This document shows, piece after piece, positions 1 to 64,000 of a stretch of 64,000 nt of DNA (position 1 is the first letter of the stretch; every line of letters starts with the position of its first letter). The stretch is from positions 1-64,000 of the IMG/VR virus record IMGVR_UViG_3300020576_005098; one strand, given 5' to 3'. This stretch comes from a virus (Duplodnaviria > Caudoviricetes). Made by a program: the position numbers and the translations under genes. The notes below the pieces were generated by a model that saw only the letters and a list, made by a program, of their open reading frames with translations, made no database searches and was not told the DNA's origin.

Positions 1-284
1 AGGATTAGTTCCATCTTGAGGAGATAAGACAAGTTGGGAGAGAAGATGCAGAGTTGATCTGGAAGAGTGAAAAAGAATTCTGAGAGGTTTTCTGGGTTGA
101 GGAGTGCGGGGATAAGCACACCAAAACCTGCTTGATCCGAGATACTCACCCTGCAAACAACAAGCTCTTTTTCTTCTTCTGGGAGGGATTGCAGAAGAGA
201 CGAGATGTTTTCTGGAATTGGGAAGTGGTATTCCTTGTCCGGTTCGATGAAAACCAAATCAAGTTCTTCTTGGTTGCTGGACAT
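1..284 (-). CDS. hypothetical protein, 3' partial (MSSNQEELDLVFIEPDK...)
   Basis: ATG at 284, 4 nt after the stop of 288..1019; frame stays open to the window edge (manual translation). Confidence 0.6.
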   Translation of the reverse strand, partial: MSSNQEELDLVFIEPDKEYHFPIPENISSLLQSLPEEEKELVVCRVSISDQAGFGVLIPALLNPENLSEFFFTLPDQLCIFSPNLSYLLKMELI

Positions 285-287
285 GTC

Positions 288-1019
288 TTATCCTTTGAGG
301 AGTGTTCTACCTTGTGGTTGAAACCTTCTGTCATCAGTAAGAACATTTCGTTGCGGCTGCTGATGGTGGTATTGTGAAACGTTGCCAAAATTGATCGCTT
401 CCCTTTGAACCAGAAGAGTCCCAAGCCCAGACATTGGAGTTGAATGAATTTCAACAAGGCTTGTTAGCAATCTTGGGTTTTGTTGAATTTCTTGGATATT
501 AACTTGTGTTTGGCTTGGAGGAACAACATAAGCTTGAATTTGATTTCTTGCGAGGAATGGCTGAGAGGCAAGACCTCGATCAACAACCCCAACAACTCTT
601 GCCAAAACAAACGTGTTACCAAACGCTTGTTGGATTCCTCTGTAGACAGGATAACCTTCTTTCAGAGAAACGGTTTGGTTTTGTTGAACCACTTGTTGGG
701 GTTGCTGATAGTGTTGTGCTTGTTGTTGAGAAACCCTGTTGTGGAGCATCCTGTCTATATCAATTTCCGTCACGGTGTTTGGATCTGGAACTCCCCCAGC
801 ACGAGCGAGCAAAGCCTGCTGCCTGGAAAAACCATCCAGGTCAAAGTTGGAGATGGTTTTGTCGAGTGGAAGGGGAGAAAAATGAGGGGCTTGTTGTGTT
901 TTGGCAACAAGATCTCTGATATATGGATCCTTGATTGAAGATGGATCTTGAGGAGGCGGTGGAGGATTTCTGCGGTTGTTATTGTTTCTGTTCATAGCTG
1001 CTATGCTATGAATTATCAA
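288..1019 (-). CDS. hypothetical protein with Q/N/P-rich N-terminal half
   Basis: 243-aa ORF in an overlapping minus-strand gene string. Confidence 0.7.
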   Translation of the reverse strand: MIIHSIAAMNRNNNNRRNPPPPPQDPSSIKDPYIRDLVAKTQQAPHFSPLPLDKTISNFDLDGFSRQQALLARAGGVPDPNTVTEIDIDRMLHNRVSQQQAQHYQQPQQVVQQNQTVSLKEGYPVYRGIQQAFGNTFVLARVVGVVDRGLASQPFLARNQIQAYVVPPSQTQVNIQEIQQNPRLLTSLVEIHSTPMSGLGTLLVQREAINFGNVSQYHHQQPQRNVLTDDRRFQPQGRTLLKG

Positions 1020-1312
1020 GCAAGTTTGACAAATCTACGTCTAATCAAGACTTGTTCAAGAAGCTTCTCGGAAGTTGGAGGAGCATCGAATTGAAGTCTT
1101 GCGAGAGAAGCATCAATGTCTTCCTTGATAACTCTGACCTCTGGAAGAACAGAGCGAAGCTCTTGCTGGAGAGCAATGAAATCTCTGTGAATATCTTCTC
1201 TACGAGCGTAACTTGGATAATGCTTCTCAAACAGATTTCCAGGTTTTTGTTGCTTTCTTTCTGATTGATCTGGGTGAAATTCTGATTGAAGTGGTTTCAG
1301 GTGTGATCTCAT
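1016..1312 (-). CDS. hypothetical protein
   Basis: 98 aa; 4-nt start/stop overlaps with both neighbours. Confidence 0.65.
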   Translation of the reverse strand: MRSHLKPLQSEFHPDQSERKQQKPGNLFEKHYPSYARREDIHRDFIALQQELRSVLPEVRVIKEDIDASLARLQFDAPPTSEKLLEQVLIRRRFVKLA

Positions 1313-1668
1313 TTTCTTTTGCCTTCCCCGATAAGAGTTCTAAGCTTCATAACATTTCCGATTGTGTTTCTTGTGGTTCTCAAGTAACCAATCAAGGTTA
1401 GCACAAGTCGTTTTCTTTCGGAAGCAGCTTGGTTGTGAAGGAAGTTTTCTGTCAACAGACTTTCTCCTTCATCTGCAAGTTCGTCTGCTGTAGAGAAAGT
1501 TTCATCAAGAAAGGTTTGAACCTTTTTGACGAACGCACTAAGTTTTTTGTCACCATCCTGCGCTCCAGACAACAGGAACTCGTCTGCGTCCATTGCTTCG
1601 AGGAGAATCTTTTTTACCACTGCCTTTGTGAGTGGATTGGATGTCGGCTTTGTTGATTTATCGGTCAT
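1309..1668 (-). CDS. hypothetical protein
   Basis: 119 aa; 4-nt overlaps with neighbours. Confidence 0.65.
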   Translation of the reverse strand: MTDKSTKPTSNPLTKAVVKKILLEAMDADEFLLSGAQDGDKKLSAFVKKVQTFLDETFSTADELADEGESLLTENFLHNQAASERKRLVLTLIGYLRTTRNTIGNVMKLRTLIGEGKRK

Positions 1669-1991
1669 GGCCGTAAATATGGGCCGCGAACAACCATTGG
1701 ATTATCTTCTGGAAGGATCTTCCAGAACTTTCTTTCCAGAGGAGGTTCTTCCCCCTTTCTGAAGAACATAAGCTTCCTTCCCGTGGAGGAAGTGCTGGGA
1801 TAAACACCAATGATTGTTATGTCACCAGAATGAACAAGGTTGTGACATGTCGCGCAAAGAACAGCAAGGTTGTTGCTGTGATTTGTTGAGCGACTGTCGC
1901 ATCTGGGAATTATGTGGTGAAGATGAAGGGCTGCTGGAATGTCATACAAACAAACCTCGCAGAATAACTTCTTTGGCTTCTTGGATGCCAT
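1665..1991 (-). CDS. HNH endonuclease
   Basis: CEVC...LHLHHIIPR...NHSNNLAVLCATCHNLVH zinc/HNH signature. Confidence 0.85.
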   Translation of the reverse strand: MASKKPKKLFCEVCLYDIPAALHLHHIIPRCDSRSTNHSNNLAVLCATCHNLVHSGDITIIGVYPSTSSTGRKLMFFRKGEEPPLERKFWKILPEDNPMVVRGPYLRP

Positions 1992-1998
1992 TTAATCG

Positions 1999-2868
1999 TC
2001 ACAGGAGGTATTTTGCGTGACAGGCATTCAGTGTGTTGAGGTGAAGGTCCAACACCTTTTTTAGTGGCGTCTGATAACCTCCTGCGAGGTTCCAAACAAT
2101 GGGAAGAAAAAGTTTGTTGGCAACATCGAAAACAATCTCGTCCCTTCGCTTCATCTGCTCAGTTGTGAGATATCCACCATAGGGATCTTCAACATGAGGA
2201 TCAGCACCCGCTTGGTAAAACAGAACGTCACAAGCGGCAAACTGCTCGGCAAGATTCAAAGGAAGATCATCAAGCCAACGATCAAAGCTTCGACGCTTTC
2301 CCTCTTTCTCGTCTTCATTGATCATCTGGCCGAACGTGAGATGCTCGACAATCTCACGACCATTGGAAAACTTGTCAAGAATGTCATCTGTTCCGTTGCC
2401 GTAGTGACAATCAAAATCAATGATTCCTACCCGCTTTACCTTTTGCTGCTTCCACAGCAGAAAAGCAGAAACTGCCAAACCATTGAAAGTACAAAATCCC
2501 TCGCACTCCTTAAATCCAGCATGATGAAATCCACTTGTTGGACTGAAGGTAACGGTTTGGTTTTCAACAGCGTACAAGGCAGCGTTGTAAAAGCTTCCCT
2601 GGGTGTAAGGAAGACTTGCTGCTAGCTCAGGAGAATAATTCCCGAAACCATTCGCAATTTCCAAATCAAGAACACCATCAACGAAGCTGGAGTTGTGAGC
2701 AACCTTGATCTGAGAACGAGTCAAAGGTTCCCAATCCTGCTTCACTTTAATCAGACCAGTTGTCTGGAAATAGTCAACAACTTCCTTCGGCTTGCGTGCA
2801 GAAGGACTGAAAGACTTCATGTTGGGTGCGTTTTGTTCCGGCCTGTAAAACGTTGCTAGTTTTTTCAT
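1999..2868 (-). CDS. histone deacetylase/AcuC-family zinc-dependent deacetylase
   Basis: GFHHA, GFCTFNGLA, IIDFDCHYGNGT, YQAGADPHVEDPYGG and LAGGY motifs. Confidence 0.9.
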   Translation of the reverse strand: MKKLATFYRPEQNAPNMKSFSPSARKPKEVVDYFQTTGLIKVKQDWEPLTRSQIKVAHNSSFVDGVLDLEIANGFGNYSPELAASLPYTQGSFYNAALYAVENQTVTFSPTSGFHHAGFKECEGFCTFNGLAVSAFLLWKQQKVKRVGIIDFDCHYGNGTDDILDKFSNGREIVEHLTFGQMINEDEKEGKRRSFDRWLDDLPLNLAEQFAACDVLFYQAGADPHVEDPYGGYLTTEQMKRRDEIVFDVANKLFLPIVWNLAGGYQTPLKKVLDLHLNTLNACHAKYLL

Positions 2869-2871
2869 TTC

Positions 2872-3174
2872 TCACCACCAATAAAGAACTGAAATGTATT
2901 CATCTTCATCAAAACCGTTTTCCATGAAAACTTTCTTGAAGACATCAAATGCCTCTTCGGCCTTTTTGTCCCCTTTGCATTCGTCATAGTATTCAGCGAG
3001 GGTGAAACCGATCAGAGAACCGTTGGTTACATCTTCAGCAACAGTGTCATTGAACCAATCAATGTATTTTCTTCCACCAGGAAGATTCATCACAACCTTT
3101 TTTAGTTCTTGCCAATCAACATATTGGTATTTCGTCAGAGTCATTGGTTTTCCTTTCTCAACAAACACTACCAC
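2872..3174 (-). CDS. hypothetical protein
   Basis: 100-aa ORF 3 nt upstream of the HDAC gene. Confidence 0.6.
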   Translation of the reverse strand: MVVFVEKGKPMTLTKYQYVDWQELKKVVMNLPGGRKYIDWFNDTVAEDVTNGSLIGFTLAEYYDECKGDKKAEEAFDVFKKVFMENGFDEDEYISVLYWW

Positions 3175-3200
3175 GGAATCATCCCTGTGTCAAGAACATC

Positions 3201-3229
3201 TTGACCTTGCTGTGGTGTTGTTGTAGGGT
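3201..3229 (+). promoter_or_regulatory. sigma70-type promoter TTGACC-N17-TAGGGT
   Basis: Hexamers with 17-nt spacing, 6 nt before ATG 3236; same pattern at 36380, 50115, 53087, 56263, 58781. Confidence 0.6.
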
Positions 3230-3235
3230 GTTGGT

Positions 3236-3481
3236 ATGAAGCAACAACGACGTTTTGCCTTCGATGAACCTGGGGAGAATGATGAGGACTTGACAGTGAT
3301 TGTCACAGAAGACTGGATCCGTGAAAATTACTGGCCTTTCTGGTATGAAAAGATGGTTGAAAAGAGTGGGAAGGAAAAGGCAGACAACTGCACCGTCCAA
3401 GATTGCTTGGATGATTGGGTTGCCTGTCAGTGGGCTTGGGTTCTGGGAGAGGATGGAAAGTGGAAGGCTTACGGGAAGTGA
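3236..3481 (+). CDS. hypothetical protein (Trp-rich)
   Basis: 81-aa ORF with its own promoter. Confidence 0.65.
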   Translation: MKQQRRFAFDEPGENDEDLTVIVTEDWIRENYWPFWYEKMVEKSGKEKADNCTVQDCLDDWVACQWAWVLGEDGKWKAYGK

Positions 3482-3530
3482 GTTGAGAAAATAGAGGAGA
3501 CTGGTTGCTGTATCAGCAGACAATATTGTG

Positions 3531-4022
3531 TTAAAATTGCATCACAATATTGTCTGCACGGATTGCCAGTGTGATATCGGCGGTAGCAGTACCATCATCA
3601 TAAGACAAATCACCGAAAGTGGCTGTTGTCACGAACGCACCTTTAACATCCCAGAGTTGAACAACTGTTCCCACCGGGTCCAGCATTTTGATCTGAATAT
3701 CACGTTTGTAGAAGTCTGGATAGCCAGCACGCCCAGAAACAGATTCATAACAAAGACGAATCCATTCCATAACCTGTTGAGCGCCAGATGGGCTGATGGC
3801 ATCAAACAAGGTAACGGACAAAGTTCCGAAAGTAGTCTTACCAGCGATATATCTGGTCGAGTTGATCCAGTTGAGAGCAACTTCTTCTGTTGAGACTTCT
3901 GGTCTTGCTGCGGTTTTGATAAGGAAGGCGTCAATGCCTTCGATAGCAAACACAAAGCCTCTTTTCATCAGCGGAGTAAACTTCGCTGGAAGCATTTCTG
4001 GGACTGAGAGAATTTGGGCCAT
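3531..4022 (-). CDS. gp19: tail tube protein (T4 gp19-like)
   Basis: 163 aa directly downstream of sheath genes; FLIKTAARPEVS...YKRDIQIKMLDPVGTVVQLWDVKGAF tube-like pattern. Confidence 0.85.
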   Translation of the reverse strand: MAQILSVPEMLPAKFTPLMKRGFVFAIEGIDAFLIKTAARPEVSTEEVALNWINSTRYIAGKTTFGTLSVTLFDAISPSGAQQVMEWIRLCYESVSGRAGYPDFYKRDIQIKMLDPVGTVVQLWDVKGAFVTTATFGDLSYDDGTATADITLAIRADNIVMQF

Positions 4023-4076
4023 GATTTTCCTCTATTTTCCTGTTGGTTGAAATTAACTAGCTGTTTTTCTCAGGAA

Positions 4077-7000
4077 TTAGCCGCCAACAAAGTTGTCACG
4101 GTTTGTGACAACGAAGTCGATAGAAAAGAACTCAAGACTTGTTGTTGGGATCAAGAAAATCTTGCCCTTCATTGTCTTGTTGTCGAGGTCAGCTTGGGTT
4201 GTGGTTGTAGTGTCGATAGTAACCTTGTATTTTTCAACACCACCAGCGGCTTGGTATCTTGCAAGAATTGGTTGAACAGCAGCGTTGAAAGCAGCCAAGG
4301 TTGCTTCTTTTGCTGGTTCAAACAAGAATCTTGTGGCAACTTGACGAACTTCTCTTCTGATTGCAATGAGAAGACGACGAACGTTTACTCTGTTGAGCAA
4401 ACTGTCTTTGTTGAGCAGAGTTTTTTGTCCCCAGACCACTGGACCAACGCCCTGCTTGGACAAGAGAAGGTTCAACCGTGCCACATAAAGGGCATCTGCG
4501 TTGGCTTGATTGAGCGCAACAGCAAAGTCTGTGACGTTGGAAAGAGTGCCTCTTGTAAAGCCCGCAGGAGCGTTGAATGGCTGCCCAACCGTATCGTTTT
4601 TGGCATAAACACCAAGCACTGCAACCGAAGGTGGAACTTTTTCAACAACCGTTCCATTTGGCAGAGCGATGTTGCAGTCTGGGAAGTAAGCCGCTGCAAA
4701 AGAACTATTGACTCCTCTGGAGACAAACGCTTGTGCTGTTTGAGAAACGTTTACGGAATCATAGCTTCCAGTAATGGAAATTCCGTTAACGTCATATTGT
4801 TCTGGATCCATGATGTAGAAGCAATCAAACCTGTCTTGCTCCATGGCGTTCACAACAGTGTCTGTCACATAACGAACACGAATACCGGGAACAGTAAGAA
4901 GCTGGATGCTGACTTCGTTCACATCAGAAACAATATCGGTTGCTTTGAGATAGCTTTGAACCGTTGGACCGTTGGTAAGGCCGCGGTCTGTTCTTGCAAT
5001 TTCCTGAGCGACAGCAGCGTTTTTGAGGTAACGTGTATCCTGGTTGAAAATTCTCACGCCATCAAACCCTCTTTCCAGATAGAAAGAAAACTTGGCGAGA
5101 GACTGAACCGCTGCGTTTTGATTCAAGTCACCAACACGCAACGCTCTTGTTTTCGTTGTTTCGTCCGCTGAAATGTTACCACCGCGGACATAACTCCAAG
5201 AGAGCAGAGAAGAAACAGAAGTATCTGGTCTGTCACCACTTCCAGTAACAACCTTCACCTTTTCCAGAGAGAACAAGTTTTTGTTGAAGACATCACAATC
5301 CAGGATTCCGTTGTCTGTTGTGGAGGCTTCTCCACTGTTGGCATAAACGGCAGGTTGCATGTTGGTTGCATCAGCAAAGCTTGGGAAGTATTTGCTGTAA
5401 CCCAGGAGACCTGAGTTAAACTGTGTGCTTCCATTGGGGTCGGTGATGCTTGTTACATTTTGGAATTGAACACCCCAGAACAAGGAAGTATCGACACCAG
5501 AACTTGCATTGGACTTTTTCAGGTTCAAACGCATTGGAATTGGCGGTTGAGAAGCACTGAAAAGTGGGACCAAGCCAAGGGAGGAAGTAGCAAAGTACGG
5601 CCTTCCAGAGTCAATCAAGTCTCCATGACCGAGATTGTAAAGGCTGCTGCTTCCCTGTGTCACAAGGTGCTGTGGACCTCTAAAACCAAAAGGAATTGCG
5701 GAAGGATCAACTTCACCAGAGTCAACAGCGTCAGACACTTCGACTCTAACAAACCTGGAGTTCACTGGATAATCCCCAGTGGTCACAACTTTTTGGGAAT
5801 CGAGATCCGTGTCAAAGTTGAAGAATGTGTGTTGAGTACCAATGATCTTGGCAATGTACCTTGGGTTGGTTGGATCCAAGGAAAGATTTGTGTATGTTTC
5901 CAGAGCACCTTCGGAATCCAAAGAGTTCATGCGTTTTACAAGAACGGTAAAAGTTCCGTAAGGCTGTGTGGCGTTTCCAGGTTGAATGTTGGTGATAGAA
6001 ATTCTCACATCACCATTTCCTGCTTCACCATCCGAAAGGTGATGAAACCTGAAAAGGTTGACTGGGTTTCCACCGAAACCTTGGGAAATAACCCAAGGAG
6101 ACAAGGCTGTGCTATAACGGTCAGCAAAGCCTTCAAAGTTTGGAGTGATGGCAGAACCCACATTGGAGGTGTGGGTGGCATTAGAACCTGATCCTGGAAC
6201 CAGGAATGCCACGTTTTCAACTGTTCCATAAGCTGAACCAGACTCAGGGTGAATGATTCCTGAACCTGTTGGAACAGCCAAAGCGGAAAACACATCAAAG
6301 TGTGCGTAGAGCAAGTGTCCAGCCTGATCTGTTTTCAGTGGATCAGTGTTGAGAACGCTGGGAAAGTAGTTGATAGCTTGTGGATCAAAGCTGGCAGTGA
6401 TAATGTTTGGATAGCGGCTATCTGTTCCCTTGTGTCCGTTCAGCAGAAGAACAAAGTTTTGTTGGCCGTTAGCAAGTTGAATGGAACCAGAAAAAGCGCC
6501 GTTAAAAGTTGTTTCTGTTGCAACAAGTCCAGAAGCAGGGGCAGGGGATGGTTGTGCAGCGGAAGACAAGCGGAGAACAACACCAGAAGGTGCAAACAAA
6601 ACACCACGAACAATCGGGGCTGCGTTCGTTGAAGTTTGCAAACCAGCATCGGAGAGAAAGGTGCTGCCAGCAGATTCAGACATGAAGGCACCCAGCATGT
6701 AAACGCTTCCGGTAACGCCACCATGGTTGGCATAGATGTTGCCACCAATAGCCCCATCTGATCCACTGATTTGTTCCGCACCAACAACAAATCCTGCTCT
6801 TGTAACAGTTCCATCAGCAGCCCTGGCTGTCCCATCACCAGCACCAAGAACTCTGACTTGAATCATTGGAACTGATGTGTTTCCAAACCATTCTCTAGCA
6901 GAGAGATAGCCAAGTGGAGTGTTTGCATTCATTCCACCAAAAACAGAAACGTAATCACTCAATGTTGTTGTGAGAACGGGAACGAAAGCTGGTCCTTTTG

Positions 7001-7103
7001 CTGTTGGGGAAATTACACAAGCAGGCACGCCGCTTGGTGTTCGGGTTGTTGGTTGACTAATGTCGAATTCTCTAGCTGAAACACCTGGGCTCAAAAGTGC
7101 CAT
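4077..7103 (-). CDS. gp18: tail sheath protein, paralogue 2
   Basis: N-terminal LLSPGVSAREFD; C-terminal PFNAPAGFTRG, VVWGQKTL, LNRVNVRRLLIAIRR sheath motifs. Confidence 0.9.
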   Translation of the reverse strand: MALLSPGVSAREFDISQPTTRTPSGVPACVISPTAKGPAFVPVLTTTLSDYVSVFGGMNANTPLGYLSAREWFGNTSVPMIQVRVLGAGDGTARAADGTVTRAGFVVGAEQISGSDGAIGGNIYANHGGVTGSVYMLGAFMSESAGSTFLSDAGLQTSTNAAPIVRGVLFAPSGVVLRLSSAAQPSPAPASGLVATETTFNGAFSGSIQLANGQQNFVLLLNGHKGTDSRYPNIITASFDPQAINYFPSVLNTDPLKTDQAGHLLYAHFDVFSALAVPTGSGIIHPESGSAYGTVENVAFLVPGSGSNATHTSNVGSAITPNFEGFADRYSTALSPWVISQGFGGNPVNLFRFHHLSDGEAGNGDVRISITNIQPGNATQPYGTFTVLVKRMNSLDSEGALETYTNLSLDPTNPRYIAKIIGTQHTFFNFDTDLDSQKVVTTGDYPVNSRFVRVEVSDAVDSGEVDPSAIPFGFRGPQHLVTQGSSSLYNLGHGDLIDSGRPYFATSSLGLVPLFSASQPPIPMRLNLKKSNASSGVDTSLFWGVQFQNVTSITDPNGSTQFNSGLLGYSKYFPSFADATNMQPAVYANSGEASTTDNGILDCDVFNKNLFSLEKVKVVTGSGDRPDTSVSSLLSWSYVRGGNISADETTKTRALRVGDLNQNAAVQSLAKFSFYLERGFDGVRIFNQDTRYLKNAAVAQEIARTDRGLTNGPTVQSYLKATDIVSDVNEVSIQLLTVPGIRVRYVTDTVVNAMEQDRFDCFYIMDPEQYDVNGISITGSYDSVNVSQTAQAFVSRGVNSSFAAAYFPDCNIALPNGTVVEKVPPSVAVLGVYAKNDTVGQPFNAPAGFTRGTLSNVTDFAVALNQANADALYVARLNLLLSKQGVGPVVWGQKTLLNKDSLLNRVNVRRLLIAIRREVRQVATRFLFEPAKEATLAAFNAAVQPILARYQAAGGVEKYKVTIDTTTTTQADLDNKTMKGKIFLIPTTSLEFFSIDFVVTNRDNFVGG

Positions 7104-7136
7104 TGTTGTTTATCTCCGTTTCGGTTGCTCGATAAA

Positions 7137-7171
7137 TAGAACAACCCAGGAAAACGACTGCTTTCCTGGGT
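7137..7171 (-). terminator. hairpin between the two sheath genes
   Basis: caacccaggaaa...tttcctgggttg inverted repeat in the intergenic gap. Confidence 0.45.
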
Positions 7172-7202
7172 TGCTACGCTGGTTTAGATTTTTGGAATCA
7201 GA

Positions 7203-10200
7203 TTATCCCAGTGTCACTCCCGAAGGAAGAAGAACAAAATCCATTGTGATGTATTCAGTTGCTCTTGTTGGGAGAACTCTGATCTGAGCATTCATTCTGT
7301 TGCTGTTCACATCATCAGCGGTGTTGTTTCTTCCATCGCAGATAACAGCAAACTGTTCAATGCCTTGTTGCAACTGGATCGCTGAGAGAACCAAGCTGGC
7401 TTCGCTGACAAAACGTTGACGAAGGGCTGGGGTGTTTTGCTCAAACAACATCCTGTTGGCAATTTGAATAACTTGGCGCTTCAGCTCAAGAATCATTCTC
7501 TTGACGTTGATACTCTCCAGGGCACTTGTTGCTTGTTGGAGTGTGTTTTGAGAGAAGAACACATAATTTGCCCCAGGGAATTTAACAATTGGGTTGATGT
7601 TTGCATCAAACAGTGTGTTTCTATCTCCTTGATTGACTCTGACCGAAGTCAAGACTACGAAGGAAAGAGAGCCACGATCAAAACCAGCAGGAGCAAACCA
7701 AGGGAATTTCACCCGGTCGTTGTAGCTCAACGCAGCAACTGCTGCGACGCTCGCTGGGACAGTTACTCTACGGCGATTTACCGAGTCATCCATCACGATG
7801 TTCGGGAAGTAAGCACCCGCCGCATTATTGTCCAAAGCCCTTGTGATAAAAGAGTTGGCTGTGTTTTTGATGGATGGGTGTCTTGTTGTTTCACCATCAA
7901 AAATACGCAGGTTGTTTTGGTCGTATGGCTGAATGTCCATTGGGTAGAAAGACAGACCATAAGCCAAGTTCTTTTCAAGAGCGTAGTTCGTAACGAGTGG
8001 ATCTCTTTGTCCTGGGATTGCCAAAATGTTATTGTTGGCAATGTTTGGGTTTGTTGCAACGTCGATTGCAGTCCTGTAAGCAACCACACAACTGTTTGTT
8101 GTTGAAACACCCGTATAATTTCTTCCGGACAGCACAGGAGATGTGCTGAAAAGCGCACCTGGGCTGATGTAGTTGCTATTGGCAACACCGTAAGTCCCTG
8201 CCAAACCAACTTCGGTAGAAGTGGATCTGTCAGTAAATCTAGCAGCGTGTTTGTCAAAAATATTCACACCATCCCAACCCCCCTGCATGAAGGTTGTAAA
8301 CTTGGTGTATGGTGAATAGTTGTTGAAAATAACAGCACTTCCACTGTTCAGCAACGAAGCAAACGTCAAACGGTTGCTGAAGTTTGTTGCTGCGTAGGTG
8401 TTTGAGTCAATAGCAGCATTGCGAAGGTAAGCAGCTTCTCTCAACAGGGTTGTTGGCGACCCTGCCGTAACATCGGCCATGCTCGTTACATTCAATGCAA
8501 CTTTGGCGAGAGAGAATTTGTTGTTGTTCAACAAGTCTGATTGAGAACCTGTTGTCAAAACACCTTGTTTCTCAATACCGGCAAATTTGGCAAAGGAAGA
8601 AATAATTGGGTTGATTTCTGTGTTGGTGTTGACGTTCAAAACGTCATTGTTGTTTCTCTCAAATTTGACACCCCAAAACAATCTTCCATCGAACACGGTT
8701 TGAGAAGAAGGAGCACCGAACACTGTTCCGGATGCTGTCAGTTGGTTTCTTGTTGTGGTGAATCTGAAAGGCACGGGTGGAACAATGGAACCTGACAACA
8801 ACGCTCCACCTGGAACCAAGCTGGAGGAGACGCCGGAAATCATTGAACGGCTGCGAGAAACGTTGTTGATCGCATCGGTCAAAGAAACGTTTGTCAACGG
8901 CATTTGATGCCCACGAAAACCAAATGGCAGCGCCCTCGCTGGAACTTCGCCCGCGTCTAGTTGCGAACTTGGAATTACGCGAATGAAATGACTGCGATTT
9001 CCGTATTTTCCTTCAACAACAATTCCTCTGTCATCGGCATCGGTCGCATCAAAGTTGAATTTGGTGCGCTTGTCACCAATGACTTTGGCAATGTAGTTTT
9101 CACTGTTTGGATCCAAGCTGAGATTGCTGAACTGTTCCAGAATTTGAGGGTCAGTGTCGGAATCGCTGAAAGCACGAACCATCAAAGAGAAGGTGCCGTA
9201 GTTTGTTGATGGATTTGTTGAAGCCAACAGGTTGGCAATGCTGATTTTGTATTTGTCGTTTGCGTATTTCCCGTCATCCCTGCTCTCCACTTGAAACAGA
9301 TCATATTCTACATTTCCGAATGGTTGGGAAATAAAGAACGGGGTTTTTGGTGTTGTGTATCTTGTGTTGAATAGACCAAATGCTTCTCCAAATGTTGTTC
9401 CGAATTGGTTGGCATATTGGGAGCCAGAAAGAATGGCAACGGTGGCTGCTGAGTTACTTGCTGACAAAACAGCAACCTCGCTATCAACCGCATAATCCAA
9501 ATACAGCAAGTGTTTCTTGGAATCAAAGTCCAAGGGGTTGGTGTTTAGAATTTTCCCGACATAGTTTTCGTTACCCGGATCCAGAGAAGCGGAGTAAATC
9601 CTCAACCCAGCGAAACCGTCGTCAGAAGCAAAGGAATTCCCGGATGAAGAAGAAAGAACCAGTTTGAACAAACCATTCATTGGTCCTGGGGAGGTACCAA
9701 CAATGGCCGCTTCGTTTGTTCCAAGACCACTTGCGTAATCAGAAGGAGTAAAAGTTCCTTCTGCATCAAATACCATGAAGCGGGAATCCGGTGTCGTGAA
9801 AAGAGTAGCTCTAACAAGGTTTACCGTTTCACTAATTCCGGGAGTTAATCCAGAAACAGAATAACTGTCATTGTTTGTGAACATTGGAAAACCAAAAGAC
9901 TCATTGGTTTGAACATGGTGATTGGCAACAATAAACTGAACGCGCCCTTGCAAAGCACCAGACGCAAACGTTGTACCCGCGCCAACCACCTTCATCCCAG
10001 CGTTAACAACCGTTCCTTGTGTTTCTGTCAAGGAGATGTCAACAGAACTGCTGTTGGCTCCACATCCCAAAACACGAATATAGTTTGCTGATGCAACTTC
10101 CGTGCCTTTGCCTTCGAAATATTTTTGAACCGCGAAGGTTGATGGGTATTTGGCATCTACAGCACCGAACTTGTTTTCAAAGTCCAAGTAGCTGCCGACG

Positions 10201-10337
10201 CTGATGGGAACGAATGCTGGGCCTTTTTCGGCAGGGCCAATAATTGTGGCTGGTGTGCCTCCAACGGGAGTTGTCCGTTCTGTAAGATCAAACTCCCTGT
10301 CGAAGTAGTTTGGAGCCTTGAATACTGTTTCTGGCAT
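7203..10337 (-). CDS. gp18: tail sheath protein, paralogue 1
   Basis: FKAPNYFDREFD N-terminus; PWFAPAGFDRG, FFSQNTL, LESINVKRMILELKR C-terminal sheath motifs. Confidence 0.9.
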   Translation of the reverse strand: MPETVFKAPNYFDREFDLTERTTPVGGTPATIIGPAEKGPAFVPISVGSYLDFENKFGAVDAKYPSTFAVQKYFEGKGTEVASANYIRVLGCGANSSSVDISLTETQGTVVNAGMKVVGAGTTFASGALQGRVQFIVANHHVQTNESFGFPMFTNNDSYSVSGLTPGISETVNLVRATLFTTPDSRFMVFDAEGTFTPSDYASGLGTNEAAIVGTSPGPMNGLFKLVLSSSSGNSFASDDGFAGLRIYSASLDPGNENYVGKILNTNPLDFDSKKHLLYLDYAVDSEVAVLSASNSAATVAILSGSQYANQFGTTFGEAFGLFNTRYTTPKTPFFISQPFGNVEYDLFQVESRDDGKYANDKYKISIANLLASTNPSTNYGTFSLMVRAFSDSDTDPQILEQFSNLSLDPNSENYIAKVIGDKRTKFNFDATDADDRGIVVEGKYGNRSHFIRVIPSSQLDAGEVPARALPFGFRGHQMPLTNVSLTDAINNVSRSRSMISGVSSSLVPGGALLSGSIVPPVPFRFTTTRNQLTASGTVFGAPSSQTVFDGRLFWGVKFERNNNDVLNVNTNTEINPIISSFAKFAGIEKQGVLTTGSQSDLLNNNKFSLAKVALNVTSMADVTAGSPTTLLREAAYLRNAAIDSNTYAATNFSNRLTFASLLNSGSAVIFNNYSPYTKFTTFMQGGWDGVNIFDKHAARFTDRSTSTEVGLAGTYGVANSNYISPGALFSTSPVLSGRNYTGVSTTNSCVVAYRTAIDVATNPNIANNNILAIPGQRDPLVTNYALEKNLAYGLSFYPMDIQPYDQNNLRIFDGETTRHPSIKNTANSFITRALDNNAAGAYFPNIVMDDSVNRRRVTVPASVAAVAALSYNDRVKFPWFAPAGFDRGSLSFVVLTSVRVNQGDRNTLFDANINPIVKFPGANYVFFSQNTLQQATSALESINVKRMILELKRQVIQIANRMLFEQNTPALRQRFVSEASLVLSAIQLQQGIEQFAVICDGRNNTADDVNSNRMNAQIRVLPTRATEYITMDFVLLPSGVTLG

Positions 10338-10408
10338 GATTTCCTCGCTTTTTGTTGTACGAAAACGTAAAACCTAACTAGCGGAAGGAAATCGGAATAC
10401 TAGACTGC

Positions 10409-11608
10409 TTATCCCTTGCCGTCTGCAAAGAAACGCAAAAGGGTTTCTTGATCACTCACGGTGTAAATAGTCTCACCCTGTTTTTGGTCAATATCAGTCT
10501 GTTTCACATATTTCGTCAAGGTTGCCCCAGTAACGGGATCCTTAAACTCTCTCTGAAAAACAATCTTCTGTTTGTCGGTTGGTTTCTGAGCCGTTGCTGG
10601 GTCTTCTTCTATGTCTGTCAACACAAAAGGATTTGTGGTTGTTGGATCCAGCTTGGTCTTGTCATATTGTTCTTGGTTTCTTGTCTCGAACACAGAACCC
10701 TGTGCTGTGTCCACTTCAAATGAAATGTTTACGTTTGACAGATACCGTTTGAATGGAACTTTTTGCCCAGGCGCAGATGATCCCAAAATAAAACCACGAA
10801 CAATAATGTTGAAGCTGTATTTGATCAAGCGTTCCGAATCGGTTATGTCATCGGAGTTGTCTTGGGCCTGCAACCCTGGCTCTACAGTCGCAGCAAACCA
10901 ATAACCCTTGTCCGTCGTAAGCTTGAAACCCTTACCTGGAGCGTTTTGTGCTCCCAGAAAAGTTTCAATCATGTAGTTCATGTGTATTGTGTACGAAGAC
11001 CAAAAAACAACTTCGTATGTTGCTGTAAAAAACTGGGGGAATGGAATCTTGATGATCTCGTAAATGTGGTTGGCCCGCTGAGAGTCGAGGAGCATACCAG
11101 CACGCACGCTAGGGCGTCTAGCAGCCCCATTGGCGCCTTCTCTTAATGTTGATGGGGGTGAGGGTGTTCCGGGTATTCCAAGGGCGCTAATAAGGCTCTG
11201 GTAGTCTTTGTCGGACTCATCAAACCTTCTCTTGATGGTCAATTCACCCAGAAAGACATCCCCGTGCTGTTGTTCCAAACCAGTTCTTCTGATTGCAATT
11301 GCTGGGAGGAGGAGGGCTCCGGTTTTCGTATCTCGAAAAGGTTTCAGTCTTTTTGCAAGGGCGAATCTTTCCCCTGTGGCAAAGATAACAAACGGTTTCT
11401 TGATGTTGATTTGTTTCTGCTGACCAGTAACACCCTGGAACTCTCGGAATGGGATTTGTTTGTCAAACAAAGAGTGAACAGAAATATCGGCATCTTCCAG
11501 TCCGCAAGAGGGGATGTAAAAGGTCGAAGGATCATTTCCTTTGAGATCGTAACCTGTTGGAAGTTGTTCGGCCCCTTCAAGTTCCGGAATGTTGTAACGT
11601 GTTACCAT
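10409..11608 (-). CDS. tail terminator/completion protein (gp15-like)
   Basis: Position upstream of sheath; LLLPAIAIRRTG and YEVVFWS...MNYMIE pattern. Confidence 0.5.
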   Translation of the reverse strand: MVTRYNIPELEGAEQLPTGYDLKGNDPSTFYIPSCGLEDADISVHSLFDKQIPFREFQGVTGQQKQINIKKPFVIFATGERFALAKRLKPFRDTKTGALLLPAIAIRRTGLEQQHGDVFLGELTIKRRFDESDKDYQSLISALGIPGTPSPPSTLREGANGAARRPSVRAGMLLDSQRANHIYEIIKIPFPQFFTATYEVVFWSSYTIHMNYMIETFLGAQNAPGKGFKLTTDKGYWFAATVEPGLQAQDNSDDITDSERLIKYSFNIIVRGFILGSSAPGQKVPFKRYLSNVNISFEVDTAQGSVFETRNQEQYDKTKLDPTTTNPFVLTDIEEDPATAQKPTDKQKIVFQREFKDPVTGATLTKYVKQTDIDQKQGETIYTVSDQETLLRFFADGKG

Positions 11609-11620
11609 TGTTTATTCGCC

Positions 11621-12337
11621 TTATTCGTCGTAGATTCCCAACTTTGGAGGGAGTGGATCGTTGTTAAACGAAGCTGTTTCATCTCCGTTCACATTGTTGC
11701 TATCAGTTGAAGGTTCAACCTTTTTGGCACCTGTTCCAAGGGCAATAGGAGCCATTTGGTTGTCCAGCCGTTCCCGCATATCCCGTTTGTCTCCAGTTGA
11801 TTCTCCTGTGCTCGTGATAGGCAAACCACGCTGTTGTTCAAATGTCAGTTGTGTTCCTTCGGGGGCTGTCCTTGGAATGTTAATGTTTGGAACAGCAAAT
11901 TGCGAAGCACGAACATTTCGTGCCGTCACTTTCCAGGCAACGTTGTGCTCAGCAAGACCGAAAATGTTCTTGTCAGCATTCACAACTGTAAGAATCTCAT
12001 ACAAAGTGTCATCGTAAGAAAACATGTCACCTTCACTAATCACAACACCTTTGTCTTGAAGATCCTTGTATTGAAACAACACATCAACTCTAGCCTCAAT
12101 GTCAGGCCCAAATGATGTTGTCTTGCTGGAGAATTCTGGCATTCCTACCAATGCGGGAATTTTGATTGGATTCTCAAAGATTTTTTCAACCGCTTCGTTG
12201 TAAACACCATGAACAAGACTCTTTGTGTAGGAAATTGGGTAATAGTGAACAACCTGACCAACAACATCCTTGATGAATTCTTTGGTCAAATCATTAACGA
12301 AATCAATTTCCTTTTGGCCGATGAACAGTCTTGCCAT
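11621..12337 (-). CDS. neck/head-tail joining protein (gp14-like)
   Basis: Position in module; EFIKDVVGQVVHYYPIS...EGDMFSYDDTLYEI pattern. Confidence 0.5.
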   Translation of the reverse strand: MARLFIGQKEIDFVNDLTKEFIKDVVGQVVHYYPISYTKSLVHGVYNEAVEKIFENPIKIPALVGMPEFSSKTTSFGPDIEARVDVLFQYKDLQDKGVVISEGDMFSYDDTLYEILTVVNADKNIFGLAEHNVAWKVTARNVRASQFAVPNINIPRTAPEGTQLTFEQQRGLPITSTGESTGDKRDMRERLDNQMAPIALGTGAKKVEPSTDSNNVNGDETASFNNDPLPPKLGIYDE

Positions 12338-12340
12338 TTG

Positions 12341-12709
12341 TTAGTTCACTCTTCTGGTTCTGGCTGCTGGAATAAAAGGTGTTGAAGTAGCTTCTCTGTT
12401 CCTCTTTTTCATAGAAGAGAAGAGTTGATCGGTTTTTTCCTCTCCCTCTTTTCTTTCTTGATCAAAGACTCCGGCAACTTTTTCTGCGGTTGCTGGATCC
12501 ACACCGAGCTTTGCAATATCTTGTGGAGAAGGTGATTTCATCGCAGAAAGCAGTGTTGCTTTAATTTTCTCTCTGACTTCTGGGGTCAGTTCGGGCGCTG
12601 CCTTTAGTGCTCTACCAGCAGCTACCATTGTGTTGAACTTAAACAACTCAACAGGATTGATAGCTTCCTTCAACACAGCTTTGATAATCTGCTTCAGTGT
12701 CTTTTTCAT
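12341..12709 (-). CDS. hypothetical virion-associated protein
   Basis: 122 aa; N-terminal LKQIIKAVLKEA motif. Confidence 0.65.
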   Translation of the reverse strand: MKKTLKQIIKAVLKEAINPVELFKFNTMVAAGRALKAAPELTPEVREKIKATLLSAMKSPSPQDIAKLGVDPATAEKVAGVFDQERKEGEEKTDQLFSSMKKRNREATSTPFIPAARTRRVN

Positions 12710-12720
12710 TGGTTCACCTG

Positions 12721-13980
12721 TTAGAAAATAGAGATTGCATATTTTGGTGGGATGGGCACATATGAAAGTTGTTTCACCATTTGTTCAGCTTTATTAGCTT
12801 CTCTTTCGGCAATCTTGTCGAAAGTCAGGTTGTCCAATGTTTCTTTCAGAGAAGTGAGAAGTTTGTCGGCGTCCTCTCTTCCTTGTGAGATAAGGTCTTC
12901 ACCATTCAAGGAAAGATCAGCACCTGGGATTGGCAATGACTTAAACTTGGATCGAATCCTCCCCAGTTGAATTGTTGAAAGAGCAAGTGTCATCTGAGCA
13001 ATCCAGTTTCTGCTCCAAACGTTCAAGGAGTTGTAGTTCAATGGACCGAAAGGGGTATTAAATGGACCATTCACTCCGTAAATCTTGTCATCTTGGTAAG
13101 AACCAGAAACACCAGAGCCAACAGTTGAATAAGAGGAACCACTTGCGACAAGAGTAGAAGCGAGAGTTGGAAAAGGTTGTCTGCCAAACCTAACTCGCAT
13201 CCACAATCTGTTGTTGTAAGTTGGAACCATGTTGTTGGGAGTTGGGAAAATACGGATTTTCCTACCAGAAATTCGATAAGAGTAGTGTGATCTTCTTACC
13301 TTGCTGGCAGCCTCCAACATTCCTGCTCTCAGCACATCTTCAAACAACGGAAGAACATAGAATCTTGTGTCGGGGATATAACTTTCAACGGGCAAACCTG
13401 TTGCAACAAAGTTACTTGCAAGGTTACTGTTGAAAACATATTGGACCGGAGCGTTGTGATAGACTTCCAACACTTCCATTGAACCAACAGATCCAGAGGG
13501 TTGCAATGACCAAATTGTTGCTCCATTTGAATCTACAAGTTCGGTATAAAGGTCATAATCCTGCCTTCCAGAAACCATTGGAATATATCCGGAATAAGTC
13601 TGTTCGTCTTGAGAATAACCAACCAGCCCAGCATAAGGGGAGGCTAGTGATTTGAGGAATTCAAGGTTCGGCTGAACGTACATGTCTGTGATGTTGATGT
13701 TGTTGACATTGTTTCCATCCAGTGATCCTGTCGGCATTCCCAAGAGAGAGGACAGGTTGCTCTTGTTTTGATATTCAACCATGAGAGCATTCAGTTCTCT
13801 GGTTGCACGTTCAAAGTTATCCCAGATCATTGGTTTCGTAAGTTCAACACCAAGAACATCTTCACCCAAAGCTCTCAGCACAAACGTTACCATGTTGTCT
13901 GCATCTTGCTGGAACAGCGTGCACTTGTCATACAAGCCAAATGACGTGGGTCTAAGAGTTGTGTTGAAAGTAGATGCCAT
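12721..13980 (-). CDS. neck/adaptor protein (gp13-like)
   Basis: LRALGEDVLGVELT N-terminus; QLGRIRSKFKSLPIPGADLSLNGEDLISQG C-terminus typical of T4-like neck proteins. Confidence 0.6.
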   Translation of the reverse strand: MASTFNTTLRPTSFGLYDKCTLFQQDADNMVTFVLRALGEDVLGVELTKPMIWDNFERATRELNALMVEYQNKSNLSSLLGMPTGSLDGNNVNNINITDMYVQPNLEFLKSLASPYAGLVGYSQDEQTYSGYIPMVSGRQDYDLYTELVDSNGATIWSLQPSGSVGSMEVLEVYHNAPVQYVFNSNLASNFVATGLPVESYIPDTRFYVLPLFEDVLRAGMLEAASKVRRSHYSYRISGRKIRIFPTPNNMVPTYNNRLWMRVRFGRQPFPTLASTLVASGSSYSTVGSGVSGSYQDDKIYGVNGPFNTPFGPLNYNSLNVWSRNWIAQMTLALSTIQLGRIRSKFKSLPIPGADLSLNGEDLISQGREDADKLLTSLKETLDNLTFDKIAEREANKAEQMVKQLSYVPIPPKYAISIF

Positions 13981-14004
13981 GATGTTCTGTAACTAGAAAA
14001 CAAG

Positions 14005-14037
14005 AAAGGGATGGAGTCGATTTAACTCCATCCCTTT
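14005..14037 (-). terminator. intrinsic terminator
   Basis: aaagggatggag-loop-ctccatcccttt hairpin followed by a T-rich tract on the minus strand. Confidence 0.65.
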
Positions 14038-14061
14038 CAGGGGTTTTGTTTGCTGTCTAAC

Positions 14062-14304
14062 TTACTTCTTTTTTGCAGGAGCAGCAGGCTTTGCTTTTGC
14101 GGCAGCAGCGGCAGAACCACGACGATAGCCTTCGCGGAAAGCTGTCGCAACGGCTTCTTGAAGTTGTTCTTCCATCTTGGAATCACCGCATTCTTCCACT
14201 GGTTCAACTGGAGAGCCTTCGGTGACTGTGTGATTCATCTCTGCCATCGCTTCTTCGGCTGCTTCCCGAATAAGAGTCTTCAACTGTTTGACTGTAATCT
14301 TCAT
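14062..14304 (-). CDS. small hypothetical head-associated protein
   Basis: MKITVKQLKTLIREA N-terminus; Ala/Lys tail; late-promoter motif upstream. Confidence 0.7.
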   Translation of the reverse strand: MKITVKQLKTLIREAAEEAMAEMNHTVTEGSPVEPVEECGDSKMEEQLQEAVATAFREGYRRGSAAAAAKAKPAAPAKKK

Positions 14305-14392
14305 GTTTGTTATTCCTCCTCTGGCTTTATCGCCGTACCGAGTAACTATCGCGCAAAGGGCTATTTACACGCACAGGTAAGGAGAAACAAAA

Positions 14393-14689
14393 ATGAAAGC
14401 AAAAGTAAGTGGTCAGTACCAAGGCTCAGGCGGCAAACAATCCATCGAGATTGATGGTTCGGTGGAAATTGTTGGACTTTCTGAACTCTTCCTTCGCGCA
14501 AAAGCACTCGAAGAAACAGTCGCTGAATTGACTTCCCAACTTCAGGCTTCTACTGAGGCGCTTGAAGCTCTAAAGGCTCGTGTGGTCCTCTTGGAAAAAG
14601 AAGAGGAAAGAGAAGCCAAGGAAGAAACACTCGCTCAAGAAAAAGCCATTGTTGACGCTTCTGTCAAAAAACCCTCCAAGAAATCATAA
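14393..14689 (+). CDS. hypothetical coiled-coil protein
   Basis: 98 aa; AGGAGA RBS upstream. Confidence 0.65.
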   Translation: MKAKVSGQYQGSGGKQSIEIDGSVEIVGLSELFLRAKALEETVAELTSQLQASTEALEALKARVVLLEKEEEREAKEETLAQEKAIVDASVKKPSKKS

Positions 14690-14789
14690 ACTTCTCCATC
14701 CCCAAGTTGGCTAAATCCACTTCCGGAACCTCCGACATCGACATGTCTATCTCCTGGATCGAAGACTAAATCCCCCACATCGTCATAAA

Positions 14790-14887
14790 GGCGTTTATAC
14801 GCCTTATTACGGCTTCCAAATCATTTCAAGCCACTCTCACCCGTTCGAGATATTCTCGGGCGCTAATAAGGCGTATAGAGCGATTTA
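14790..14887 (-). repeat. ~100-bp dispersed palindromic element, copy A
   Basis: 14-bp perfect inverted repeat (14796-14809 / 14864-14877); 28 bp identical to 59427-59454; colinear with 49558-49663. Confidence 0.8.
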
Positions 14888-15451
14888 CTAGATTAGGGTT
14901 CTGATAGCATCGACCAAATCACCTCGCACATAGTCATCGGTCTCTGTTTCCAAGGCGTCGATCAACGGCCTCAAGGCCCAAAGGCGGGCAAGGGGCCAAA
15001 TGGCTGCAACTCTCATCTCAACGTCCGCTGGATCGTTTAGCATCTTGGTCAAACAGACAACGGCTCTCTTGGCGAGGTCTGGCTTTCCGTGGTCAACAAG
15101 CCCGAGCAGTCTCGCACAGATTTCTTTGACATGGATGTGGTCTGGGGCTGCTGACTCAAGCCATGTCTCAAGCAGAATAACTCCTTCAAGCGTGTTGGGC
15201 AGAAGGTCAAGTGCTTCTGTTGCTGCGTCAAGAACGTCTTCTCTTGGGAACTCTTGAGCCCTGGCAAGGATGCTTGGTCCTGCAACTGCTGCGTATGGCT
15301 GGAGTTTCTTGATGAGGGAATGACGATGGTCTGGTGTCCACAGCCTGCCTCGATACGCCAAGAACCTTGCAAGAGAGTAGAAATCCTCTGGCGTGGAAGG
15401 GTTTGATGCCAGGACAACCTCGGGTGGTGTTTTGTAGTCGATCTGCTCCAT
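14888..15451 (-). CDS. HEAT-repeat-like helical protein
   Basis: DPADVEMRVAAIWPLARL...LIDALETETDDYVRGDLVDAI resembles HEAT/PBS-lyase repeats. Confidence 0.55.
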   Translation of the reverse strand: MEQIDYKTPPEVVLASNPSTPEDFYSLARFLAYRGRLWTPDHRHSLIKKLQPYAAVAGPSILARAQEFPREDVLDAATEALDLLPNTLEGVILLETWLESAAPDHIHVKEICARLLGLVDHGKPDLAKRAVVCLTKMLNDPADVEMRVAAIWPLARLWALRPLIDALETETDDYVRGDLVDAIRTLI

Positions 15452-15576
15452 AACCTTACGATCTTGAGTTCTGGTTATAGGGTTGTCAATGAGAAGAGGT
15501 GAGGAGCAGGAGGAAGAGGGAGTTGGGGAAGTAGTGGAACATTACCAAGTAGAGGCAGCCAAGGGAGGTACTATTC

Positions 15577-16113
15577 TTATCTACCTCTTAGCCCAGCAGC
15601 CTCCGGGTCAAAGTCATCAGGGAACTTGGTGTTTTGGTCGTAGATTGCACCCGAGAAGTCTACGCGCCTCAAGTCTGTCTGAGTGAAGTTGGTCCCTCTC
15701 ACATCTGCCCCAGAAAGATAGGCCCCTGTTAGAGTCACAGAGGCAAGGTTCGCATCGTTCAACTGTGCCTCTCTAAGATCAGCGTTGGAGAAGTCGGCAG
15801 ACCTCGCATTGGCCCCAGACAGATTGGCAGCTCGGAGGGATGAGTTGGAGAAGTCCACACCTCTCAAATCACACCCACTCAAGTCGGAATCAGACAAGTC
15901 TGCTTTGGCGATGTTGCTGTCTGACAAGTCAGAACCAGAGAAGTCACCACCAGACAAATCCATTCCAGACAGGTCAGAGAGGTTGAGCACTTGGTCGGAA
16001 AGAGGTTCCATCTGTGCCAATGTGTCAAACACATGTTTCCTTACAAGCTCTGTGCGACTAACCTTAGCTTCTTTGATGAGAGACTTGATGAGAGACTTGA
16101 GATGCTGTTTCAT
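15577..16113 (-). CDS. pentapeptide-repeat protein
   Basis: Tandem (A/S/D)(D/N)LSX pentapeptides; N-terminal LKSLIKSLIKEA; start taken at MKQH. Confidence 0.85.
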   Translation of the reverse strand: MKQHLKSLIKSLIKEAKVSRTELVRKHVFDTLAQMEPLSDQVLNLSDLSGMDLSGGDFSGSDLSDSNIAKADLSDSDLSGCDLRGVDFSNSSLRAANLSGANARSADFSNADLREAQLNDANLASVTLTGAYLSGADVRGTNFTQTDLRRVDFSGAIYDQNTKFPDDFDPEAAGLRGR

Positions 16114-16147
16114 GGTGTTGATTGTAAGTAGCCACAAAAAGCCGAAA

Positions 16148-16173
16148 GGGAAGAAGACTCTTGCCCTCTTCCC
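16148..16173 (-). terminator. intrinsic terminator after the orphan capsid C-terminus
   Basis: gggaaga...tcttccc stem followed by tttcggcttttt on the minus strand. Confidence 0.6.
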
Positions 16174-16207
16174 CCTCTAAGCTATTGCTGGTTTACCAGC
16201 GGGTTGT

Positions 16208-16246
16208 TCAGATGATGTTCATGTCCAACACGGTCACGGTGGCGTA
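16208..16246 (-). pseudogene. orphan duplicate of the capsid C-terminus (YATVTVLDMNII*)
   Basis: Translates to the same 11 residues as the capsid end at 17049-17081, with 5 synonymous differences. Confidence 0.85.
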
Positions 16247-16307
16247 TAGAGCGATTTGAGTTTGGGGGAATTTGCATAGTGCGGTCTTTGGGAGTTGGTG
16301 GAAGTTC

Positions 16308-16919
16308 TTAAGCCCGTCCCAACTTCCCTTTAAGTTCTTTGATTTTTTCTTGGTATCTGGATTCCAGTTTCAACAAGATGTTTTCTTGAATGTTTTTGAT
16401 GATCCCTTGCACGGATCGCCCCCAGTTTGCATCAACCCATTTGGGTGCGCTGATCGCTGCATGATTCAGTTGGGCTTTAAGACTATCAATCCCTTCCGTG
16501 TCCATCCCAAGCTTTCTTGCCAAATTCTGCAATGCAAACATGTTGCCGTTACTAAAACCGCCAGCATCGTTTGAAAACGCTCCAAGCCATTTTTTCCATT
16601 GATTCTCATTAAATTCCGATCTTGGTGTTTGTGCCAAGTTGTAGGTAAGAGCACTATACAACGAATTCAGGCTGAGAGCTTTGTTTTCTTCTCCGCTTTT
16701 TTCCTTATATTGTTGGTAGGCATATTCCAAGCTGGCCAATTCATCCTTTTCTTTTCCCCGCATACCAACACCAGCAGCCACCTTGTTCCCAAGGTTGGAA
16801 AAAAGACCTTCGTTGATGAATTTGCCTTGAAAACCAGCCTTCAAAGACTCTTTGATTTCCTGGCGAAGAATAGCAACCCTTAGACTTTCAGAAATTGTTT
16901 GGTCCAAACTCTTTTTCAT
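16308..16919 (-). CDS. hypothetical protein inserted between the two capsid C-termini
   Basis: 203 aa; own RBS and TACTTA motif (16940-16945). Confidence 0.8.
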   Translation of the reverse strand: MKKSLDQTISESLRVAILRQEIKESLKAGFQGKFINEGLFSNLGNKVAAGVGMRGKEKDELASLEYAYQQYKEKSGEENKALSLNSLYSALTYNLAQTPRSEFNENQWKKWLGAFSNDAGGFSNGNMFALQNLARKLGMDTEGIDSLKAQLNHAAISAPKWVDANWGRSVQGIIKNIQENILLKLESRYQEKIKELKGKLGRA

Positions 16920-16968
16920 TTTTCTCTACTCCGACTTTTTAAGTATTTAGTTGACGGTTCCAAAAGAG

Positions 16969-17000
16969 ACAAGGAGAAGAGAATATACTCTCTTCTCCTT
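16969..17000 (-). terminator. intrinsic terminator after the capsid gene
   Basis: caaggagaagaga-loop-tctcttctccttg hairpin followed by tctctttt on the minus strand. Confidence 0.7.
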
Positions 17001-17039
17001 GCTTGTTAGCTTTAATCCTCTACTTTAGAGGACCATTTT

Positions 17040-18996
17040 TCAACCCACGATATTCATGTCCAAGACTGTCACCGTTGCGTAGAAGTCGGAGCGAACCATC
17101 TTCTTTCCGTAACGGGTCATGATTCCCTTGCGTGGAGTGAAGTCCTCTTGTCCGTAGATCACTGGGGTCAGGATCAGAGGAACATAAGGAGCGTAGATGT
17201 ATCCAGACTCAAGGAAGGTTGAACCTTTGAGACCGAGAAGGATCTTGTTCACTGGGAAGTAAGGGTCAATGAAGACGCTGTAACGACCATTCACTGTACC
17301 GACTGCTTCTGCACCGATGCTCATGTTGTCACGAACTTGCCCATCGCTGTCGATTTTGTAGTTCGCACGGTAAGCAACAGTTGCTTCGAGGATTGTGCCG
17401 ACTTCTGGTGAGCACACGATGAAGTTACCGGAACCACGGAGAGTCTTCTTGTGGATGACGTTCGCAGCGTCAGTGATTGTTTCAATCAGTGTCTCGTACC
17501 ATTCACGACCAGTTCCTTGGAACTGTGGACCTGGGTAGACAGTGCTTGTACGAGCGACTTCTGTACCAGTTTGCTTGTTCACGAAGCGGCCTGGGGCGCG
17601 GCTCCAGAAGTAGTTGGCAGCGGGTGCTTGAGTCAAGAGGTCGTTCAGTATCCAGAGTGATCATCTCACTGAGGATGTTTGTGAGTTCTGCTTCCACGTC
17701 GAGAGAGTAGAACGCTGTGAGGTCTTGTGCCATTTCTGGGGACCAACGAGCGCGCAGTTTCCTTGTGGTTGCTGTCACGGAAACGCTGTCAATTTTGATG
17801 TCAACGTCTGGGATCCTTGGGCTTGCATCAACCGCGAAGTTGGGTTCGAAGCTTGGGATTGTCAGAGCAGAACCATCGGAGTTGACGGAGAGTTGGTCAG
17901 CAATTGGGCACGAAGCTGTGATTGCGGAGAGACCACCACCGAGACCTGCGTTTGGAGTTGCACCCACTGGAGGTGTTCCACCTTGAGGCAGAGCCATCGC
18001 AAACATCAAGTGTGTTCCGTTGAACGCATCTGGAACGAATGTGCTGGATGTGCCGCTGTCTGTCCAGTTACCACGCTTTGTAAAGCGACGGAAGTTCAGA
18101 ACTCCTTCGCCCTGTTGGTAGGTTTGTGGAACAGAAGTAAAGTTGGAGCTAGAAGCACCCAGACCAACGATTGCAATTTGTTCAAGGGAGTTGAGGTCTG
18201 CACCGTTGACGGCTGTTGTGAGAGCGGAAGCGGAAACCACCATGAAGGTGAAGTCCAGAGCGTTCACATCAACGTCTGTGGAGAGGGTAGGATCGTAGTC
18301 AACGAAACGAGCGTTGTAGCCAACGAAACCTGCGGAAGCAGACACGGAAGAACCGGAGAGCCAGGATGTACCACCGCTCCATGTTCCGAGAATAACTTCG
18401 TCTTGAGCAAGAACACCACGAACGTGAACTTTGGAGTAACCAGAACCAATCAGGTTATACTGACCACCGGCAGCCAAGCTACCAGAGGTGCGGATTGTAG
18501 AACCGGATGGGTTTGTGTAAATGGATTGTCCGCGACCGTAGGTTGCAGCGCCTGGATCAGAACCAACAGCGAATTGGTTTGCGCTTGTGCCTGCATCGCC
18601 ACCGACGTATGAACCGTAGGTGTAGTCCAGATAAAAGAGCAGACCGCTAGGAAGGCTCATTGGCTGAACAGAAACGATTTCATTGGCAACAAGACCAGCA
18701 AACACCCTGCGGACGATTGGGAATGCGACGTTTGTGAAACCAGCAACTTGACCGGAAGAAGCAAGCCCCGCTCCACCTGTGGAGAGAGAAAGGCTTTCGT
18801 TCAACATAGAGCTTCCGCCCTTGAGAACTTCTACCGCTTGGTTTTCCAACAGCCTTGCCATCTTCTGGCGACCAGCAGTAGACAAACCTTCGAGAAGACC
18901 AGTTTTTGACCATTTGCTGACGATTCTCTCGTCTGCTGTGTTGGCGGTCCTTTGGATACCTTCTGCCAACTGTGAAAGTGTCAGATTTCTTGACAT
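17040..18996 (-). CDS. gp23: major capsid protein (T4 gp23-like), frameshifted near 17652
   Basis: 497-aa ORF has FPIVRRVFAGLVANEIVSVQPM and ATTRKLRARWSPEMAQDL; 198-aa ORF has GYIYAPYVPL...PRKGIMTRYG; frames change at CTG G ATA CTG. Confidence 0.92.
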
Positions 18997-19050
18997 TGTT
19001 TTATTTCTCCCTTTATATCTTTCTGTGAATGCGTGTGAGCTAACTATGGC

Positions 19051-21171
19051 TCATTTTGTGGACTTCTTCACACCAGCAAGCATTTGCCAGCGAGAAGTGT
19101 CGAAGCTGGGTTCAGCCGCAGTTGCTCCGAGCATTCTGGAGCCCTTTCCAGCAGATTCGGACAGAGTGTTTGCACTCTTGGCTTTGTCCAGAACCCTGGA
19201 AATGCGGTTGTAAATTTCCTTCGCTTCGGAGATTGTTTGGGCCTTGTCGAGGTACTCAACGATTTTGCGCTTTTGCGCCCCGGACAAATTGTCACGCACA
19301 AACAGTTTGTTTACATACAAAGACCTTGCAGTCAGGACTTGTGTTTCAGCCAGTTGACCACGAAGAATCTTGTTTTCTTGCAATGCGGAAACGGCTTTGG
19401 GGGTTTTGCCTCCCTTTGCTTTGGCAGATTCAGCGAGCATTTCTTCTTCGCTGTGTTCTTCCTCTTCGGAACCTTCTTCTCCACCCATGCCGAGATCAAT
19501 GTCATCCAAACCGCCCTCTGCACCAGCTTCGGCACCAGCAGAGTCCATTGGTTGACCATCAACGGAAACATTCACGTTTTCAACGCTGCTTCCATCAACT
19601 CCATCGAGATCAATGGTGAGAGAAAGGTGATCAGCCATATCTTCTTCTGAATCACCCATTGAAACTTCTTCTTCACCACTTGGGACTTCAACTTCTTCTT
19701 CTTCTGCACCAACAGCAAGTTCGGATTGTTCCTTGAGAGCCTTGATGCGAGCGCGAATCTTCTTCGCCTCAGCAACAACTTCCTCGTCGGAAATTTCCAA
19801 CATCATGTCATCTCCATCAGAGATAACTTCCTCTTCCTCTTCTTTTCCGTCGTAGCCCATTTCAGCCATCATAGCGGCAACTTCCTCTTCCAGTTGTTCG
19901 AGAAGAGATTCACCAGAAGGCTTGCCGGGCCAGTCTTTCTTTTCCTTGGTAGGGAAAGGAGCCTTTTCAGCTTCTGCCTTTGCTCCTGCTGTGTTTCCAG
20001 AAGACTTTTTGGCATGTTCGTCCGAACCGCCTTTTGAGTCACCCGCAGGGCTGACTTTTCCTACGTTGTGTTCAAAACCTTCCGCACCCTCAAAGAGTTG
20101 ACGGAGCAGAGCTTTCACTGATGTGTTGTTTGTTGCCTTAGACATTGTTTTTGTACCCTTTGTAAGCGGAATTGCGAGATAACTATTGATAACAGCAAGG
20201 TTTTCCCGCAAAAGACCAATGCGGTGCTCTTCAAGACGAAATGTGCTGTTAGAAATCAACTTCGACTTGTTAAGTTTTTCCAAACCTTCGTAAAGACGGA
20301 ACAACTCTTTTTCGTAAGCAGCCATCTTTTTTTCAGACAGAGGAGAGTTCCCAGGCTTCCTGAGAGCCAGGATTTCCTCTTCCTTGGCCTCAATCATTTC
20401 TTTCAAAACTTCATAAGCTTCGCTCATCATTGGAGCTTGTTCGCCAGGAGCAGGCATCTCTTCTGTGTTGGCAACAATCGGTGGTTTCGCTGCTTGTTCC
20501 TTGATGAACTTTGCAACAACCTTGTGGATTTCTGCCAAAGGACTTGGAGGTGGCAGTTGTTCTTCTTCTGGGGTTGGTGGTGGTGGAGGTGTTTCCATTC
20601 CAGGAGCAGGAGTTGAAGCAGCGGGTGGCATTCCTTCCATTGCAGCAGCCATTGGATCAGCAGCCGGTGGCTCCGACCCAGCGGTTGGAGGAACTTCTGA
20701 AGTTCCTGTCATTGCCGGGTTGATTTCTTTTTGGAAGAGAGCATCCACCGGGATAACAATTTGCTGTTCCCCAGCAGGACCAACATCAATCTTTCCAAGA
20801 ACTGGTGAGCCTGGAGAGACGATTGGGGGAGAAGCGGCAGAGACTGCTGGAGGCATGGAAGGCATACCTGTCCCAGCCATTGGTTGTGGAGGAGCCACTT
20901 CCGCCGATGTTGGCGTGGGAGAAATTGGCCCCGTTGCCCCAGCGTCTGGACTTGGAGCAGGAGGAGCAGGAGGAGGAAGTTCTTCGGCTGGGAGTGGATC
21001 TTCCTGCTCCAGAATTATTCCTGAAATTTCTTTGTCGATCATTTGCTTGATCACTGGAGCAACAGCTTCCAGCACGGCTGCTTTCGCTTCTGCTGTTGCT
21101 GCCTCACGAAGCTTTTTCGCTTCAATCAAGGCTTCTTGAAACAATGGGGTTGTTGACATTATGTTCTCCAA
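19051..21171 (-). CDS. prohead core/scaffold protein
   Basis: Immediately upstream of capsid; acidic low-complexity body, many (L/I)xE sites, C-terminal KIVEYLDKAQTISEAKEIY...RWQMLAG. Confidence 0.7.
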   Translation of the reverse strand: MENIMSTTPLFQEALIEAKKLREAATAEAKAAVLEAVAPVIKQMIDKEISGIILEQEDPLPAEELPPPAPPAPSPDAGATGPISPTPTSAEVAPPQPMAGTGMPSMPPAVSAASPPIVSPGSPVLGKIDVGPAGEQQIVIPVDALFQKEINPAMTGTSEVPPTAGSEPPAADPMAAAMEGMPPAASTPAPGMETPPPPPTPEEEQLPPPSPLAEIHKVVAKFIKEQAAKPPIVANTEEMPAPGEQAPMMSEAYEVLKEMIEAKEEEILALRKPGNSPLSEKKMAAYEKELFRLYEGLEKLNKSKLISNSTFRLEEHRIGLLRENLAVINSYLAIPLTKGTKTMSKATNNTSVKALLRQLFEGAEGFEHNVGKVSPAGDSKGGSDEHAKKSSGNTAGAKAEAEKAPFPTKEKKDWPGKPSGESLLEQLEEEVAAMMAEMGYDGKEEEEEVISDGDDMMLEISDEEVVAEAKKIRARIKALKEQSELAVGAEEEEVEVPSGEEEVSMGDSEEDMADHLSLTIDLDGVDGSSVENVNVSVDGQPMDSAGAEAGAEGGLDDIDLGMGGEEGSEEEEHSEEEMLAESAKAKGGKTPKAVSALQENKILRGQLAETQVLTARSLYVNKLFVRDNLSGAQKRKIVEYLDKAQTISEAKEIYNRISRVLDKAKSANTLSESAGKGSRMLGATAAEPSFDTSRWQMLAGVKKSTK

Positions 21172-21192
21172 AAACTAGGTATTTCTCAAAAC

Positions 21193-21834
21193 TCACACTG
21201 GACGTGGGAATTGTCCTCTTGCTGCTTCTGGGGATGTTCCGTTGGTTGCACCAGAACCGACACCAAGCTTAAAACGTCTAACAGCACCAACGTTTGTCAC
21301 TCTGGTAAGAGCGTCAGTGTTGCTGTGCGCCTCATTGGCAGGGTTGTCCAAGTTGACTGGTCCGGAGTTGACTGGTCCGGCTTGCAAAACTTGAGTCGAA
21401 GTGCTCAAAATGCCACGCAAAGCATTTGGATCCACACCGTTGCCTTCTCCTGGGGAAGCAATTGTTGGAGTAAACGCATTTCCAAGCTTCAACCTGTTTC
21501 TTTCTTCTTCAGAAAGATCAATTGGTTTTACTCTTGGTTCAACATATTCAGGACTTGTTGCTTGCGGACCTGTTGGTGTAAAGTTCCTTGCATATTGAGG
21601 AAAATCAGGGTTTTGACCATTTGCCCCAGGTGTTGCAAAGTCTTCTGGTCGTGCCATCAAGGCACGAGCCTCTTCGAGAGCAACCCGTTGCTGCTCTGCG
21701 GTGATGGGTGATCCAATAAAAGCAGCTTGAAGGCTTGTTTGGTTTCGGACGCCGAGTGTTCCAGCAGCGGGACCAGTTCCGTATCCGGTTCTGGATGGGG
21801 GTGATACGTTAGACTCGTATTTTGGTGGGGACAT
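21193..21834 (-). CDS. hypothetical head-module protein
   Basis: 213 aa; TAGTTA motif upstream. Confidence 0.7.
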   Translation of the reverse strand: MSPPKYESNVSPPSRTGYGTGPAAGTLGVRNQTSLQAAFIGSPITAEQQRVALEEARALMARPEDFATPGANGQNPDFPQYARNFTPTGPQATSPEYVEPRVKPIDLSEEERNRLKLGNAFTPTIASPGEGNGVDPNALRGILSTSTQVLQAGPVNSGPVNLDNPANEAHSNTDALTRVTNVGAVRRFKLGVGSGATNGTSPEAARGQFPRPV

Positions 21835-21883
21835 GTGTCATAACTCCTTGTTTGTATGGAGTAACTATGACAACTGGGAGGGA

Positions 21884-22516
21884 TTAGAAGGAATTGTGTT
21901 TGTTCATTCCTGGAAGCGAGCCACCGCCGGGAGCAAAACCACCTGGAGGTCTGTTCGTAATTGGCTTGTTGAATGCAAGTCTTGCCCAAGGCGAAACAGC
22001 ACCCTCATTCAACATTCCAGCGGGTTGAGGAGGTTGAAAGTTTGGATCTCTTGGAGGAAGAGGGTTTCTTGGAACCATCTGCTGTGGCTGGAAGGCTTGT
22101 GGCATTGGAACGTGTTGAGTCTGTGGAAAACCAAATGGTTGTTGTGGGACAGGTTGTTGGACCACTTGTTGAAACATTGGAAATTGGTTCAAACTCACAC
22201 CTTCAGCAACAGCGTTTTCTTGTGCTTCTATTTCGGGAATGGTTCGCATCATTGTGTCCATGAAAATCTCATTCATGACAGATGCTTGTTTTGGATTTCC
22301 TTTTGCCGCAGCGATAGCAGCAGCTTGGATTCTTGGATCAACAGCAGGTTGTACCATCATTTGCTGTTGACTTTCCATGACAAGATTGGTAAACATGCTG
22401 TTGAAAGCACCTTCGGCAATCAGTTCTCTGAGACTTTCTTTGACAACAGACTTAAATTCTGACCTGGAAATTTTGAGACCTTTGCCGTTCGGCGTTGTTG
22501 TTTGATTTGGCTTCAT
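21884..22516 (-). CDS. hypothetical head-module protein (Q/P-rich)
   Basis: 210 aa; FKSVVKESLRELIAE N-terminal motif. Confidence 0.7.
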   Translation of the reverse strand: MKPNQTTTPNGKGLKISRSEFKSVVKESLRELIAEGAFNSMFTNLVMESQQQMMVQPAVDPRIQAAAIAAAKGNPKQASVMNEIFMDTMMRTIPEIEAQENAVAEGVSLNQFPMFQQVVQQPVPQQPFGFPQTQHVPMPQAFQPQQMVPRNPLPPRDPNFQPPQPAGMLNEGAVSPWARLAFNKPITNRPPGGFAPGGGSLPGMNKHNSF

Positions 22517-22517
22517 G

Positions 22518-23138
22518 TTATTTCTTCCTCATCGAGAGAATGTCGTTTGCTACTCGATCTACCAAGTCAGCTTTAGTGAAAACCTTCCGAACGACTGACG
22601 GATCACATTCTTTTGCTTCGGCAAGATACATGAAAGCTTGTGGAGTTGATGGTTCGCTCACAAAATCCCAGCAAATGATTTGAAGATCTTCTTGAACAAC
22701 GTTGACGTTGTTTTCTTTCTGAAGGGAGCCAAGTGCTCTGCTGGAGATTCCTGGTCTGCACTTCCTACTGATCAACGCTTCGATGATTTTACCAGAAGGA
22801 GTTGGAAGAATTTCAACTTTGCCATAAACCACATCGCCTTCCATCCAAATTTCTCTGATGACATGGGAAATGTTTTTCATGTTCACGATTGGTTCGTTCG
22901 CATGATCCAACTCGCCAAAAGCTCTGTCCTCTCTGATGAGTTTTTCATAGTTCCGAACCTCTCGCTGGAGGATGTCCCTTGGGTAGACTCTTCCATTTTG
23001 ATTCAGGGTGTTTGCTTTTTGAAGGATTCCTTTAAGAATCAATGGCTTGCCTTCAACGTAGTTGTTAACAGCTTCATCATCATATTCAAAGCTGGCAACT
23101 TCTTTCAAAAGAAGGGTTTTGTTGTTTGTGGTTGTCAT
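22518..23138 (-). CDS. gp21: prohead protease (gp21-like)
   Basis: NQNGRVYP, FGELDH, GISSRALGS, WDFVSEPS catalytic motifs. Confidence 0.92.
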   Translation of the reverse strand: MTTTNNKTLLLKEVASFEYDDEAVNNYVEGKPLILKGILQKANTLNQNGRVYPRDILQREVRNYEKLIREDRAFGELDHANEPIVNMKNISHVIREIWMEGDVVYGKVEILPTPSGKIIEALISRKCRPGISSRALGSLQKENNVNVVQEDLQIICWDFVSEPSTPQAFMYLAEAKECDPSVVRKVFTKADLVDRVANDILSMRKK

Positions 23139-23143
23139 GGTTT

Positions 23144-24031
23144 TTATTTCTCCTTGAGTTCTGATTCCAACTTGGAAACACCAAGGTAGAAACTGACTGT
23201 TTCTTCCGAAAGAAGATCAGTGTTGGAATATTCCTTCATCAACAAATCATTGATCGTGTTCAGTTTCTCGGTGAGAATTTTGTCGTTTGAAAACTCATGA
23301 AGACTTGCAGCCAGGGTTTTTGAAAACCTTGTTTTGACAGCAGAAAGACTTTCCAACAAAGCACGTCTGGAGTTTTCGTCTTCCTTCGCAAACACAAAGA
23401 GGTTGATAATGTTTTTCTGCTCTGGATTCAGGTGAGCATATTTCGCATTAACTTTTTCGGTCATGATGCTGATGACGAGTTTGTCTATGTCACCTTCAGT
23501 CATGTTTGTTGCGGCTTCTGTCAAAGAAACTGTCGGTTGTTTGTTAGACTCCAGCATCCACTCAACCAAGCGGTTTTCCAATTCAACCGTTTCTGCAACC
23601 AAGGAAACCGATTCCGTTAGGGCTTGATCTCTCCAGGTGTTCAGAAGAACTTGAATTGTTGCAAGCTTTTTATACTCGACAATGTTCTCATCGAAAAAGC
23701 TTGGGCAGTTGAGCTTGTTTGTCACTTCAAGAACAAGTGCTGCCTTTTCCAGATCAAGTCTCGCTTGGCTTTGGTACTTGACAGAACCCCTAACCCTTTC
23801 AATCAAATGATAAGCTTGTTCCGGGGTTTTTACGTTGGCCTCTGACAGCGCCTTGATCAGCTTCAATTCCTTGAAAATGTCTGTGGAAGGATTGAAACTT
23901 TTCTTCAAAAGCACTTTGGCTTTTTGGAGGTCGGAGTCTCTCCCATCCAGCACAGCTTTGCCAATGTATCGAACAAAGAACTCATACAGGAGTCCAGTGT
24001 TCCGCTTCTTATTGTGCTTGAGTTTTTGCAT
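23144..24031 (-). CDS. hypothetical protein between portal and protease
   Basis: 295 aa; KLKHNKKRNTGLLYEF N-terminus; late motif upstream. Confidence 0.75.
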   Translation of the reverse strand: MQKLKHNKKRNTGLLYEFFVRYIGKAVLDGRDSDLQKAKVLLKKSFNPSTDIFKELKLIKALSEANVKTPEQAYHLIERVRGSVKYQSQARLDLEKAALVLEVTNKLNCPSFFDENIVEYKKLATIQVLLNTWRDQALTESVSLVAETVELENRLVEWMLESNKQPTVSLTEAATNMTEGDIDKLVISIMTEKVNAKYAHLNPEQKNIINLFVFAKEDENSRRALLESLSAVKTRFSKTLAASLHEFSNDKILTEKLNTINDLLMKEYSNTDLLSEETVSFYLGVSKLESELKEK

Positions 24032-24054
24032 GGTCTAAATGCGGATAACTAGAA

Positions 24055-26139
24055 CTATTCGCCTGAATTCGTAGGATCTGGTTCACCAGCCAACCCGAGC
24101 AACTCGTTCATCATATCCTCTTCTTCTGTTCCAACTCCTTGGATCCCTTTCTGGTTATCCTCCACACCCTCAGACATAATCACTTCATTCCCAGGGTTTT
24201 TCACTCTCAGCGCCTCAGCCAACCCCCTCAAAGAAGATTGCAACTCTTTTGGAAGACGCTTTCCAATTCTCCTTGCCTTCTTCTCTTCTTCCTCCAACAT
24301 AAACTTCCTGGTTCCAGCGATGTCATAGGGATCCTTGGAATATCTGTTGCCCGTAATGTCCAACATGCTCTTGAAATCTGGAAGAGAGAGAGCACGGTTG
24401 CCGGTGAATTCTTTACTACCCCCTCTATCCCGCTTAAACGCCTTATCCAGGCTGGGTGTTGGGTTGAACTTAATCGGGGTGCTTCCACCCTTTTGAACGC
24501 CCTGGTTAATCCCCTGGGTGCCTTTACGGGCCTCCTCTCTTGCCTTGGCAATGGCAGCCTGATGCTTCCGTTCCATTTCTTGGTTTTCAATTTCCAGACT
24601 TCTGACTTCTTTTTGATCAGGAGCAAATGGAGAAGATGGAACCTCGTAGTTTGCTTTGTCAAAGATATCGACACTACTCTCCATGCTTTTATCAAACACC
24701 GGGTTCTCCAAAATCATCTTCAACTCAGCAATTCTAAGTTGATCCTGCTTGGCTTCTTGCCAAATGGTGTTCATTTCCTCTGGTCGGAGACCAAGAATCT
24801 CTCTCTGAATCCAAGGGAAAGAAAGAATACCCGTCTCTTTGCCTATCTCCAAAGCTTTGGAGGCTGTTTCGATTTTACTGGAAATCAGTGCGAGTTTTTG
24901 TTGGACTGCGACGGTGGAGGGGTTGGAGAATTTCAGTTCAAAGTTGAGAAGATCATCTCCACTGAATCCAAGTGAGTAAAGATGAATCATTGCGAGTTTT
25001 TCGAGTTCAGCAACAATGATTTTTTGAAGGTGGGCAATCGTTCTTGAAAACCGAATGTCTTCTTGGGCGAGTGTTGCTTTACTTGAGATTGCTTCGTCGT
25101 ATGTCAAATAAGCTCTTGGAACCATCAAAGCAGCAATGAGTTTCTTGTGAATGAACTCAATGTCTTCGATGGCTGTTGCGTTTGTAGCACCAGCCAACGA
25201 TTCAATTTTTGTTAGGCTGTTTGGTCTTGCTGGAAGGTAGTAATCTTCATCAATAGCAAGAGGGTTGTAGCGAAAATCTTGTCTGCCTTGTTGTTGTTCA
25301 ATGACAGAAGTGCCCTTCATTGATTCTTTAACGGCTTCCATGTAGGAAGGAATATCATTCGGCTGAATTGCAGTGACATCAACATAAAAGACCCTCCGCT
25401 CTGGTGAACGAACAAGTCGGTAAACCAACATAGAATCTTCCATCATAATGAGTTGACGGAATGGCCTTCTGGCACTCTCCAGAAAACTTGTTCCATATGG
25501 CAAGAACAAATCATTCCCCAGAATCCTGAAGTGAAGCATTTGCCAGTTTTCCAAATACTTTCCACCTCTTGAAACAAGTCTAAATCTCACCGCATAAGGA
25601 TCGTTGCGATCAAACCCTTCTTCTCTTTCCACTTCATTAACAGGAAGAGGTTCACAGTTGATCACTCCATAGTTCGGAACAACCTCAACATACATGAAGT
25701 AATCTCCATTCTTGACGAGGTTCCGGATCATCCTTCTGCCGTTGAACTCAATGTTCATTACATCATAGAAGAGTTCTTCCAGAGCCTTTTGAACTTGTTG
25801 GTTGTCACTATAAATGTGGAAAGTGTTTCCGTTTTCGTCCGAGGCACAACTTTCATCAGCATAGATGTTTAGTGCGGTTGCAATGTCTGGAAAGTTCTCC
25901 ATTTCGGCAAACTCGGCGTATCGACTCATGCGATCAAGAACGCCGTAGGCACCAAGAACAGAGAATGGCGAAGCTTCTTTCTTGAAGCCAGAGGCGCCAT
26001 AATAACCAAGGTTGTTTTGGACGACTTGGTTGTCGTAATAGTTTTTGTAGTCTTGTCCCTTAACCTTCCGTCTAATTGCTGGGCCTGATCGAAAGAGTCT
26101 TGTTAGACGTTGATAGAAGGTTTTTTCTTGCTTTGCCAT
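24055..26139 (-). CDS. gp20: portal protein (gp20-like)
   Basis: QLIMMEDSMLVYRLVRSPERRVFYVDV, EDYYLP, ALMVPRAYL, QEDIRFSRTI motifs. Confidence 0.92.
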   Translation of the reverse strand: MAKQEKTFYQRLTRLFRSGPAIRRKVKGQDYKNYYDNQVVQNNLGYYGASGFKKEASPFSVLGAYGVLDRMSRYAEFAEMENFPDIATALNIYADESCASDENGNTFHIYSDNQQVQKALEELFYDVMNIEFNGRRMIRNLVKNGDYFMYVEVVPNYGVINCEPLPVNEVEREEGFDRNDPYAVRFRLVSRGGKYLENWQMLHFRILGNDLFLPYGTSFLESARRPFRQLIMMEDSMLVYRLVRSPERRVFYVDVTAIQPNDIPSYMEAVKESMKGTSVIEQQQGRQDFRYNPLAIDEDYYLPARPNSLTKIESLAGATNATAIEDIEFIHKKLIAALMVPRAYLTYDEAISSKATLAQEDIRFSRTIAHLQKIIVAELEKLAMIHLYSLGFSGDDLLNFELKFSNPSTVAVQQKLALISSKIETASKALEIGKETGILSFPWIQREILGLRPEEMNTIWQEAKQDQLRIAELKMILENPVFDKSMESSVDIFDKANYEVPSSPFAPDQKEVRSLEIENQEMERKHQAAIAKAREEARKGTQGINQGVQKGGSTPIKFNPTPSLDKAFKRDRGGSKEFTGNRALSLPDFKSMLDITGNRYSKDPYDIAGTRKFMLEEEEKKARRIGKRLPKELQSSLRGLAEALRVKNPGNEVIMSEGVEDNQKGIQGVGTEEEDMMNELLGLAGEPDPTNSGE

Positions 26140-26156
26140 GTTGTTTACTTATCCAT

Positions 26157-26525
26157 ATGCCTTTGTCAGAACTAGCAAAAGACAGAATCGCATACGTTGC
26201 AGCGTATGTGCAGGATTCCATTACCGATTGGTTCGTCCTAAAGATCGAGATTATCAGGGCGTTTGGTAGAAATGACAGGAAGAAGTTGGGAATGAGCAAG
26301 AGACATCCCAGCACTGAGAAGATGTTTGTCAATGAAATAGACAGGGAAATCATGGAGTATTGGGAGCTACTTACGGGGGTAAAACCCTTTGTAGATGAGA
26401 CAAAACTGCATGATCCAAATTGGGTTTACAGACCATCTGGATGGAGACTGCCGGAAATCAATGAAAAACGCAAAGCAGAACGACAAGCGGCCAAGTCTTC
26501 GAAAAATCATTCTGGAGCAGGATGA
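26157..26525 (+). CDS. hypothetical protein
   Basis: Start inferred at MPLSE, just after TACTTA (26146-26151). Confidence 0.6.
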   Translation: MPLSELAKDRIAYVAAYVQDSITDWFVLKIEIIRAFGRNDRKKLGMSKRHPSTEKMFVNEIDREIMEYWELLTGVKPFVDETKLHDPNWVYRPSGWRLPEINEKRKAERQAAKSSKNHSGAG

Positions 26526-27576
26526 TTACGATTTTGGGGATTACAGTGATTATGGGACTGGATATGGCGGGAGTTATTCCGATTCTTCCACTGAAGGGTC
26601 TGGAAAAGGACTTGCGAGGATAACAAGCCGTGAAGCTCTTCCCGGACTTCTCATGTCTCCAGTGGTTGACGTTGCCAACGCCTTCAAAAAGTTTGGTGCG
26701 AAAGTGGGAACGAAGGCGGCTGGAATCGTTGTCTCTACTCTCACACAAGCTATCGCTGCCGTTATGCCGTTCAACAATCCCTTGTCAGTAGACTATGTGG
26801 ATAGAAAGTTTCGTTTCTGGGACACCAAAGCTCTCGCTTTTATTGAGAAACAGTTCCAAAAAGAAACAGCATTGATGAGGCAAGGTTGGGAGACATTCAA
26901 AACGGATTTCTGGGGCTTGGGTTTTGTTGCTTCTCCGTATGATATGGTTGCTGCCGCCATTACCGCAGAAAAGGGAATAGACGCCAGTTTGTCCGTTTTG
27001 AATGTTATCACTGGCGGATATGTTGATAAGCTGATTGCCAAAGTTTTGAGGGCGAAGGGTGATCCTGGAACATTAAAGGGATATATTCAACGCCACAGTT
27101 GGGGGCAGCGAGCCCAAGAGTTTGCTGGCAACACATATCATCCAGATGACGAGGAGTACAACCCTTTCATCAGGGAGTCCACAGGCTCAAACGATTATGA
27201 TTCCATGCCACTTCCGGAAAAAATCAACATTCTCAAGAAGGAGTTGGGGGAAGAAGAAGCCAACAAGGTTCTTGGTGCTGTTGCCAATGATGTAATGAAG
27301 AGTCCAGAGGGCGAAGAAGCAGAAAAGAAATGGGTAGCAAAAAATCTTCCTCTGGTTGCTGGGGGGCTTTTTACGGCTCTTGATAAAGATTTGAGGGCTG
27401 GGGTAGTTCCTGGTGTTTCTCTGCCACAGATAAAGCTCTGGAAGCGATCTGCGGGGTCTTTGGCGCAGAAGGCAGTGATGGATACCATTGCCAAGTCAAA
27501 GGTGAAGGTTACTCCTCCCGATGGTGCTCTTGAAGCTGTAAAAACCTTTGTCGATAGAACTGTAACCAAAGCATAA
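26461..27576 (+). CDS. hypothetical protein, possibly virion-associated
   Basis: LRKIILEQ motif near the inferred start; hydrophobic helices. Confidence 0.7.
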   Translation: MKNAKQNDKRPSLRKIILEQDDYDFGDYSDYGTGYGGSYSDSSTEGSGKGLARITSREALPGLLMSPVVDVANAFKKFGAKVGTKAAGIVVSTLTQAIAAVMPFNNPLSVDYVDRKFRFWDTKALAFIEKQFQKETALMRQGWETFKTDFWGLGFVASPYDMVAAAITAEKGIDASLSVLNVITGGYVDKLIAKVLRAKGDPGTLKGYIQRHSWGQRAQEFAGNTYHPDDEEYNPFIRESTGSNDYDSMPLPEKINILKKELGEEEANKVLGAVANDVMKSPEGEEAEKKWVAKNLPLVAGGLFTALDKDLRAGVVPGVSLPQIKLWKRSAGSLAQKAVMDTIAKSKVKVTPPDGALEAVKTFVDRTVTKA

Positions 27577-27649
27577 GCTATACAACGTTTTTTCTGTCTT
27601 GTTACCATAGGCATGAACATTCCCAACAAGTTTTGGGAAAAGAGGATTT

Positions 27650-27946
27650 ATGCCAAAACGAAGCAAGAAGCAGAATGAAGATGTAGCGAATGAAATGCCG
27701 GAGAACATTGGTGATCTGAAACCAATCGTGGATGAGTTTGTTTCCAGGATGAGAAATCTGGAGAATGAGGAGCAACTTCTCAGAGAATCAAAGAAGGAAC
27801 TGATCGAAGAGTATTCATCCAAGTTGGATACCAAGACTTTGAAGATGGCACTGAGAGTTGTTGATGTGAAGTCAAAGGTTCAGCACAAACACTATTTTGA
27901 CTTGTTTCTCCGAGTTTTGGAAGGGGACGTGGACGAACAGTCATGA
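27650..27946 (+). CDS. DsbA/GapR(DUF2312)-like dsDNA-binding protein
   Basis: IVDEFVSRMRNLENEEQLLRESKKELIEEYSSKLDTKTLKMALR resembles the T4 DsbA/GapR helix pattern. Confidence 0.55.
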   Translation: MPKRSKKQNEDVANEMPENIGDLKPIVDEFVSRMRNLENEEQLLRESKKELIEEYSSKLDTKTLKMALRVVDVKSKVQHKHYFDLFLRVLEGDVDEQS

Positions 27947-28434
27947 AAAAGCAACTTCGGAAATTGAATTACATCCCAGAGATTTTGTATGAGGCTCCAA
28001 GCCGTCCTGGGGAAAAGGTTTCGCCTATTCCTTATGTGGTGATTCCAAAAGACAAGGATATGCCAGCGGGCATCTACATCATGCGTTATTCTCAAACAGG
28101 AGAGTATGAAGTTGGAGATGATGGCAAACCTGATGAGATCATGGATGGACCTTATCCCCACATGTTTGTTGACTTCGCCATCCTGGAAGAAGTTATCCAT
28201 GAAGAGTTCCCAGCGACAAGTTCGGTAGATTCAAGGAAACTGATTGATGCCATTCGTGTTGGTCTTGGCCTGCTTCCAGCAGCCAAAGCCAAAAAAGAAG
28301 GTGAGGCGATGTTGGATCGTGTTGTTCAGGCAGCGAACAAAATTGTTGAAGAGAAGATTGCCACACAACAAGAGCGAAAAGAGTTGTACGAGAAGATTAT
28401 TCTCAATGGCGATGGAGGCGAAAAGGACAAATGA
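27943..28434 (+). CDS. hypothetical protein
   Basis: 163 aa; ATGA overlaps. Confidence 0.7.
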   Translation: MKKQLRKLNYIPEILYEAPSRPGEKVSPIPYVVIPKDKDMPAGIYIMRYSQTGEYEVGDDGKPDEIMDGPYPHMFVDFAILEEVIHEEFPATSSVDSRKLIDAIRVGLGLLPAAKAKKEGEAMLDRVVQAANKIVEEKIATQQERKELYEKIILNGDGGEKDK

Positions 28435-28847
28435 GATTTCATCCGTCAGTTATTGAAAGTATCATTCTTGCTTGCAGGAACTACGGAGGCCACGCATCAG
28501 AAAAAAAGCTTAGGGATGTGCTGTCTGCAAAGAGATACGCGGCATATTCTGGGGAGCGTTCGGATGTTGTTCTCGTAGATGCTGGAGAATATATGAAGGC
28601 CGTGATTCAACAGGGACGTGCCGTAACTGGCATGGTTCCAATGGCCCTTCACGCCAATGCTTTTGAAAAGATCATGTATCTGTTTGATCTTTACTCAGGA
28701 TATGACAACGAGCAAAAGCTTAGAAACGCTTTGGTTGCGTTGGATTTGACTCCGTATGAGAAAAAGACGGGTGTTAGCAGCGGCGAAACAATCCTTGTTT
28801 TGACAGAAGAATACAATCGAGTTCTTCAAGGGACACCAAAGCGATGA
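28431..28847 (+). CDS. hypothetical protein
   Basis: 138 aa; ATGA overlaps. Confidence 0.7.
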   Translation: MRFHPSVIESIILACRNYGGHASEKKLRDVLSAKRYAAYSGERSDVVLVDAGEYMKAVIQQGRAVTGMVPMALHANAFEKIMYLFDLYSGYDNEQKLRNALVALDLTPYEKKTGVSSGETILVLTEEYNRVLQGTPKR

Positions 28848-29392
28848 GTTACTCCATAGGCCAAATCATTTATGTCTTGTCTGAAAAGACACAGGTCGTT
28901 CTGCCTGGAATTGTTTGTGAAGAAATCAATCACAAAACGCTGGATGGGGTCAAAACGTCTTACCGTGTTGCCATTGGTCCAGCAAACAAACAACGTGTTG
29001 TTGATCTTACAACGGTTGATGGTGAGGTCTATGGTGACTTGCAAGAAGTTAGAAACGTTCTCATTAGTCGGCTAACAGCCTTCGTTGACAACCTCTGCAA
29101 CACAACAAACGAGCGTGTTCAACAGTGGTATGGACAAAACAACGGACAAAAATCTCAACCAGCCACACCAAATGGAAAATTGGATCCAAGCGATCTTATC
29201 AACGAGGTTGACTCATCTCAACAGGTTCATCATCAACCAACTCAACAACCAACTCAACCAAGAACAGCCCCAGCACACCACGCAAACGCAGCCGGGAGAT
29301 TCGCTGATCCAGAACTTTTCTCAAGAGAATTTGTAGACAATGATGGTGTCGTGAAAAAAATTCAAATCAACGTTCCAGGATTCCAAGAATAA
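28844..29392 (+). CDS. hypothetical protein
   Basis: 182 aa; translationally coupled to groEL. Confidence 0.7.
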   Translation: MSYSIGQIIYVLSEKTQVVLPGIVCEEINHKTLDGVKTSYRVAIGPANKQRVVDLTTVDGEVYGDLQEVRNVLISRLTAFVDNLCNTTNERVQQWYGQNNGQKSQPATPNGKLDPSDLINEVDSSQQVHHQPTQQPTQPRTAPAHHANAAGRFADPELFSREFVDNDGVVKKIQINVPGFQE

Positions 29393-31128
29393 TGTCAACA
29401 CCCACAACAACACCGGAAACATTCCCAGTCATGGAAGTCACTTTTGGCCAAGAGGGTTTGAAACAAATCCTTGAAGGAGCAGAAGTTCTTTACAAAGCTG
29501 TCAAGTCAACAATGGGACCGTCAGGCAACAACGTAATCATCGACAACGGTCAAACTGCTCCATTTATCACAAAAGACGGTGTAACAGTAGCAAAAAGCAT
29601 TCGACTCCGCTCCAAAATACCCAGCATCGGTGCTGAACTCATCAAAGAGATTGCTGGCAAAACCAATGAAAATGTTGGGGATGGAACAACTACCAGTGTG
29701 GTCTTGGGTTACTCCCTGCTTTTTCAAGGCAACAAAGTAATTTCTGCTGGGCATTCCGCGGTTGAGGTGAAGCGGGGAATGGATTTGGCAACATCCAAGG
29801 TTATTGAATGGCTGAAGGAGCACGCAACCCAAGTCAATGACCCGGAACAAATTGTCAACGTTGGAACGATTTCTGCAAACGGTGATCGTTCCATCGGAGA
29901 ACTATTGTCCGAGGCTATTTCCAAAGTCGGTCAGGATGGAATTATCACAATCGAACCTGCCAAATCCGTAAAAACAACTCTGGATGTTGTCGAAGGTTTG
30001 CAGTTCGAATCTGGATTTGTTTCTCCCTACTTTGTTACAAACCAAGAAAAACTCACTGCTGAGTTGAATGATCCATTTGTGTTGATCACCAACAGAAAAA
30101 TCTCCTCCCTTCAGGAAATTCTTCCGGTGTTGGAGTTGACAGCAAACACCAACAAGCCATTGTTGATTATTGCCGATGAGATCGAGGGTGAAGCTCTTCA
30201 TACGCTTCTTGTGAACAAAATGAAGGGTGTTGTTTTCTCTTGCGCGGTTAAAGCCCCTTCTTATGGAGAAAACCGAACAGATATTCTCTCAGACATTGCT
30301 TTGGTCACTGGGGGCAGAGTCTTTGACTCCTCTTCTGAAAAACAAATTCGCCAAGCCAACCTTCACGACCTTGGAAAGTGCAAGAAGATTATTGTTTCCA
30401 AGGGAACAACGACTCTTGTTGTTGACAACAAAGAAAAGAGGAAAGAGATTGACGAGCGAGCAGAACAACTGAGGGCTCTTCTGAACTCTCATGCTGGTCT
30501 CGATGAACTCAAGAGAGATAACACTAAGAAACGACTTGCTAAGCTTTCTGGTGGTATTGCTGTGATCAAAGTCGGTGGTTCAACAGAAGTCGAAATCTTC
30601 GAGAAAAAAGACCGGGTTGATGATGCTTTGAACGCAACCGTTGCTGCCGTTCAAGAAGGAATTCTTCCTGGTGGAGGAACAGCCTTGTTCTATGCAGCCG
30701 AATGGCTCCAAAAAGAAATGACCACAAACGAAGACTTTTTGAAGCTGACTGAGGATGAACTGGCTGGAGTAAGGGTGGTGATTGATGCTGCTCGACAACC
30801 TTTGAAAGTCATCGTCGAAAACACTGGAAAAAGCCCAGATGTTGTGATGAACGAACTTCGAAACTACGATAATCGTAAAGCAACAAAGCTCCTTGAAGAA
30901 ATCTCAGGAAAAACATCGAAGTCGATTGAAGTTGTTGATGTTTCGATCAAAGAGTCATTGGCTGGAAGATTGCGTCAAGGGTATGATGCTTACAATCATG
31001 TTTATGGAGACATGATTGAAAAAGGGATCATTGATCCTTTGAAGGTAGAGAGAAGTGCCTTGGAATATGCTTGTTCAGTTGTGGGACTTCTCCTGACAAC
31101 GAACGCGATTGTTGTAACAGATCAATGA
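29392..31128 (+). CDS. groEL: group I chaperonin GroEL-like
   Basis: [58 protein letters not shown] motifs. Confidence 0.95.
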
Positions 31129-31137
31129 GAAAAAGTC

Positions 31138-31491
31138 GTGGCTATTGGTGATATTGTAAAAATCGGTTTTGGAAGTGCAATTCATGGGATTGCACCGGAC
31201 AACGTTCCAGTCTACGACTTGGAAAAGGATGCAGGTGGCAATATTCGATTCGATCTAAATGATTGTGCTTTTCCTCGTCCAGTTGGAGGAGTGAAGGGTG
31301 GAACGGATGGAAAGATCACTGGAATGCCTATCAAAGTGCAGCGTGCCTACGTTGAACGCATGTCGGGTAATGTAAAGCCCCTTGGCGGCGTGGACTACAT
31401 CCTACTCTTTCCAGTTCACTTTCTCCAATATCAAAGAGATGCTTATGTCCAACAGGACCATGTTCATCTTTTTCAGGGAAGGCAGCAATAA
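31138..31491 (+). CDS. hypothetical beta-rich protein
   Basis: 117 aa directly after groEL. Confidence 0.7.
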   Translation: MAIGDIVKIGFGSAIHGIAPDNVPVYDLEKDAGGNIRFDLNDCAFPRPVGGVKGGTDGKITGMPIKVQRAYVERMSGNVKPLGGVDYILLFPVHFLQYQRDAYVQQDHVHLFQGRQQ

Positions 31492-31493
31492 AC

Positions 31494-31769
31494 ATGAAGA
31501 AATGCAGCTTCTGTAGGATTATCCCAACTTTATTTTACTTGGCTGCCGATGCCTTCCTTTGGTCTACACATGCACTGTCAGTCAGAACGAATATTGGACT
31601 TTCTGTGTTGCTCGCAACATACGGGTTTGCCTACTACACAAAAACCCAGGGAGAACAAGAAGAAACCGATTTGACAATCAAATTTGTTCGAGAATTGACT
31701 TTCGCTCTGGGATGCCTGACCGCCATTCGCATCATGCTCTTGATTGGCTCCCTCAACAACATCTCTTAG
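31494..31769 (+). CDS. small membrane protein
   Basis: 91 aa with several hydrophobic segments. Confidence 0.6.
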   Translation: MKKCSFCRIIPTLFYLAADAFLWSTHALSVRTNIGLSVLLATYGFAYYTKTQGEQEETDLTIKFVRELTFALGCLTAIRIMLLIGSLNNIS

Positions 31770-31787
31770 TTTCCTTACAATCCTTCC

Positions 31788-31816
31788 TTGGATCCCTCTT
31801 CTGGTTATCTTCCACA
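31788..31816 (+). repeat. ~32-bp dispersed motif (core CTCTTCTGGTTATCTTCCAC)
   Basis: 20-bp core exact at 31796, 43658, 48811; variants at 24136 and 15534 (reverse). Confidence 0.75.
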
Positions 31817-31843
31817 AGGCAAGGATCATGCCAACGAGAAAAC

Positions 31844-32113
31844 ATGTTAAAACCAATCACTGAGCAAGAACGTGCCGCCTTCACCCTCAAGTTCCAGTTT
31901 GAAAAAGCTGTTGAAGAACTTCTTTTGGAAGCAATTGATGCTGGATACCAGGGTTATCTCGATGTTTGGCCTGAAATTTCCAAGTCCAAGTCCTCCGAAG
32001 TCCGTATGGAAGTCAAATCCAAAAAGGTTTCATTGCTAGTTGCCTCCAAGTCCCATCCGGATTGTGCTCGTTATCACGTTGTTCCCAGCAAGGGATACAA
32101 GCGAATCTCCTAA
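31844..32113 (+). CDS. hypothetical protein
   Basis: Start inferred at MLKPITEQ within the 184-aa ORF. Confidence 0.55.
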   Translation: MLKPITEQERAAFTLKFQFEKAVEELLLEAIDAGYQGYLDVWPEISKSKSSEVRMEVKSKKVSLLVASKSHPDCARYHVVPSKGYKRIS

Positions 32114-32136
32114 CTGCTGGATTCCTAGTAAAACTG

Positions 32137-33171
32137 ATGTTAGCTCCTGGCGTGAACATGCACACCCAAGGGCAAGCCATAGCATTCATTGAACGACTGT
32201 TTGGTCCAGCGAAGCTGACCAATGGTGGTCTCAATGCCAATGTTCATTGCCCCGTCTGTGCCGACCCAGACCCAAACAAAAAGAAGTTGGCAATCAGGAC
32301 GGATTGCTGGCTCACCAAATGTTGGGTTTGTGGTTTTAAGTCCAAGACAATCTATCCCCTCATTCGGCGCTATAAGCCCGAATACGGCGAGGAATTTCTT
32401 GTAACGCTAAATGGTGCGTCCCTGGTATCGGAAGCCGAGGATAATGCCTCCAGGCTCGATTACGGAGCATCTATTTCACTCCCCATTGGCTTCCAACTTC
32501 TTGCTGAATGGTTTGATCAAAAAACCAAAGGAGATGTTCCTCTTCACATTCGACAAGCACTGAGGTATCTCACAACGGAAAGAAAATTGTCAGAACGAGA
32601 TCTTTGGTATTTCAAGCTGGGAGTTACCAGTGTTGACGAGGACTATAAAAACAGAATCATCATTCCTTCTCATGACCAAGAAGGTAATTTGAATTTCTTC
32701 ACGGCAAGGGGTTACAAACCTTTCGTCAAACCAAAATACTTCAATCCATTTTTTAGGAGGGAGACAGCGGTGTTCAATGAAATCAACATTGACTGGGAAG
32801 ACGAACTCACAATTGTTGAAGGTCCATTTGACATGTTCAAGGTTAATGACAATGCCACTTGTTTGCTGGGCAAGGAATTGACAATCCAGTGTGCCTTGTT
32901 TCAACAGATCGTTAAGCACAACACCAAAGTTCTTTTGTGCTTGGACAACGATGCAATCAAACAAACCCTGGAGATAGCTAAACTGCTTTATTCGTATGGT
33001 ATTTCTGTCAGAGTGATGGAGTTACCAGAGGGTCTGAAAGATCCTGGGGATTTGAGTTCGAGAGAAGAGTTTCAATTGTTGGTTGAAACCAATACCGTTG
33101 AGTACAACGAGATGTACTCGCTAAGAAAGAAAGTAGACAACACAAATGCCAAGAATCGCCTTTTTGTCTGA
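32137..33171 (+). CDS. dnaG: DNA primase (DnaG/gp61-like)
   Basis: Zn-binding CPVC...CWVC; RIIIP; TOPRIM IVEGPFD and LCLDND; start approximate. Confidence 0.9.
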   Translation: MLAPGVNMHTQGQAIAFIERLFGPAKLTNGGLNANVHCPVCADPDPNKKKLAIRTDCWLTKCWVCGFKSKTIYPLIRRYKPEYGEEFLVTLNGASLVSEAEDNASRLDYGASISLPIGFQLLAEWFDQKTKGDVPLHIRQALRYLTTERKLSERDLWYFKLGVTSVDEDYKNRIIIPSHDQEGNLNFFTARGYKPFVKPKYFNPFFRRETAVFNEINIDWEDELTIVEGPFDMFKVNDNATCLLGKELTIQCALFQQIVKHNTKVLLCLDNDAIKQTLEIAKLLYSYGISVRVMELPEGLKDPGDLSSREEFQLLVETNTVEYNEMYSLRKKVDNTNAKNRLFV

Positions 33172-36100
33172 TATCCATTGGCGTGGAGTGACAAGGCACG
33201 AAGAATACCATCAAGTGTTCTCTCGTGTTTTTCAAGCTCTCAAAGAAGAGATCAAGCCCGATTACATCATGATTGGAGGAGATATCTTCCACACCAAAAC
33301 ACAATCAATCACACCAGAAGCGATTGATTGCATCACTTGGATGTTCAGAAACCTTGCTGAAATTGCTCCTGTTTATTCCATCCTGGGAAATCATGATGGA
33401 AACCTCACCAATGAAAACAGGCAAGATACAATCAGCCCAATTGTTTCAGCCATGAACAATTCCAGAATCACACTCTTCAAGAAGAGTGGGAACCACATCA
33501 TCCCTGGAACTAATATCAATCTGTGTGTATTTTCTCCGTTTGATGAGGCAGGTTGGAGTATTGTTTCACCAGATGAAGACCTGATCAATGTTGTGATGTT
33601 TCACGGCGCTGTAAAAGGCTGCAAGACCGACTCTGATTGGGTTATGACTTCGGGCGAAGTGGAACTGTCAATGTTCCAGCCATATGATTTTGCCCTTCTT
33701 GGAGACATTCACAAACATCAGTATCTGGATTATCGGAATCACTCAGGACCAACGAGGAACATGAAGCCCTGGATTGGTTATCCTGGATCTCTCATCCAAC
33801 AAAACTATGGCGAAGAACTCGTAAAGGGATTTCAGGTTTGGGATATTCGGTCAAAAACCGATTGGGATGTTTCGTTCCACCCGGTTCACAATGACTATCA
33901 ATACATCACTGTTTCTTGGACGGGAGATGTTGATTCCACTTTGGCAGAAGCACTCATTCTGGTTGATGATAACCTGAAAAACAAAAGAGTGAGAGTCACT
34001 GGTGGTTCCTCAACCATTTTTCCCCTGCAAAAGAAACAACTTGCTGATCTTTTCAAGGAAAAGCACGGCGCTGCTGAAATCTTCTTTTCCCAAGACCCGA
34101 GGAAAGATGCCGAGCAGGATGAAAAAAGGATTCAAAGCAAGACAACAAGTTTGAGGAATGACCCAGAAGAACTTTGTAGACTTTATGACACTTTCATTGA
34201 AACAGACACAAAGTCCTCTTCTTTGAGAGAAGATCAAAAACAAACAGCCAAGAAATTCATTCGTTCAACTCTCACCAAGGTAAGGAACCAAGAAGAGTTG
34301 GAAGAGGGCGCTTCTAGGGATGTTGTCTGGAGCATTAAGAGTTTGGAATGGGAGAACTTGTATCGGTATGGGGCCGATGACAACCAAATCAACTTCTCTC
34401 GGCTCAATGGAATCACGGGAATTTTTTCCCCAAACAAGACGGGAAAAAGTTCTGTTGTTGGAGCACTGATGTTTGCTCTTTACAACACAACTGATCGCGG
34501 CCCTGTGAAAAGTGCCTATCTTATCAACAAAAACAAGAACAGTGGTTCTGCCAAGGTCGTTTTCAATGTTGCTGGGGTGGATTATCACCTTGAAAGAACG
34601 GTCACAAAATCAATCAAACGAGGTGGTGTTGTTGACGAAGAAAAAGCAGCAACCAAACTCTCTCTGAGTCGTGTTGACAAAGAAGGCAACAAAGAAGAGT
34701 TGCTTTCTGAGAATGCCGACTCCAGAACAGACACAGATAAAGTTGTTCGTAAACTCATTGGAACTTCACAAGACTTTTTGATGACTGCATTTGCTTCGCA
34801 AGGAGGAATGAACCGTTTCATCGAAGAAGGATCGACTCAAAGGAAAGCAATTCTGAACAGGTTTCTGGATCTTGATATCTTTGAGAAGCTTCACAAGCTT
34901 GCAAATGAGGAGTTGCAAACTTGCAATATCAAGGCAACCAGCTTTGCCGGTTCTCCGAAAGATATTGAGATTTTGGAAGATCGAATTCGGCAGTTGAATG
35001 ATGAAATTGAGCACACTCAGAGCAAGCTGGATGATTGCAAACCCAGAAGAGACTCTGTGCGTCTTTGGCTGAAAGCGCACGGGTATGAAAAACGTCTTGA
35101 GTTGAAAAACAAGGTTAGGCAACTAAATTCTCTTGTTGCTTCTTTGGAAAAGGATTTGGAGGCTGGGAAGCTGGAGTGTCAACGGCTTATTTCTTCTCAA
35201 GACAAGATTGTGGCAGAAGCAAATTCCTTGGAAGGTTTTCTGTCGCTTGCGGAAGCTGAAACGGTTTTGGCTGAGAAGTTGAAGGCTCTTAGGCACGAAA
35301 CGACCATTCTCTCACAGTGTCTTGGTGATTTGGCGGCTGCTCAAAAAGAGTTGTTGAGGAAAGAAGGAAACGTAAAGAAGTTGAGTGTTGTTCCATGTGG
35401 AACTTCTTTCCCTTCTTGCCACTACATCAAAGATGCCCACGAAGATCAAGCAACAATCCAAAAGCAAAAACAGATAGTCGATGAAGAATCAAAAGCCTAT
35501 GAAACCCAAAAGACATTGGTTGAAAATCTGAAAAGAGAAAACGCTGAGAAGGCTTTGGAAGAAATCAGACAGAAAAAAACAAGGCTTCATCAACTTGGAA
35601 TGGAACAGGTTAGGATTGAGGGAGCAATCAACAAAATCAACTCAGAGATTTCTCTACAGGAAACCAAGTTGAGTGGTCTCCAAGAAGAGTTGAAACAGGT
35701 CCAAAGTGTTCTCAGCAACCAAGAGGATTTGGATGAAAAAATCGTTGAAGAACAAGAATTGGAACAAGAGTGCAAGGTTTGTGAAGACAAGCTCAAGGCT
35801 CTGTGGTTGCAACTGGGAGCGGCAACAAACAAACTTGAACAAGTAAAACATGACGCAACAAAAATCGCAGAAATTCTGGAGCAGCAGCTTGTTTTCGACA
35901 GCATCGTCCGAGCCTTCTCAAAAACAGGCATCCCAGCCTTTGTACTGAAAAACAAACTTCCAGCAATCAACACGCAGTTGGATGGAATTTTGGGTGGAGT
36001 GGTTCCGTTCAGACTCCAATTGGAAACCGAGATCGGAAGCAACGCCTTGGATGTTTTCATCGAGGACAGAGACAGCAGGAGGGTTATTGAGCTTGCTTCC

Positions 36101-36370
36101 GGCATGGAAAAGATGGTTGCTTCTCTTGCTCTTCGGGTGGCGCTAATAAACCTCTCAAGCCTGCCAAGGCCCGATCTTTTTATCATCGACGAATCATTCG
36201 GCTCCCTGGACTCTGAAAACTGCGGAAGAGTGATTGAGTTGCTTCAATCTATCAAAAGCAGGTTCAAAACCGTGTTGATTATCACCCATGTTGATGAAAT
36301 AAAAGAAGCGGCAACAACAATTTTGACTATCAATAACAGCGGGCCAACAAGCTCTATCTCCTTCCCCTGA
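33146..36370 (+). CDS. fused SbcD/Mre11 nuclease-SbcC/Rad50 ATPase (gp47-gp46-like)
   Basis: SDIH, GGDIFH, GNHD, GDIH phosphoesterase motifs; Walker A SPNKTGKS; coiled coil with CGTSFPSC; ASGMEK signature; IIDESFGSLD. Confidence 0.92.
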   Translation: MPRIAFLSDIHWRGVTRHEEYHQVFSRVFQALKEEIKPDYIMIGGDIFHTKTQSITPEAIDCITWMFRNLAEIAPVYSILGNHDGNLTNENRQDTISPIVSAMNNSRITLFKKSGNHIIPGTNINLCVFSPFDEAGWSIVSPDEDLINVVMFHGAVKGCKTDSDWVMTSGEVELSMFQPYDFALLGDIHKHQYLDYRNHSGPTRNMKPWIGYPGSLIQQNYGEELVKGFQVWDIRSKTDWDVSFHPVHNDYQYITVSWTGDVDSTLAEALILVDDNLKNKRVRVTGGSSTIFPLQKKQLADLFKEKHGAAEIFFSQDPRKDAEQDEKRIQSKTTSLRNDPEELCRLYDTFIETDTKSSSLREDQKQTAKKFIRSTLTKVRNQEELEEGASRDVVWSIKSLEWENLYRYGADDNQINFSRLNGITGIFSPNKTGKSSVVGALMFALYNTTDRGPVKSAYLINKNKNSGSAKVVFNVAGVDYHLERTVTKSIKRGGVVDEEKAATKLSLSRVDKEGNKEELLSENADSRTDTDKVVRKLIGTSQDFLMTAFASQGGMNRFIEEGSTQRKAILNRFLDLDIFEKLHKLANEELQTCNIKATSFAGSPKDIEILEDRIRQLNDEIEHTQSKLDDCKPRRDSVRLWLKAHGYEKRLELKNKVRQLNSLVASLEKDLEAGKLECQRLISSQDKIVAEANSLEGFLSLAEAETVLAEKLKALRHETTILSQCLGDLAAAQKELLRKEGNVKKLSVVPCGTSFPSCHYIKDAHEDQATIQKQKQIVDEESKAYETQKTLVENLKRENAEKALEEIRQKKTRLHQLGMEQVRIEGAINKINSEISLQETKLSGLQEELKQVQSVLSNQEDLDEKIVEEQELEQECKVCEDKLKALWLQLGAATNKLEQVKHDATKIAEILEQQLVFDSIVRAFSKTGIPAFVLKNKLPAINTQLDGILGGVVPFRLQLETEIGSNALDVFIEDRDSRRVIELASGMEKMVASLALRVALINLSSLPRPDLFIIDESFGSLDSENCGRVIELLQSIKSRFKTVLIITHVDEIKEAATTILTINNSGPTSSISFP

Positions 36371-36451
36371 AGAAACCCCTTGACCGAGAATATTCCACCA
36401 GCTATAGTTGGGATGTCTCGGTCACTTCAACTCCTTCAAAGGAACAAATAA

Positions 36452-36721
36452 ATGGCAGTGAATAGTAAGCAGAATCTCGTAGAGCAGGTATATCGTTTTG
36501 TTGTCCGCGCTTCCCAGTCTCACTGGGATTCGAATGATCACTTCAATGATCTTGAAGCTGTAGGTCTTCTCAAGACCTTTGCCGATCAACTGACACCAAA
36601 CGAGTATCAATCTCTCATGAACGGATGGTCCCAAATCCGAAATGATGAGGGAGACGCAACTATGCGTGATGCTCTCGACGCAATCACGGAACGTCTGCAA
36701 AACAGCTACGTTACCCACTAA
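36452..36721 (+). CDS. hypothetical protein
   Basis: 89 aa; TTGACC-N17-TATAGT promoter at 36380-36408. Confidence 0.65.
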   Translation: MAVNSKQNLVEQVYRFVVRASQSHWDSNDHFNDLEAVGLLKTFADQLTPNEYQSLMNGWSQIRNDEGDATMRDALDAITERLQNSYVTH

Positions 36722-36821
36722 CCTTTTCCCGTCACCTAAACCCTAACCCAAAACACAAGGACAAGAATCCTCTTCTTGGTCCCGTTTTGGCATTTTCATC
36801 ATCAACAAGAAAGAAGAATAA

Positions 36822-37301
36822 ATGCTCGAATTGGTACTGGCCTTGATTACTCTGTTTCCTCACTCTCCCTCCAGAGATTGCTTGATTGCTCGACGCCATC
36901 AAATCGCTTCCGTTTTGGAAGCATCTCAGGAGAGATTCCCAGAAATACCACCGGAATTGGTTTTGGCTGTGGGATTCATGGAAACACACAATGGATGTGA
37001 TCGCAATGAAGGAGGGAACTGGGGCGCCCCTATTTCCAATCAACAACGTCACACAGCAGGAAGACCAATCCAAGCGGCAGCTTCTCTTTGGACTTCGTAT
37101 GAACGCTGCAACCATTCCTGGGAAGCGGCAACCCGACGATTTCGCACTGGACTCTGCTCGCCATCCGTGCTAGGAACTCCTTATTCCAGGACAGCAGCAC
37201 GGCTTGTCAGTCGCATTCAAGCGGAAGTCATTCGCAACCAAGAAGATTCTTCTCGTGTTTGCCGAATTGATCCAACGCTTGAACGTTGTCATGCCTGCTA
37301 G
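36822..37301 (+). CDS. lytic transglycosylase/lysozyme-like protein
   Basis: Hydrophobic N-terminus; PELVLAVGFMETH catalytic-Glu helix resembling SLT domains. Confidence 0.5.
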   Translation: MLELVLALITLFPHSPSRDCLIARRHQIASVLEASQERFPEIPPELVLAVGFMETHNGCDRNEGGNWGAPISNQQRHTAGRPIQAAASLWTSYERCNHSWEAATRRFRTGLCSPSVLGTPYSRTAARLVSRIQAEVIRNQEDSSRVCRIDPTLERCHAC

Positions 37302-37342
37302 CCTTCCGTACTAGCAACCCCTTCCCATCAAAGGACAAAGCC

Positions 37343-38272
37343 ATGACCCTTGGTCTTTGTTGTCACTTTCTCGAACAGCACGGTTCTTCCTACCAAAATT
37401 CCATCAACGAAAAGTCCATGCAGCTTGGTAGGTTCCGTGCTGGCGCCTACTCCCAATCCTATATTCATAGTCTCTACATCAACAACCTCCAGGAAATCAT
37501 TCGGCTGCTCCCCAAGCTCGTTTCTAACAACATCAAGTGTTTTAGAATCTCCAGCAGCACCTTTCCTCTGTTCGAGTTCAACAAACAGTTGATCGAAGAC
37601 AGCAAGGATATTAGAGACCTTCTAAATCGAGCAGGAAGGGGTTATCTGGGCGCTGGAATTAGGGTGACTACCCATCCTGGTCAATTCACCGTTCTAAGCT
37701 CAGATAAGCCTTCTACGGTCACGGCAGCTATCACCGAGTTGGATTTTCACGGTTGGGTATTTGATGCTATGGGTTTTCCTCAGACTCCTGAGTATGCCAT
37801 CAATGTCCACGGTGGGAAATCTGATCGTCACCAACAACTCGTTGCCGGAATTTCCAGTCTGTCTGTTGGTGCAAGGAAGCGTTTGACTCTGGAAAACGAT
37901 GAGAGTTCTTATAGTGTCCGACAACTGCTTGCTGTTTCTGAAGAAACTGGTGTGCCTGTTTGTTTTGACAGTCATCACCACACCTTCAATGAAGATGGCT
38001 TGAGCCTGGAGGATGCTTATGGTCTTTCTGTTTTGACTTGGAAACGTCGCGGCTGTAAACCACTCCAGCACATTAGCAATTCCACACCCAACCTGCCGGA
38101 TGATAGTTCGTTCCAAGACAAAAGGAAACACAGTGATTTTATCCACCATGTTCCAGAATGCCAGTTGATTGGGCTATTGAAGGATGAAGTTGATGTGGAA
38201 GTAGAAGCCAAGATGAAAAACTTGGCTCTGCTGAAGATGCGAGAGATGTTTCTAAAACATCCCGATGTTTAG
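37343..38272 (+). CDS. uvsE: UV-damage endonuclease UvsE
   Basis: FRISS, RVTTHPGQFTVLSS, INVHGG, LTLENDE, CFDSHHH, KPLQHIS, HSDF, VEVEAKMK. Confidence 0.92.
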   Translation: MTLGLCCHFLEQHGSSYQNSINEKSMQLGRFRAGAYSQSYIHSLYINNLQEIIRLLPKLVSNNIKCFRISSSTFPLFEFNKQLIEDSKDIRDLLNRAGRGYLGAGIRVTTHPGQFTVLSSDKPSTVTAAITELDFHGWVFDAMGFPQTPEYAINVHGGKSDRHQQLVAGISSLSVGARKRLTLENDESSYSVRQLLAVSEETGVPVCFDSHHHTFNEDGLSLEDAYGLSVLTWKRRGCKPLQHISNSTPNLPDDSSFQDKRKHSDFIHHVPECQLIGLLKDEVDVEVEAKMKNLALLKMREMFLKHPDV

Positions 38273-39442
38273 TTGTTGAGACAAGATTCCACCTCTCGTA
38301 TTCCTAACTTCAACAAGGAATTTGGAAGTGGTTGTTGTGATGTGAACGCTGAGTTGTTTGGAAGATTGTTTGTCGTTGGTGTAGTATGGATACAAAATCC
38401 TCACCGAAACAACATCACCAACCAACTCAAGTGTTTTGTCTGGAGATGATAAATCCACAACCTTGAGATCGTTTCCAGAGAGTTGTTTGACGTAATAAAA
38501 TCCAAATCCAACTTGGGCGGCTAGGAAACTAGCAACAGCAAAAGAATCAAACTGAGGGCTTGGATCCATCCTTTCCATCCCAGATGAAACCTTGTTCACA
38601 TAGTCTGTAAGACCTTGTGCAACTTTTTCTTTGGAAACCCCCAGAGCAGAAATAAACTCATCTGTCATTGGAAAAAGCCTTGAAGGTTTCTCCTCTACTG
38701 TTCTTGTGGATGGGTTCCAGACGAAGGCGTCCGAATAGCCTGTGTTGGCAAAAGTGTTGCCCCTCAAACCTTTAACACTGAGATAAACCACATCCCCATC
38801 TCTCAACCAAATTCCAAAATCAGCAACCGCAGATCCAATGTTGGAAATGGTTTTTCTGAAAGGGTTGATTCCCTTGGGCATGGCCGGGGAGATTTTTTCA
38901 ACACGTTCAATCTCATCTTGAGAGATTCCCAACTTTTCAATCAAGGAATCCCAGAGCTTTCCTGTTCTGGAAATGGTGGAAGTTGAGAGGTCATTCTCAA
39001 AATCGTGTCCTCTGTTTCCACCAGCACCAAACACAACTGGAATGATTTCTTTCTTGTTCGGGGAATGAATCAGGTAGGTGTTGTATTTTCCACTGGAAGA
39101 TTTCGGGGCGCCTGGAGGGATAACCTCAGTGTCAAATCCTTCCAACGCTTGCTTCATAAGCCCTGAGATGCTCTCTTTGTTGTCTGGGGAGGTGAGAAGA
39201 AGACGATAGGCGCCTTTCCTTTTCTGTGGAGCAAGTCGAAAACTTCCATTGGTTTTGGAAATGATTGATTGAAGAACAGAAGAACTGGAAGACGTGGATA
39301 GAACTTCCACATTCGAGTCTGTTCCTGTTTCTAAAGGTGTTGTTCCGTTGAGAGTAAGCATGATTTTTTCCGCATCCGTCTCGATACTACGCTCCTCCAT
39401 GAACAGTATTTTAAGCAGTTTCACTGAGGAATCAGTATTCAT
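38252..39442 (-). CDS. putative PD-(D/E)xK nuclease-fold protein
   Basis: GNRGHDFEN helix then ADF...VYLSVK; N-terminal LKILFMEE; start taken at MNTD. Confidence 0.5.
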   Translation of the reverse strand: MNTDSSVKLLKILFMEERSIETDAEKIMLTLNGTTPLETGTDSNVEVLSTSSSSSVLQSIISKTNGSFRLAPQKRKGAYRLLLTSPDNKESISGLMKQALEGFDTEVIPPGAPKSSSGKYNTYLIHSPNKKEIIPVVFGAGGNRGHDFENDLSTSTISRTGKLWDSLIEKLGISQDEIERVEKISPAMPKGINPFRKTISNIGSAVADFGIWLRDGDVVYLSVKGLRGNTFANTGYSDAFVWNPSTRTVEEKPSRLFPMTDEFISALGVSKEKVAQGLTDYVNKVSSGMERMDPSPQFDSFAVASFLAAQVGFGFYYVKQLSGNDLKVVDLSSPDKTLELVGDVVSVRILYPYYTNDKQSSKQLSVHITTTTSKFLVEVRNTRGGILSQQLNIGMF

Positions 39443-39471
39443 TGGTTTCCACCTCAAACATATCACTAGGT

Positions 39472-39741
39472 ATGAAATCCGATAAACACATTGATGTGCT
39501 AGAGAATGGAAAGGTTGTTGTTATCAAACCAGCGGACCTGGACAAAATAATTGTTCCCTTCTTTTGCCCAGGTTGCGAGTATCCCATGAAAACGGCTGGG
39601 GATGCTTCGTCCTTTAGGAGAAGTGGGAAGTGCGAAATGTGTGAGTTGTGTCAACCTCCAAGAGATAAAACAGATCCAAGGTGGGCTGTTTACCTGGAGA
39701 AGCGTCACAGAGCTTTTCTACCCAACCTCACCATGAAATGA
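39472..39741 (+). CDS. small zinc-finger protein
   Basis: CPGC...CEMC pairs; start at MKSDK. Confidence 0.65.
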   Translation: MKSDKHIDVLENGKVVVIKPADLDKIIVPFFCPGCEYPMKTAGDASSFRRSGKCEMCELCQPPRDKTDPRWAVYLEKRHRAFLPNLTMK

Positions 39742-39763
39742 TCCATAGTTACCCAGCAAAACT

Positions 39764-40225
39764 ATGCCGATTCAACAAAAAGCACGCTATCGAATCTTGG
39801 CTGGATTGCTGGATACTTCCTTCGGCAGAGCCTCAGAAAAACACCCTCAATCCAATCACTTTCTCAAAATGACAATGCCGCTCGAAAACACTATCGAGTG
39901 TAAAGCTCAAATCATTGTGAACATGGGGGATTCAACCAACATGTATGTCGCTCTCAGAAAGAAATTTCGAGAAGAACTCCTTGACCTCATCAAGAAGCGG
40001 TTGGAAAAGATTTCAGAAGAATATGCAGAGGCAGTGAAGCAATCAAATAACAAAGATTTGCTGTCTTACCACAAACAGCCTCACGAAAAACCTGCTGAGA
40101 AATCTGTGACTTTGAAGGTGGATAACAGCACCATCCAAGAATGGCTGGAACATATCTCTATGAGTGCTTACAGAACTAACAAGACCTGCATCTATCACCT
40201 CAACTGCCTCGTAACAGTCTCATAA
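39764..40225 (+). CDS. hypothetical protein
   Basis: 153 aa; TAGTTA motif upstream. Confidence 0.7.
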   Translation: MPIQQKARYRILAGLLDTSFGRASEKHPQSNHFLKMTMPLENTIECKAQIIVNMGDSTNMYVALRKKFREELLDLIKKRLEKISEEYAEAVKQSNNKDLLSYHKQPHEKPAEKSVTLKVDNSTIQEWLEHISMSAYRTNKTCIYHLNCLVTVS

Positions 40226-40247
40226 AGCCATTTGCCTATTTACAGGC

Positions 40248-42332
40248 ATGGCACTATCAAAAAAAGACCAAGTAGAAGAAATTCTGAAGTGTGGGAAAGA
40301 TCCCATCTACTTCATTAAGAATTACCTTTACATTCAGCACCCGACCAAAGGAAGGCTTCCCTTCCGCCTCTATCCATTCCAAGAAGAGTGTATTGAATCC
40401 TTCCTGGATTACAAATACAACATCGTTCTAAAGTCCAGGCAGCTTGGTTTGTCAACCACAACAGCCGCTTATTGTCTATGGATGGCTTTGTTCCGGCAAG
40501 ATGCCAACATCCTTCTCATGGCAACAAAACTGGAGGTTGGAAAGGGAATGATCGAGAAGATCAGAACCGCTTTCAAAATGCTTCCAGCTTGGATGTTGAA
40601 CCTGCTGGAGTTGAAGGTTCCGGATGCTGAGTCTGTGAAGTATATCAAGTTCACAAACGGATCAAAGATCACTGCGATTCCAACATCAAAAGACGCTGCT
40701 CGTGGTGAAGCTGTAACTCTTCTTGTAATTGACGAATGTGTCGCTGGTGAAACCCTTATCACTATCAGAAACAAAAAAACTGAATGGGTGAGAAAGGTAC
40801 AAATAGAACGTCTTTTTGACGAAGAGTTTAATGGGCAGTTGGTTGGTGAGCATCAAAAACTGATTGATGAATGGGAAGTCCTGACGCCAGATGGTTGGAG
40901 TTCGTTTTCTGGAATCAAGATGACAGAAAGAGATGAAGTCGTTGAGCTTCGATTCAACGACTCAGAAAAATCATTGGTTTGTTCCTTGAGCCATCAAATC
41001 CGACTGAGCGATGGAAACGGCTTCATTGAGGCTGAAGACGCAGTAGTCGGAGGGGAAATGTTTGGTGGTAAACACATAACAAACAAACGAAAGATAAAGC
41101 AAAAGACCAAACTCTACGACCTGCTGAATGTAGAAAAAGGTCATCAGTATTGGACGGATGATGTAGTCAGCCACAATTGTGCCCACATCGAAAACCTGGA
41201 AGAATTGTGGATGGGTCTCTGGTCTACAGTTTCGACAGGTGGACGCGCAATCGTGTTCTCAACTCCCAAAGGAAGAAACTTCTTCCAACAAATGTGGATG
41301 GGAGCAGAAGTCCCAGAACTTGAACCAAACAAGGTTGGACAGATTTGTAAAGGTGTTGGAAAGAACGGATTCCACGGCATCAAACTTCCTTGGTTCGTCC
41401 ACCCTGAAAGAGATGATGAATGGTTTGATGCTCAATCAAAAGCAATGGACCCACGAGGAATTGCACAAGAGCTTCTTTGTAGTTTTGAAGGGTCCAGCCT
41501 CACCTTCTTCTCGCAAGTTTCTATTGACTACGTTCGCAACCTTTCTTTTCCTCCCATCGCCTTCACCGGACCAGCAGGAAAGGGATTGGATTTGCAAATT
41601 TGGAAAGAACCCGTAGAAGGGCACCGATATGTTTTGTCAGCAGACGTGGCTAGAGGCGACGCAGAGGATTTTAGTGCCTTCCATGTGTTCGACATAAACA
41701 AGTCTGAGGTTGTTGCCGAATACCTTGGTAAAATTCCTCCTGATCGGTTTGGTGAGTGGTTGATTGAGGTTGGCAAGAAATACAACATGGCTCTGATCGT
41801 TGCTGAAAAAAACACGGTTGGTATCGCCACTGCAATCAAGCTGCGAGACTCTGGATATCCGAACCTTTATTACGATGAGGATTTGGCCAACAGGATGCTA
41901 ACCATGACTCCAGACGAGAAGAAGGAATGTCTCCCTGGGTTCACTATTACTCCAAAAAACAGAGAGAAGATTCTGGAGAACCTGGAGCAGGTTATTCGAA
42001 ACAATCACTTGAGACTTTATTCCACAAGGTTTGTTTCGGAAATGGAGTCGTTTATCTGGAATGGTAAGCGTGGGCAAGCACTCAAAAAGCGACACGATGA
42101 CTTGATTATGGCAATGGCAATCGGTTTGCAAGTCTTCACCCCAAACGCCGAACAACAGAATTATTTTGATATCCTGGCAGCAAATCAAGGATTGGCGAAA
42201 GCTATGCTGGCTGGAATGTCAAGAGGTGGTGGAAATGGCAAGGTGGGTGGGAAGAAGATTCCAAGTTTTGTGAACAAAGAGACTGTTCAATTGGAAATGC
42301 AGTTTAGGAAAGAGTTTGGCTGGTTATACTGA
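40248..42332 (+). CDS. terL: terminase large subunit (gp17-like) containing an intein
   Basis: KSRQLGLST Walker A, LLVIDE Walker B, FSTPKG, SADVARG, HDDLIMA nuclease motifs. Confidence 0.95.
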   Translation: MALSKKDQVEEILKCGKDPIYFIKNYLYIQHPTKGRLPFRLYPFQEECIESFLDYKYNIVLKSRQLGLSTTTAAYCLWMALFRQDANILLMATKLEVGKGMIEKIRTAFKMLPAWMLNLLELKVPDAESVKYIKFTNGSKITAIPTSKDAARGEAVTLLVIDECVAGETLITIRNKKTEWVRKVQIERLFDEEFNGQLVGEHQKLIDEWEVLTPDGWSSFSGIKMTERDEVVELRFNDSEKSLVCSLSHQIRLSDGNGFIEAEDAVVGGEMFGGKHITNKRKIKQKTKLYDLLNVEKGHQYWTDDVVSHNCAHIENLEELWMGLWSTVSTGGRAIVFSTPKGRNFFQQMWMGAEVPELEPNKVGQICKGVGKNGFHGIKLPWFVHPERDDEWFDAQSKAMDPRGIAQELLCSFEGSSLTFFSQVSIDYVRNLSFPPIAFTGPAGKGLDLQIWKEPVEGHRYVLSADVARGDAEDFSAFHVFDINKSEVVAEYLGKIPPDRFGEWLIEVGKKYNMALIVAEKNTVGIATAIKLRDSGYPNLYYDEDLANRMLTMTPDEKKECLPGFTITPKNREKILENLEQVIRNNHLRLYSTRFVSEMESFIWNGKRGQALKKRHDDLIMAMAIGLQVFTPNAEQQNYFDILAANQGLAKAMLAGMSRGGGNGKVGGKKIPSFVNKETVQLEMQFRKEFGWLY
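40737..41177 (+). mobile_element. mini-intein (147 aa) in terminase
   Basis: Begins CVAGET after Walker B DE; ends KLYDLLNVEKGHQYWTDDVVSHN followed by Cys; no endonuclease domain. Confidence 0.92.
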
Positions 42333-42338
42333 ACCATG

Positions 42339-43611
42339 TCACATTACACGGTGCATCTTTTTGGTGACAAGATCAAAACCCTTTGGCAACTTTGTCTTTG
42401 CATCAAATGTCGCTTGGCCTAGCCCCATTGCGTCTTCCAAATTGCTTCCGGTAAAATCAACTTCGTAAAACGCAGCGCCAAAAAAATCAACATCCTGCAA
42501 ATAAGCATTCCTCAAGTAAACTTTGGAAAACGCAGAATGTTTCAAGCCGGTAGCAAACAAGTCAACAGAGTTAAGAACACACTGAACAAAACTGCAACTG
42601 TCCATTTTTGCTTCCCTAATTTTGGCACCGCCAAGTTGGCAGCGTGTGAACAAACCTTTGAAAAGCTGGATTTTTTGAAAGGTTCGCCTTTGCGAACCTG
42701 CAATTTACGAAGTTTATCCTCTGAATGTTGGCGCCCGTAAAATCAGATCCTGAGAAATCCACGTCTTCAATGATCATGCTCTTTTCACTGAGACCAATGG
42801 TTTTCAAGATTTGCTTGTTTTCCATATTGCGAAAATCTGTTCCCTGAAAGTCAGTGAGTTTTTTATCTTTCTCGAACAGAGAAACGATGCTGCCCTTTGG
42901 AGTATCAAGAATGCTTGGTTTATTCTTCTTCTCCACGACACTCACGACTTCGACTTGAGCTGTGTTGAAGAACACAGCTTGGTTTGGTTCAAGGTGATGA
43001 ATAATTTGAAATCCATCATCAACAACTCCATCATATCCAAGGACTTTCCAGAGAATGTAAGACCATTTCCCCGTTGGGCCACCCCCTCTATCCTTCTTCT
43101 GGGTAGGTTGAAAATCTGGGTCAACAGAATCTGCACCAGCCAACAGCCTTGTGATATTCCAGATCATTGAACCAGAAAAATTCTGGTTATCCCTTGCTCC
43201 TCTTCTTGCATACTCAATCGCCTTTTGCGAAAACCCCGAAGCAACAAGTTTTTCTACGTCTTGCTGGAGATTCTCCGGGGAGTAAGTCGTGAAATCCAAT
43301 AGTTTTGCCGTTGGTTTTGGTCTGATTACAACAGCGTAAGGTCTATTGGTTGCAAACCTCATGATCTTTCTTCGATCAAGAAAGTAGGCGTAGAAGCCAA
43401 TGGGAGTCTTGTACTGGTTTTTGAGGTACAAACCCATTCTGGGATAATCCGAGAAGTGAACAAACAAGTTGTCATCTGTCTTGTTTTGTTGTTCTAGGGC
43501 AGCAAGTTCCTCTTGCCAAGAAATCGGTTTGGCCCCGAGTTCCTTTTTGTACCTGGAGATTTCAAGGAGAGTAAGAGGCTTGATAAGAGGAGAAAGGAGA
43601 TGATTGCTCAT
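42339..43611 (-). CDS. protein with C-terminal pentapeptide repeats, split by a +1 frameshift in an A6 run
   Basis: 331-aa and 104-aa ORFs join as KANLSKIQLFKGLFTRCQLGG if one A is removed at 42671-42676. Confidence 0.75.
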
Positions 43612-43698
43612 GGAAGGTAAATAAAGGGAAGGAGCTATAAGAACACTCCTTCAATCCCTCTTCTGGTTATCTTCCACTAACCTTGAGTTACCAAGGAG

Positions 43699-45381
43699 TT
43701 ACGCGATACCCGCTATTTTCCAACCCTCTACGACTTTGATAAAATTGGGAAGTTCGGCATTCAGTTTTCCCAAAGCTTTTCTGAGGTTTTCTACGCTGGC
43801 TCTCAAGTATTTGGCTTGTTCAGACTCACCAGGAGAAAGATTAGGACTAATGCTTAAAGATTGTGGTGCTTGTGCTGCCGCAGCCCTAGCTGCCTTTTGT
43901 TGTTGTGCGTATTGTTGTGCTATTCTTGCTGCGGGACGAACTCCCCCACGAGCAGCAATTTCTTGTGATGAGGGCATAGTATTTTGTGGGGCAGGAATAG
44001 AGAATGCGGCTTGTTCTACCTGTCGAGTGTTTTCCAAGAGTCTTGTTTGCACCGAAGCTGGAGCAGCCTGATTCAACGCCTGGAGAGCACTGACGAGGCC
44101 AACACTGCTGTCCTTTAGAGCAAGGAGTGCAGTTTTTTTGCTGTTCACGATACTTTTGAGACCGCCTTGTAGTTGACTGTTATTTTGCAGGAGCAGGTTT
44201 TGATTCGGCCCGTAAGCGACTTCGGTTGTCCTAGCAAGGACTTGCAAATTGTCGTTAATGGCTTGTGTGGTATACCTTGGCGCTCGACTTCCTGGGCCTT
44301 CCCAGTAGCTTCCACCTTCAGCAAATACAAACTTTTTTGCTGCCCAAGCAACCAAAGCAGCAAGCCCAGCCAAAATTGCTCCAATCAAGAACTGCTCATC
44401 CAGCCTTCCTGGAGGATTTGTTGCTTCTACGAGTTGTTTGTTGGTTCCTGCGATCCGCGTTGTGGTACTTTGGATCAATCCAACTGCTGTCACAAGGTTT
44501 TCACCAAAATTGTGGATGTCTTGGACGGCTGAGGCAACAGCAGCACGAGTTTGTTTAACCTTTTCCTTATCATCCGGGGCAGCGGCAGAAGAAAGAGTAT
44601 TGTTGTTTCGAGGAAAGGGAGGGAGTGCTTGTGCTTCACCAATAAAACGCTGCTGATACCTTTCAAAGTCACCTTCGGTCAGAGTTCCGTTCTCAACCAA
44701 ATTTTTCAAGCTTGAGAGAAGGTTCAACACTTCACCAAGTTGTGTTTGTTGTGCTGAGGCAGCGGGAGGAGGAGCAGCAGCAGCGGGAGTATTCCTATTT
44801 TGAGCAGGGAGTGCTGGAAGGGAGGGGATCGTTACCCTCCCTGCTGGCTCTGCTGTTGGTTGCGTGTTAACGAGTGATTCAGTGTCTTTGAGTGCTTTGG
44901 CAAGTATTTTTGCTGAATCAATAACCCCCGTGTTGCTTGAGTTAAAGAACAAAGGAAGAATCTTGGCACACGCAGCAGCAACAGAGGCAGCTTGCTCTTT
45001 TTGCTCTTGTCTCCATTTGTCAGCAGCGTTTTCGAGAGCCTTGAATTCTTTGGATTGGGCGATATTGTCAAAAATGACCTTGGCTTCTTTTGTTCTTTCA
45101 CCTTCGAAAACATCAAGAAACCAAGCCAGGAACCAGACGGGAGTATTTTCGTTGATGCGTGCGGTGTTTTGCCTCAATTCTACCAAGGCAGTTTGAATTT
45201 GCTGTATCTTTTGGCCCTCGTCCGATGTTTGTTTTCCAACGGCAGACTTGAACTTGTCACCGAAAGAGAGTTTGATAAGCTTGGTAACGTTGTTGTCTGA
45301 GAACAGAACGTTAGCCATAGCACTGAATGCGCCTGCTGGGACGATGACATCAGGGCCGTTGAAGTTGATTTTGACTGCCAT
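43699..45381 (-). CDS. hypothetical protein, possibly virion/ejection protein
   Basis: 560 aa, Ala/Gln-rich, one internal hydrophobic helix after LDEQ; TACTTA motif upstream. Confidence 0.7.
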   Translation of the reverse strand: MAVKINFNGPDVIVPAGAFSAMANVLFSDNNVTKLIKLSFGDKFKSAVGKQTSDEGQKIQQIQTALVELRQNTARINENTPVWFLAWFLDVFEGERTKEAKVIFDNIAQSKEFKALENAADKWRQEQKEQAASVAAACAKILPLFFNSSNTGVIDSAKILAKALKDTESLVNTQPTAEPAGRVTIPSLPALPAQNRNTPAAAAPPPAASAQQTQLGEVLNLLSSLKNLVENGTLTEGDFERYQQRFIGEAQALPPFPRNNNTLSSAAAPDDKEKVKQTRAAVASAVQDIHNFGENLVTAVGLIQSTTTRIAGTNKQLVEATNPPGRLDEQFLIGAILAGLAALVAWAAKKFVFAEGGSYWEGPGSRAPRYTTQAINDNLQVLARTTEVAYGPNQNLLLQNNSQLQGGLKSIVNSKKTALLALKDSSVGLVSALQALNQAAPASVQTRLLENTRQVEQAAFSIPAPQNTMPSSQEIAARGGVRPAARIAQQYAQQQKAARAAAAQAPQSLSISPNLSPGESEQAKYLRASVENLRKALGKLNAELPNFIKVVEGWKIAGIA

Positions 45382-45392
45382 ATTGTTGCAGC

Positions 45393-45761
45393 CTAAGTAT
45401 TGTCCTTCACTTCCCGCATGAAACGACAGATACCGGCTTTCTTTGCCTCGGGTGTCGCAGGGTTGATAATCCCAGTAAAAACCCAGCCAATCATTTGTGT
45501 TTCACAGACCAACACCTTCAAATAACTCCAAGATTTTTTTGGGACTTCAACAAGAACAAACAGTTGTTTTGGTTTGAGATAAACCGCCATTGTCCATCGC
45601 TGATGTGGGAGGCCAATGACTTTTGCCCCCCTTTTTGAACGCAGCAGTGGTCTTGCGGTATCGGAAACGTACTGATATAACCCACCAACCCGAACTTCTA
45701 CTTCTGGTATTGTGAACGTACTTGAGCTGGGCTTCTTTGCTGTTGACATTTTCTCTCTCAA
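45393..45761 (-). CDS. hypothetical SH3-like beta protein
   Basis: 122 aa; VRVGGLYQY...LFVLVEV...YLKVLV...IGWV pattern. Confidence 0.55.
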   Translation of the reverse strand: MREKMSTAKKPSSSTFTIPEVEVRVGGLYQYVSDTARPLLRSKRGAKVIGLPHQRWTMAVYLKPKQLFVLVEVPKKSWSYLKVLVCETQMIGWVFTGIINPATPEAKKAGICRFMREVKDNT

Positions 45762-45814
45762 TACATCTTGATGAAATGTTATTCAGTGCTTACAGTTGTC
45801 TCTGGAGTTAGAAA

Positions 45815-46615
45815 ATGACAACAAGAAGAGGGTTGATCAAATACCCAAAGACACCAAAGCCCAACAACAAAGAAGATCACGAACTGTTTCTCACATATCA
45901 AGGAACCAAAGTTTTCAACGAAAGTGGCAAACTTATTTCTTCTGATTTGAAATTGCGGAATCAGTTAGCGGATAGGAATGCAAGGCTTGTCACTTTTATG
46001 GTGAACAAGTTTTACAGCAAGAAGAAGAGGCACTTGGAGTTGAGAGATGATCTTCTTCAAGAAGGTCACATTGGATTGGTCCACGCAGTTGAAGGCTTTA
46101 AGCCTGAAATGGGTATTATGTTTAGCACATACGCTGGAATCTGGATTCGCCAAGCCATTCAAACCTACCTTTTGGAACATGATCCGATCATGCCAATTCC
46201 AGGGCATGTCAGAACTGCCAACAACAAACTCGCAAAGTTTTGTGCTGAATCCGGCAAAGGCACCAAATTTTTCGAATTGACCGATGAAGACCTGGAGAAA
46301 CTTGAAATCACACCAAACATGGTTTCTTGCGTTCAAGCTGCACGACAAATTGTCGGTGCAAAATTCAACTACCTTGATTTTTTTCACGAGCCAAAGCAGG
46401 AAAACGAGATCTCAGAGGCCAACTTTCTACGAGGTTTTTCAGACAATCAGATGGATAGCCTTTCCAACTCTCGTTTGTTGGTTGCGGCGAAGAAGGCATT
46501 TTCTCAACTAACTCTCAGAGAACAGTGTGTTCTTCTGGAGAGATATGGAATTGATTCCAAACCACATTGGAACGGTCAAACTTTTTTGAGCGAAGAAGGG
46601 AGTGAAGTGAAATGA
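45815..46615 (+). CDS. RNA polymerase sigma70-family factor
   Basis: Region 2 DDLLQEGHIGLVHAVEGFKPEMGIMFSTYAGIWIRQAI; ends shortly after region 4.1-like LTLREQCVLLERYGI. Confidence 0.9.
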   Translation: MTTRRGLIKYPKTPKPNNKEDHELFLTYQGTKVFNESGKLISSDLKLRNQLADRNARLVTFMVNKFYSKKKRHLELRDDLLQEGHIGLVHAVEGFKPEMGIMFSTYAGIWIRQAIQTYLLEHDPIMPIPGHVRTANNKLAKFCAESGKGTKFFELTDEDLEKLEITPNMVSCVQAARQIVGAKFNYLDFFHEPKQENEISEANFLRGFSDNQMDSLSNSRLLVAAKKAFSQLTLREQCVLLERYGIDSKPHWNGQTFLSEEGSEVK

Positions 46616-46896
46616 GTGCATCAACAGGAAAATATATCACGATTGAAGAGGGTGAAGATTTCAGATCCATCGCTGCCAAGATGCGAAGTCTTGGGTCAAA
46701 AATGAATCATGCAACCGCGAGGAACGTTACTTTGCTGGGAATGCAGAAATTTCTTGGCAATCTTGCTCGTGAGTTGAATCATCCTTTGGATGATGAGTCT
46801 TGCAAGAAGTTGACCCAGCAACAACATATTCATGAGTTGATCGGGGAAATTCTTCCCTTGATTTGTGATGACATGAAGGAAGTAAAGGTAAAATAA
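46612..46896 (+). CDS. small HTH-like protein coupled to the sigma gene
   Basis: ATGA overlap; DFRSIAAKMRSLGSKMNHATARNV helix-turn-helix-like segment. Confidence 0.6.
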   Translation: MSASTGKYITIEEGEDFRSIAAKMRSLGSKMNHATARNVTLLGMQKFLGNLARELNHPLDDESCKKLTQQQHIHELIGEILPLICDDMKEVKVK

Positions 46897-47219
46897 TGCC
46901 CGGCGGAAATCTTATTCAGCAACAACAACAAACCGACCTCAGAGGATTCCTTGGCAGAAGAAGGGTTACTCTCCAAGAATGGATGCAGGCAAACAAAATC
47001 ATCGACGCAGAGGGCCTTGGAAGGCTTATCGCTGACAGTAAATGGTATGTGGATACCGAACTACTATCCGAAGCTCAAAGCCTCCTAAAAAGCCACACAG
47101 AAGCTCCCAGGAAAACCCCTGTTCCTGCTGAAGAAAAAGTGGTTGAAGCTCCTGTTGAAGAGAAGGTTGAAGTTGTGACTCCAACAACAAACCAAGTAAA
47201 AAGGAAAAAGGGTGTCTAG
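46896..47219 (+). CDS. hypothetical protein
   Basis: 107 aa, coupled. Confidence 0.65.
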   Translation: MPGGNLIQQQQQTDLRGFLGRRRVTLQEWMQANKIIDAEGLGRLIADSKWYVDTELLSEAQSLLKSHTEAPRKTPVPAEEKVVEAPVEEKVEVVTPTTNQVKRKKGV

Positions 47220-47235
47220 GTAGCTCTAGGAGACA

Positions 47236-47463
47236 ATGAGTTCCAGGTACCAAAAAGAAAAGCGTTTTCGTCCTCGCAATGATCCATACCGCAGACAACA
47301 CTTCAACGCTGGGAAATATACCAGGGTCGAAAGAGTAGTTGTTCTTCCCCCAAAATCAACACAAGAACTTCACCAACAAGAGCCTGAAGAGAATGTAGAA
47401 ACAACTCTCTCTGGTTCTTCTGTTGATGAGAGTTTTTCTGAGATTTCAACAGAGGCAAGCTGA
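47236..47463 (+). CDS. hypothetical protein
   Basis: 75 aa; AGGAG RBS. Confidence 0.55.
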   Translation: MSSRYQKEKRFRPRNDPYRRQHFNAGKYTRVERVVVLPPKSTQELHQQEPEENVETTLSGSSVDESFSEISTEAS

Positions 47464-47483
47464 ATAGTTACCGCTCATAAACC

Positions 47484-48158
47484 ATGAGCATGAGTGAAAG
47501 AATCGGACTGGGAGATTTCGGCAAACTTGTAAGACCGAAAACTCTCACCGATGTTTTTCTGCTCAACCCCTCCGCCACACCAGATATTGAAGATTGGTGG
47601 ATTGAAAACAGAAAACTTTCGCATTCCTCCACAACCTTCAACAAAGATATGTTGGCTGGGACATATGGAATGAACCTTGACGTTTTGTTTTCTGATCTTT
47701 CCATCAATTCCTACCACTGCAAAATAACATCATTTCTTGTCCTGGTATCCAGTGAGTACAAACTCCTGACAACACCCGAACAGGCTGAGTTCTACAAAAT
47801 AAGGAAACCGAAAGCCAAGGTAAAAGCTGTCGGCGTTACCATCTTCAAAAACTCAAATGAGATTTGGAAGCCAAATGACTCTGGGTTGGTTTGGTTGTTC
47901 AGACCAAGAAGCTTGGTCAGGATGGAAGATGTAAAACTGTTTGAAGTAATTGAGGTGGGAGATATCATCCAGTTCCAAAAAACGGCTGGAATGATTGTAA
48001 AGGTGCTAGAAGTTCGACGGAAAAGATTCTACTTGAGCACTTCTTGGACAAACCGTTCCATCACCTTATTGACTGGATCAACAGGGAAACTTCTTCAGTT
48101 GAACCCAGACAGACCTTTCAAAATAATCAAAGCGAAACAATCTCAAATGTCGTCGTAG
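47484..48158 (+). CDS. hypothetical protein
   Basis: 224 aa; TAGTTA motif at about 47465. Confidence 0.65.
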   Translation: MSMSERIGLGDFGKLVRPKTLTDVFLLNPSATPDIEDWWIENRKLSHSSTTFNKDMLAGTYGMNLDVLFSDLSINSYHCKITSFLVLVSSEYKLLTTPEQAEFYKIRKPKAKVKAVGVTIFKNSNEIWKPNDSGLVWLFRPRSLVRMEDVKLFEVIEVGDIIQFQKTAGMIVKVLEVRRKRFYLSTSWTNRSITLLTGSTGKLLQLNPDRPFKIIKAKQSQMSS

Positions 48159-48352
48159 TCGAAATCTTGATCTTCGTCTTCGGTTTGAAGAGGAGGGTCT
48201 TCCTCCCTGTCACGCACATTCTGAACGACACAAATCGCATCCTCAATCGTTGCTATTTCGTCCACATCAATATCGTGCTTGTTTTCCTCAAGAAATTCTT
48301 CCAAACGTTTTTCTAGTTGGTTTAAGGCTCTGGCTCTGCTGCTCGATGTCAT
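48143..48352 (-). CDS. small acidic protein
   Basis: Start inferred at MTSSSRARAL, overlapping the stop of 48349..48699. Confidence 0.55.
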   Translation of the reverse strand: MTSSSRARALNQLEKRLEEFLEENKHDIDVDEIATIEDAICVVQNVRDREEDPPLQTEDEDQDFDYDDI

Positions 48353-48699
48353 GTCGTTTGTTGTTCCGTTTCTTCTTCTATGGGAATTAGTTGAAAATTC
48401 TTGTCTTTGACAATCCAACCCATTCGAGTATCCCCATATAGACACTCATAATAGAAATGACCATAAGGATCTACAACTTCCCGCAACAACACAAACATCT
48501 CAGAAAAACCCTTCAAACCCCAAGGCTTCACACCAGAAGTCGTTAATCGTCCCAAGTTTTCCGTCGTTGTTGAAACAATGGTTTCGTTTTTTTTCAAACG
48601 CGATTCGAGCAACAAATCCAAATCTGGGTAAACAGCAACAAATACTGGCTTTCTTGTGTTCCTTTTGCTTTTCAGGGTGCAAATGGATCCTGGTTTCAT
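48349..48699 (-). CDS. hypothetical SH3-like protein
   Basis: 116 aa; MKPGSI...FVLLREV...YECLYG..MGWI, same style as 45393. Confidence 0.6.
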   Translation of the reverse strand: MKPGSICTLKSKRNTRKPVFVAVYPDLDLLLESRLKKNETIVSTTTENLGRLTTSGVKPWGLKGFSEMFVLLREVVDPYGHFYYECLYGDTRMGWIVKDKNFQLIPIEEETEQQTT

Positions 48700-48719
48700 A
48701 TTCCCTAGCTAGATTCATC

Positions 48720-48965
48720 ATGTTCGTTGCTGAATCTCAAAGATACTATGACCATGCTTTCCAAGAAAGCAAGACGATAGCAAGAGTCCAATATGATTCC
48801 CTTCTTTGCTCTCTTCTGGTTATCTTCCACACCGGCACCCAATACCTCTATTTTTCAGTGCCTCCGGAAGTTCATCAGTCCCTTCTCGATGCCCCAAGCC
48901 CAGGAAAATTCTTCCACTCCAACATCCGAGGAAAGTTCAGACACGAACGCCTGATCAATACCTAA
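48720..48965 (+). CDS. KTSC-domain protein
   Basis: SKTIARVQYD...LLVIFHTGTQYLYFSVPPEVHQSLLDAPSPGKFFHSNIRG. Confidence 0.85.
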   Translation: MFVAESQRYYDHAFQESKTIARVQYDSLLCSLLVIFHTGTQYLYFSVPPEVHQSLLDAPSPGKFFHSNIRGKFRHERLINT

Positions 48966-48969
48966 ACCC

Positions 48970-49545
48970 ATGAAACTAAGCCAAATTCTATTCACCAACG
49001 AAAATTCTGGTGATTTTTCAGGGGCTGGGACTTTTCAGGGTGGACCATACGGCTTCGGAAACAAACACCAACTCGCTGCACCAGAACCCTGGGAAGGTCT
49101 CGAAGACAAAGAAAAACCAGAAGAAACCTTCCTCAAAGAACGAAGTCCGTCCGATATTCTCTATCGAGATCTTCCAGGATTTCCAAGGATGAATACTCTT
49201 GCAAAACCAGTGGATCATATCCCGCACACACCCTCAGACGAAGAAAGATACAATGTTCCCGATCTCATTCCTCCCGGAAGAGATGGAGAAGCAGGTGAAC
49301 ATTTTGGTTATGGTCCTCTCGAAGAAGACCCAGCCATTCTCGCCCACCACACCAACTGGATTGAAAAAGAAACCGAATCACAACACGCAGGATATTCCTC
49401 CAGTGAAATTACAACAAACTCAGTTCCAACTCATGGCGGAAGTGCTGGTGTTATCTCAAAACCTGTGAAACACGTTCCCGGACCCGTAGACATCTACAAA
49501 AAAGGTTCCGGTTCCGGCTACTCTCTCGGTGAATGCCTCTTCTAA
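48970..49545 (+). CDS. hypothetical protein with head-targeting-like N-terminus
   Basis: MKLSQILFTNEN; TACCTA 6 nt upstream. Confidence 0.7.
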   Translation: MKLSQILFTNENSGDFSGAGTFQGGPYGFGNKHQLAAPEPWEGLEDKEKPEETFLKERSPSDILYRDLPGFPRMNTLAKPVDHIPHTPSDEERYNVPDLIPPGRDGEAGEHFGYGPLEEDPAILAHHTNWIEKETESQHAGYSSSEITTNSVPTHGGSAGVISKPVKHVPGPVDIYKKGSGSGYSLGECLF

Positions 49546-49557
49546 CTCCCACCACAT

Positions 49558-49663
49558 AAACGCTACGGCACCTATACGCCTTATCTGTGCCACGAAATAA
49601 CCCGGACGGGTGAGAGGGTGTCGAAACAATTCGGGAGCCTTAAAAAGCATCCTGGAGCGATTT
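49558..49663 (+). repeat. ~100-bp dispersed element, copy C
   Basis: Shares ctatacgccttat and acgggtgagag with copy A; 3' end matches the start of copy B at 21/22 (reverse complement). Confidence 0.75.
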
Positions 49664-49743
49664 GAAGTCCGAGGTTGTTTGTTCGTGCTGGAACAAGAAA
49701 AAACTTTAGAATGACGAATGTTGTTGACGGGTGAATTGGGACC

Positions 49744-50088
49744 GTGGTAGACATGGCTCATCCTCAAGAAAAGGAGACAGCGATGACAACCGAAGCAAAG
49801 ATGCGTGAAGTCCTTGTTCAAATGTGGGAAGAGAGTGAGAGAGGTTGGGGTTGCCGACCAGATGGTTTTTCCCTCCATCTCAGTCAAGATGACTTGAACA
49901 AGTACGTCAAGGCTTATTGGGATCGAATGCCCACTGTGGCCCCCGATGAGTACAGTCGTCCCGATGGAAAACCTTTCAAAGCTCTTGTCTCAGAGGAGTG
50001 TTACCAACAACTCGTTGAAGCTTCCCCCGTGAAGTTTGGACTGAGGTACTGGGACAGTGAGAAACGTTTGTTTGCCAGGATTTCCTAA
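49744..50088 (+). CDS. hypothetical protein
   Basis: 114 aa; WEESERGWGCRPDGFSLH. Confidence 0.7.
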   Translation: MVDMAHPQEKETAMTTEAKMREVLVQMWEESERGWGCRPDGFSLHLSQDDLNKYVKAYWDRMPTVAPDEYSRPDGKPFKALVSEECYQQLVEASPVKFGLRYWDSEKRLFARIS

Positions 50089-50158
50089 CCTTTCAACAAA
50101 GAGATCGAAAGTGGTTGACTAGATAAAAGAGAGGTGTTACAAGTAGACATCTCTCGCT

Positions 50159-50243
50159 GGAAGAGTATCCTAATGGTAAGGAAACGGTTTGCTAAACCGT
50201 CGAGGGCTAACCCCTCTTGCGAGTTCGAGTCTCGTCTCTTCCT
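50159..50243 (+). tRNA. tRNA-Ser(GCT)
   Basis: Cloverleaf with long V-arm; anticodon loop TTGCTAA. Confidence 0.85.
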
Positions 50244-50361
50244 CCGATGTTCTGTGTGTAGCTGTAAACTGGAACAGTTTCGCATTCCAACTGTAATGTG
50301 GAGTGTAGAAAATGTGGGCAGGAATAATAACTAAACCAACCCACCACACAAACCATCTCTT

Positions 50362-50437
50362 TCTCTTCGTAGCCTAATGGACCAGGCACCCGGCTTCTAT
50401 CCGGTATTTATGGGGGTTCGAATCCCTCCGAAGAGGC
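50362..50437 (+). tRNA. tRNA-Arg(TCT)
   Basis: Loop CTTCTAT; GGTTCGAATCC T-arm. Confidence 0.8.
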
Positions 50438-50479
50438 TAGTAACAAAGTCCTTGACAAGGAAAAGGTGATAGAGTAAAA

Positions 50480-50564
50480 GAGAAAGTGTCCTGAATGGAA
50501 AGGGAGCAGCCTGCAAAGCTGAAGGGATAAAATCCCAACAAGAGTTTGATTCTCTTCTTTCTCT
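50480..50564 (+). tRNA. tRNA-Cys(GCA) with long variable arm
   Basis: Loop CTGCAAA, U73, V-arm gggat-aaa-atccc; T-loop TTTGATT. Confidence 0.65.
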
Positions 50565-50580
50565 CTGGATTGTGATAGAC

Positions 50581-50654
50581 AGTAGTATAGCTTATGGGTA
50601 AAGCCTCCCACCGATAATGGGAAGAAGAAGTTTCAAGCACTTCTACTACTACCA
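50581..50654 (+). tRNA. tRNA-Ile(GAT), atypical T-arm
   Basis: Stem tccca/tggga, loop CCGATAA, encoded CCA. Confidence 0.6.
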
Positions 50655-50656
50655 AC

Positions 50657-50727
50657 AACACCATAACTCAATGGTAGAGTTTCTGCTCGACGCGCAGAAT
50701 ATATCAGTTCAATTCTGATTGGTGTTA
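50657..50727 (+). tRNA. tRNA-Val(GAC)
   Basis: Stem tctgc/gcaga, loop TCGACGC. Confidence 0.65.
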
Positions 50728-50759
50728 TTCAAACTTGCTTGCTACATAAACCTTACAAC

Positions 50760-50843
50760 GCCACTGTGGTGGAATGGCAGACACCGCTGTCTCAAAAGCA
50801 GCTACCCGATTCGGGTGTGGGAGTTCGAGTCTCCCCAGTGGCA
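50760..50843 (+). tRNA. tRNA-Leu(CAA)
   Basis: Class II cloverleaf; loop CTCAAAA. Confidence 0.9.
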
Positions 50844-50862
50844 CTCAACAACAATAAAAGTG

Positions 50863-50891
50863 TTGACAGACAGAAGAAAGTAAGTTAGAAG
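50863..50891 (+). promoter_or_regulatory. duplicated sigma70-like promoter (also 51005-51033)
   Basis: TTGACAGACA...AGTTAGAA repeated just upstream of tRNA genes. Confidence 0.55.
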
Positions 50892-50904
50892 AAAAAGAAC
50901 AGAC

Positions 50905-50992
50905 GGGATCGTGGTGGAACGGCAGACACGGCTGATTTAAGGTCAGAAGCATCATAACGATGCACTTGGGGGTTCGAGTCCCTCCGGTCCTA
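50905..50992 (+). tRNA. tRNA-Leu(TAA)
   Basis: Class II cloverleaf; loop TTTAAGG. Confidence 0.8.
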
Positions 50993-51037
50993 CAAAAAAA
51001 GTTCTTGACAGACAAAACAGGATGAGTTAGAAAGAAT

Positions 51038-51110
51038 GGCACAGTAGCCCAACGGCAGAGGCAACGGTCTCAGGTACCGTCAAGTAAGAGTTCAAATCTC
51101 TTCTGTGTCA
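51038..51110 (+). tRNA. tRNA with Leu anticodon CAG and short variable loop
   Basis: Stem acggt/accgt, loop CTCAGGT, 5-nt V-loop, A73. Confidence 0.75.
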
Positions 51111-51113
51111 CTC

Positions 51114-51186
51114 GGTTCAGTAGCCCAACGGCAGAGGTAATGGTTCGAGAAGCCATCTAGTGAGAGTTCGAATCTCTCCTGAACCA
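51114..51186 (+). tRNA. tRNA with Leu anticodon GAG and short variable loop
   Basis: Stem atggt/gccat, loop TCGAGAA, 5-nt V-loop, A73; D-arm nearly identical to the preceding gene. Confidence 0.7.
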
Positions 51187-51212
51187 CTGGATAGGAAAGT
51201 AGTTAACAACAT

Positions 51213-51289
51213 CGGGAATCGGACTCAAGGTGGGTCGCCTGTTTTGGAAACAGGACATCAGGCAAGTTCAATTCTTGCATTCCCGACCA
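51213..51289 (+). tRNA. tRNA-Pro(TGG)
   Basis: Loop TTTGGAA; encoded CCA. Confidence 0.8.
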
Positions 51290-51344
51290 AACTTCTCACA
51301 GCACTTTAGTTGTGAATTGTTCTTTGAAAACTTGTGTTGAATTA

Positions 51345-51431
51345 GGAAGGGCAAGCCGATGGGCGACGGCGCCGGTCTTGAAAACCGTGTGACCAGAAAT
51401 GGTCTTAGGAGTTCGACTCTCCTCCCTTCCG
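51345..51431 (+). tRNA. tRNA-Ser(TGA)
   Basis: Long V-arm; loop CTTGAAA; G73. Confidence 0.85.
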
Positions 51432-51432
51432 C

Positions 51433-51505
51433 CGCGGGATCGTCTAATGGCTTAGGACACAGGGCTCATACCCCTGAAATCTTGGTTCGATTCCTTGTCC
51501 CGCTT
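51433..51505 (+). tRNA. tRNA-fMet(CAT), initiator-type
   Basis: GGG/CCC anticodon-stem pairs; C1 mismatch; loop CTCATAC. Confidence 0.7.
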
Positions 51506-51509
51506 TCCT

Positions 51510-51593
51510 GGATCGTGTGTTCTATGGTAGAACAGTTGACTGTAAATCAACCAGCCCAACAGGTGACAATAGGTTCGATTCCTATACGATCCA
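51510..51593 (+). tRNA. tRNA-Tyr(GTA)
   Basis: Loop CTGTAAA; long V region; A73. Confidence 0.85.
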
Positions 51594-51610
51594 ACCAGAG
51601 TGTCTTTTGA

Positions 51611-51729
51611 TAATCCAACAGGAGGAGTTGTAACTTGCCCAATTCGCAAATAGGGCTGGCTTTACAATGGAGAGGAGTAGCTAACCTCAATCCTCTAGGA
51701 AACCATCCTCGTACCAGGACGCTGGATTA
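51611..51729 (+). ncRNA. unassigned ~120-nt structured RNA candidate
   Basis: Closing stem taatcca/tggatta with nested hairpins, between tRNA-Tyr and tRNA-Thr. Confidence 0.35.
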
Positions 51730-51749
51730 AGGAATAGTTTCCGATTTTT

Positions 51750-51825
51750 GCCCACTTAGCTCAATTGGCAGAGCACCTGACCTGTAATCAGGCGGTTGTC
51801 CGTTCAACTCGGATAGTGGGCTCCA
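51750..51825 (+). tRNA. tRNA-Thr(TGT)
   Basis: Loop CCTGTAA; encoded CCA. Confidence 0.85.
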
Positions 51826-51827
51826 TT

Positions 51828-51898
51828 AGGACGGTAGTGCAAAGGCAGCACCCTGGTTTCCAACTCCAGAAATAAAGGTTCGAGTCCTTTCCGTCCTG
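51828..51898 (+). tRNA. tRNA-Trp(CCA)
   Basis: Loop TTCCAAC; G73; short D-arm. Confidence 0.65.
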
Positions 51899-52110
51899 CT
51901 GTCTCTCAACGAACACGACGAGGTAAAACTTGTTGGTGAGTGGAGGTTGCAAACTCCTAAAAGTTCGTGAAAACACACATTCCTCAAGGTTACTCTAGTG
52001 AGTTTAAGGCGCCAAAATCAGTCTGCGATGGCTGAACCTTGTGAGGATACTCTGGCCGAGTCGGTCAGGTTCGATCCCTGCCCTATCCTGACAAAAGAGT
52101 GTGTGCATTC

Positions 52111-52182
52111 GGTCCCATCGTCCAGTGGTTAGGACACTTGATTTTCAATCAAGGAATATGAGTTCAATTCTCATTGGGATCA
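52111..52182 (+). tRNA. tRNA-Glu(TTC)
   Basis: Stem cttga/tcaag; loop TTTTCAA. Confidence 0.85.
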
Positions 52183-52196
52183 TGGTTAGTTGAAAC

Positions 52197-52585
52197 GGGC
52201 CAATAAAGGTTTCGACAGGGAACAAAGTTGGTTGCGGGTATGACCGTTGGTTGATAACAACGTAAACACTATCAAAAAAACACAAACGCGAACGACAATG
52301 CCGTTCCAGCCTTTGCCCTCGCTGCCTGAAAAACAGTGAGAAGCAGGTCATCTCACAAGGTACCGACCCATCTGATGGTTGGGTGAGATGCGATAAAGTC
52401 AGAAAAACCTCACAGTTGCTTTCGTGTCGGCTGTGTTGTAGAAAATCACACGGATTTTGATTCTGACCGATGACACTTGCTCATGAGTGCCGATAGAATC
52501 AAAAAAACCCAAACACATGAGAAACGTCATAAACACCGTTACTGATAGAGTTTTCTGGACATGGGTTCGACTCCCATTTGGTCCA
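52197..52585 (+). ncRNA. ssrA: tmRNA, tag ANDNAVPAFALAA
   Basis: GGGCCAA/TTGGTCC acceptor with G3:U70, GGTTTCGAC 5' motif, T-arm GGGTTCGACTCCC, tag ORF 52288-52329. Confidence 0.95.
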
Positions 52586-52588
52586 ACT

Positions 52589-52661
52589 GTCTGTTGAGGC
52601 TGTCGGATAAAACCGCTGGGCTACGAACCCGGAATGCGTGGTTCAACTCCACGAACAGACG
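52589..52661 (+). tRNA. tRNA-Arg(ACG)
   Basis: Loop CTACGAA. Confidence 0.8.
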
Positions 52662-52671
52662 TTAGTGTTTT

Positions 52672-52742
52672 GCCCTCATCGTTCAATGGTAGGACAGCAG
52701 ATTGTCGATCTGCATACAGGAGTTCAATTCTCCTTGGGGGCG
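52672..52742 (+). tRNA. tRNA-Asp(GTC)
   Basis: Loop TTGTCGA; G73. Confidence 0.85.
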
Positions 52743-52744
52743 CT

Positions 52745-53085
52745 AAGTTTTCTGGTCAGTGATAGTCGTAGGGTAATTCTCAAGTAATCGACTCCAAACC
52801 AAGCAATTGTTAATCTTGTAAGGGGTTTGTGAAAGAGAGTCTGGGTAGCCCCCCCGATGTTTATTCGGGATGAGTCTGAATGGCGAAATCCTATCGAGAG
52901 AAGAGGGAAGGAGTGAGATGAAATTTCTCACCTTGAACAAAATCCGTTCTTCGGATCGGGTTGAGAAACATGCAAATGTTTCTTGCAAGCAGTGTAGAGG
53001 ATATGGCTGAAAGCCATTAAAAAACCTGAGCACATCCCTCAAGTGCAGGTTCGAATCCTGCCGACGCTCTCTGACCAGAAAACTT
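52745..53085 (+). ncRNA. unassigned 341-nt structured RNA with a T-arm module
   Basis: 15-bp perfect terminal inverted repeat, multiple hairpins, GCAGG-TTCGAAT-CCTGC at 53045-53061. Confidence 0.7.
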
Positions 53086-53133
53086 CTTGACTTGGTTGTC
53101 TCGGTGTGGTAGGTTAGATCTTGTAAGAGTGAC

Positions 53134-53207
53134 TCGGGATTAGCTCAATGGTAGAGCGATCGGCTTTGACCCGGTTGACGTAGGTTCGATTCCTTCATCC
53201 CGAACCA
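53134..53207 (+). tRNA. tRNA-Gln(TTG)
   Basis: Loop CTTTGAC; encoded CCA; promoter TTGACT-N17-TAGGTT at 53087. Confidence 0.85.
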
Positions 53208-53208
53208 T

Positions 53209-53281
53209 GAATCCATAGCTCAATTGGCAGAGCATGACTCTCTTAAAGTCGAGGTTTCGAGTTCGACTCTCGATGGATTCA
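53209..53281 (+). tRNA. tRNA-Lys(CTT)
   Basis: Loop CTCTTAA. Confidence 0.85.
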
Positions 53282-53303
53282 CTTGACAGTTGTTTGTATG
53301 AAT

Positions 53304-53377
53304 GGAACCATAGCTCAGTTGGTAGAGCGGCCTGCTGTTTGGCGGGTGCGTCGATGCTTCGAAAACATCCAACTCCA
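53304..53377 (+). pseudogene. tRNA-like gene with 8-nt anticodon loop (CTGTTTGG) and poor acceptor stem
   Basis: Canonical D-arm TAGCTCAGTTGGTAGAGC; degenerate T-arm and acceptor. Confidence 0.5.
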
Positions 53378-53389
53378 TCTTGTTTGTTT

Positions 53390-53461
53390 GCAGCAATAAC
53401 TCAATGGTAGAGTTCCTGGTTTCCACCCAGGATGTTGTGGGTTCGAGTCCCATTTGCTGCT
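53390..53461 (+). tRNA. tRNA-Gly(TCC)
   Basis: Loop TTTCCAC; U73. Confidence 0.85.
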
Positions 53462-53467
53462 CTGTGA

Positions 53468-53541
53468 TAAACCATAGCTCAATCGGTAGAGTTCCACAGC
53501 GAAAGCTGAGGAGGATGCGGGTTCAAATCCCGCTGGTTTGT
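53468..53541 (+). tRNA. tRNA-Phe-like with 8-nt loop (GCGAAAGC)
   Basis: Intact acceptor, D and T arms; anticodon arm 1 nt long and able to fold as a GAAA tetraloop. Confidence 0.55.
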
Positions 53542-53556
53542 CATTTGTTTGTTTCC

Positions 53557-53628
53557 GGGGTCATAACTCAGCGTTGGCAGAGTGCGGCTTAAAAGCCGTG
53601 GTTGCGGGTTCGAATCCCGTTGGCTCCA
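53557..53628 (+). tRNA. tRNA-like gene with contracted anticodon loop (TTAAAA)
   Basis: Intact acceptor, D and T arms; 6-nt or shorter loop. Confidence 0.55.
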
Positions 53629-53655
53629 TTGTTTGGTTTGTTTGTGTGAAGAAAA

Positions 53656-53726
53656 GGGCTCATAGTTAAACGGGATAACTTCTGCTTTGCAAGCAGAAAT
53701 TGACAGTTCGATTCTGTCTGGGTCCA
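53656..53726 (+). tRNA. tRNA-Ala(TGC)
   Basis: Loop TTTGCAA; G3:U70; A73. Confidence 0.9.
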
Positions 53727-53729
53727 CTC

Positions 53730-53805
53730 CGCAGGTAGTTTAACTCAAAACATTCGGCAGCATAAGCCGGAAGAAGTGGGTGCTTGAATTCCCACCCTGC
53801 AACCA
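53730..53805 (+). tRNA. atypical tRNA-Met(CAT)-like
   Basis: Loop AGCATAA, encoded CCA; irregular D- and T-loops. Confidence 0.45.
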
Positions 53806-53838
53806 AATTTAGTAATGGGTTAGTTATCATTCAGCAAC

Positions 53839-54474
53839 ATGGTCAACAGTCTTTTCGAGTTCTTGTTTTTTGAGGCAGCCGTTCCATTTTCCGAGATTGG
53901 AAAAAGTGAAATGGCGTTGAAGGTTTTGAAACAAGGGCCGGAGCAGCTTGTTTTTATTTTGTATCGACCTTCGGTCCTCACGAGATATTTCCAGGATTGG
54001 GAATCAACAGATGGCCTGACTGCTGGAATGATGAACATTGTTGTTTCAGATGAAAACCCAAAGATTTTTGAGGTGAAAAACGCAGCGGCAGAAAAGGGTT
54101 TTGGTCCTGCGATGTATGACATTGTGATGAGTTACATTTCACCCAAGTTTCTCATGTCTGACAGGAAAGATGTGTCCGATTCTGCACAAAAAGTTTGGAG
54201 GTTCATGTTTGATCACAGATTGGCAGAGTACGACACTCTTTCACTTCCAACTGTTTGGAATGGTACTCGACTGAAAACCGACAATGAAGATTTGGAGTTT
54301 TTGAACTTGGCTTATCGTTTGAAAAAGAAGTTGGCTATCCATACAACGCTGGTGATGAGAGACCGTCAGTTTTTTGGGAATGAGTTTGATAGGAATAAAC
54401 GAGAAGAGATGTTGACCGTTCTGGAAGAAGATGCTTGGAATTATTTTCGGGATCGGATGAATGTTGTTGAGTAG
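53839..54474 (+). CDS. GNAT-like protein (GxG...SDR...S.SA..VW family)
   Basis: KGFGPAMYDI...LMSDRKDVSDSAQKVW; paralogous to 61004, 61782, 63316. Confidence 0.6.
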   Translation: MVNSLFEFLFFEAAVPFSEIGKSEMALKVLKQGPEQLVFILYRPSVLTRYFQDWESTDGLTAGMMNIVVSDENPKIFEVKNAAAEKGFGPAMYDIVMSYISPKFLMSDRKDVSDSAQKVWRFMFDHRLAEYDTLSLPTVWNGTRLKTDNEDLEFLNLAYRLKKKLAIHTTLVMRDRQFFGNEFDRNKREEMLTVLEEDAWNYFRDRMNVVE

Positions 54475-54479
54475 TTGAT

Positions 54480-54550
54480 GCGGGTATGGTATATTGGTTG
54501 TGCTCCACGTTGCCAGCGTGGTAAGATCAGTTCGATTCTGGTTATCCGCA
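54480..54550 (+). tRNA. tRNA-Gly(GCC)
   Basis: Loop TTGCCAG. Confidence 0.8.
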
Positions 54551-54572
54551 CTTGTTGGAATGTCTGGTGTTT

Positions 54573-54657
54573 GGAAGCGTGTTCCGAATGGTAAGGAAAC
54601 AGCTTGGAAAGCTGTCGTGGGGCAACCCACATGCAAGTTCGACTCTTGCCGCTTCCG
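54573..54657 (+). tRNA. tRNA-Ser(GGA)
   Basis: Long V-arm; loop TTGGAAA; G73. Confidence 0.85.
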
Positions 54658-54687
54658 CTATCTTTCTTAGAATAATATCACAATGTT

Positions 54688-54975
54688 GGGCCGATAGGTA
54701 AACGGTTATACCGGGCGACTTAGACAAAATATGAGCCTTGTTTGGGAAAAGAAACCAAACAAGTGGACGCGATAATATCGGTGAAACTCCTTTGCTAGAT
54801 TGGAAGGACAATACCGAGGGAATCAGACAAAAAGTCTGAGCCCGTAGAGAGCAGATGATCGCGCACCTGAAATGGTGAAGATGTGCTCCAGACCACAAAC
54901 ACCCCCGTGTGCCAGAGTAATTTGGTGTGGTAAGATAATCGCTTATTCCCAGTTCAACTCTGGGTCGGCCTACCA
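54688..54975 (+). tRNA. tRNA-Ile(TAT) interrupted by a group I intron
   Basis: Exons 54688-54721 and 54935-54975 join to stem ggcga/tcgct with loop CT-TAT-AA, A73, encoded CCA. Confidence 0.85.
54722..54934 (+). mobile_element. group I intron (IC3-like, 213 nt, no ORF)
   Basis: U at 5' splice site with GAG guide, P2 hairpin, ATCGGTGAAA/AATACCGAG P4, R GTAGAGAGCA and S AAGATGTGCTCC forming P7, terminal omega-G. Confidence 0.88.
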
Positions 54976-55012
54976 ACAAACAAATTCTATCAACCCCAAC
55001 AAAGGAACTGTT

Positions 55013-55309
55013 ATGTCTTGGAAGTGTTTTGAGTGTGGTGCCGAAGTGACATCATGTATCATTGATGGATACCAAATCGGAGATAGATTGCTGGAAAATG
55101 TGCCCATTTTGGTGACAGAACGTAGCGAAGGAAACCTGGATTTTCGATTTGATCCAGAATTTGACGGTTACACCATCAAGCTCAACAATGAATATTGGAT
55201 GCAAAAGGCGAAAAAAGAATTTCGCAGTATTGATCTTGTAGCAATTCATTGTCCAACACCAGGATGCGACGGTGACGAAGCAGAGAACACTTACATGCCT
55301 GACGAGTAG
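55013..55309 (+). CDS. small zinc-binding protein
   Basis: CFEC...CPTPGC; start at MSWKC. Confidence 0.65.
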   Translation: MSWKCFECGAEVTSCIIDGYQIGDRLLENVPILVTERSEGNLDFRFDPEFDGYTIKLNNEYWMQKAKKEFRSIDLVAIHCPTPGCDGDEAENTYMPDE

Positions 55310-55330
55310 GAACAATCATACCTAAGACGC

Positions 55331-56257
55331 ATGAAATCCATCTCTTTGGAACGTTTGTTGTTTGAGCGTGTTGATCTTGAAAAAATCAATGCGATCCGAC
55401 AAATGTTCCAAGAAATCAAAACAAACGTCCTCACCATCCCAGCAACCCCAGCGGCTTTCAAAAGAAATGGCTGGGAAGCAGAGGAAGGATTGTTGAAAAC
55501 CCTTGTTGTTTCGGAAGTTTATGCGGAATCTGTTTTTGATAATCTCTTCATAAGCTTCGAACCTAAGATGTCTCAGTTGGCATGGGCAAACACAAATGAA
55601 GATGGAGACCTTCTCCTCGCATTTCGTATTTCACCAACTCCATCAAACATCAAAACAAAAAGCCAATTCAACTCCTGGTTTGTGAATGAAATAAAGACGT
55701 GGTTCCAGCAACCAAGTTCTGAATCTCTTTTCGTTCATGAATTTATTCATCTTCTGGACATTGCCAGAATTGGTGATGTGTTTTTCGACATTGTTGAGAA
55801 AACAACAGCCTTGGATAAACCTCTTGCCGACCTTAAAAAGGAAGCTGAGAAGTTGAAAGCGGTGTTGGACGGAACCATAAAGGGAACACCAGAGAGAAAG
55901 CAAGCCCTTGCAAACTTCAGAAGGGTGGCTGCAAAATGGAAGGAAACAAAGGAAAGGCGTTGGAAGGATTATCAAGGCTCGCCTGTTGAGACCAACGCCT
56001 TCTTTAACCAAACCATTGCTGCTGTCAAAGAAAAAGCTTCTAGGGCCCTTAGAGAGCGTGGTAAATTGGCTGCCTTGGGTGTGTTGGGAAACAGCCCGCA
56101 AGAATTCGTTTCAGTGTTCGAAAAAGAACTCGCAAAAAATATTCGACTTGATTTACTGGATTCGAAAACTCTGAAAAATTTTCAAAAGAGGGCATCGGTT
56201 TTGTATGATCAGTTGGTAGATGAGATTGAGACGGGGAAAGAGCGCAGCCTTGTATAA
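55331..56257 (+). CDS. putative zincin-like metalloprotein
   Basis: FVHEFIHLLD HExxH and downstream ETNAF; N-terminal LERLLFER. Confidence 0.55.
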   Translation: MKSISLERLLFERVDLEKINAIRQMFQEIKTNVLTIPATPAAFKRNGWEAEEGLLKTLVVSEVYAESVFDNLFISFEPKMSQLAWANTNEDGDLLLAFRISPTPSNIKTKSQFNSWFVNEIKTWFQQPSSESLFVHEFIHLLDIARIGDVFFDIVEKTTALDKPLADLKKEAEKLKAVLDGTIKGTPERKQALANFRRVAAKWKETKERRWKDYQGSPVETNAFFNQTIAAVKEKASRALRERGKLAALGVLGNSPQEFVSVFEKELAKNIRLDLLDSKTLKNFQKRASVLYDQLVDEIETGKERSLV

Positions 56258-56315
56258 AGTTCTTGACCTGAAAAATGAGTGGTGGTAAGGTTGGTTCATC
56301 GGTGAGAGAGAAAGA

Positions 56316-56389
56316 GTCTCCATAGCTCAACTGGATAGAGCAGACGATTCCTATTCGTCAGGTTGTAGGTTCGATTCCTACTGGGGATG
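56316..56389 (+). tRNA. tRNA-Arg(CCT)
   Basis: Loop TTCCTAT; promoter TTGACC-N17-TAAGGT at 56263. Confidence 0.85.
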
Positions 56390-56393
56390 CTAA

Positions 56394-56468
56394 GGGTTGC
56401 AAGCTTAGATGGCGAAGCAGGGGACTTTTAATCCTCAGAACAGGGTTCGATTCCCTGGCGACCCACCA
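56394..56468 (+). tRNA. tRNA-Lys(TTT)
   Basis: Loop CTTTTAA; encoded CCA. Confidence 0.85.
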
Positions 56469-56547
56469 GTAACACACATATCCTGTGTTGCTTTGTTAGA
56501 AGAAAGTTAAGTCGTGGGAACGGGCGTGTTCCTCGTTCCCACACCAC

Positions 56548-56621
56548 GAATTCGTAGCTCAACCCGGCAGAGCAGCAGGCCGTTAACCTGCGTGTTGTAG
56601 GTTCAATTCCTACCGAATTCG
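56548..56621 (+). tRNA. tRNA-Asn(GTT)
   Basis: Loop CCGTTAA; G73. Confidence 0.85.
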
Positions 56622-56654
56622 CTACTCAAATAATCCAAATCAGAGAAAACCAAA

Positions 56655-56996
56655 ATGAGCAGGCGAAATCAAAAAGAGGAAAAGGATCCGGAGTGGAAGA
56701 AACTTTTGAAGGGAATGCCTGGATTTGCCAGATCCGATTATTCTGATTTGGAAATTGAATTGATGAAGACCGAGATTTCTCCTCAGTTGTATGAATACAG
56801 AATCAAGTTCAGTCAGATGTACGAATACGTCAACCTGTCGTTTGAAACACTTCTGGCTTTGTCGGAAATCTTTCAAACCAAGAAGATTGACATTGGGGAA
56901 AGAGAGAATTGGGGCGGCTGTGAAACGTGTGACTACGGCTCCAAATACCAAGTGTCTGTGAGGGTTGGCAACTCCCCAGTTTGTTTTGAGGATTGA
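56655..56996 (+). CDS. hypothetical protein (GCETCDYGS motif)
   Basis: 113 aa. Confidence 0.7.
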   Translation: MSRRNQKEEKDPEWKKLLKGMPGFARSDYSDLEIELMKTEISPQLYEYRIKFSQMYEYVNLSFETLLALSEIFQTKKIDIGERENWGGCETCDYGSKYQVSVRVGNSPVCFED

Positions 56997-57008
56997 TCGG
57001 TTTTGGTT

Positions 57009-57083
57009 ATCACACAAGCTCTGATGGTGGAGTAGCTTACCCTTATCGTAAGCACGGACAAGGTTCGAATCCTTGGTGTGATA
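57009..57083 (+). tRNA. atypical tRNA with extended anticodon arm (central TTA)
   Basis: Intact acceptor and T-arm; gcttac/gtaagc stem around CCTTATC. Confidence 0.55.
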
Positions 57084-57094
57084 TGTTTGTTTGT

Positions 57095-57167
57095 GTTGAC
57101 CGTAGCTCAATGGTTAGAGCGGCTGGTTGTGACCCAGCAGGCGGGAGTTCAATTCTCCTCGGACAAC
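57095..57167 (+). tRNA. tRNA-His(GTG)
   Basis: G-1 and C73; loop TTGTGAC. Confidence 0.85.
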
Positions 57168-57173
57168 CTTGTT

Positions 57174-57244
57174 GGGACCATAGTTCAATGGTAGAACACC
57201 AGCTTTACACGCTGGCTACGATGGTTCAATTCCGTCTGGTCCTA
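57174..57244 (+). tRNA. tRNA-Val(TAC)
   Basis: Loop TTTACAC. Confidence 0.85.
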
Positions 57245-57247
57245 TTC

Positions 57248-57321
57248 GCCAGCATAACTCAGTTGGTTAGAGTGGGAGAATCATAATCTCCAAGTCGTTG
57301 GTTCGATTCCATCTGCTGGCA
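57248..57321 (+). tRNA. tRNA-Met/Ile2(CAT), elongator-type
   Basis: Loop ATCATAA; A73. Confidence 0.8.
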
Positions 57322-57374
57322 TTTTTCATTTCATTCAACACAAGTTTCATTTCAAAGAAAGGTTCACAGATAAG

Positions 57375-57590
57375 ATGATGGAAGTTACACACACGGGATC
57401 TTCAGTTGTTTCTCGGGTGAGCTACAACCGCAAACAAATGTTGCTGGAAGTTACTCTGAAAGGTGGAGAAGTTTACACCTACAAAAACGTTCCTCTGCAT
57501 GTGTTCAACGAGTTTTCCGTTGCTCCTTCCCTTGGTTCATTCTTTTCTAAGAACATTCGAACCAACTACGAAGTTGTGGAGAAGACATGA
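57375..57590 (+). CDS. KTSC-domain protein
   Basis: SSVVSRVSYN...LEVTLKGGEVYTYKNVPLHVFNEFSVAPSLGSFFSKNIR. Confidence 0.85.
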   Translation: MMEVTHTGSSVVSRVSYNRKQMLLEVTLKGGEVYTYKNVPLHVFNEFSVAPSLGSFFSKNIRTNYEVVEKT

Positions 57591-57775
57591 TTCAGAGAAA
57601 ACCTTGGATCTTGATTGACACTGATCGAGTTACCTTGTGTCGAGAGCCAGAAAGCCCAACATGGTGGATTGCTTATGATGATTGGGTACATGAAGCTGAT
57701 AGTCTTCTCCAACTAACTTGGTCGGTTTTGACTGAATTCAAATCCGAAAAGCATTCCGCGAGGAAGTTTCGATGA
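57587..57775 (+). CDS. hypothetical protein
   Basis: 62 aa; ATGA overlap. Confidence 0.55.
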   Translation: MIQRKPWILIDTDRVTLCREPESPTWWIAYDDWVHEADSLLQLTWSVLTEFKSEKHSARKFR

Positions 57776-57845
57776 TTCTCTCAACAGTAGACTGTAACGA
57801 GAAGCTCATTCCACAGCCTTGACATTTTCCTACCTATTCACTGCG

Positions 57846-58397
57846 ATGTCCTCCTCAAGCAGTGAATCCATCCTCAAAACAATAATCCTTGAAATCTTGG
57901 TAGAAGCCAAGAAAGAATACGAACAAAATCCAATGAGGTTGTTTGGTCTGTTGTTTCCAAAAACCAGACCAACTCAATCTAAGCATGGGATGGATGTTCG
58001 AGGATTAACCTTTTATCACGCATCTCCAAAGAGGTTTAGGCACGGGGATGTTCTTCGTGGGAATATGTCTGGTGGCTATGGATCAGAGCATGAAAATGTT
58101 TGCATGACAACAACACCCAAACCCCACGGAACCATTCAATCAGCTATTCAAGACGATTGGTTTGTTTATGAAGTAGAACCTGTTGGTCCTGTTTGGTTTG
58201 TTGAAACCAACGACGAATATCAAGCTAAGCAAGCTGTTGTGAAATCCTTGGTTGGTAAAGCGGGCGCGATGAACAGAAACTACCCCAGCCCATCTTTCAA
58301 AAATGCCAAATCTCCTACCGTTGAAAAACAACGTCAAAAGAAACGACAAGAACGCTTGGAAAAACGTTTGAATCGAGGAGAAAGCAATGAGTCCTGA
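57846..58397 (+). CDS. ADP-ribosyltransferase-like protein (Arr-type H-motif fold)
   Basis: FYHASPKRFRHGDVL, VCMTT, VYEVEPVG pattern; N-terminal LKTIILEILVEA. Confidence 0.55.
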   Translation: MSSSSSESILKTIILEILVEAKKEYEQNPMRLFGLLFPKTRPTQSKHGMDVRGLTFYHASPKRFRHGDVLRGNMSGGYGSEHENVCMTTTPKPHGTIQSAIQDDWFVYEVEPVGPVWFVETNDEYQAKQAVVKSLVGKAGAMNRNYPSPSFKNAKSPTVEKQRQKKRQERLEKRLNRGESNES

Positions 58398-58761
58398 TCC
58401 TGTCCAAAGCTTTGTTGTAGAGATCGAAAAACAGTTTCCTGGTGTTTCTTTGGATTTGGGATTGAGCCGTTCTGGGGATGTTTTGATTTTATCGAAGATT
58501 GTTGTTGGGAAAGAAAGCAGGGGGAAGGGAATTGGGTCTGAGGTTATGAGGCGTCTGGTGGCTTTTGCAGACCGTCACGGGTTGAGGATAGGTCTCACTC
58601 CGTCTGGGGATTTTGGTGGCTCTGTTGGGCGTCTCAAGAGGTTCTACAGGGGCTTTGGGTTCAAACCTTACAAGGGATTTGATCACAGAGAGACAATGGA
58701 AAGAGAACCCCTAACCTCCCCAATGAGTTTGTCAGAGATTTTGTTTAGACCCGAAATTTGA
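58387..58761 (+). CDS. GNAT acetyltransferase
   Basis: LSKIVVGKESRGKGIGSEVM acetyl-CoA motif A; RLKRFYRGFGF motif B. Confidence 0.85.
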   Translation: MSPDPVQSFVVEIEKQFPGVSLDLGLSRSGDVLILSKIVVGKESRGKGIGSEVMRRLVAFADRHGLRIGLTPSGDFGGSVGRLKRFYRGFGFKPYKGFDHRETMEREPLTSPMSLSEILFRPEI

Positions 58762-58815
58762 TGAACACTCTTGGAAAACCTTGACTTGCCTGTGTGGTTG
58801 TGGTAGAGTTGCCTC

Positions 58816-59091
58816 ATGAGTGATGAGACAAGCAAAATCGGTGCGGGAAAACTGTACCGAATCGTAGACACACAAATGAAGTTCCCTCTTTATCTCATGG
58901 CACAAGATTCATCAGGAGGCAACAAGATCCCGTTTCTTGCCAATGGTGATCTTTTCATGGTTTTAGAGGTATTGAAGGAAGAAAAACTTGGAGATGACCT
59001 GTGGTGTTTGGTCAAAACTTTGACCACCTCTGGGGATCGGTGCCTTGTGTGCTTCTTACCGAAAAACATTGAAGAAGTTAAGGATGTGTAA
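58816..59091 (+). CDS. hypothetical SH3-like protein
   Basis: 91 aa; promoter TTGACT-N17-TAGAGT at 58781-58809. Confidence 0.65.
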   Translation: MSDETSKIGAGKLYRIVDTQMKFPLYLMAQDSSGGNKIPFLANGDLFMVLEVLKEEKLGDDLWCLVKTLTTSGDRCLVCFLPKNIEEVKDV

Positions 59092-59092
59092 A

Positions 59093-59374
59093 ATGGCAAA
59101 TTCCAACATTGTTTTCATTCTTTTGAAGTTGGGTCAGACACAGGATCCTCTTGAGGCTGTTCAATACCTTGAAGAAATTATGGGTACGAACAAGGATGTG
59201 ACCATGCCGAGTGGTATTACAATCACAGCCGTTGCTCACATCCTGAAAATTCTGTATTCAACGAGGGAGCATCCAAATCACGCCGTTGCAATCACAAAGT
59301 TCATTCTTCTGTGCCAAAACTGGTTGAATACCTTCAAGGCAAACATGAAACCAAACACAGGATATCGCGGATGA
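59093..59374 (+). CDS. hypothetical protein
   Basis: Start at MANSNI, 1 nt after the previous stop. Confidence 0.6.
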   Translation: MANSNIVFILLKLGQTQDPLEAVQYLEEIMGTNKDVTMPSGITITAVAHILKILYSTREHPNHAVAITKFILLCQNWLNTFKANMKPNTGYRG

Positions 59375-59377
59375 ATC

Positions 59378-59470
59378 TAAATCGCCCCAGGATGCTTTTT
59401 AGAGCCCTGGAATGTTTCTGTTGCACGAGAGTGGCTTGAAATGATTTGGAAGCCTGGAAGGGGCCTTCCT
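59378..59470 (+). repeat. ~100-bp dispersed element, copy B
   Basis: Starts TAAATCGCCC 3 nt after a stop codon; gap-free colinear with copy A; 28-bp exact match. Confidence 0.8.
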
Positions 59471-59498
59471 GTGTCAAGAAAAGGTAACGGTGATTATC

Positions 59499-59651
59499 AT
59501 GAGTGGTAAAGAAAAGAAGGGTGGTTGGGTGAAGCAGGTTGAGGTTGAGGAGGTTTACGTTTTTCTGATGACTGTTCTTTTGGGAATGTTTGTTGGGATG
59601 TTCGTAACCAACTTCATTGTCTCACTCGTTCAGTTTCTGATTAGGAACTAG
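59499..59651 (+). CDS. small membrane peptide (50 aa)
   Basis: Manual translation MSGKEKKGG...VYVFLMTVLLGMFVGMFVTNFIVSLVQFLIRN. Confidence 0.55.
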   Translation: MSGKEKKGGWVKQVEVEEVYVFLMTVLLGMFVGMFVTNFIVSLVQFLIRN

Positions 59652-59663
59652 GAAGGAAGTAAC

Positions 59664-59789
59664 ATGAAGAGAATGTGGAATAAGGCGTGGCGGTGGTTGG
59701 TCACAAGCCCGATTGTGTATCACTTGATTCCTTACGGAATGGTGATCCTTGGTTTGGCCTTGATCGTGTTGGGAATTTTTGACAAGTGA
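59664..59789 (+). CDS. small membrane peptide (41 aa)
   Basis: Manual translation MKRMWNKAWRW...LIPYGMVILGLALIVLGIFDK. Confidence 0.55.
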   Translation: MKRMWNKAWRWLVTSPIVYHLIPYGMVILGLALIVLGIFDK

Positions 59790-59809
59790 TTCTGAAGAAA
59801 GGAAAAGAG

Positions 59810-59947
59810 ATGAAATTCTGGAAGATGTATGAGGGTATGGGTGTTGGTTGGCAAGCGGCGATCCTAACACTTCTTCACTGGGGTGTTGCCGTTGGACTTC
59901 TCGGTGGTTTTCTTGTTATTTTGAGCAGAAACAATGTCTCTTATTGA
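59810..59947 (+). CDS. small membrane peptide (45 aa)
   Basis: Manual translation MKFWKMYEG...AILTLLHWGVAVGLLGGFLVILSRNNVSY. Confidence 0.55.
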   Translation: MKFWKMYEGMGVGWQAAILTLLHWGVAVGLLGGFLVILSRNNVSY

Positions 59948-60137
59948 TCAATATGAGGCATTTCTACAAAAGGAGCAGAAGAAGATAAATTTGTTCGTTG
60001 AACAAACAATGCACTACGGGACTGGGTTTGTACCAAACAGTCCCCCCCACATTTTCTTCAAGAAAGTTTCGCTCAACATTCTATTTTGGCTTCTCTGGTT
60101 TCTCTTCCTTTTCTTTGTGGCATTTCTCGACAAATGA
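59934..60137 (+). CDS. small membrane peptide (67 aa)
   Basis: C-terminal ILFWLLWFLFLFFVAFL. Confidence 0.6.
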   Translation: MSLIDQYEAFLQKEQKKINLFVEQTMHYGTGFVPNSPPHIFFKKVSLNILFWLLWFLFLFFVAFLDK

Positions 60138-60268
60138 AAAAAAACCATTCAGCACAGCAGAAACCATTTCGGGATTTTGTTGATATGCTTGTGATTGCCG
60201 CCTTGGTTTTCACAATGCTCAAAGCAGCCCAAGTCCTGTTCCAGCTAACACACAACAGTCATCTATAA
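60134..60268 (+). CDS. small membrane peptide (44 aa)
   Basis: ATGA overlap; MLVIAALVFTMLKAAQVLFQL. Confidence 0.5.
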   Translation: MKKNHSAQQKPFRDFVDMLVIAALVFTMLKAAQVLFQLTHNSHL

Positions 60269-61002
60269 AACGTGTCAATGATCTCGTTGGACGCACCATA
60301 ATCCAACAAAACAATCTTCCCCAGCGAAGTTTTTCCCCACTGGCGGATCCCACCAAAATCAACAGGATCCAACCCAAAAGCAGAAACAGCTTGTTGTAAA
60401 CCTCTGAAAACACGTTTGGCTGTTTTGTTTTTTTTGATTGCTGCCTCTACCCTTTTGCGCGATTCAATCTTGCTGGTTGAACTTGTTCCATAGTCTTCCT
60501 CGGAAGAGGTGCTGGAATAACTTGAAAGAACACTTGAAAGCGACGTTGGATGCAAGCCGCCAGAAAGCTCAAAGAATTCTTCTACGTTTTTCAAAGGTCT
60601 GACGAGATCAGCAATCAACCAAAGGCCATTCGGTTCCAGTTTATACGATTCCGGAATAACTGCTTTCACCGCTGGGGGGGCGTCTCTCCAAGTGTTGAAT
60701 TCCTGTTGATTTTGTGCCGCACCGGCTTCCGTGTACTTCTCAACATACTGACTCTTGAAACTCCCAGCCAGTTTCAGTGCGAATCTCGATGAAAGAACGT
60801 AAGCAGTCCTGGAAGAACCTTCTCCCACCTTCTGCAATCCCTTTGACTCAACATAATCTCTAAGAATTTTTGCTTTCTCAACTGTTGGGAGATTATCTTT
60901 CCCATTCAGGAGGGATTCAAATTCTCTTATGTTGAAACCTGTTCCCCTAATGGCTTCACCAAACAAGAATTCCGAAAGGATTCCGAGTTTGTTGGTTTTC
61001 AT
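60259..61002 (-). CDS. protein kinase-like fold protein
   Basis: VGEGSSRTAY Gly-loop, ALKLA Lys, NQQE Glu helix, IVLLDYG (DFG-like). Confidence 0.7.
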   Translation of the reverse strand: MKTNKLGILSEFLFGEAIRGTGFNIREFESLLNGKDNLPTVEKAKILRDYVESKGLQKVGEGSSRTAYVLSSRFALKLAGSFKSQYVEKYTEAGAAQNQQEFNTWRDAPPAVKAVIPESYKLEPNGLWLIADLVRPLKNVEEFFELSGGLHPTSLSSVLSSYSSTSSEEDYGTSSTSKIESRKRVEAAIKKNKTAKRVFRGLQQAVSAFGLDPVDFGGIRQWGKTSLGKIVLLDYGASNEIIDTFYR

Positions 61003-61003
61003 G

Positions 61004-61789
61004 TTAGTATTTCCTCCCGAAAAGTGCTTCACCCGCTTTGGCTATTGCAATCTGTTGTTCTTGTTTGCTGATATCTCCGTCCACTTCCATTTCTTCCAAC
61101 AGGATACTTCCTTGACGCCTGAGAGAAGCAAGGTTGATGCTTGTTCCGATATATCTCCAAGCGTCAGCGGTTCCCAGCTTTGAATTGTCTCTCAAAGGAA
61201 GAGGGCAATCGTCAGAAGTGTCGGAAGGGGTTAGTGGTGTTGGACTTTCTTTTCTTCTGCGTCTTGGATAGCGGCCACTGAATCTGTACCACTTGGTATC
61301 AGCAGCCCTGGAATTCAATGGATCCTTTTCGCTGGAGAAGTTGTCGAGTGGTGCTTTTTCCCATTCTGGACTCTGTTCGATCCCAGCCCATGTTTTTTGT
61401 GCCGCTGGAGACGTGGAAACAAATCTGTCACTTGTCAAGAAGCTGTTTCCATAAAGGCTGAGAAGTGCGTAACAAGCAGACCCGGCGCCGGGATAATTCG
61501 GATTTGCAACGATCCAGTTGACCACATGAGCATCAGAGCACATTGGTTCTTTTAGTTTCATGATCTGTCCTGCTCCACACAACCAGGAGAAGTCGTTTTC
61601 ATTTTCCAAAGCTCTGGGTGTGTATTTCTCAGAGTTGATAAGAAAAACAGTCGTGACCTGCCCTGATCTTCCAAACACAGCACCATAGGTTGGTGCTTTG
61701 AATTGTGAAACTTTGGCCCCAAACTCCATCCCTTCCCCAAACAAAAACATTTCCAGCAGCCACCGTTGTTGTTTCACTGATTCATCCAT
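61004..61789 (-). CDS. GNAT-like paralogue
   Basis: YPGAGSACY...LTSDRFVSTSPAAQKTW; LLEMFLFGE N-terminus. Confidence 0.65.
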   Translation of the reverse strand: MDESVKQQRWLLEMFLFGEGMEFGAKVSQFKAPTYGAVFGRSGQVTTVFLINSEKYTPRALENENDFSWLCGAGQIMKLKEPMCSDAHVVNWIVANPNYPGAGSACYALLSLYGNSFLTSDRFVSTSPAAQKTWAGIEQSPEWEKAPLDNFSSEKDPLNSRAADTKWYRFSGRYPRRRRKESPTPLTPSDTSDDCPLPLRDNSKLGTADAWRYIGTSINLASLRRQGSILLEEMEVDGDISKQEQQIAIAKAGEALFGRKY

Positions 61790-62594
61790 ACCTTTCCGAG
61801 AAAAGGCGAATTGCAGCCTTTCTCAACAAAACTTCCAAGCGAGGTTTTCCATCAACCACATCATCTGGGAATTCAAATGTGATAGGGCTCATAACTTCCG
61901 AAGCGAACTCATCCCCAGATTGAATAAGGGACTCAAGTTTTGCTGGGCCTGCATAAACCCAAGCATCGACAGAACCCAAAACCTTGTTGATTCCATCTTC
62001 GGGGTTTTTGTCGCCATAAGTTCTGTTTTGTGGTAATTGACAATCATCTTGTGTGAATCCTGGGGTTAGTGGGTTTCCACCAAAGTAGATCAACCTTCTA
62101 CTGGGCCATGTTCCTTGATGGCGATAATAGTCTCCCCAGATGTCGTGATTATCCAACGGAGCCCTTCTCCACTTGGACGAATCCGTTTCAATCTTAGCCC
62201 AAGTCTTTTTTGCAGAATCAGAGGTGCTGACATCTCTATCACTCACAATAGGTCCGCCAATCATCTCCCCAAACAATTCGTAACAAACAAGTCCAGCACC
62301 CGGAAACTTCTTAGAAGAAGCAACAGAGGCAACTTCAACTGCTCCAAGGCAGTCTCCCTGATGTGATTTTCCTTTGCGAATCATTCCACATAACCAATCC
62401 TCATATTTTCCAACAACCGAGAAGAAGTTCTTTTCTCTTGCGAGTGTTTCTCTCAGGGATTGTTTGTGGAAGAGGGTGATGGCTTTCCCATTACCTGTAA
62501 CAGAAATGATTACAACCCCATATTCTGCCGGGGTCGTGTAGTCTCTTTTTGTTTCTGTTGTATTCTCACCAAAGAGAATATGAGTGAGTTTCAT
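61782..62594 (-). CDS. GNAT-like paralogue
   Basis: FPGAGLVCY...IVSDRDVSTSDSAKKTW; MKLTHILFGEN N-terminus. Confidence 0.65.
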   Translation of the reverse strand: MKLTHILFGENTTETKRDYTTPAEYGVVIISVTGNGKAITLFHKQSLRETLAREKNFFSVVGKYEDWLCGMIRKGKSHQGDCLGAVEVASVASSKKFPGAGLVCYELFGEMIGGPIVSDRDVSTSDSAKKTWAKIETDSSKWRRAPLDNHDIWGDYYRHQGTWPSRRLIYFGGNPLTPGFTQDDCQLPQNRTYGDKNPEDGINKVLGSVDAWVYAGPAKLESLIQSGDEFASEVMSPITFEFPDDVVDGKPRLEVLLRKAAIRLFSERYG

Positions 62595-62623
62595 GGTTGA
62601 TGATGTAAATACCTGATCTCAAC

Positions 62624-63283
62624 TCACTCACCAAACCAAGAATCATAGAAGGTTTCTAGGAACTCAACAGTTCCACCAACGTCCAAGAAAACAATGTCGC
62701 CTTCACGGTTCTTTCCAAGTTGATGAATGCCAACCATGTCTTTGGGTGAGAGACCAGCACGGACGAGCGCCTGAGCCCCAGCAAACCACCCCAGAAGCTT
62801 TTCTGGGGCGCCCATTTGTCTCAGACGGGTCGGAGGCAGGGAAGGAAATTCGGGCGCCAGGATAATGCCTTCAAACGTCTCCTTGGTCATGCCCTCCATC
62901 GCCTGCTCAAAATCATTCCAGTTCCTCAAGGGTCGAACCAACTCAGAGATCATCCAGAAACCCCTGGCACGATCAAAGGCTTTGATGGTTGGAACAACAA
63001 GTTGTGCTTCTGGAGGAGCATTCCCGACCATCTTGAATTCCTCTTTATTTTGGTAAACACCTTCATCCGTTTCGGCAAGTTTCAGAACCGTTTTTGCTGA
63101 AATGATATAAACAACTCTTCCAGAACCCGCACCAACCATTGGCAGCTTGTCTTTGGCATAAGACAACATCTCTTGGAGGGTATCAAGCCGGGCAAAGTCT
63201 TTGAGAATGAAAGGAGATTTCCGATTTAGAGAACGATTGCTTTCGGGAAGAAATAGAATGGAAGAAAGATCAGGTGTTGGCAT
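62624..63283 (-). CDS. protein kinase-like fold protein, paralogue of 60259
   Basis: VGAGSGRVVY, VLKLA, NKEE, IVFLDVG. Confidence 0.7.
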   Translation of the reverse strand: MPTPDLSSILFLPESNRSLNRKSPFILKDFARLDTLQEMLSYAKDKLPMVGAGSGRVVYIISAKTVLKLAETDEGVYQNKEEFKMVGNAPPEAQLVVPTIKAFDRARGFWMISELVRPLRNWNDFEQAMEGMTKETFEGIILAPEFPSLPPTRLRQMGAPEKLLGWFAGAQALVRAGLSPKDMVGIHQLGKNREGDIVFLDVGGTVEFLETFYDSWFGE

Positions 63284-63315
63284 TGGTTGTTTGAAGCGTA
63301 AATACTGGAGAAGTA

Positions 63316-64000
63316 TCAGCGTGAGAACCAACCGTTTTCTTGTGCCTGTTCAAACAAAACCCCAGCGCAAACTTCAAGAAATGAATTCAGTTCCATTCCA
63401 GGCATGAGGTTTTTCATTCCGTTTTCAACATAAGCTCCAAGTTTTTTACCATAAGCGATCATTCCTTTGGCATCTACTGGACCCTTGTACTTGTATGCGT
63501 TAGCAGAACCAAGAAGATCTGCTACTTTTGGAACATCCCACTTGCTGATGTTTGTTTTCTTTTTTGTTGGAATGGGGCAGTCATCAACAGAGCTATCAGG
63601 GGTTTTGGCTCCACTTGGTCCAAGATCTTTCACACTTCTTGCTGGAAAGTGACCTTGATAATCAACAAATGATTTATAGGCGCCGTTTTGATCGGTCACT
63701 TTGACATAGTTGTCCAGTTCAGCTCCAATCATTGTCCATTCCGGACTTTGTTCTATCTTCGCCCAGGCTTTTTTTGCTGCTGGGCTGGAGCTGTGTGCTC
63801 GATCACTTGTCAGAGGTGCGTCGAACACTTTGGAAGCTAGAGCATACATGGTTGAGCCCGCTCCTGGGTACAAAGGATTTCCAGCAACAAAAGCAACTTG
63901 CATCGCGCCAAAACATTCATCAGTCTCTGTTTCTCTCAACTGAATCATTCCAGCAGCAATCTTCTCATAAGGAACTTCTGATTCGTTTCCTTGAGAATAC
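63316..64000 (-). CDS. GNAT-like paralogue, 5' partial
   Basis: YPGAGSTMY...LTSDRAHSSSPAAKKAW; frame open upstream of M63948 to the window edge. Confidence 0.65.
   Translation of the reverse strand, partial: YSQGNESEVPYEKIAAGMIQLRETETDECFGAMQVAFVAGNPLYPGAGSTMYALASKVFDAPLTSDRAHSSSPAAKKAWAKIEQSPEWTMIGAELDNYVKVTDQNGAYKSFVDYQGHFPARSVKDLGPSGAKTPDSSVDDCPIPTKKKTNISKWDVPKVADLLGSANAYKYKGPVDAKGMIAYGKKLGAYVENGMKNLMPGMELNSFLEVCAGVLFEQAQENGWFSR

Follow-up and report, generated by a model that had tools for sequence, protein, structure and literature searches.

A split tRNA gene in a phage tRNA island

This locus raises the question of what fills a gap in a phage tRNA island and, if a tRNA gene interrupted within its anticodon lies there, what the interruption is. 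The window, i.e., the whole 64,000-nucleotide stretch analyzed here, derives from an 87,263-bp IMG/VR virus record, described as a giant phage, for which CheckV estimates a completeness of 34%. Between 50.1 and 57.3 kb lies a tRNA island, for which 32 tRNAs and a tmRNA were called and in which positions 54659-55012 are left blank by plain ARAGORN and Rfam. A first-pass annotation had placed in this gap a tRNA-Ile(UAU) gene at 54688-54975, with an intron at 54722-54934 whose removal gives a clean cloverleaf with A73 and CCA, and had proposed ARAGORN in its intron mode (-i) as a check. Run on 54600-55050, this program agrees in every respect: it calls a single gene, a tRNA-Ile(tat) spanning 54688-54975, in which a 213-nt intron separates nucleotide 34 from nucleotide 35 (gactt-intron-ataat). 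When the exons are joined without the intron, ARAGORN yields a 75-nt cloverleaf with A73 and encoded CCA, its anticodon UAU being of the NAU form and accompanied by A37, A38 and A73, as expected for the minor, AUA-reading tRNA-Ile. The features of the gene are collected in Table 1.

Table 1. Features of the split tRNA-Ile(UAU) gene, in window positions
Feature	Positions	Strand	Description	Support
5' exon of tRNA-Ile(UAU)	54688-54721	+	nt 1-34, last base U34	ARAGORN -i; 100% identity in nearest relative
Group I intron	54722-54934	+	213 nt, ORF-less, ends in omega-G 54934	ARAGORN -i, covariation, R1; 97.2% identity in nearest relative
P1	54719-54735	+	54719-54722 (C32, U33, U34 and first intron A) with 54732-54735 (UGAG); U34.G at splice site	U.G in 13/13 rows
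Internal guide	54730-54735	+	UAUGAG; UAU able to pair with A35, U36 and A37 of the 3' exon (P10)	invariant in 9/9 Ile introns
P2	54737-54763	+	9-bp hairpin, 54737-54745 with 54755-54763	8/9 pairs change on both sides; 100% of cells paired
P3, 5' strand	54768-54773	+	CGCGAU/AUCGCG, partner 54858-54863	6/6 pairs covary; 100% paired
P4	54778-54817	+	UCGGUG/UACCGA, 54778-54783 with 54812-54817	invariant in 13 phage introns; covaries in 36-sequence set
P5	54788-54808	+	54788-54792 with 54804-54808, inside P4	weaker: 66% of cells paired
P6 and P6a	54818-54843	+	54818-54820 with 54841-54843; 54823-54828 with 54834-54839	both alignments
P7, 5' strand	54847-54853	+	G54847, bulged A, GAGCA; pairs with 54884-54889 (UGCUCC)	98.7% of cells paired
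P3, 3' strand	54858-54863	+		covariation
P8	54864-54877	+	hairpin CACC-UGAAAU-GGUG	invariant in phage set
P7, 3' strand	54884-54889	+		covariation
P9 and P9a	54892-54931	+	54892-54897 with 54926-54931; 54899-54902 with 54907-54910	alignment of 13
P9b	54912-54925	+	54912-54916 with 54921-54925; GNRA loop GUAA at 54917-54920	5/5 pairs covary; GNRA in 13/13 rows
3' exon	54935-54975	+	A35 to A73, plus encoded CCA (54973-54975)	ARAGORN -i; 100% identity in nearest relative
Spurious 5' extension of ORF 54872-55309	54872-55012	+		likely true start ATG at 55013

ORF 54872-55309 begins within P8 of the intron, in keeping with the suggestion of the first-pass annotation that a spurious extension overlaps the split gene, and its true start is probably the ATG at 55013. 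On the minus strand, ORF 54542-54979 wholly overlies a tRNA-Ser gene and the split tRNA-Ile gene. Within the 213-nt intron there is no plausible coding ORF, the frames inside it amounting to 33 aa (54738-54839, plus strand) and 35 aa (54795-54902, minus strand).

Assignment of the intron to group I

The structural elements named in the first-pass annotation, namely a U-G pair in P1, P2, P4, a P7 formed by the R and S elements (GAGCA/UGCUC) and omega-G, were all found, and the remaining helices of a group I core could be added to them. P1 comprises only 4 bp, and P5 and P9a show weaker pairing across the family (64-67% of cells). In relatives, the P7 strands GAGCA/UGCUC are replaced by GACUA/UAGUC; an extra pair, G134-C176, lies around the bulged A. 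P7 is the predicted guanosine-binding helix and forms a pseudoknot with P3, which is supported by covariation. The omega-G at 54934 is a G in 35 of the 36 aligned homologues. The core motifs GUAGAGA, CAAUACCGAG, J8/7 AAGAU and ...UCCAGACCAC align with the published seed alignment of bacterial tRNA introns, and by eye GUAG-A-GAGCA, AAU, GAAA and AAGAU (P7 bulge, J3/4, J4/5, J6/7 and J8/7) match the published seed alignment as well.

The minimum free energy fold of 54688-54975 recovers P2, P4, P5, P6, P6a, P7, P8 and P9, but not P1 or the P3 pseudoknot strand; its z-score is -4.45, and none of 200 shuffled sequences equals it. Pairing was then compared between homologues. In a structure-blind MAFFT alignment of 13 homologues, 89.6% of the cells in P1-P9 are paired, against 38-42% for slid partners, 37 pairs show changes on both sides, and none of 500 shuffles matches any of the measures. 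A larger alignment of 36 phage and bacterial sequences, which was made with a model and is biased towards it, unlike the 13-row MAFFT alignment, gives 90% of cells paired against 36-48% for slid partners, and both sides have changed in 46 of the 55 pairs. In the larger set the U.G pair occupies the 5' splice site in 33 of the 36 rows; the other three are tRNA-Asn rows, which are spliced one nucleotide further 3'.

The search with the Rfam group I model (Intron_gpI, RF00028), also proposed in the first-pass annotation, was silent: neither cmscan of 54600-55050, at the gathering score and at E<=10, nor RF00028 run on the whole 87-kb record gave a group I match. A cmscan match to sau-53 (E 0.039; 21.9 bits against a 100-bit cut-off) was taken as chance. 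The silence is explained by the seeds of RF00028, all of which are non-bacterial according to the survey of Williams (2020, 10.1101/2020.01.27.920355). We therefore built our own covariance model, R1, from 13 phage tRNA introns only. In the window, and in the whole record, its sole match is 54714-54942. R1 also matches loci of viral contigs that do pass the RF00028 gathering score (L061, L025, L056, L035 and L030), and it scores the tRNA-Leu(UAA) intron of phage Atu_ph07 at 102.8 bits, the tRNA-Arg(CCU) intron of a Microcoleus phage at 88.3 bits, and bacterial tRNA-Arg(UCU) introns at up to 187 bits. The covariation, the homologues and these cross-matches support the earlier reading, in which a phage tRNA-Ile(UAU) is interrupted at U34^A35 by a group I intron. 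By its sequence, the intervening element belongs to the bacterial tRNA (IC3-like) type of these introns, and its catalysis is predicted.

Splice sites and internal guide

The position of the junction is indicated by the fit of the intron to both exons. The base immediately 5' of GAG in the guide is U where the 3' exon begins with A (9 of 9 Ile introns and one of two Leu introns, that of Atu_ph07), and G in 19 of 19 tRNA-Arg(UCU) rows, in which the 3' exon begins with C. Four rows of the model alignment with other splice sites, one of Microcoleus Arg(CCU) and three of Asn, depart from the rule, and the second Leu intron, on contig L230, has no such pair between guide and 3' exon. The guide thus appears to be adapted to the 3' exon of its host tRNA, and its fit to the exons points to the junction U34|A35 and hence to the anticodon UAU. 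The predicted spliced junction is ...GACUU|AUAAUC... (...GGGCGACUU|AUAAUCGC...). Two displaced junctions were rejected. Splicing one base earlier on the 3' side, which the first-pass annotation had named as a possible refutation since it would give the anticodon GAU, would end the intron on an A, so that omega-G would be absent; 5' splicing after U33 would leave a 6-nt anticodon loop.

It is hardly credible, on the same grounds, that the split tRNA is a "ghost exon" artefact of ARAGORN and that the 213 nt constitute a small RNA in its own right or a spacer. The intron mode of the program does err in this material, reporting Ser(gct) for true Arg(UCU) genes and a 2-nt "intron" at 57008-57084, but in all homologues the two tRNA halves meet the ends of the intron precisely, one at U-1 and the other at omega-G; the intron pairs with both exons through P1 and P10, and the arrangement recurs with different exon sequences.

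Sequence conservation

Nucleotide identity was determined against the only close relative in IMG/VR. The flanking protein genes are 84-85% identical and the neighboring tRNAs 92-99%, whereas the exons of the split gene are 100% and the intron 97.2% identical. Differences between introns of the window group lie in loops or keep the pairing, as in P2, where U-A changes to U.G and to C-G. Intron and exons appear to be under purifying selection, and their slow change compared to their neighbors argues against a dead gene. An intron-less allele was sought in IMG/VR through the two flanking proteins, which led to one relative contig only, with the intron present.

Decay of the intron into a non-splicing relic, leaving the tRNA-Ile(UAU) gene dead, is accordingly very improbable. 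The lack of a homing-endonuclease ORF, the silence of RF00028 and the seldom used AUA codon would be in line with it, but all core helices are intact, compensatory changes are found in five lineages, and the fully conserved exons and the 97% conserved intron stand beside drifting genes.

Homologues and their distribution

A BLAST match within the intron pointed to LR745208.1, an uncultured phage of 485 kb, in which ARAGORN places a tRNA-Ile(tat) with a 210-nt intron at the identical site and with compensatory changes in the helices. P8 and J8/7 together served as a motif for further homologues. In IMG/VR this motif yielded 24 loci, 19 of them true homologues, including three further carriers of tRNA-Ile(UAU), related introns after U34 of tRNA-Arg(UCU) and tRNA-Lys(UUU) and after U35 of tRNA-Glu(UUC), and introns in tRNA-Asn(GUU) and tRNA-Leu(UAA). 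More than 120 bacterial genomes contain the motif as well; the tRNA to which ARAGORN assigns it there is nearly always tRNA-Arg(UCU), with insertion after U34, and in no case tRNA-Ile.

Two patterns specific to the Ile form, one running from P8 to omega-G plus AUAA and the other from the UAUGAGCC guide through P4, gave no true match in 185,579 prokaryote species genomes; both scans require exact motifs, and diverged copies may escape them. The same patterns revealed eight further Ile carriers in metagenome contigs and three in IMG/VR. A gapped pattern of the 5' domain, run against genome and viral contigs, was discarded, all of its 87 bacterial stretches and 8 extra viral matches being chance occurrences in coding DNA. 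The intron is found at 34/35 in five distinct sets of tRNA-Ile(UAU) exons (the window group, L001, L044, L230 and L223), and the lineages of viral or metagenome contigs that carry the Ile(UAU) intron number at least five. A maximum-likelihood tree of intron cores has long branches and weak deep nodes and is compatible with a single as well as with multiple origins of the Ile form; it places the intron of a CAU tRNA (L224/L225) firmly within the phage Arg(UCU) introns. HNH_3 homing-endonuclease ORFs are present in the long relatives (620-934 nt).

Several other introns came to light in these searches. The 15-mer ACAATACCGAGGGAA occurs in IMG/VR mostly in group I introns for which ARAGORN gives no tRNA placement, and it served as the bridge to RF00028. 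The IMG/VR contigs L035, L056/L076 and L061 each contain 3-5 group I introns within a few kb, several of which pass RF00028; for none of them does ARAGORN give a tRNA host. The cultured jumbo Agrobacterium phage Atu_ph07 (L260; MF403008.1, ~112.9-113.25 kb) carries a tRNA-Leu(UAA) with a 278-nt intron after U34, which is unannotated and overlapped at its 3' end by the CDS AUZ94936.1. In Microcoleus phage My-WqHQDG (L259), an annotated 286-bp "tRNA-Arg" consists of tRNA-Arg(CCU) and a 213-nt intron. On contig L230, which also bears an Ile(UAU) intron, a second R1 match (7110-7353, 112.9 bits) is probably a tRNA-Leu(UAA) intron, since its 3' exon begins with AAAAUC. Finally, a 934-nt group I intron with an HNH_3 ORF lies after C34 of an Ile2-like CAU tRNA (L224:4555-5564, also in L225 and L095), where the 5' splice pair would be C-G rather than U.G.

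Ancestry and use of the tRNA

Once joined, the exons share 68% identity with E. coli tRNA-Ile2, whose anticodon arm they match except at nucleotide 34 (C34 to U), and only 46% with the phage's own tRNA-Ile(GAU). The E. coli query was confirmed at 100% identity as an annotated tRNA-Ile. The pairs C4-G69, C5-G68, G27.U43 and C29-G41, which we take to be identity elements of tRNA-Ile2, are present. Isoleucine identity is predicted from this resemblance and from these elements. The two CAU tRNAs in the window resemble initiator and elongator tRNA-Met in the features we take to be characteristic of them; if both are indeed tRNA-Met, the split gene would be the phage's sole reader of AUA. In 42 long phage ORFs, AUA accounts for 5.0% of the Ile codons (2.6 per 1000 codons), and this rarity suggests that the tRNA completes a near-full set rather than meeting a heavy demand.

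The first-pass annotation had regarded tRNA-Ile(UAU) as rare in bacteria and as bypassing TilS. The bypass is plausible, the exons being of the tRNA-Ile2 type with a C-to-U change at position 34, although AUA makes up only 5% of the phage's Ile codons. The rarity does not extend to phages, since intron-less tRNA-Ile(UAU) genes with an identical anticodon arm occur in at least 24 viral contigs. The UAU anticodon is therefore not unusual in phages, and the intron is optional. Among intron-less Ile2-like tRNAs of viral contigs, at least 119 have CAU as against 25 with UAU, a ratio that was set aside because many CAU copies lie at the ends of contigs, probably as host genes that border a prophage. 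Decoding of AUA by tRNA-Ile(UAU) independently of TilS takes place in Mycoplasma mobile and in a suppressor of Bacillus subtilis; these tRNAs are likewise Ile2-like with U34, but are intron-less and cellular.

Proposed splicing pathway and maintenance of the intron

The anatomy, homology, covariation and sequence conservation described above are supported directly, and very probably the gene encodes a minor phage Ile tRNA (Ile2-like, with U34), interrupted at U34/A35 by an ORF-less group I intron that would splice itself out, leaving a tRNA charged with isoleucine and reading AUA, the intron itself being most likely a neutral remnant of a mobile element. In the precursor, the guide segment GAG (54733-54735) would form P1 with C32-U33-U34, and the U34.G wobble would mark the 5' splice site. 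Free guanosine bound by P7 would attack after U34. The UAU of the guide would then pair with A35-U36-A37 as P10, omega-G 54934 would occupy the G site, and U34 would attack behind omega-G. Ligation of the exons should give the 75-nt tRNA with the anticodon UAU, able to read AUA without lysidine and thus without TilS. The intron may be regarded as a neutral, ORF-less remnant of a mobile element because same-site relatives in phage tRNAs carry HNH ORFs, because intron-less UAU genes are common, and because AUA amounts to only 5% of Ile codons.

One may ask whether the intron is instead kept for a benefit, such as GTP-dependent gating of the AUA tRNA, shielding of the anticodon loop from host factors, or a need for U-1 that drove or locked the change from CAU to UAU. 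The intron does evolve as slowly as the surrounding tRNAs (97.2%, against 84-85% for the ORFs), and the HNH-bearing intron after C34 of an Ile2-like CAU tRNA (L224/L225/L095) shows that both states occur, U34 leading with five lineages to one. Slow change, however, is expected of any ribozyme that must be excised from a needed tRNA; U34 does not require the intron, given at least 24 intron-less tRNA-Ile(UAU) genes; AUA is rare in the phage; and the CAU and UAU counts are confounded by host tRNAs at prophage ends. We thus consider such a benefit quite unlikely. A coupling of intron and anticodon, in which a 34/35 intron favoring U-1 entered an Ile2 CAU tRNA (the state seen in L224/L225/L095) and selected for C34 to U, is unlikely too. 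If it were true, a selfish ribozyme would have helped to rewire, or would now gate, AUA decoding in giant phages, with the tRNA made independent of TilS.

Relation to known bacterial tRNA introns

According to sequence, the nearest relatives of the neutral remnant proposed here are the 34/35 introns of tRNA-Arg(UCU) in bacteria and phages, which are closer than those of tRNA-Leu. In the 2020 survey (10.1101/2020.01.27.920355), these form the Arg.3Ug class; they occur, for example, in Bacillus, Exiguobacterium and Arenicellales, and they share with the window intron the insertion site, P8-J8/7, P1-P9 and the GNRA loop of L9b. They differ from it in the host tRNA, which is tRNA-Arg, and in the guide base, a G that pairs with C35 where the Ile form has U. 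Furthermore, they are mostly longer (270-370 nt, and about 630 nt with an ORF) and occur in cellular genomes, among which the exact-motif scans gave no Ile form.

The first-pass annotation had drawn a parallel with the cyanobacterial tRNA-Leu(UAA) intron. The parallel holds for layout and site: both introns are inserted at CUU^A, with U.G at P1 and an IC3-type core. The Leu intron is nevertheless not the nearest kin, since it resides in another tRNA and its sequence is more distant than those of the Arg(UCU) introns. Self-splicing, which is predicted for the window intron, has been demonstrated experimentally for the tRNA-Leu(UAA) intron (papers cited in PMC3984707). Group I introns also interrupt minor AUA-reading tRNA-Ile genes in the Azoarcus tRNA-Ile2(CAU) intron (Ile2.5Ug) and in the Ile2.2Ug class, and the core motifs are common to all of these; the latter two sit after U36 and U33, respectively, of a lysidine-requiring CAU tRNA, whereas the window intron sits after U34 of a UAU tRNA.

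The 2020 survey brought the known bacterial combinations of tRNA and site up to 21; among its seeds, Ile2 is represented after U33 and U36, and tRNAs for Arg, Lys, Thr and Ser after position 34, with no Ile(UAU) after U34 (10.1101/2020.01.27.920355). A 2014 review of group I introns in bacteria states that every phage intron known at that time lay in a protein-coding gene, despite the many tRNA genes of phages. A full-text literature search for group I introns in phage tRNA genes found no paper, including none later than that review. What is new here is the host gene, in a phage setting with little earlier documentation; the ribozyme is of a known kind, its mechanism is ordinary and the biology is otherwise conventional.

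A related set of introns is now apparent in phage tRNA genes, cultured phages included, with Ile-UAU, Arg-UCU, Lys-UUU, Glu-UUC, Asn-GUU, Leu-UAA and Arg-CCU as hosts. Such split genes are missed or mis-annotated by standard tRNA and ORF calling, and the Rfam model is blind to them. With lengths of 208-216 nt, these putative ribozymes are ready candidates for splicing assays.

Other features of the island

The split tRNA-Ile gene is preceded by a promoter-like TTGCCG-16-TAGAAT (in 54646-54687) that ends 15 nt upstream of it, and the 29-nt spacer before the gene is 100% identical in the relative, as compared to 84-85% for the flanking ORFs. Directly past the gene, a 98-aa ORF (55013-55309) with CxxC and C..C motifs is absent from the nearest relative, in which the homologue of 55331-56257 starts 33 nt after exon 2. 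Searches of Pfam and PHROGs with the proteins flanking the split tRNA, the 98-aa ORF included, gave no match.

Other tRNA-like genes in the island are irregular in their anticodon arms. The one at 57008-57084 has an 8-bp acceptor stem and a 9-nt anticodon loop, CCCUUAUCG; ARAGORN reports it as tRNA-Stop(tta) in plain mode and as Ile(tat) with a 2-nt "intron" in intron mode. Those at 53468-53542 and 53557-53628 have odd anticodon loops and are called "tRNA-???" with the anticodon (aa), the first of them becoming (gaaa) in intron mode.
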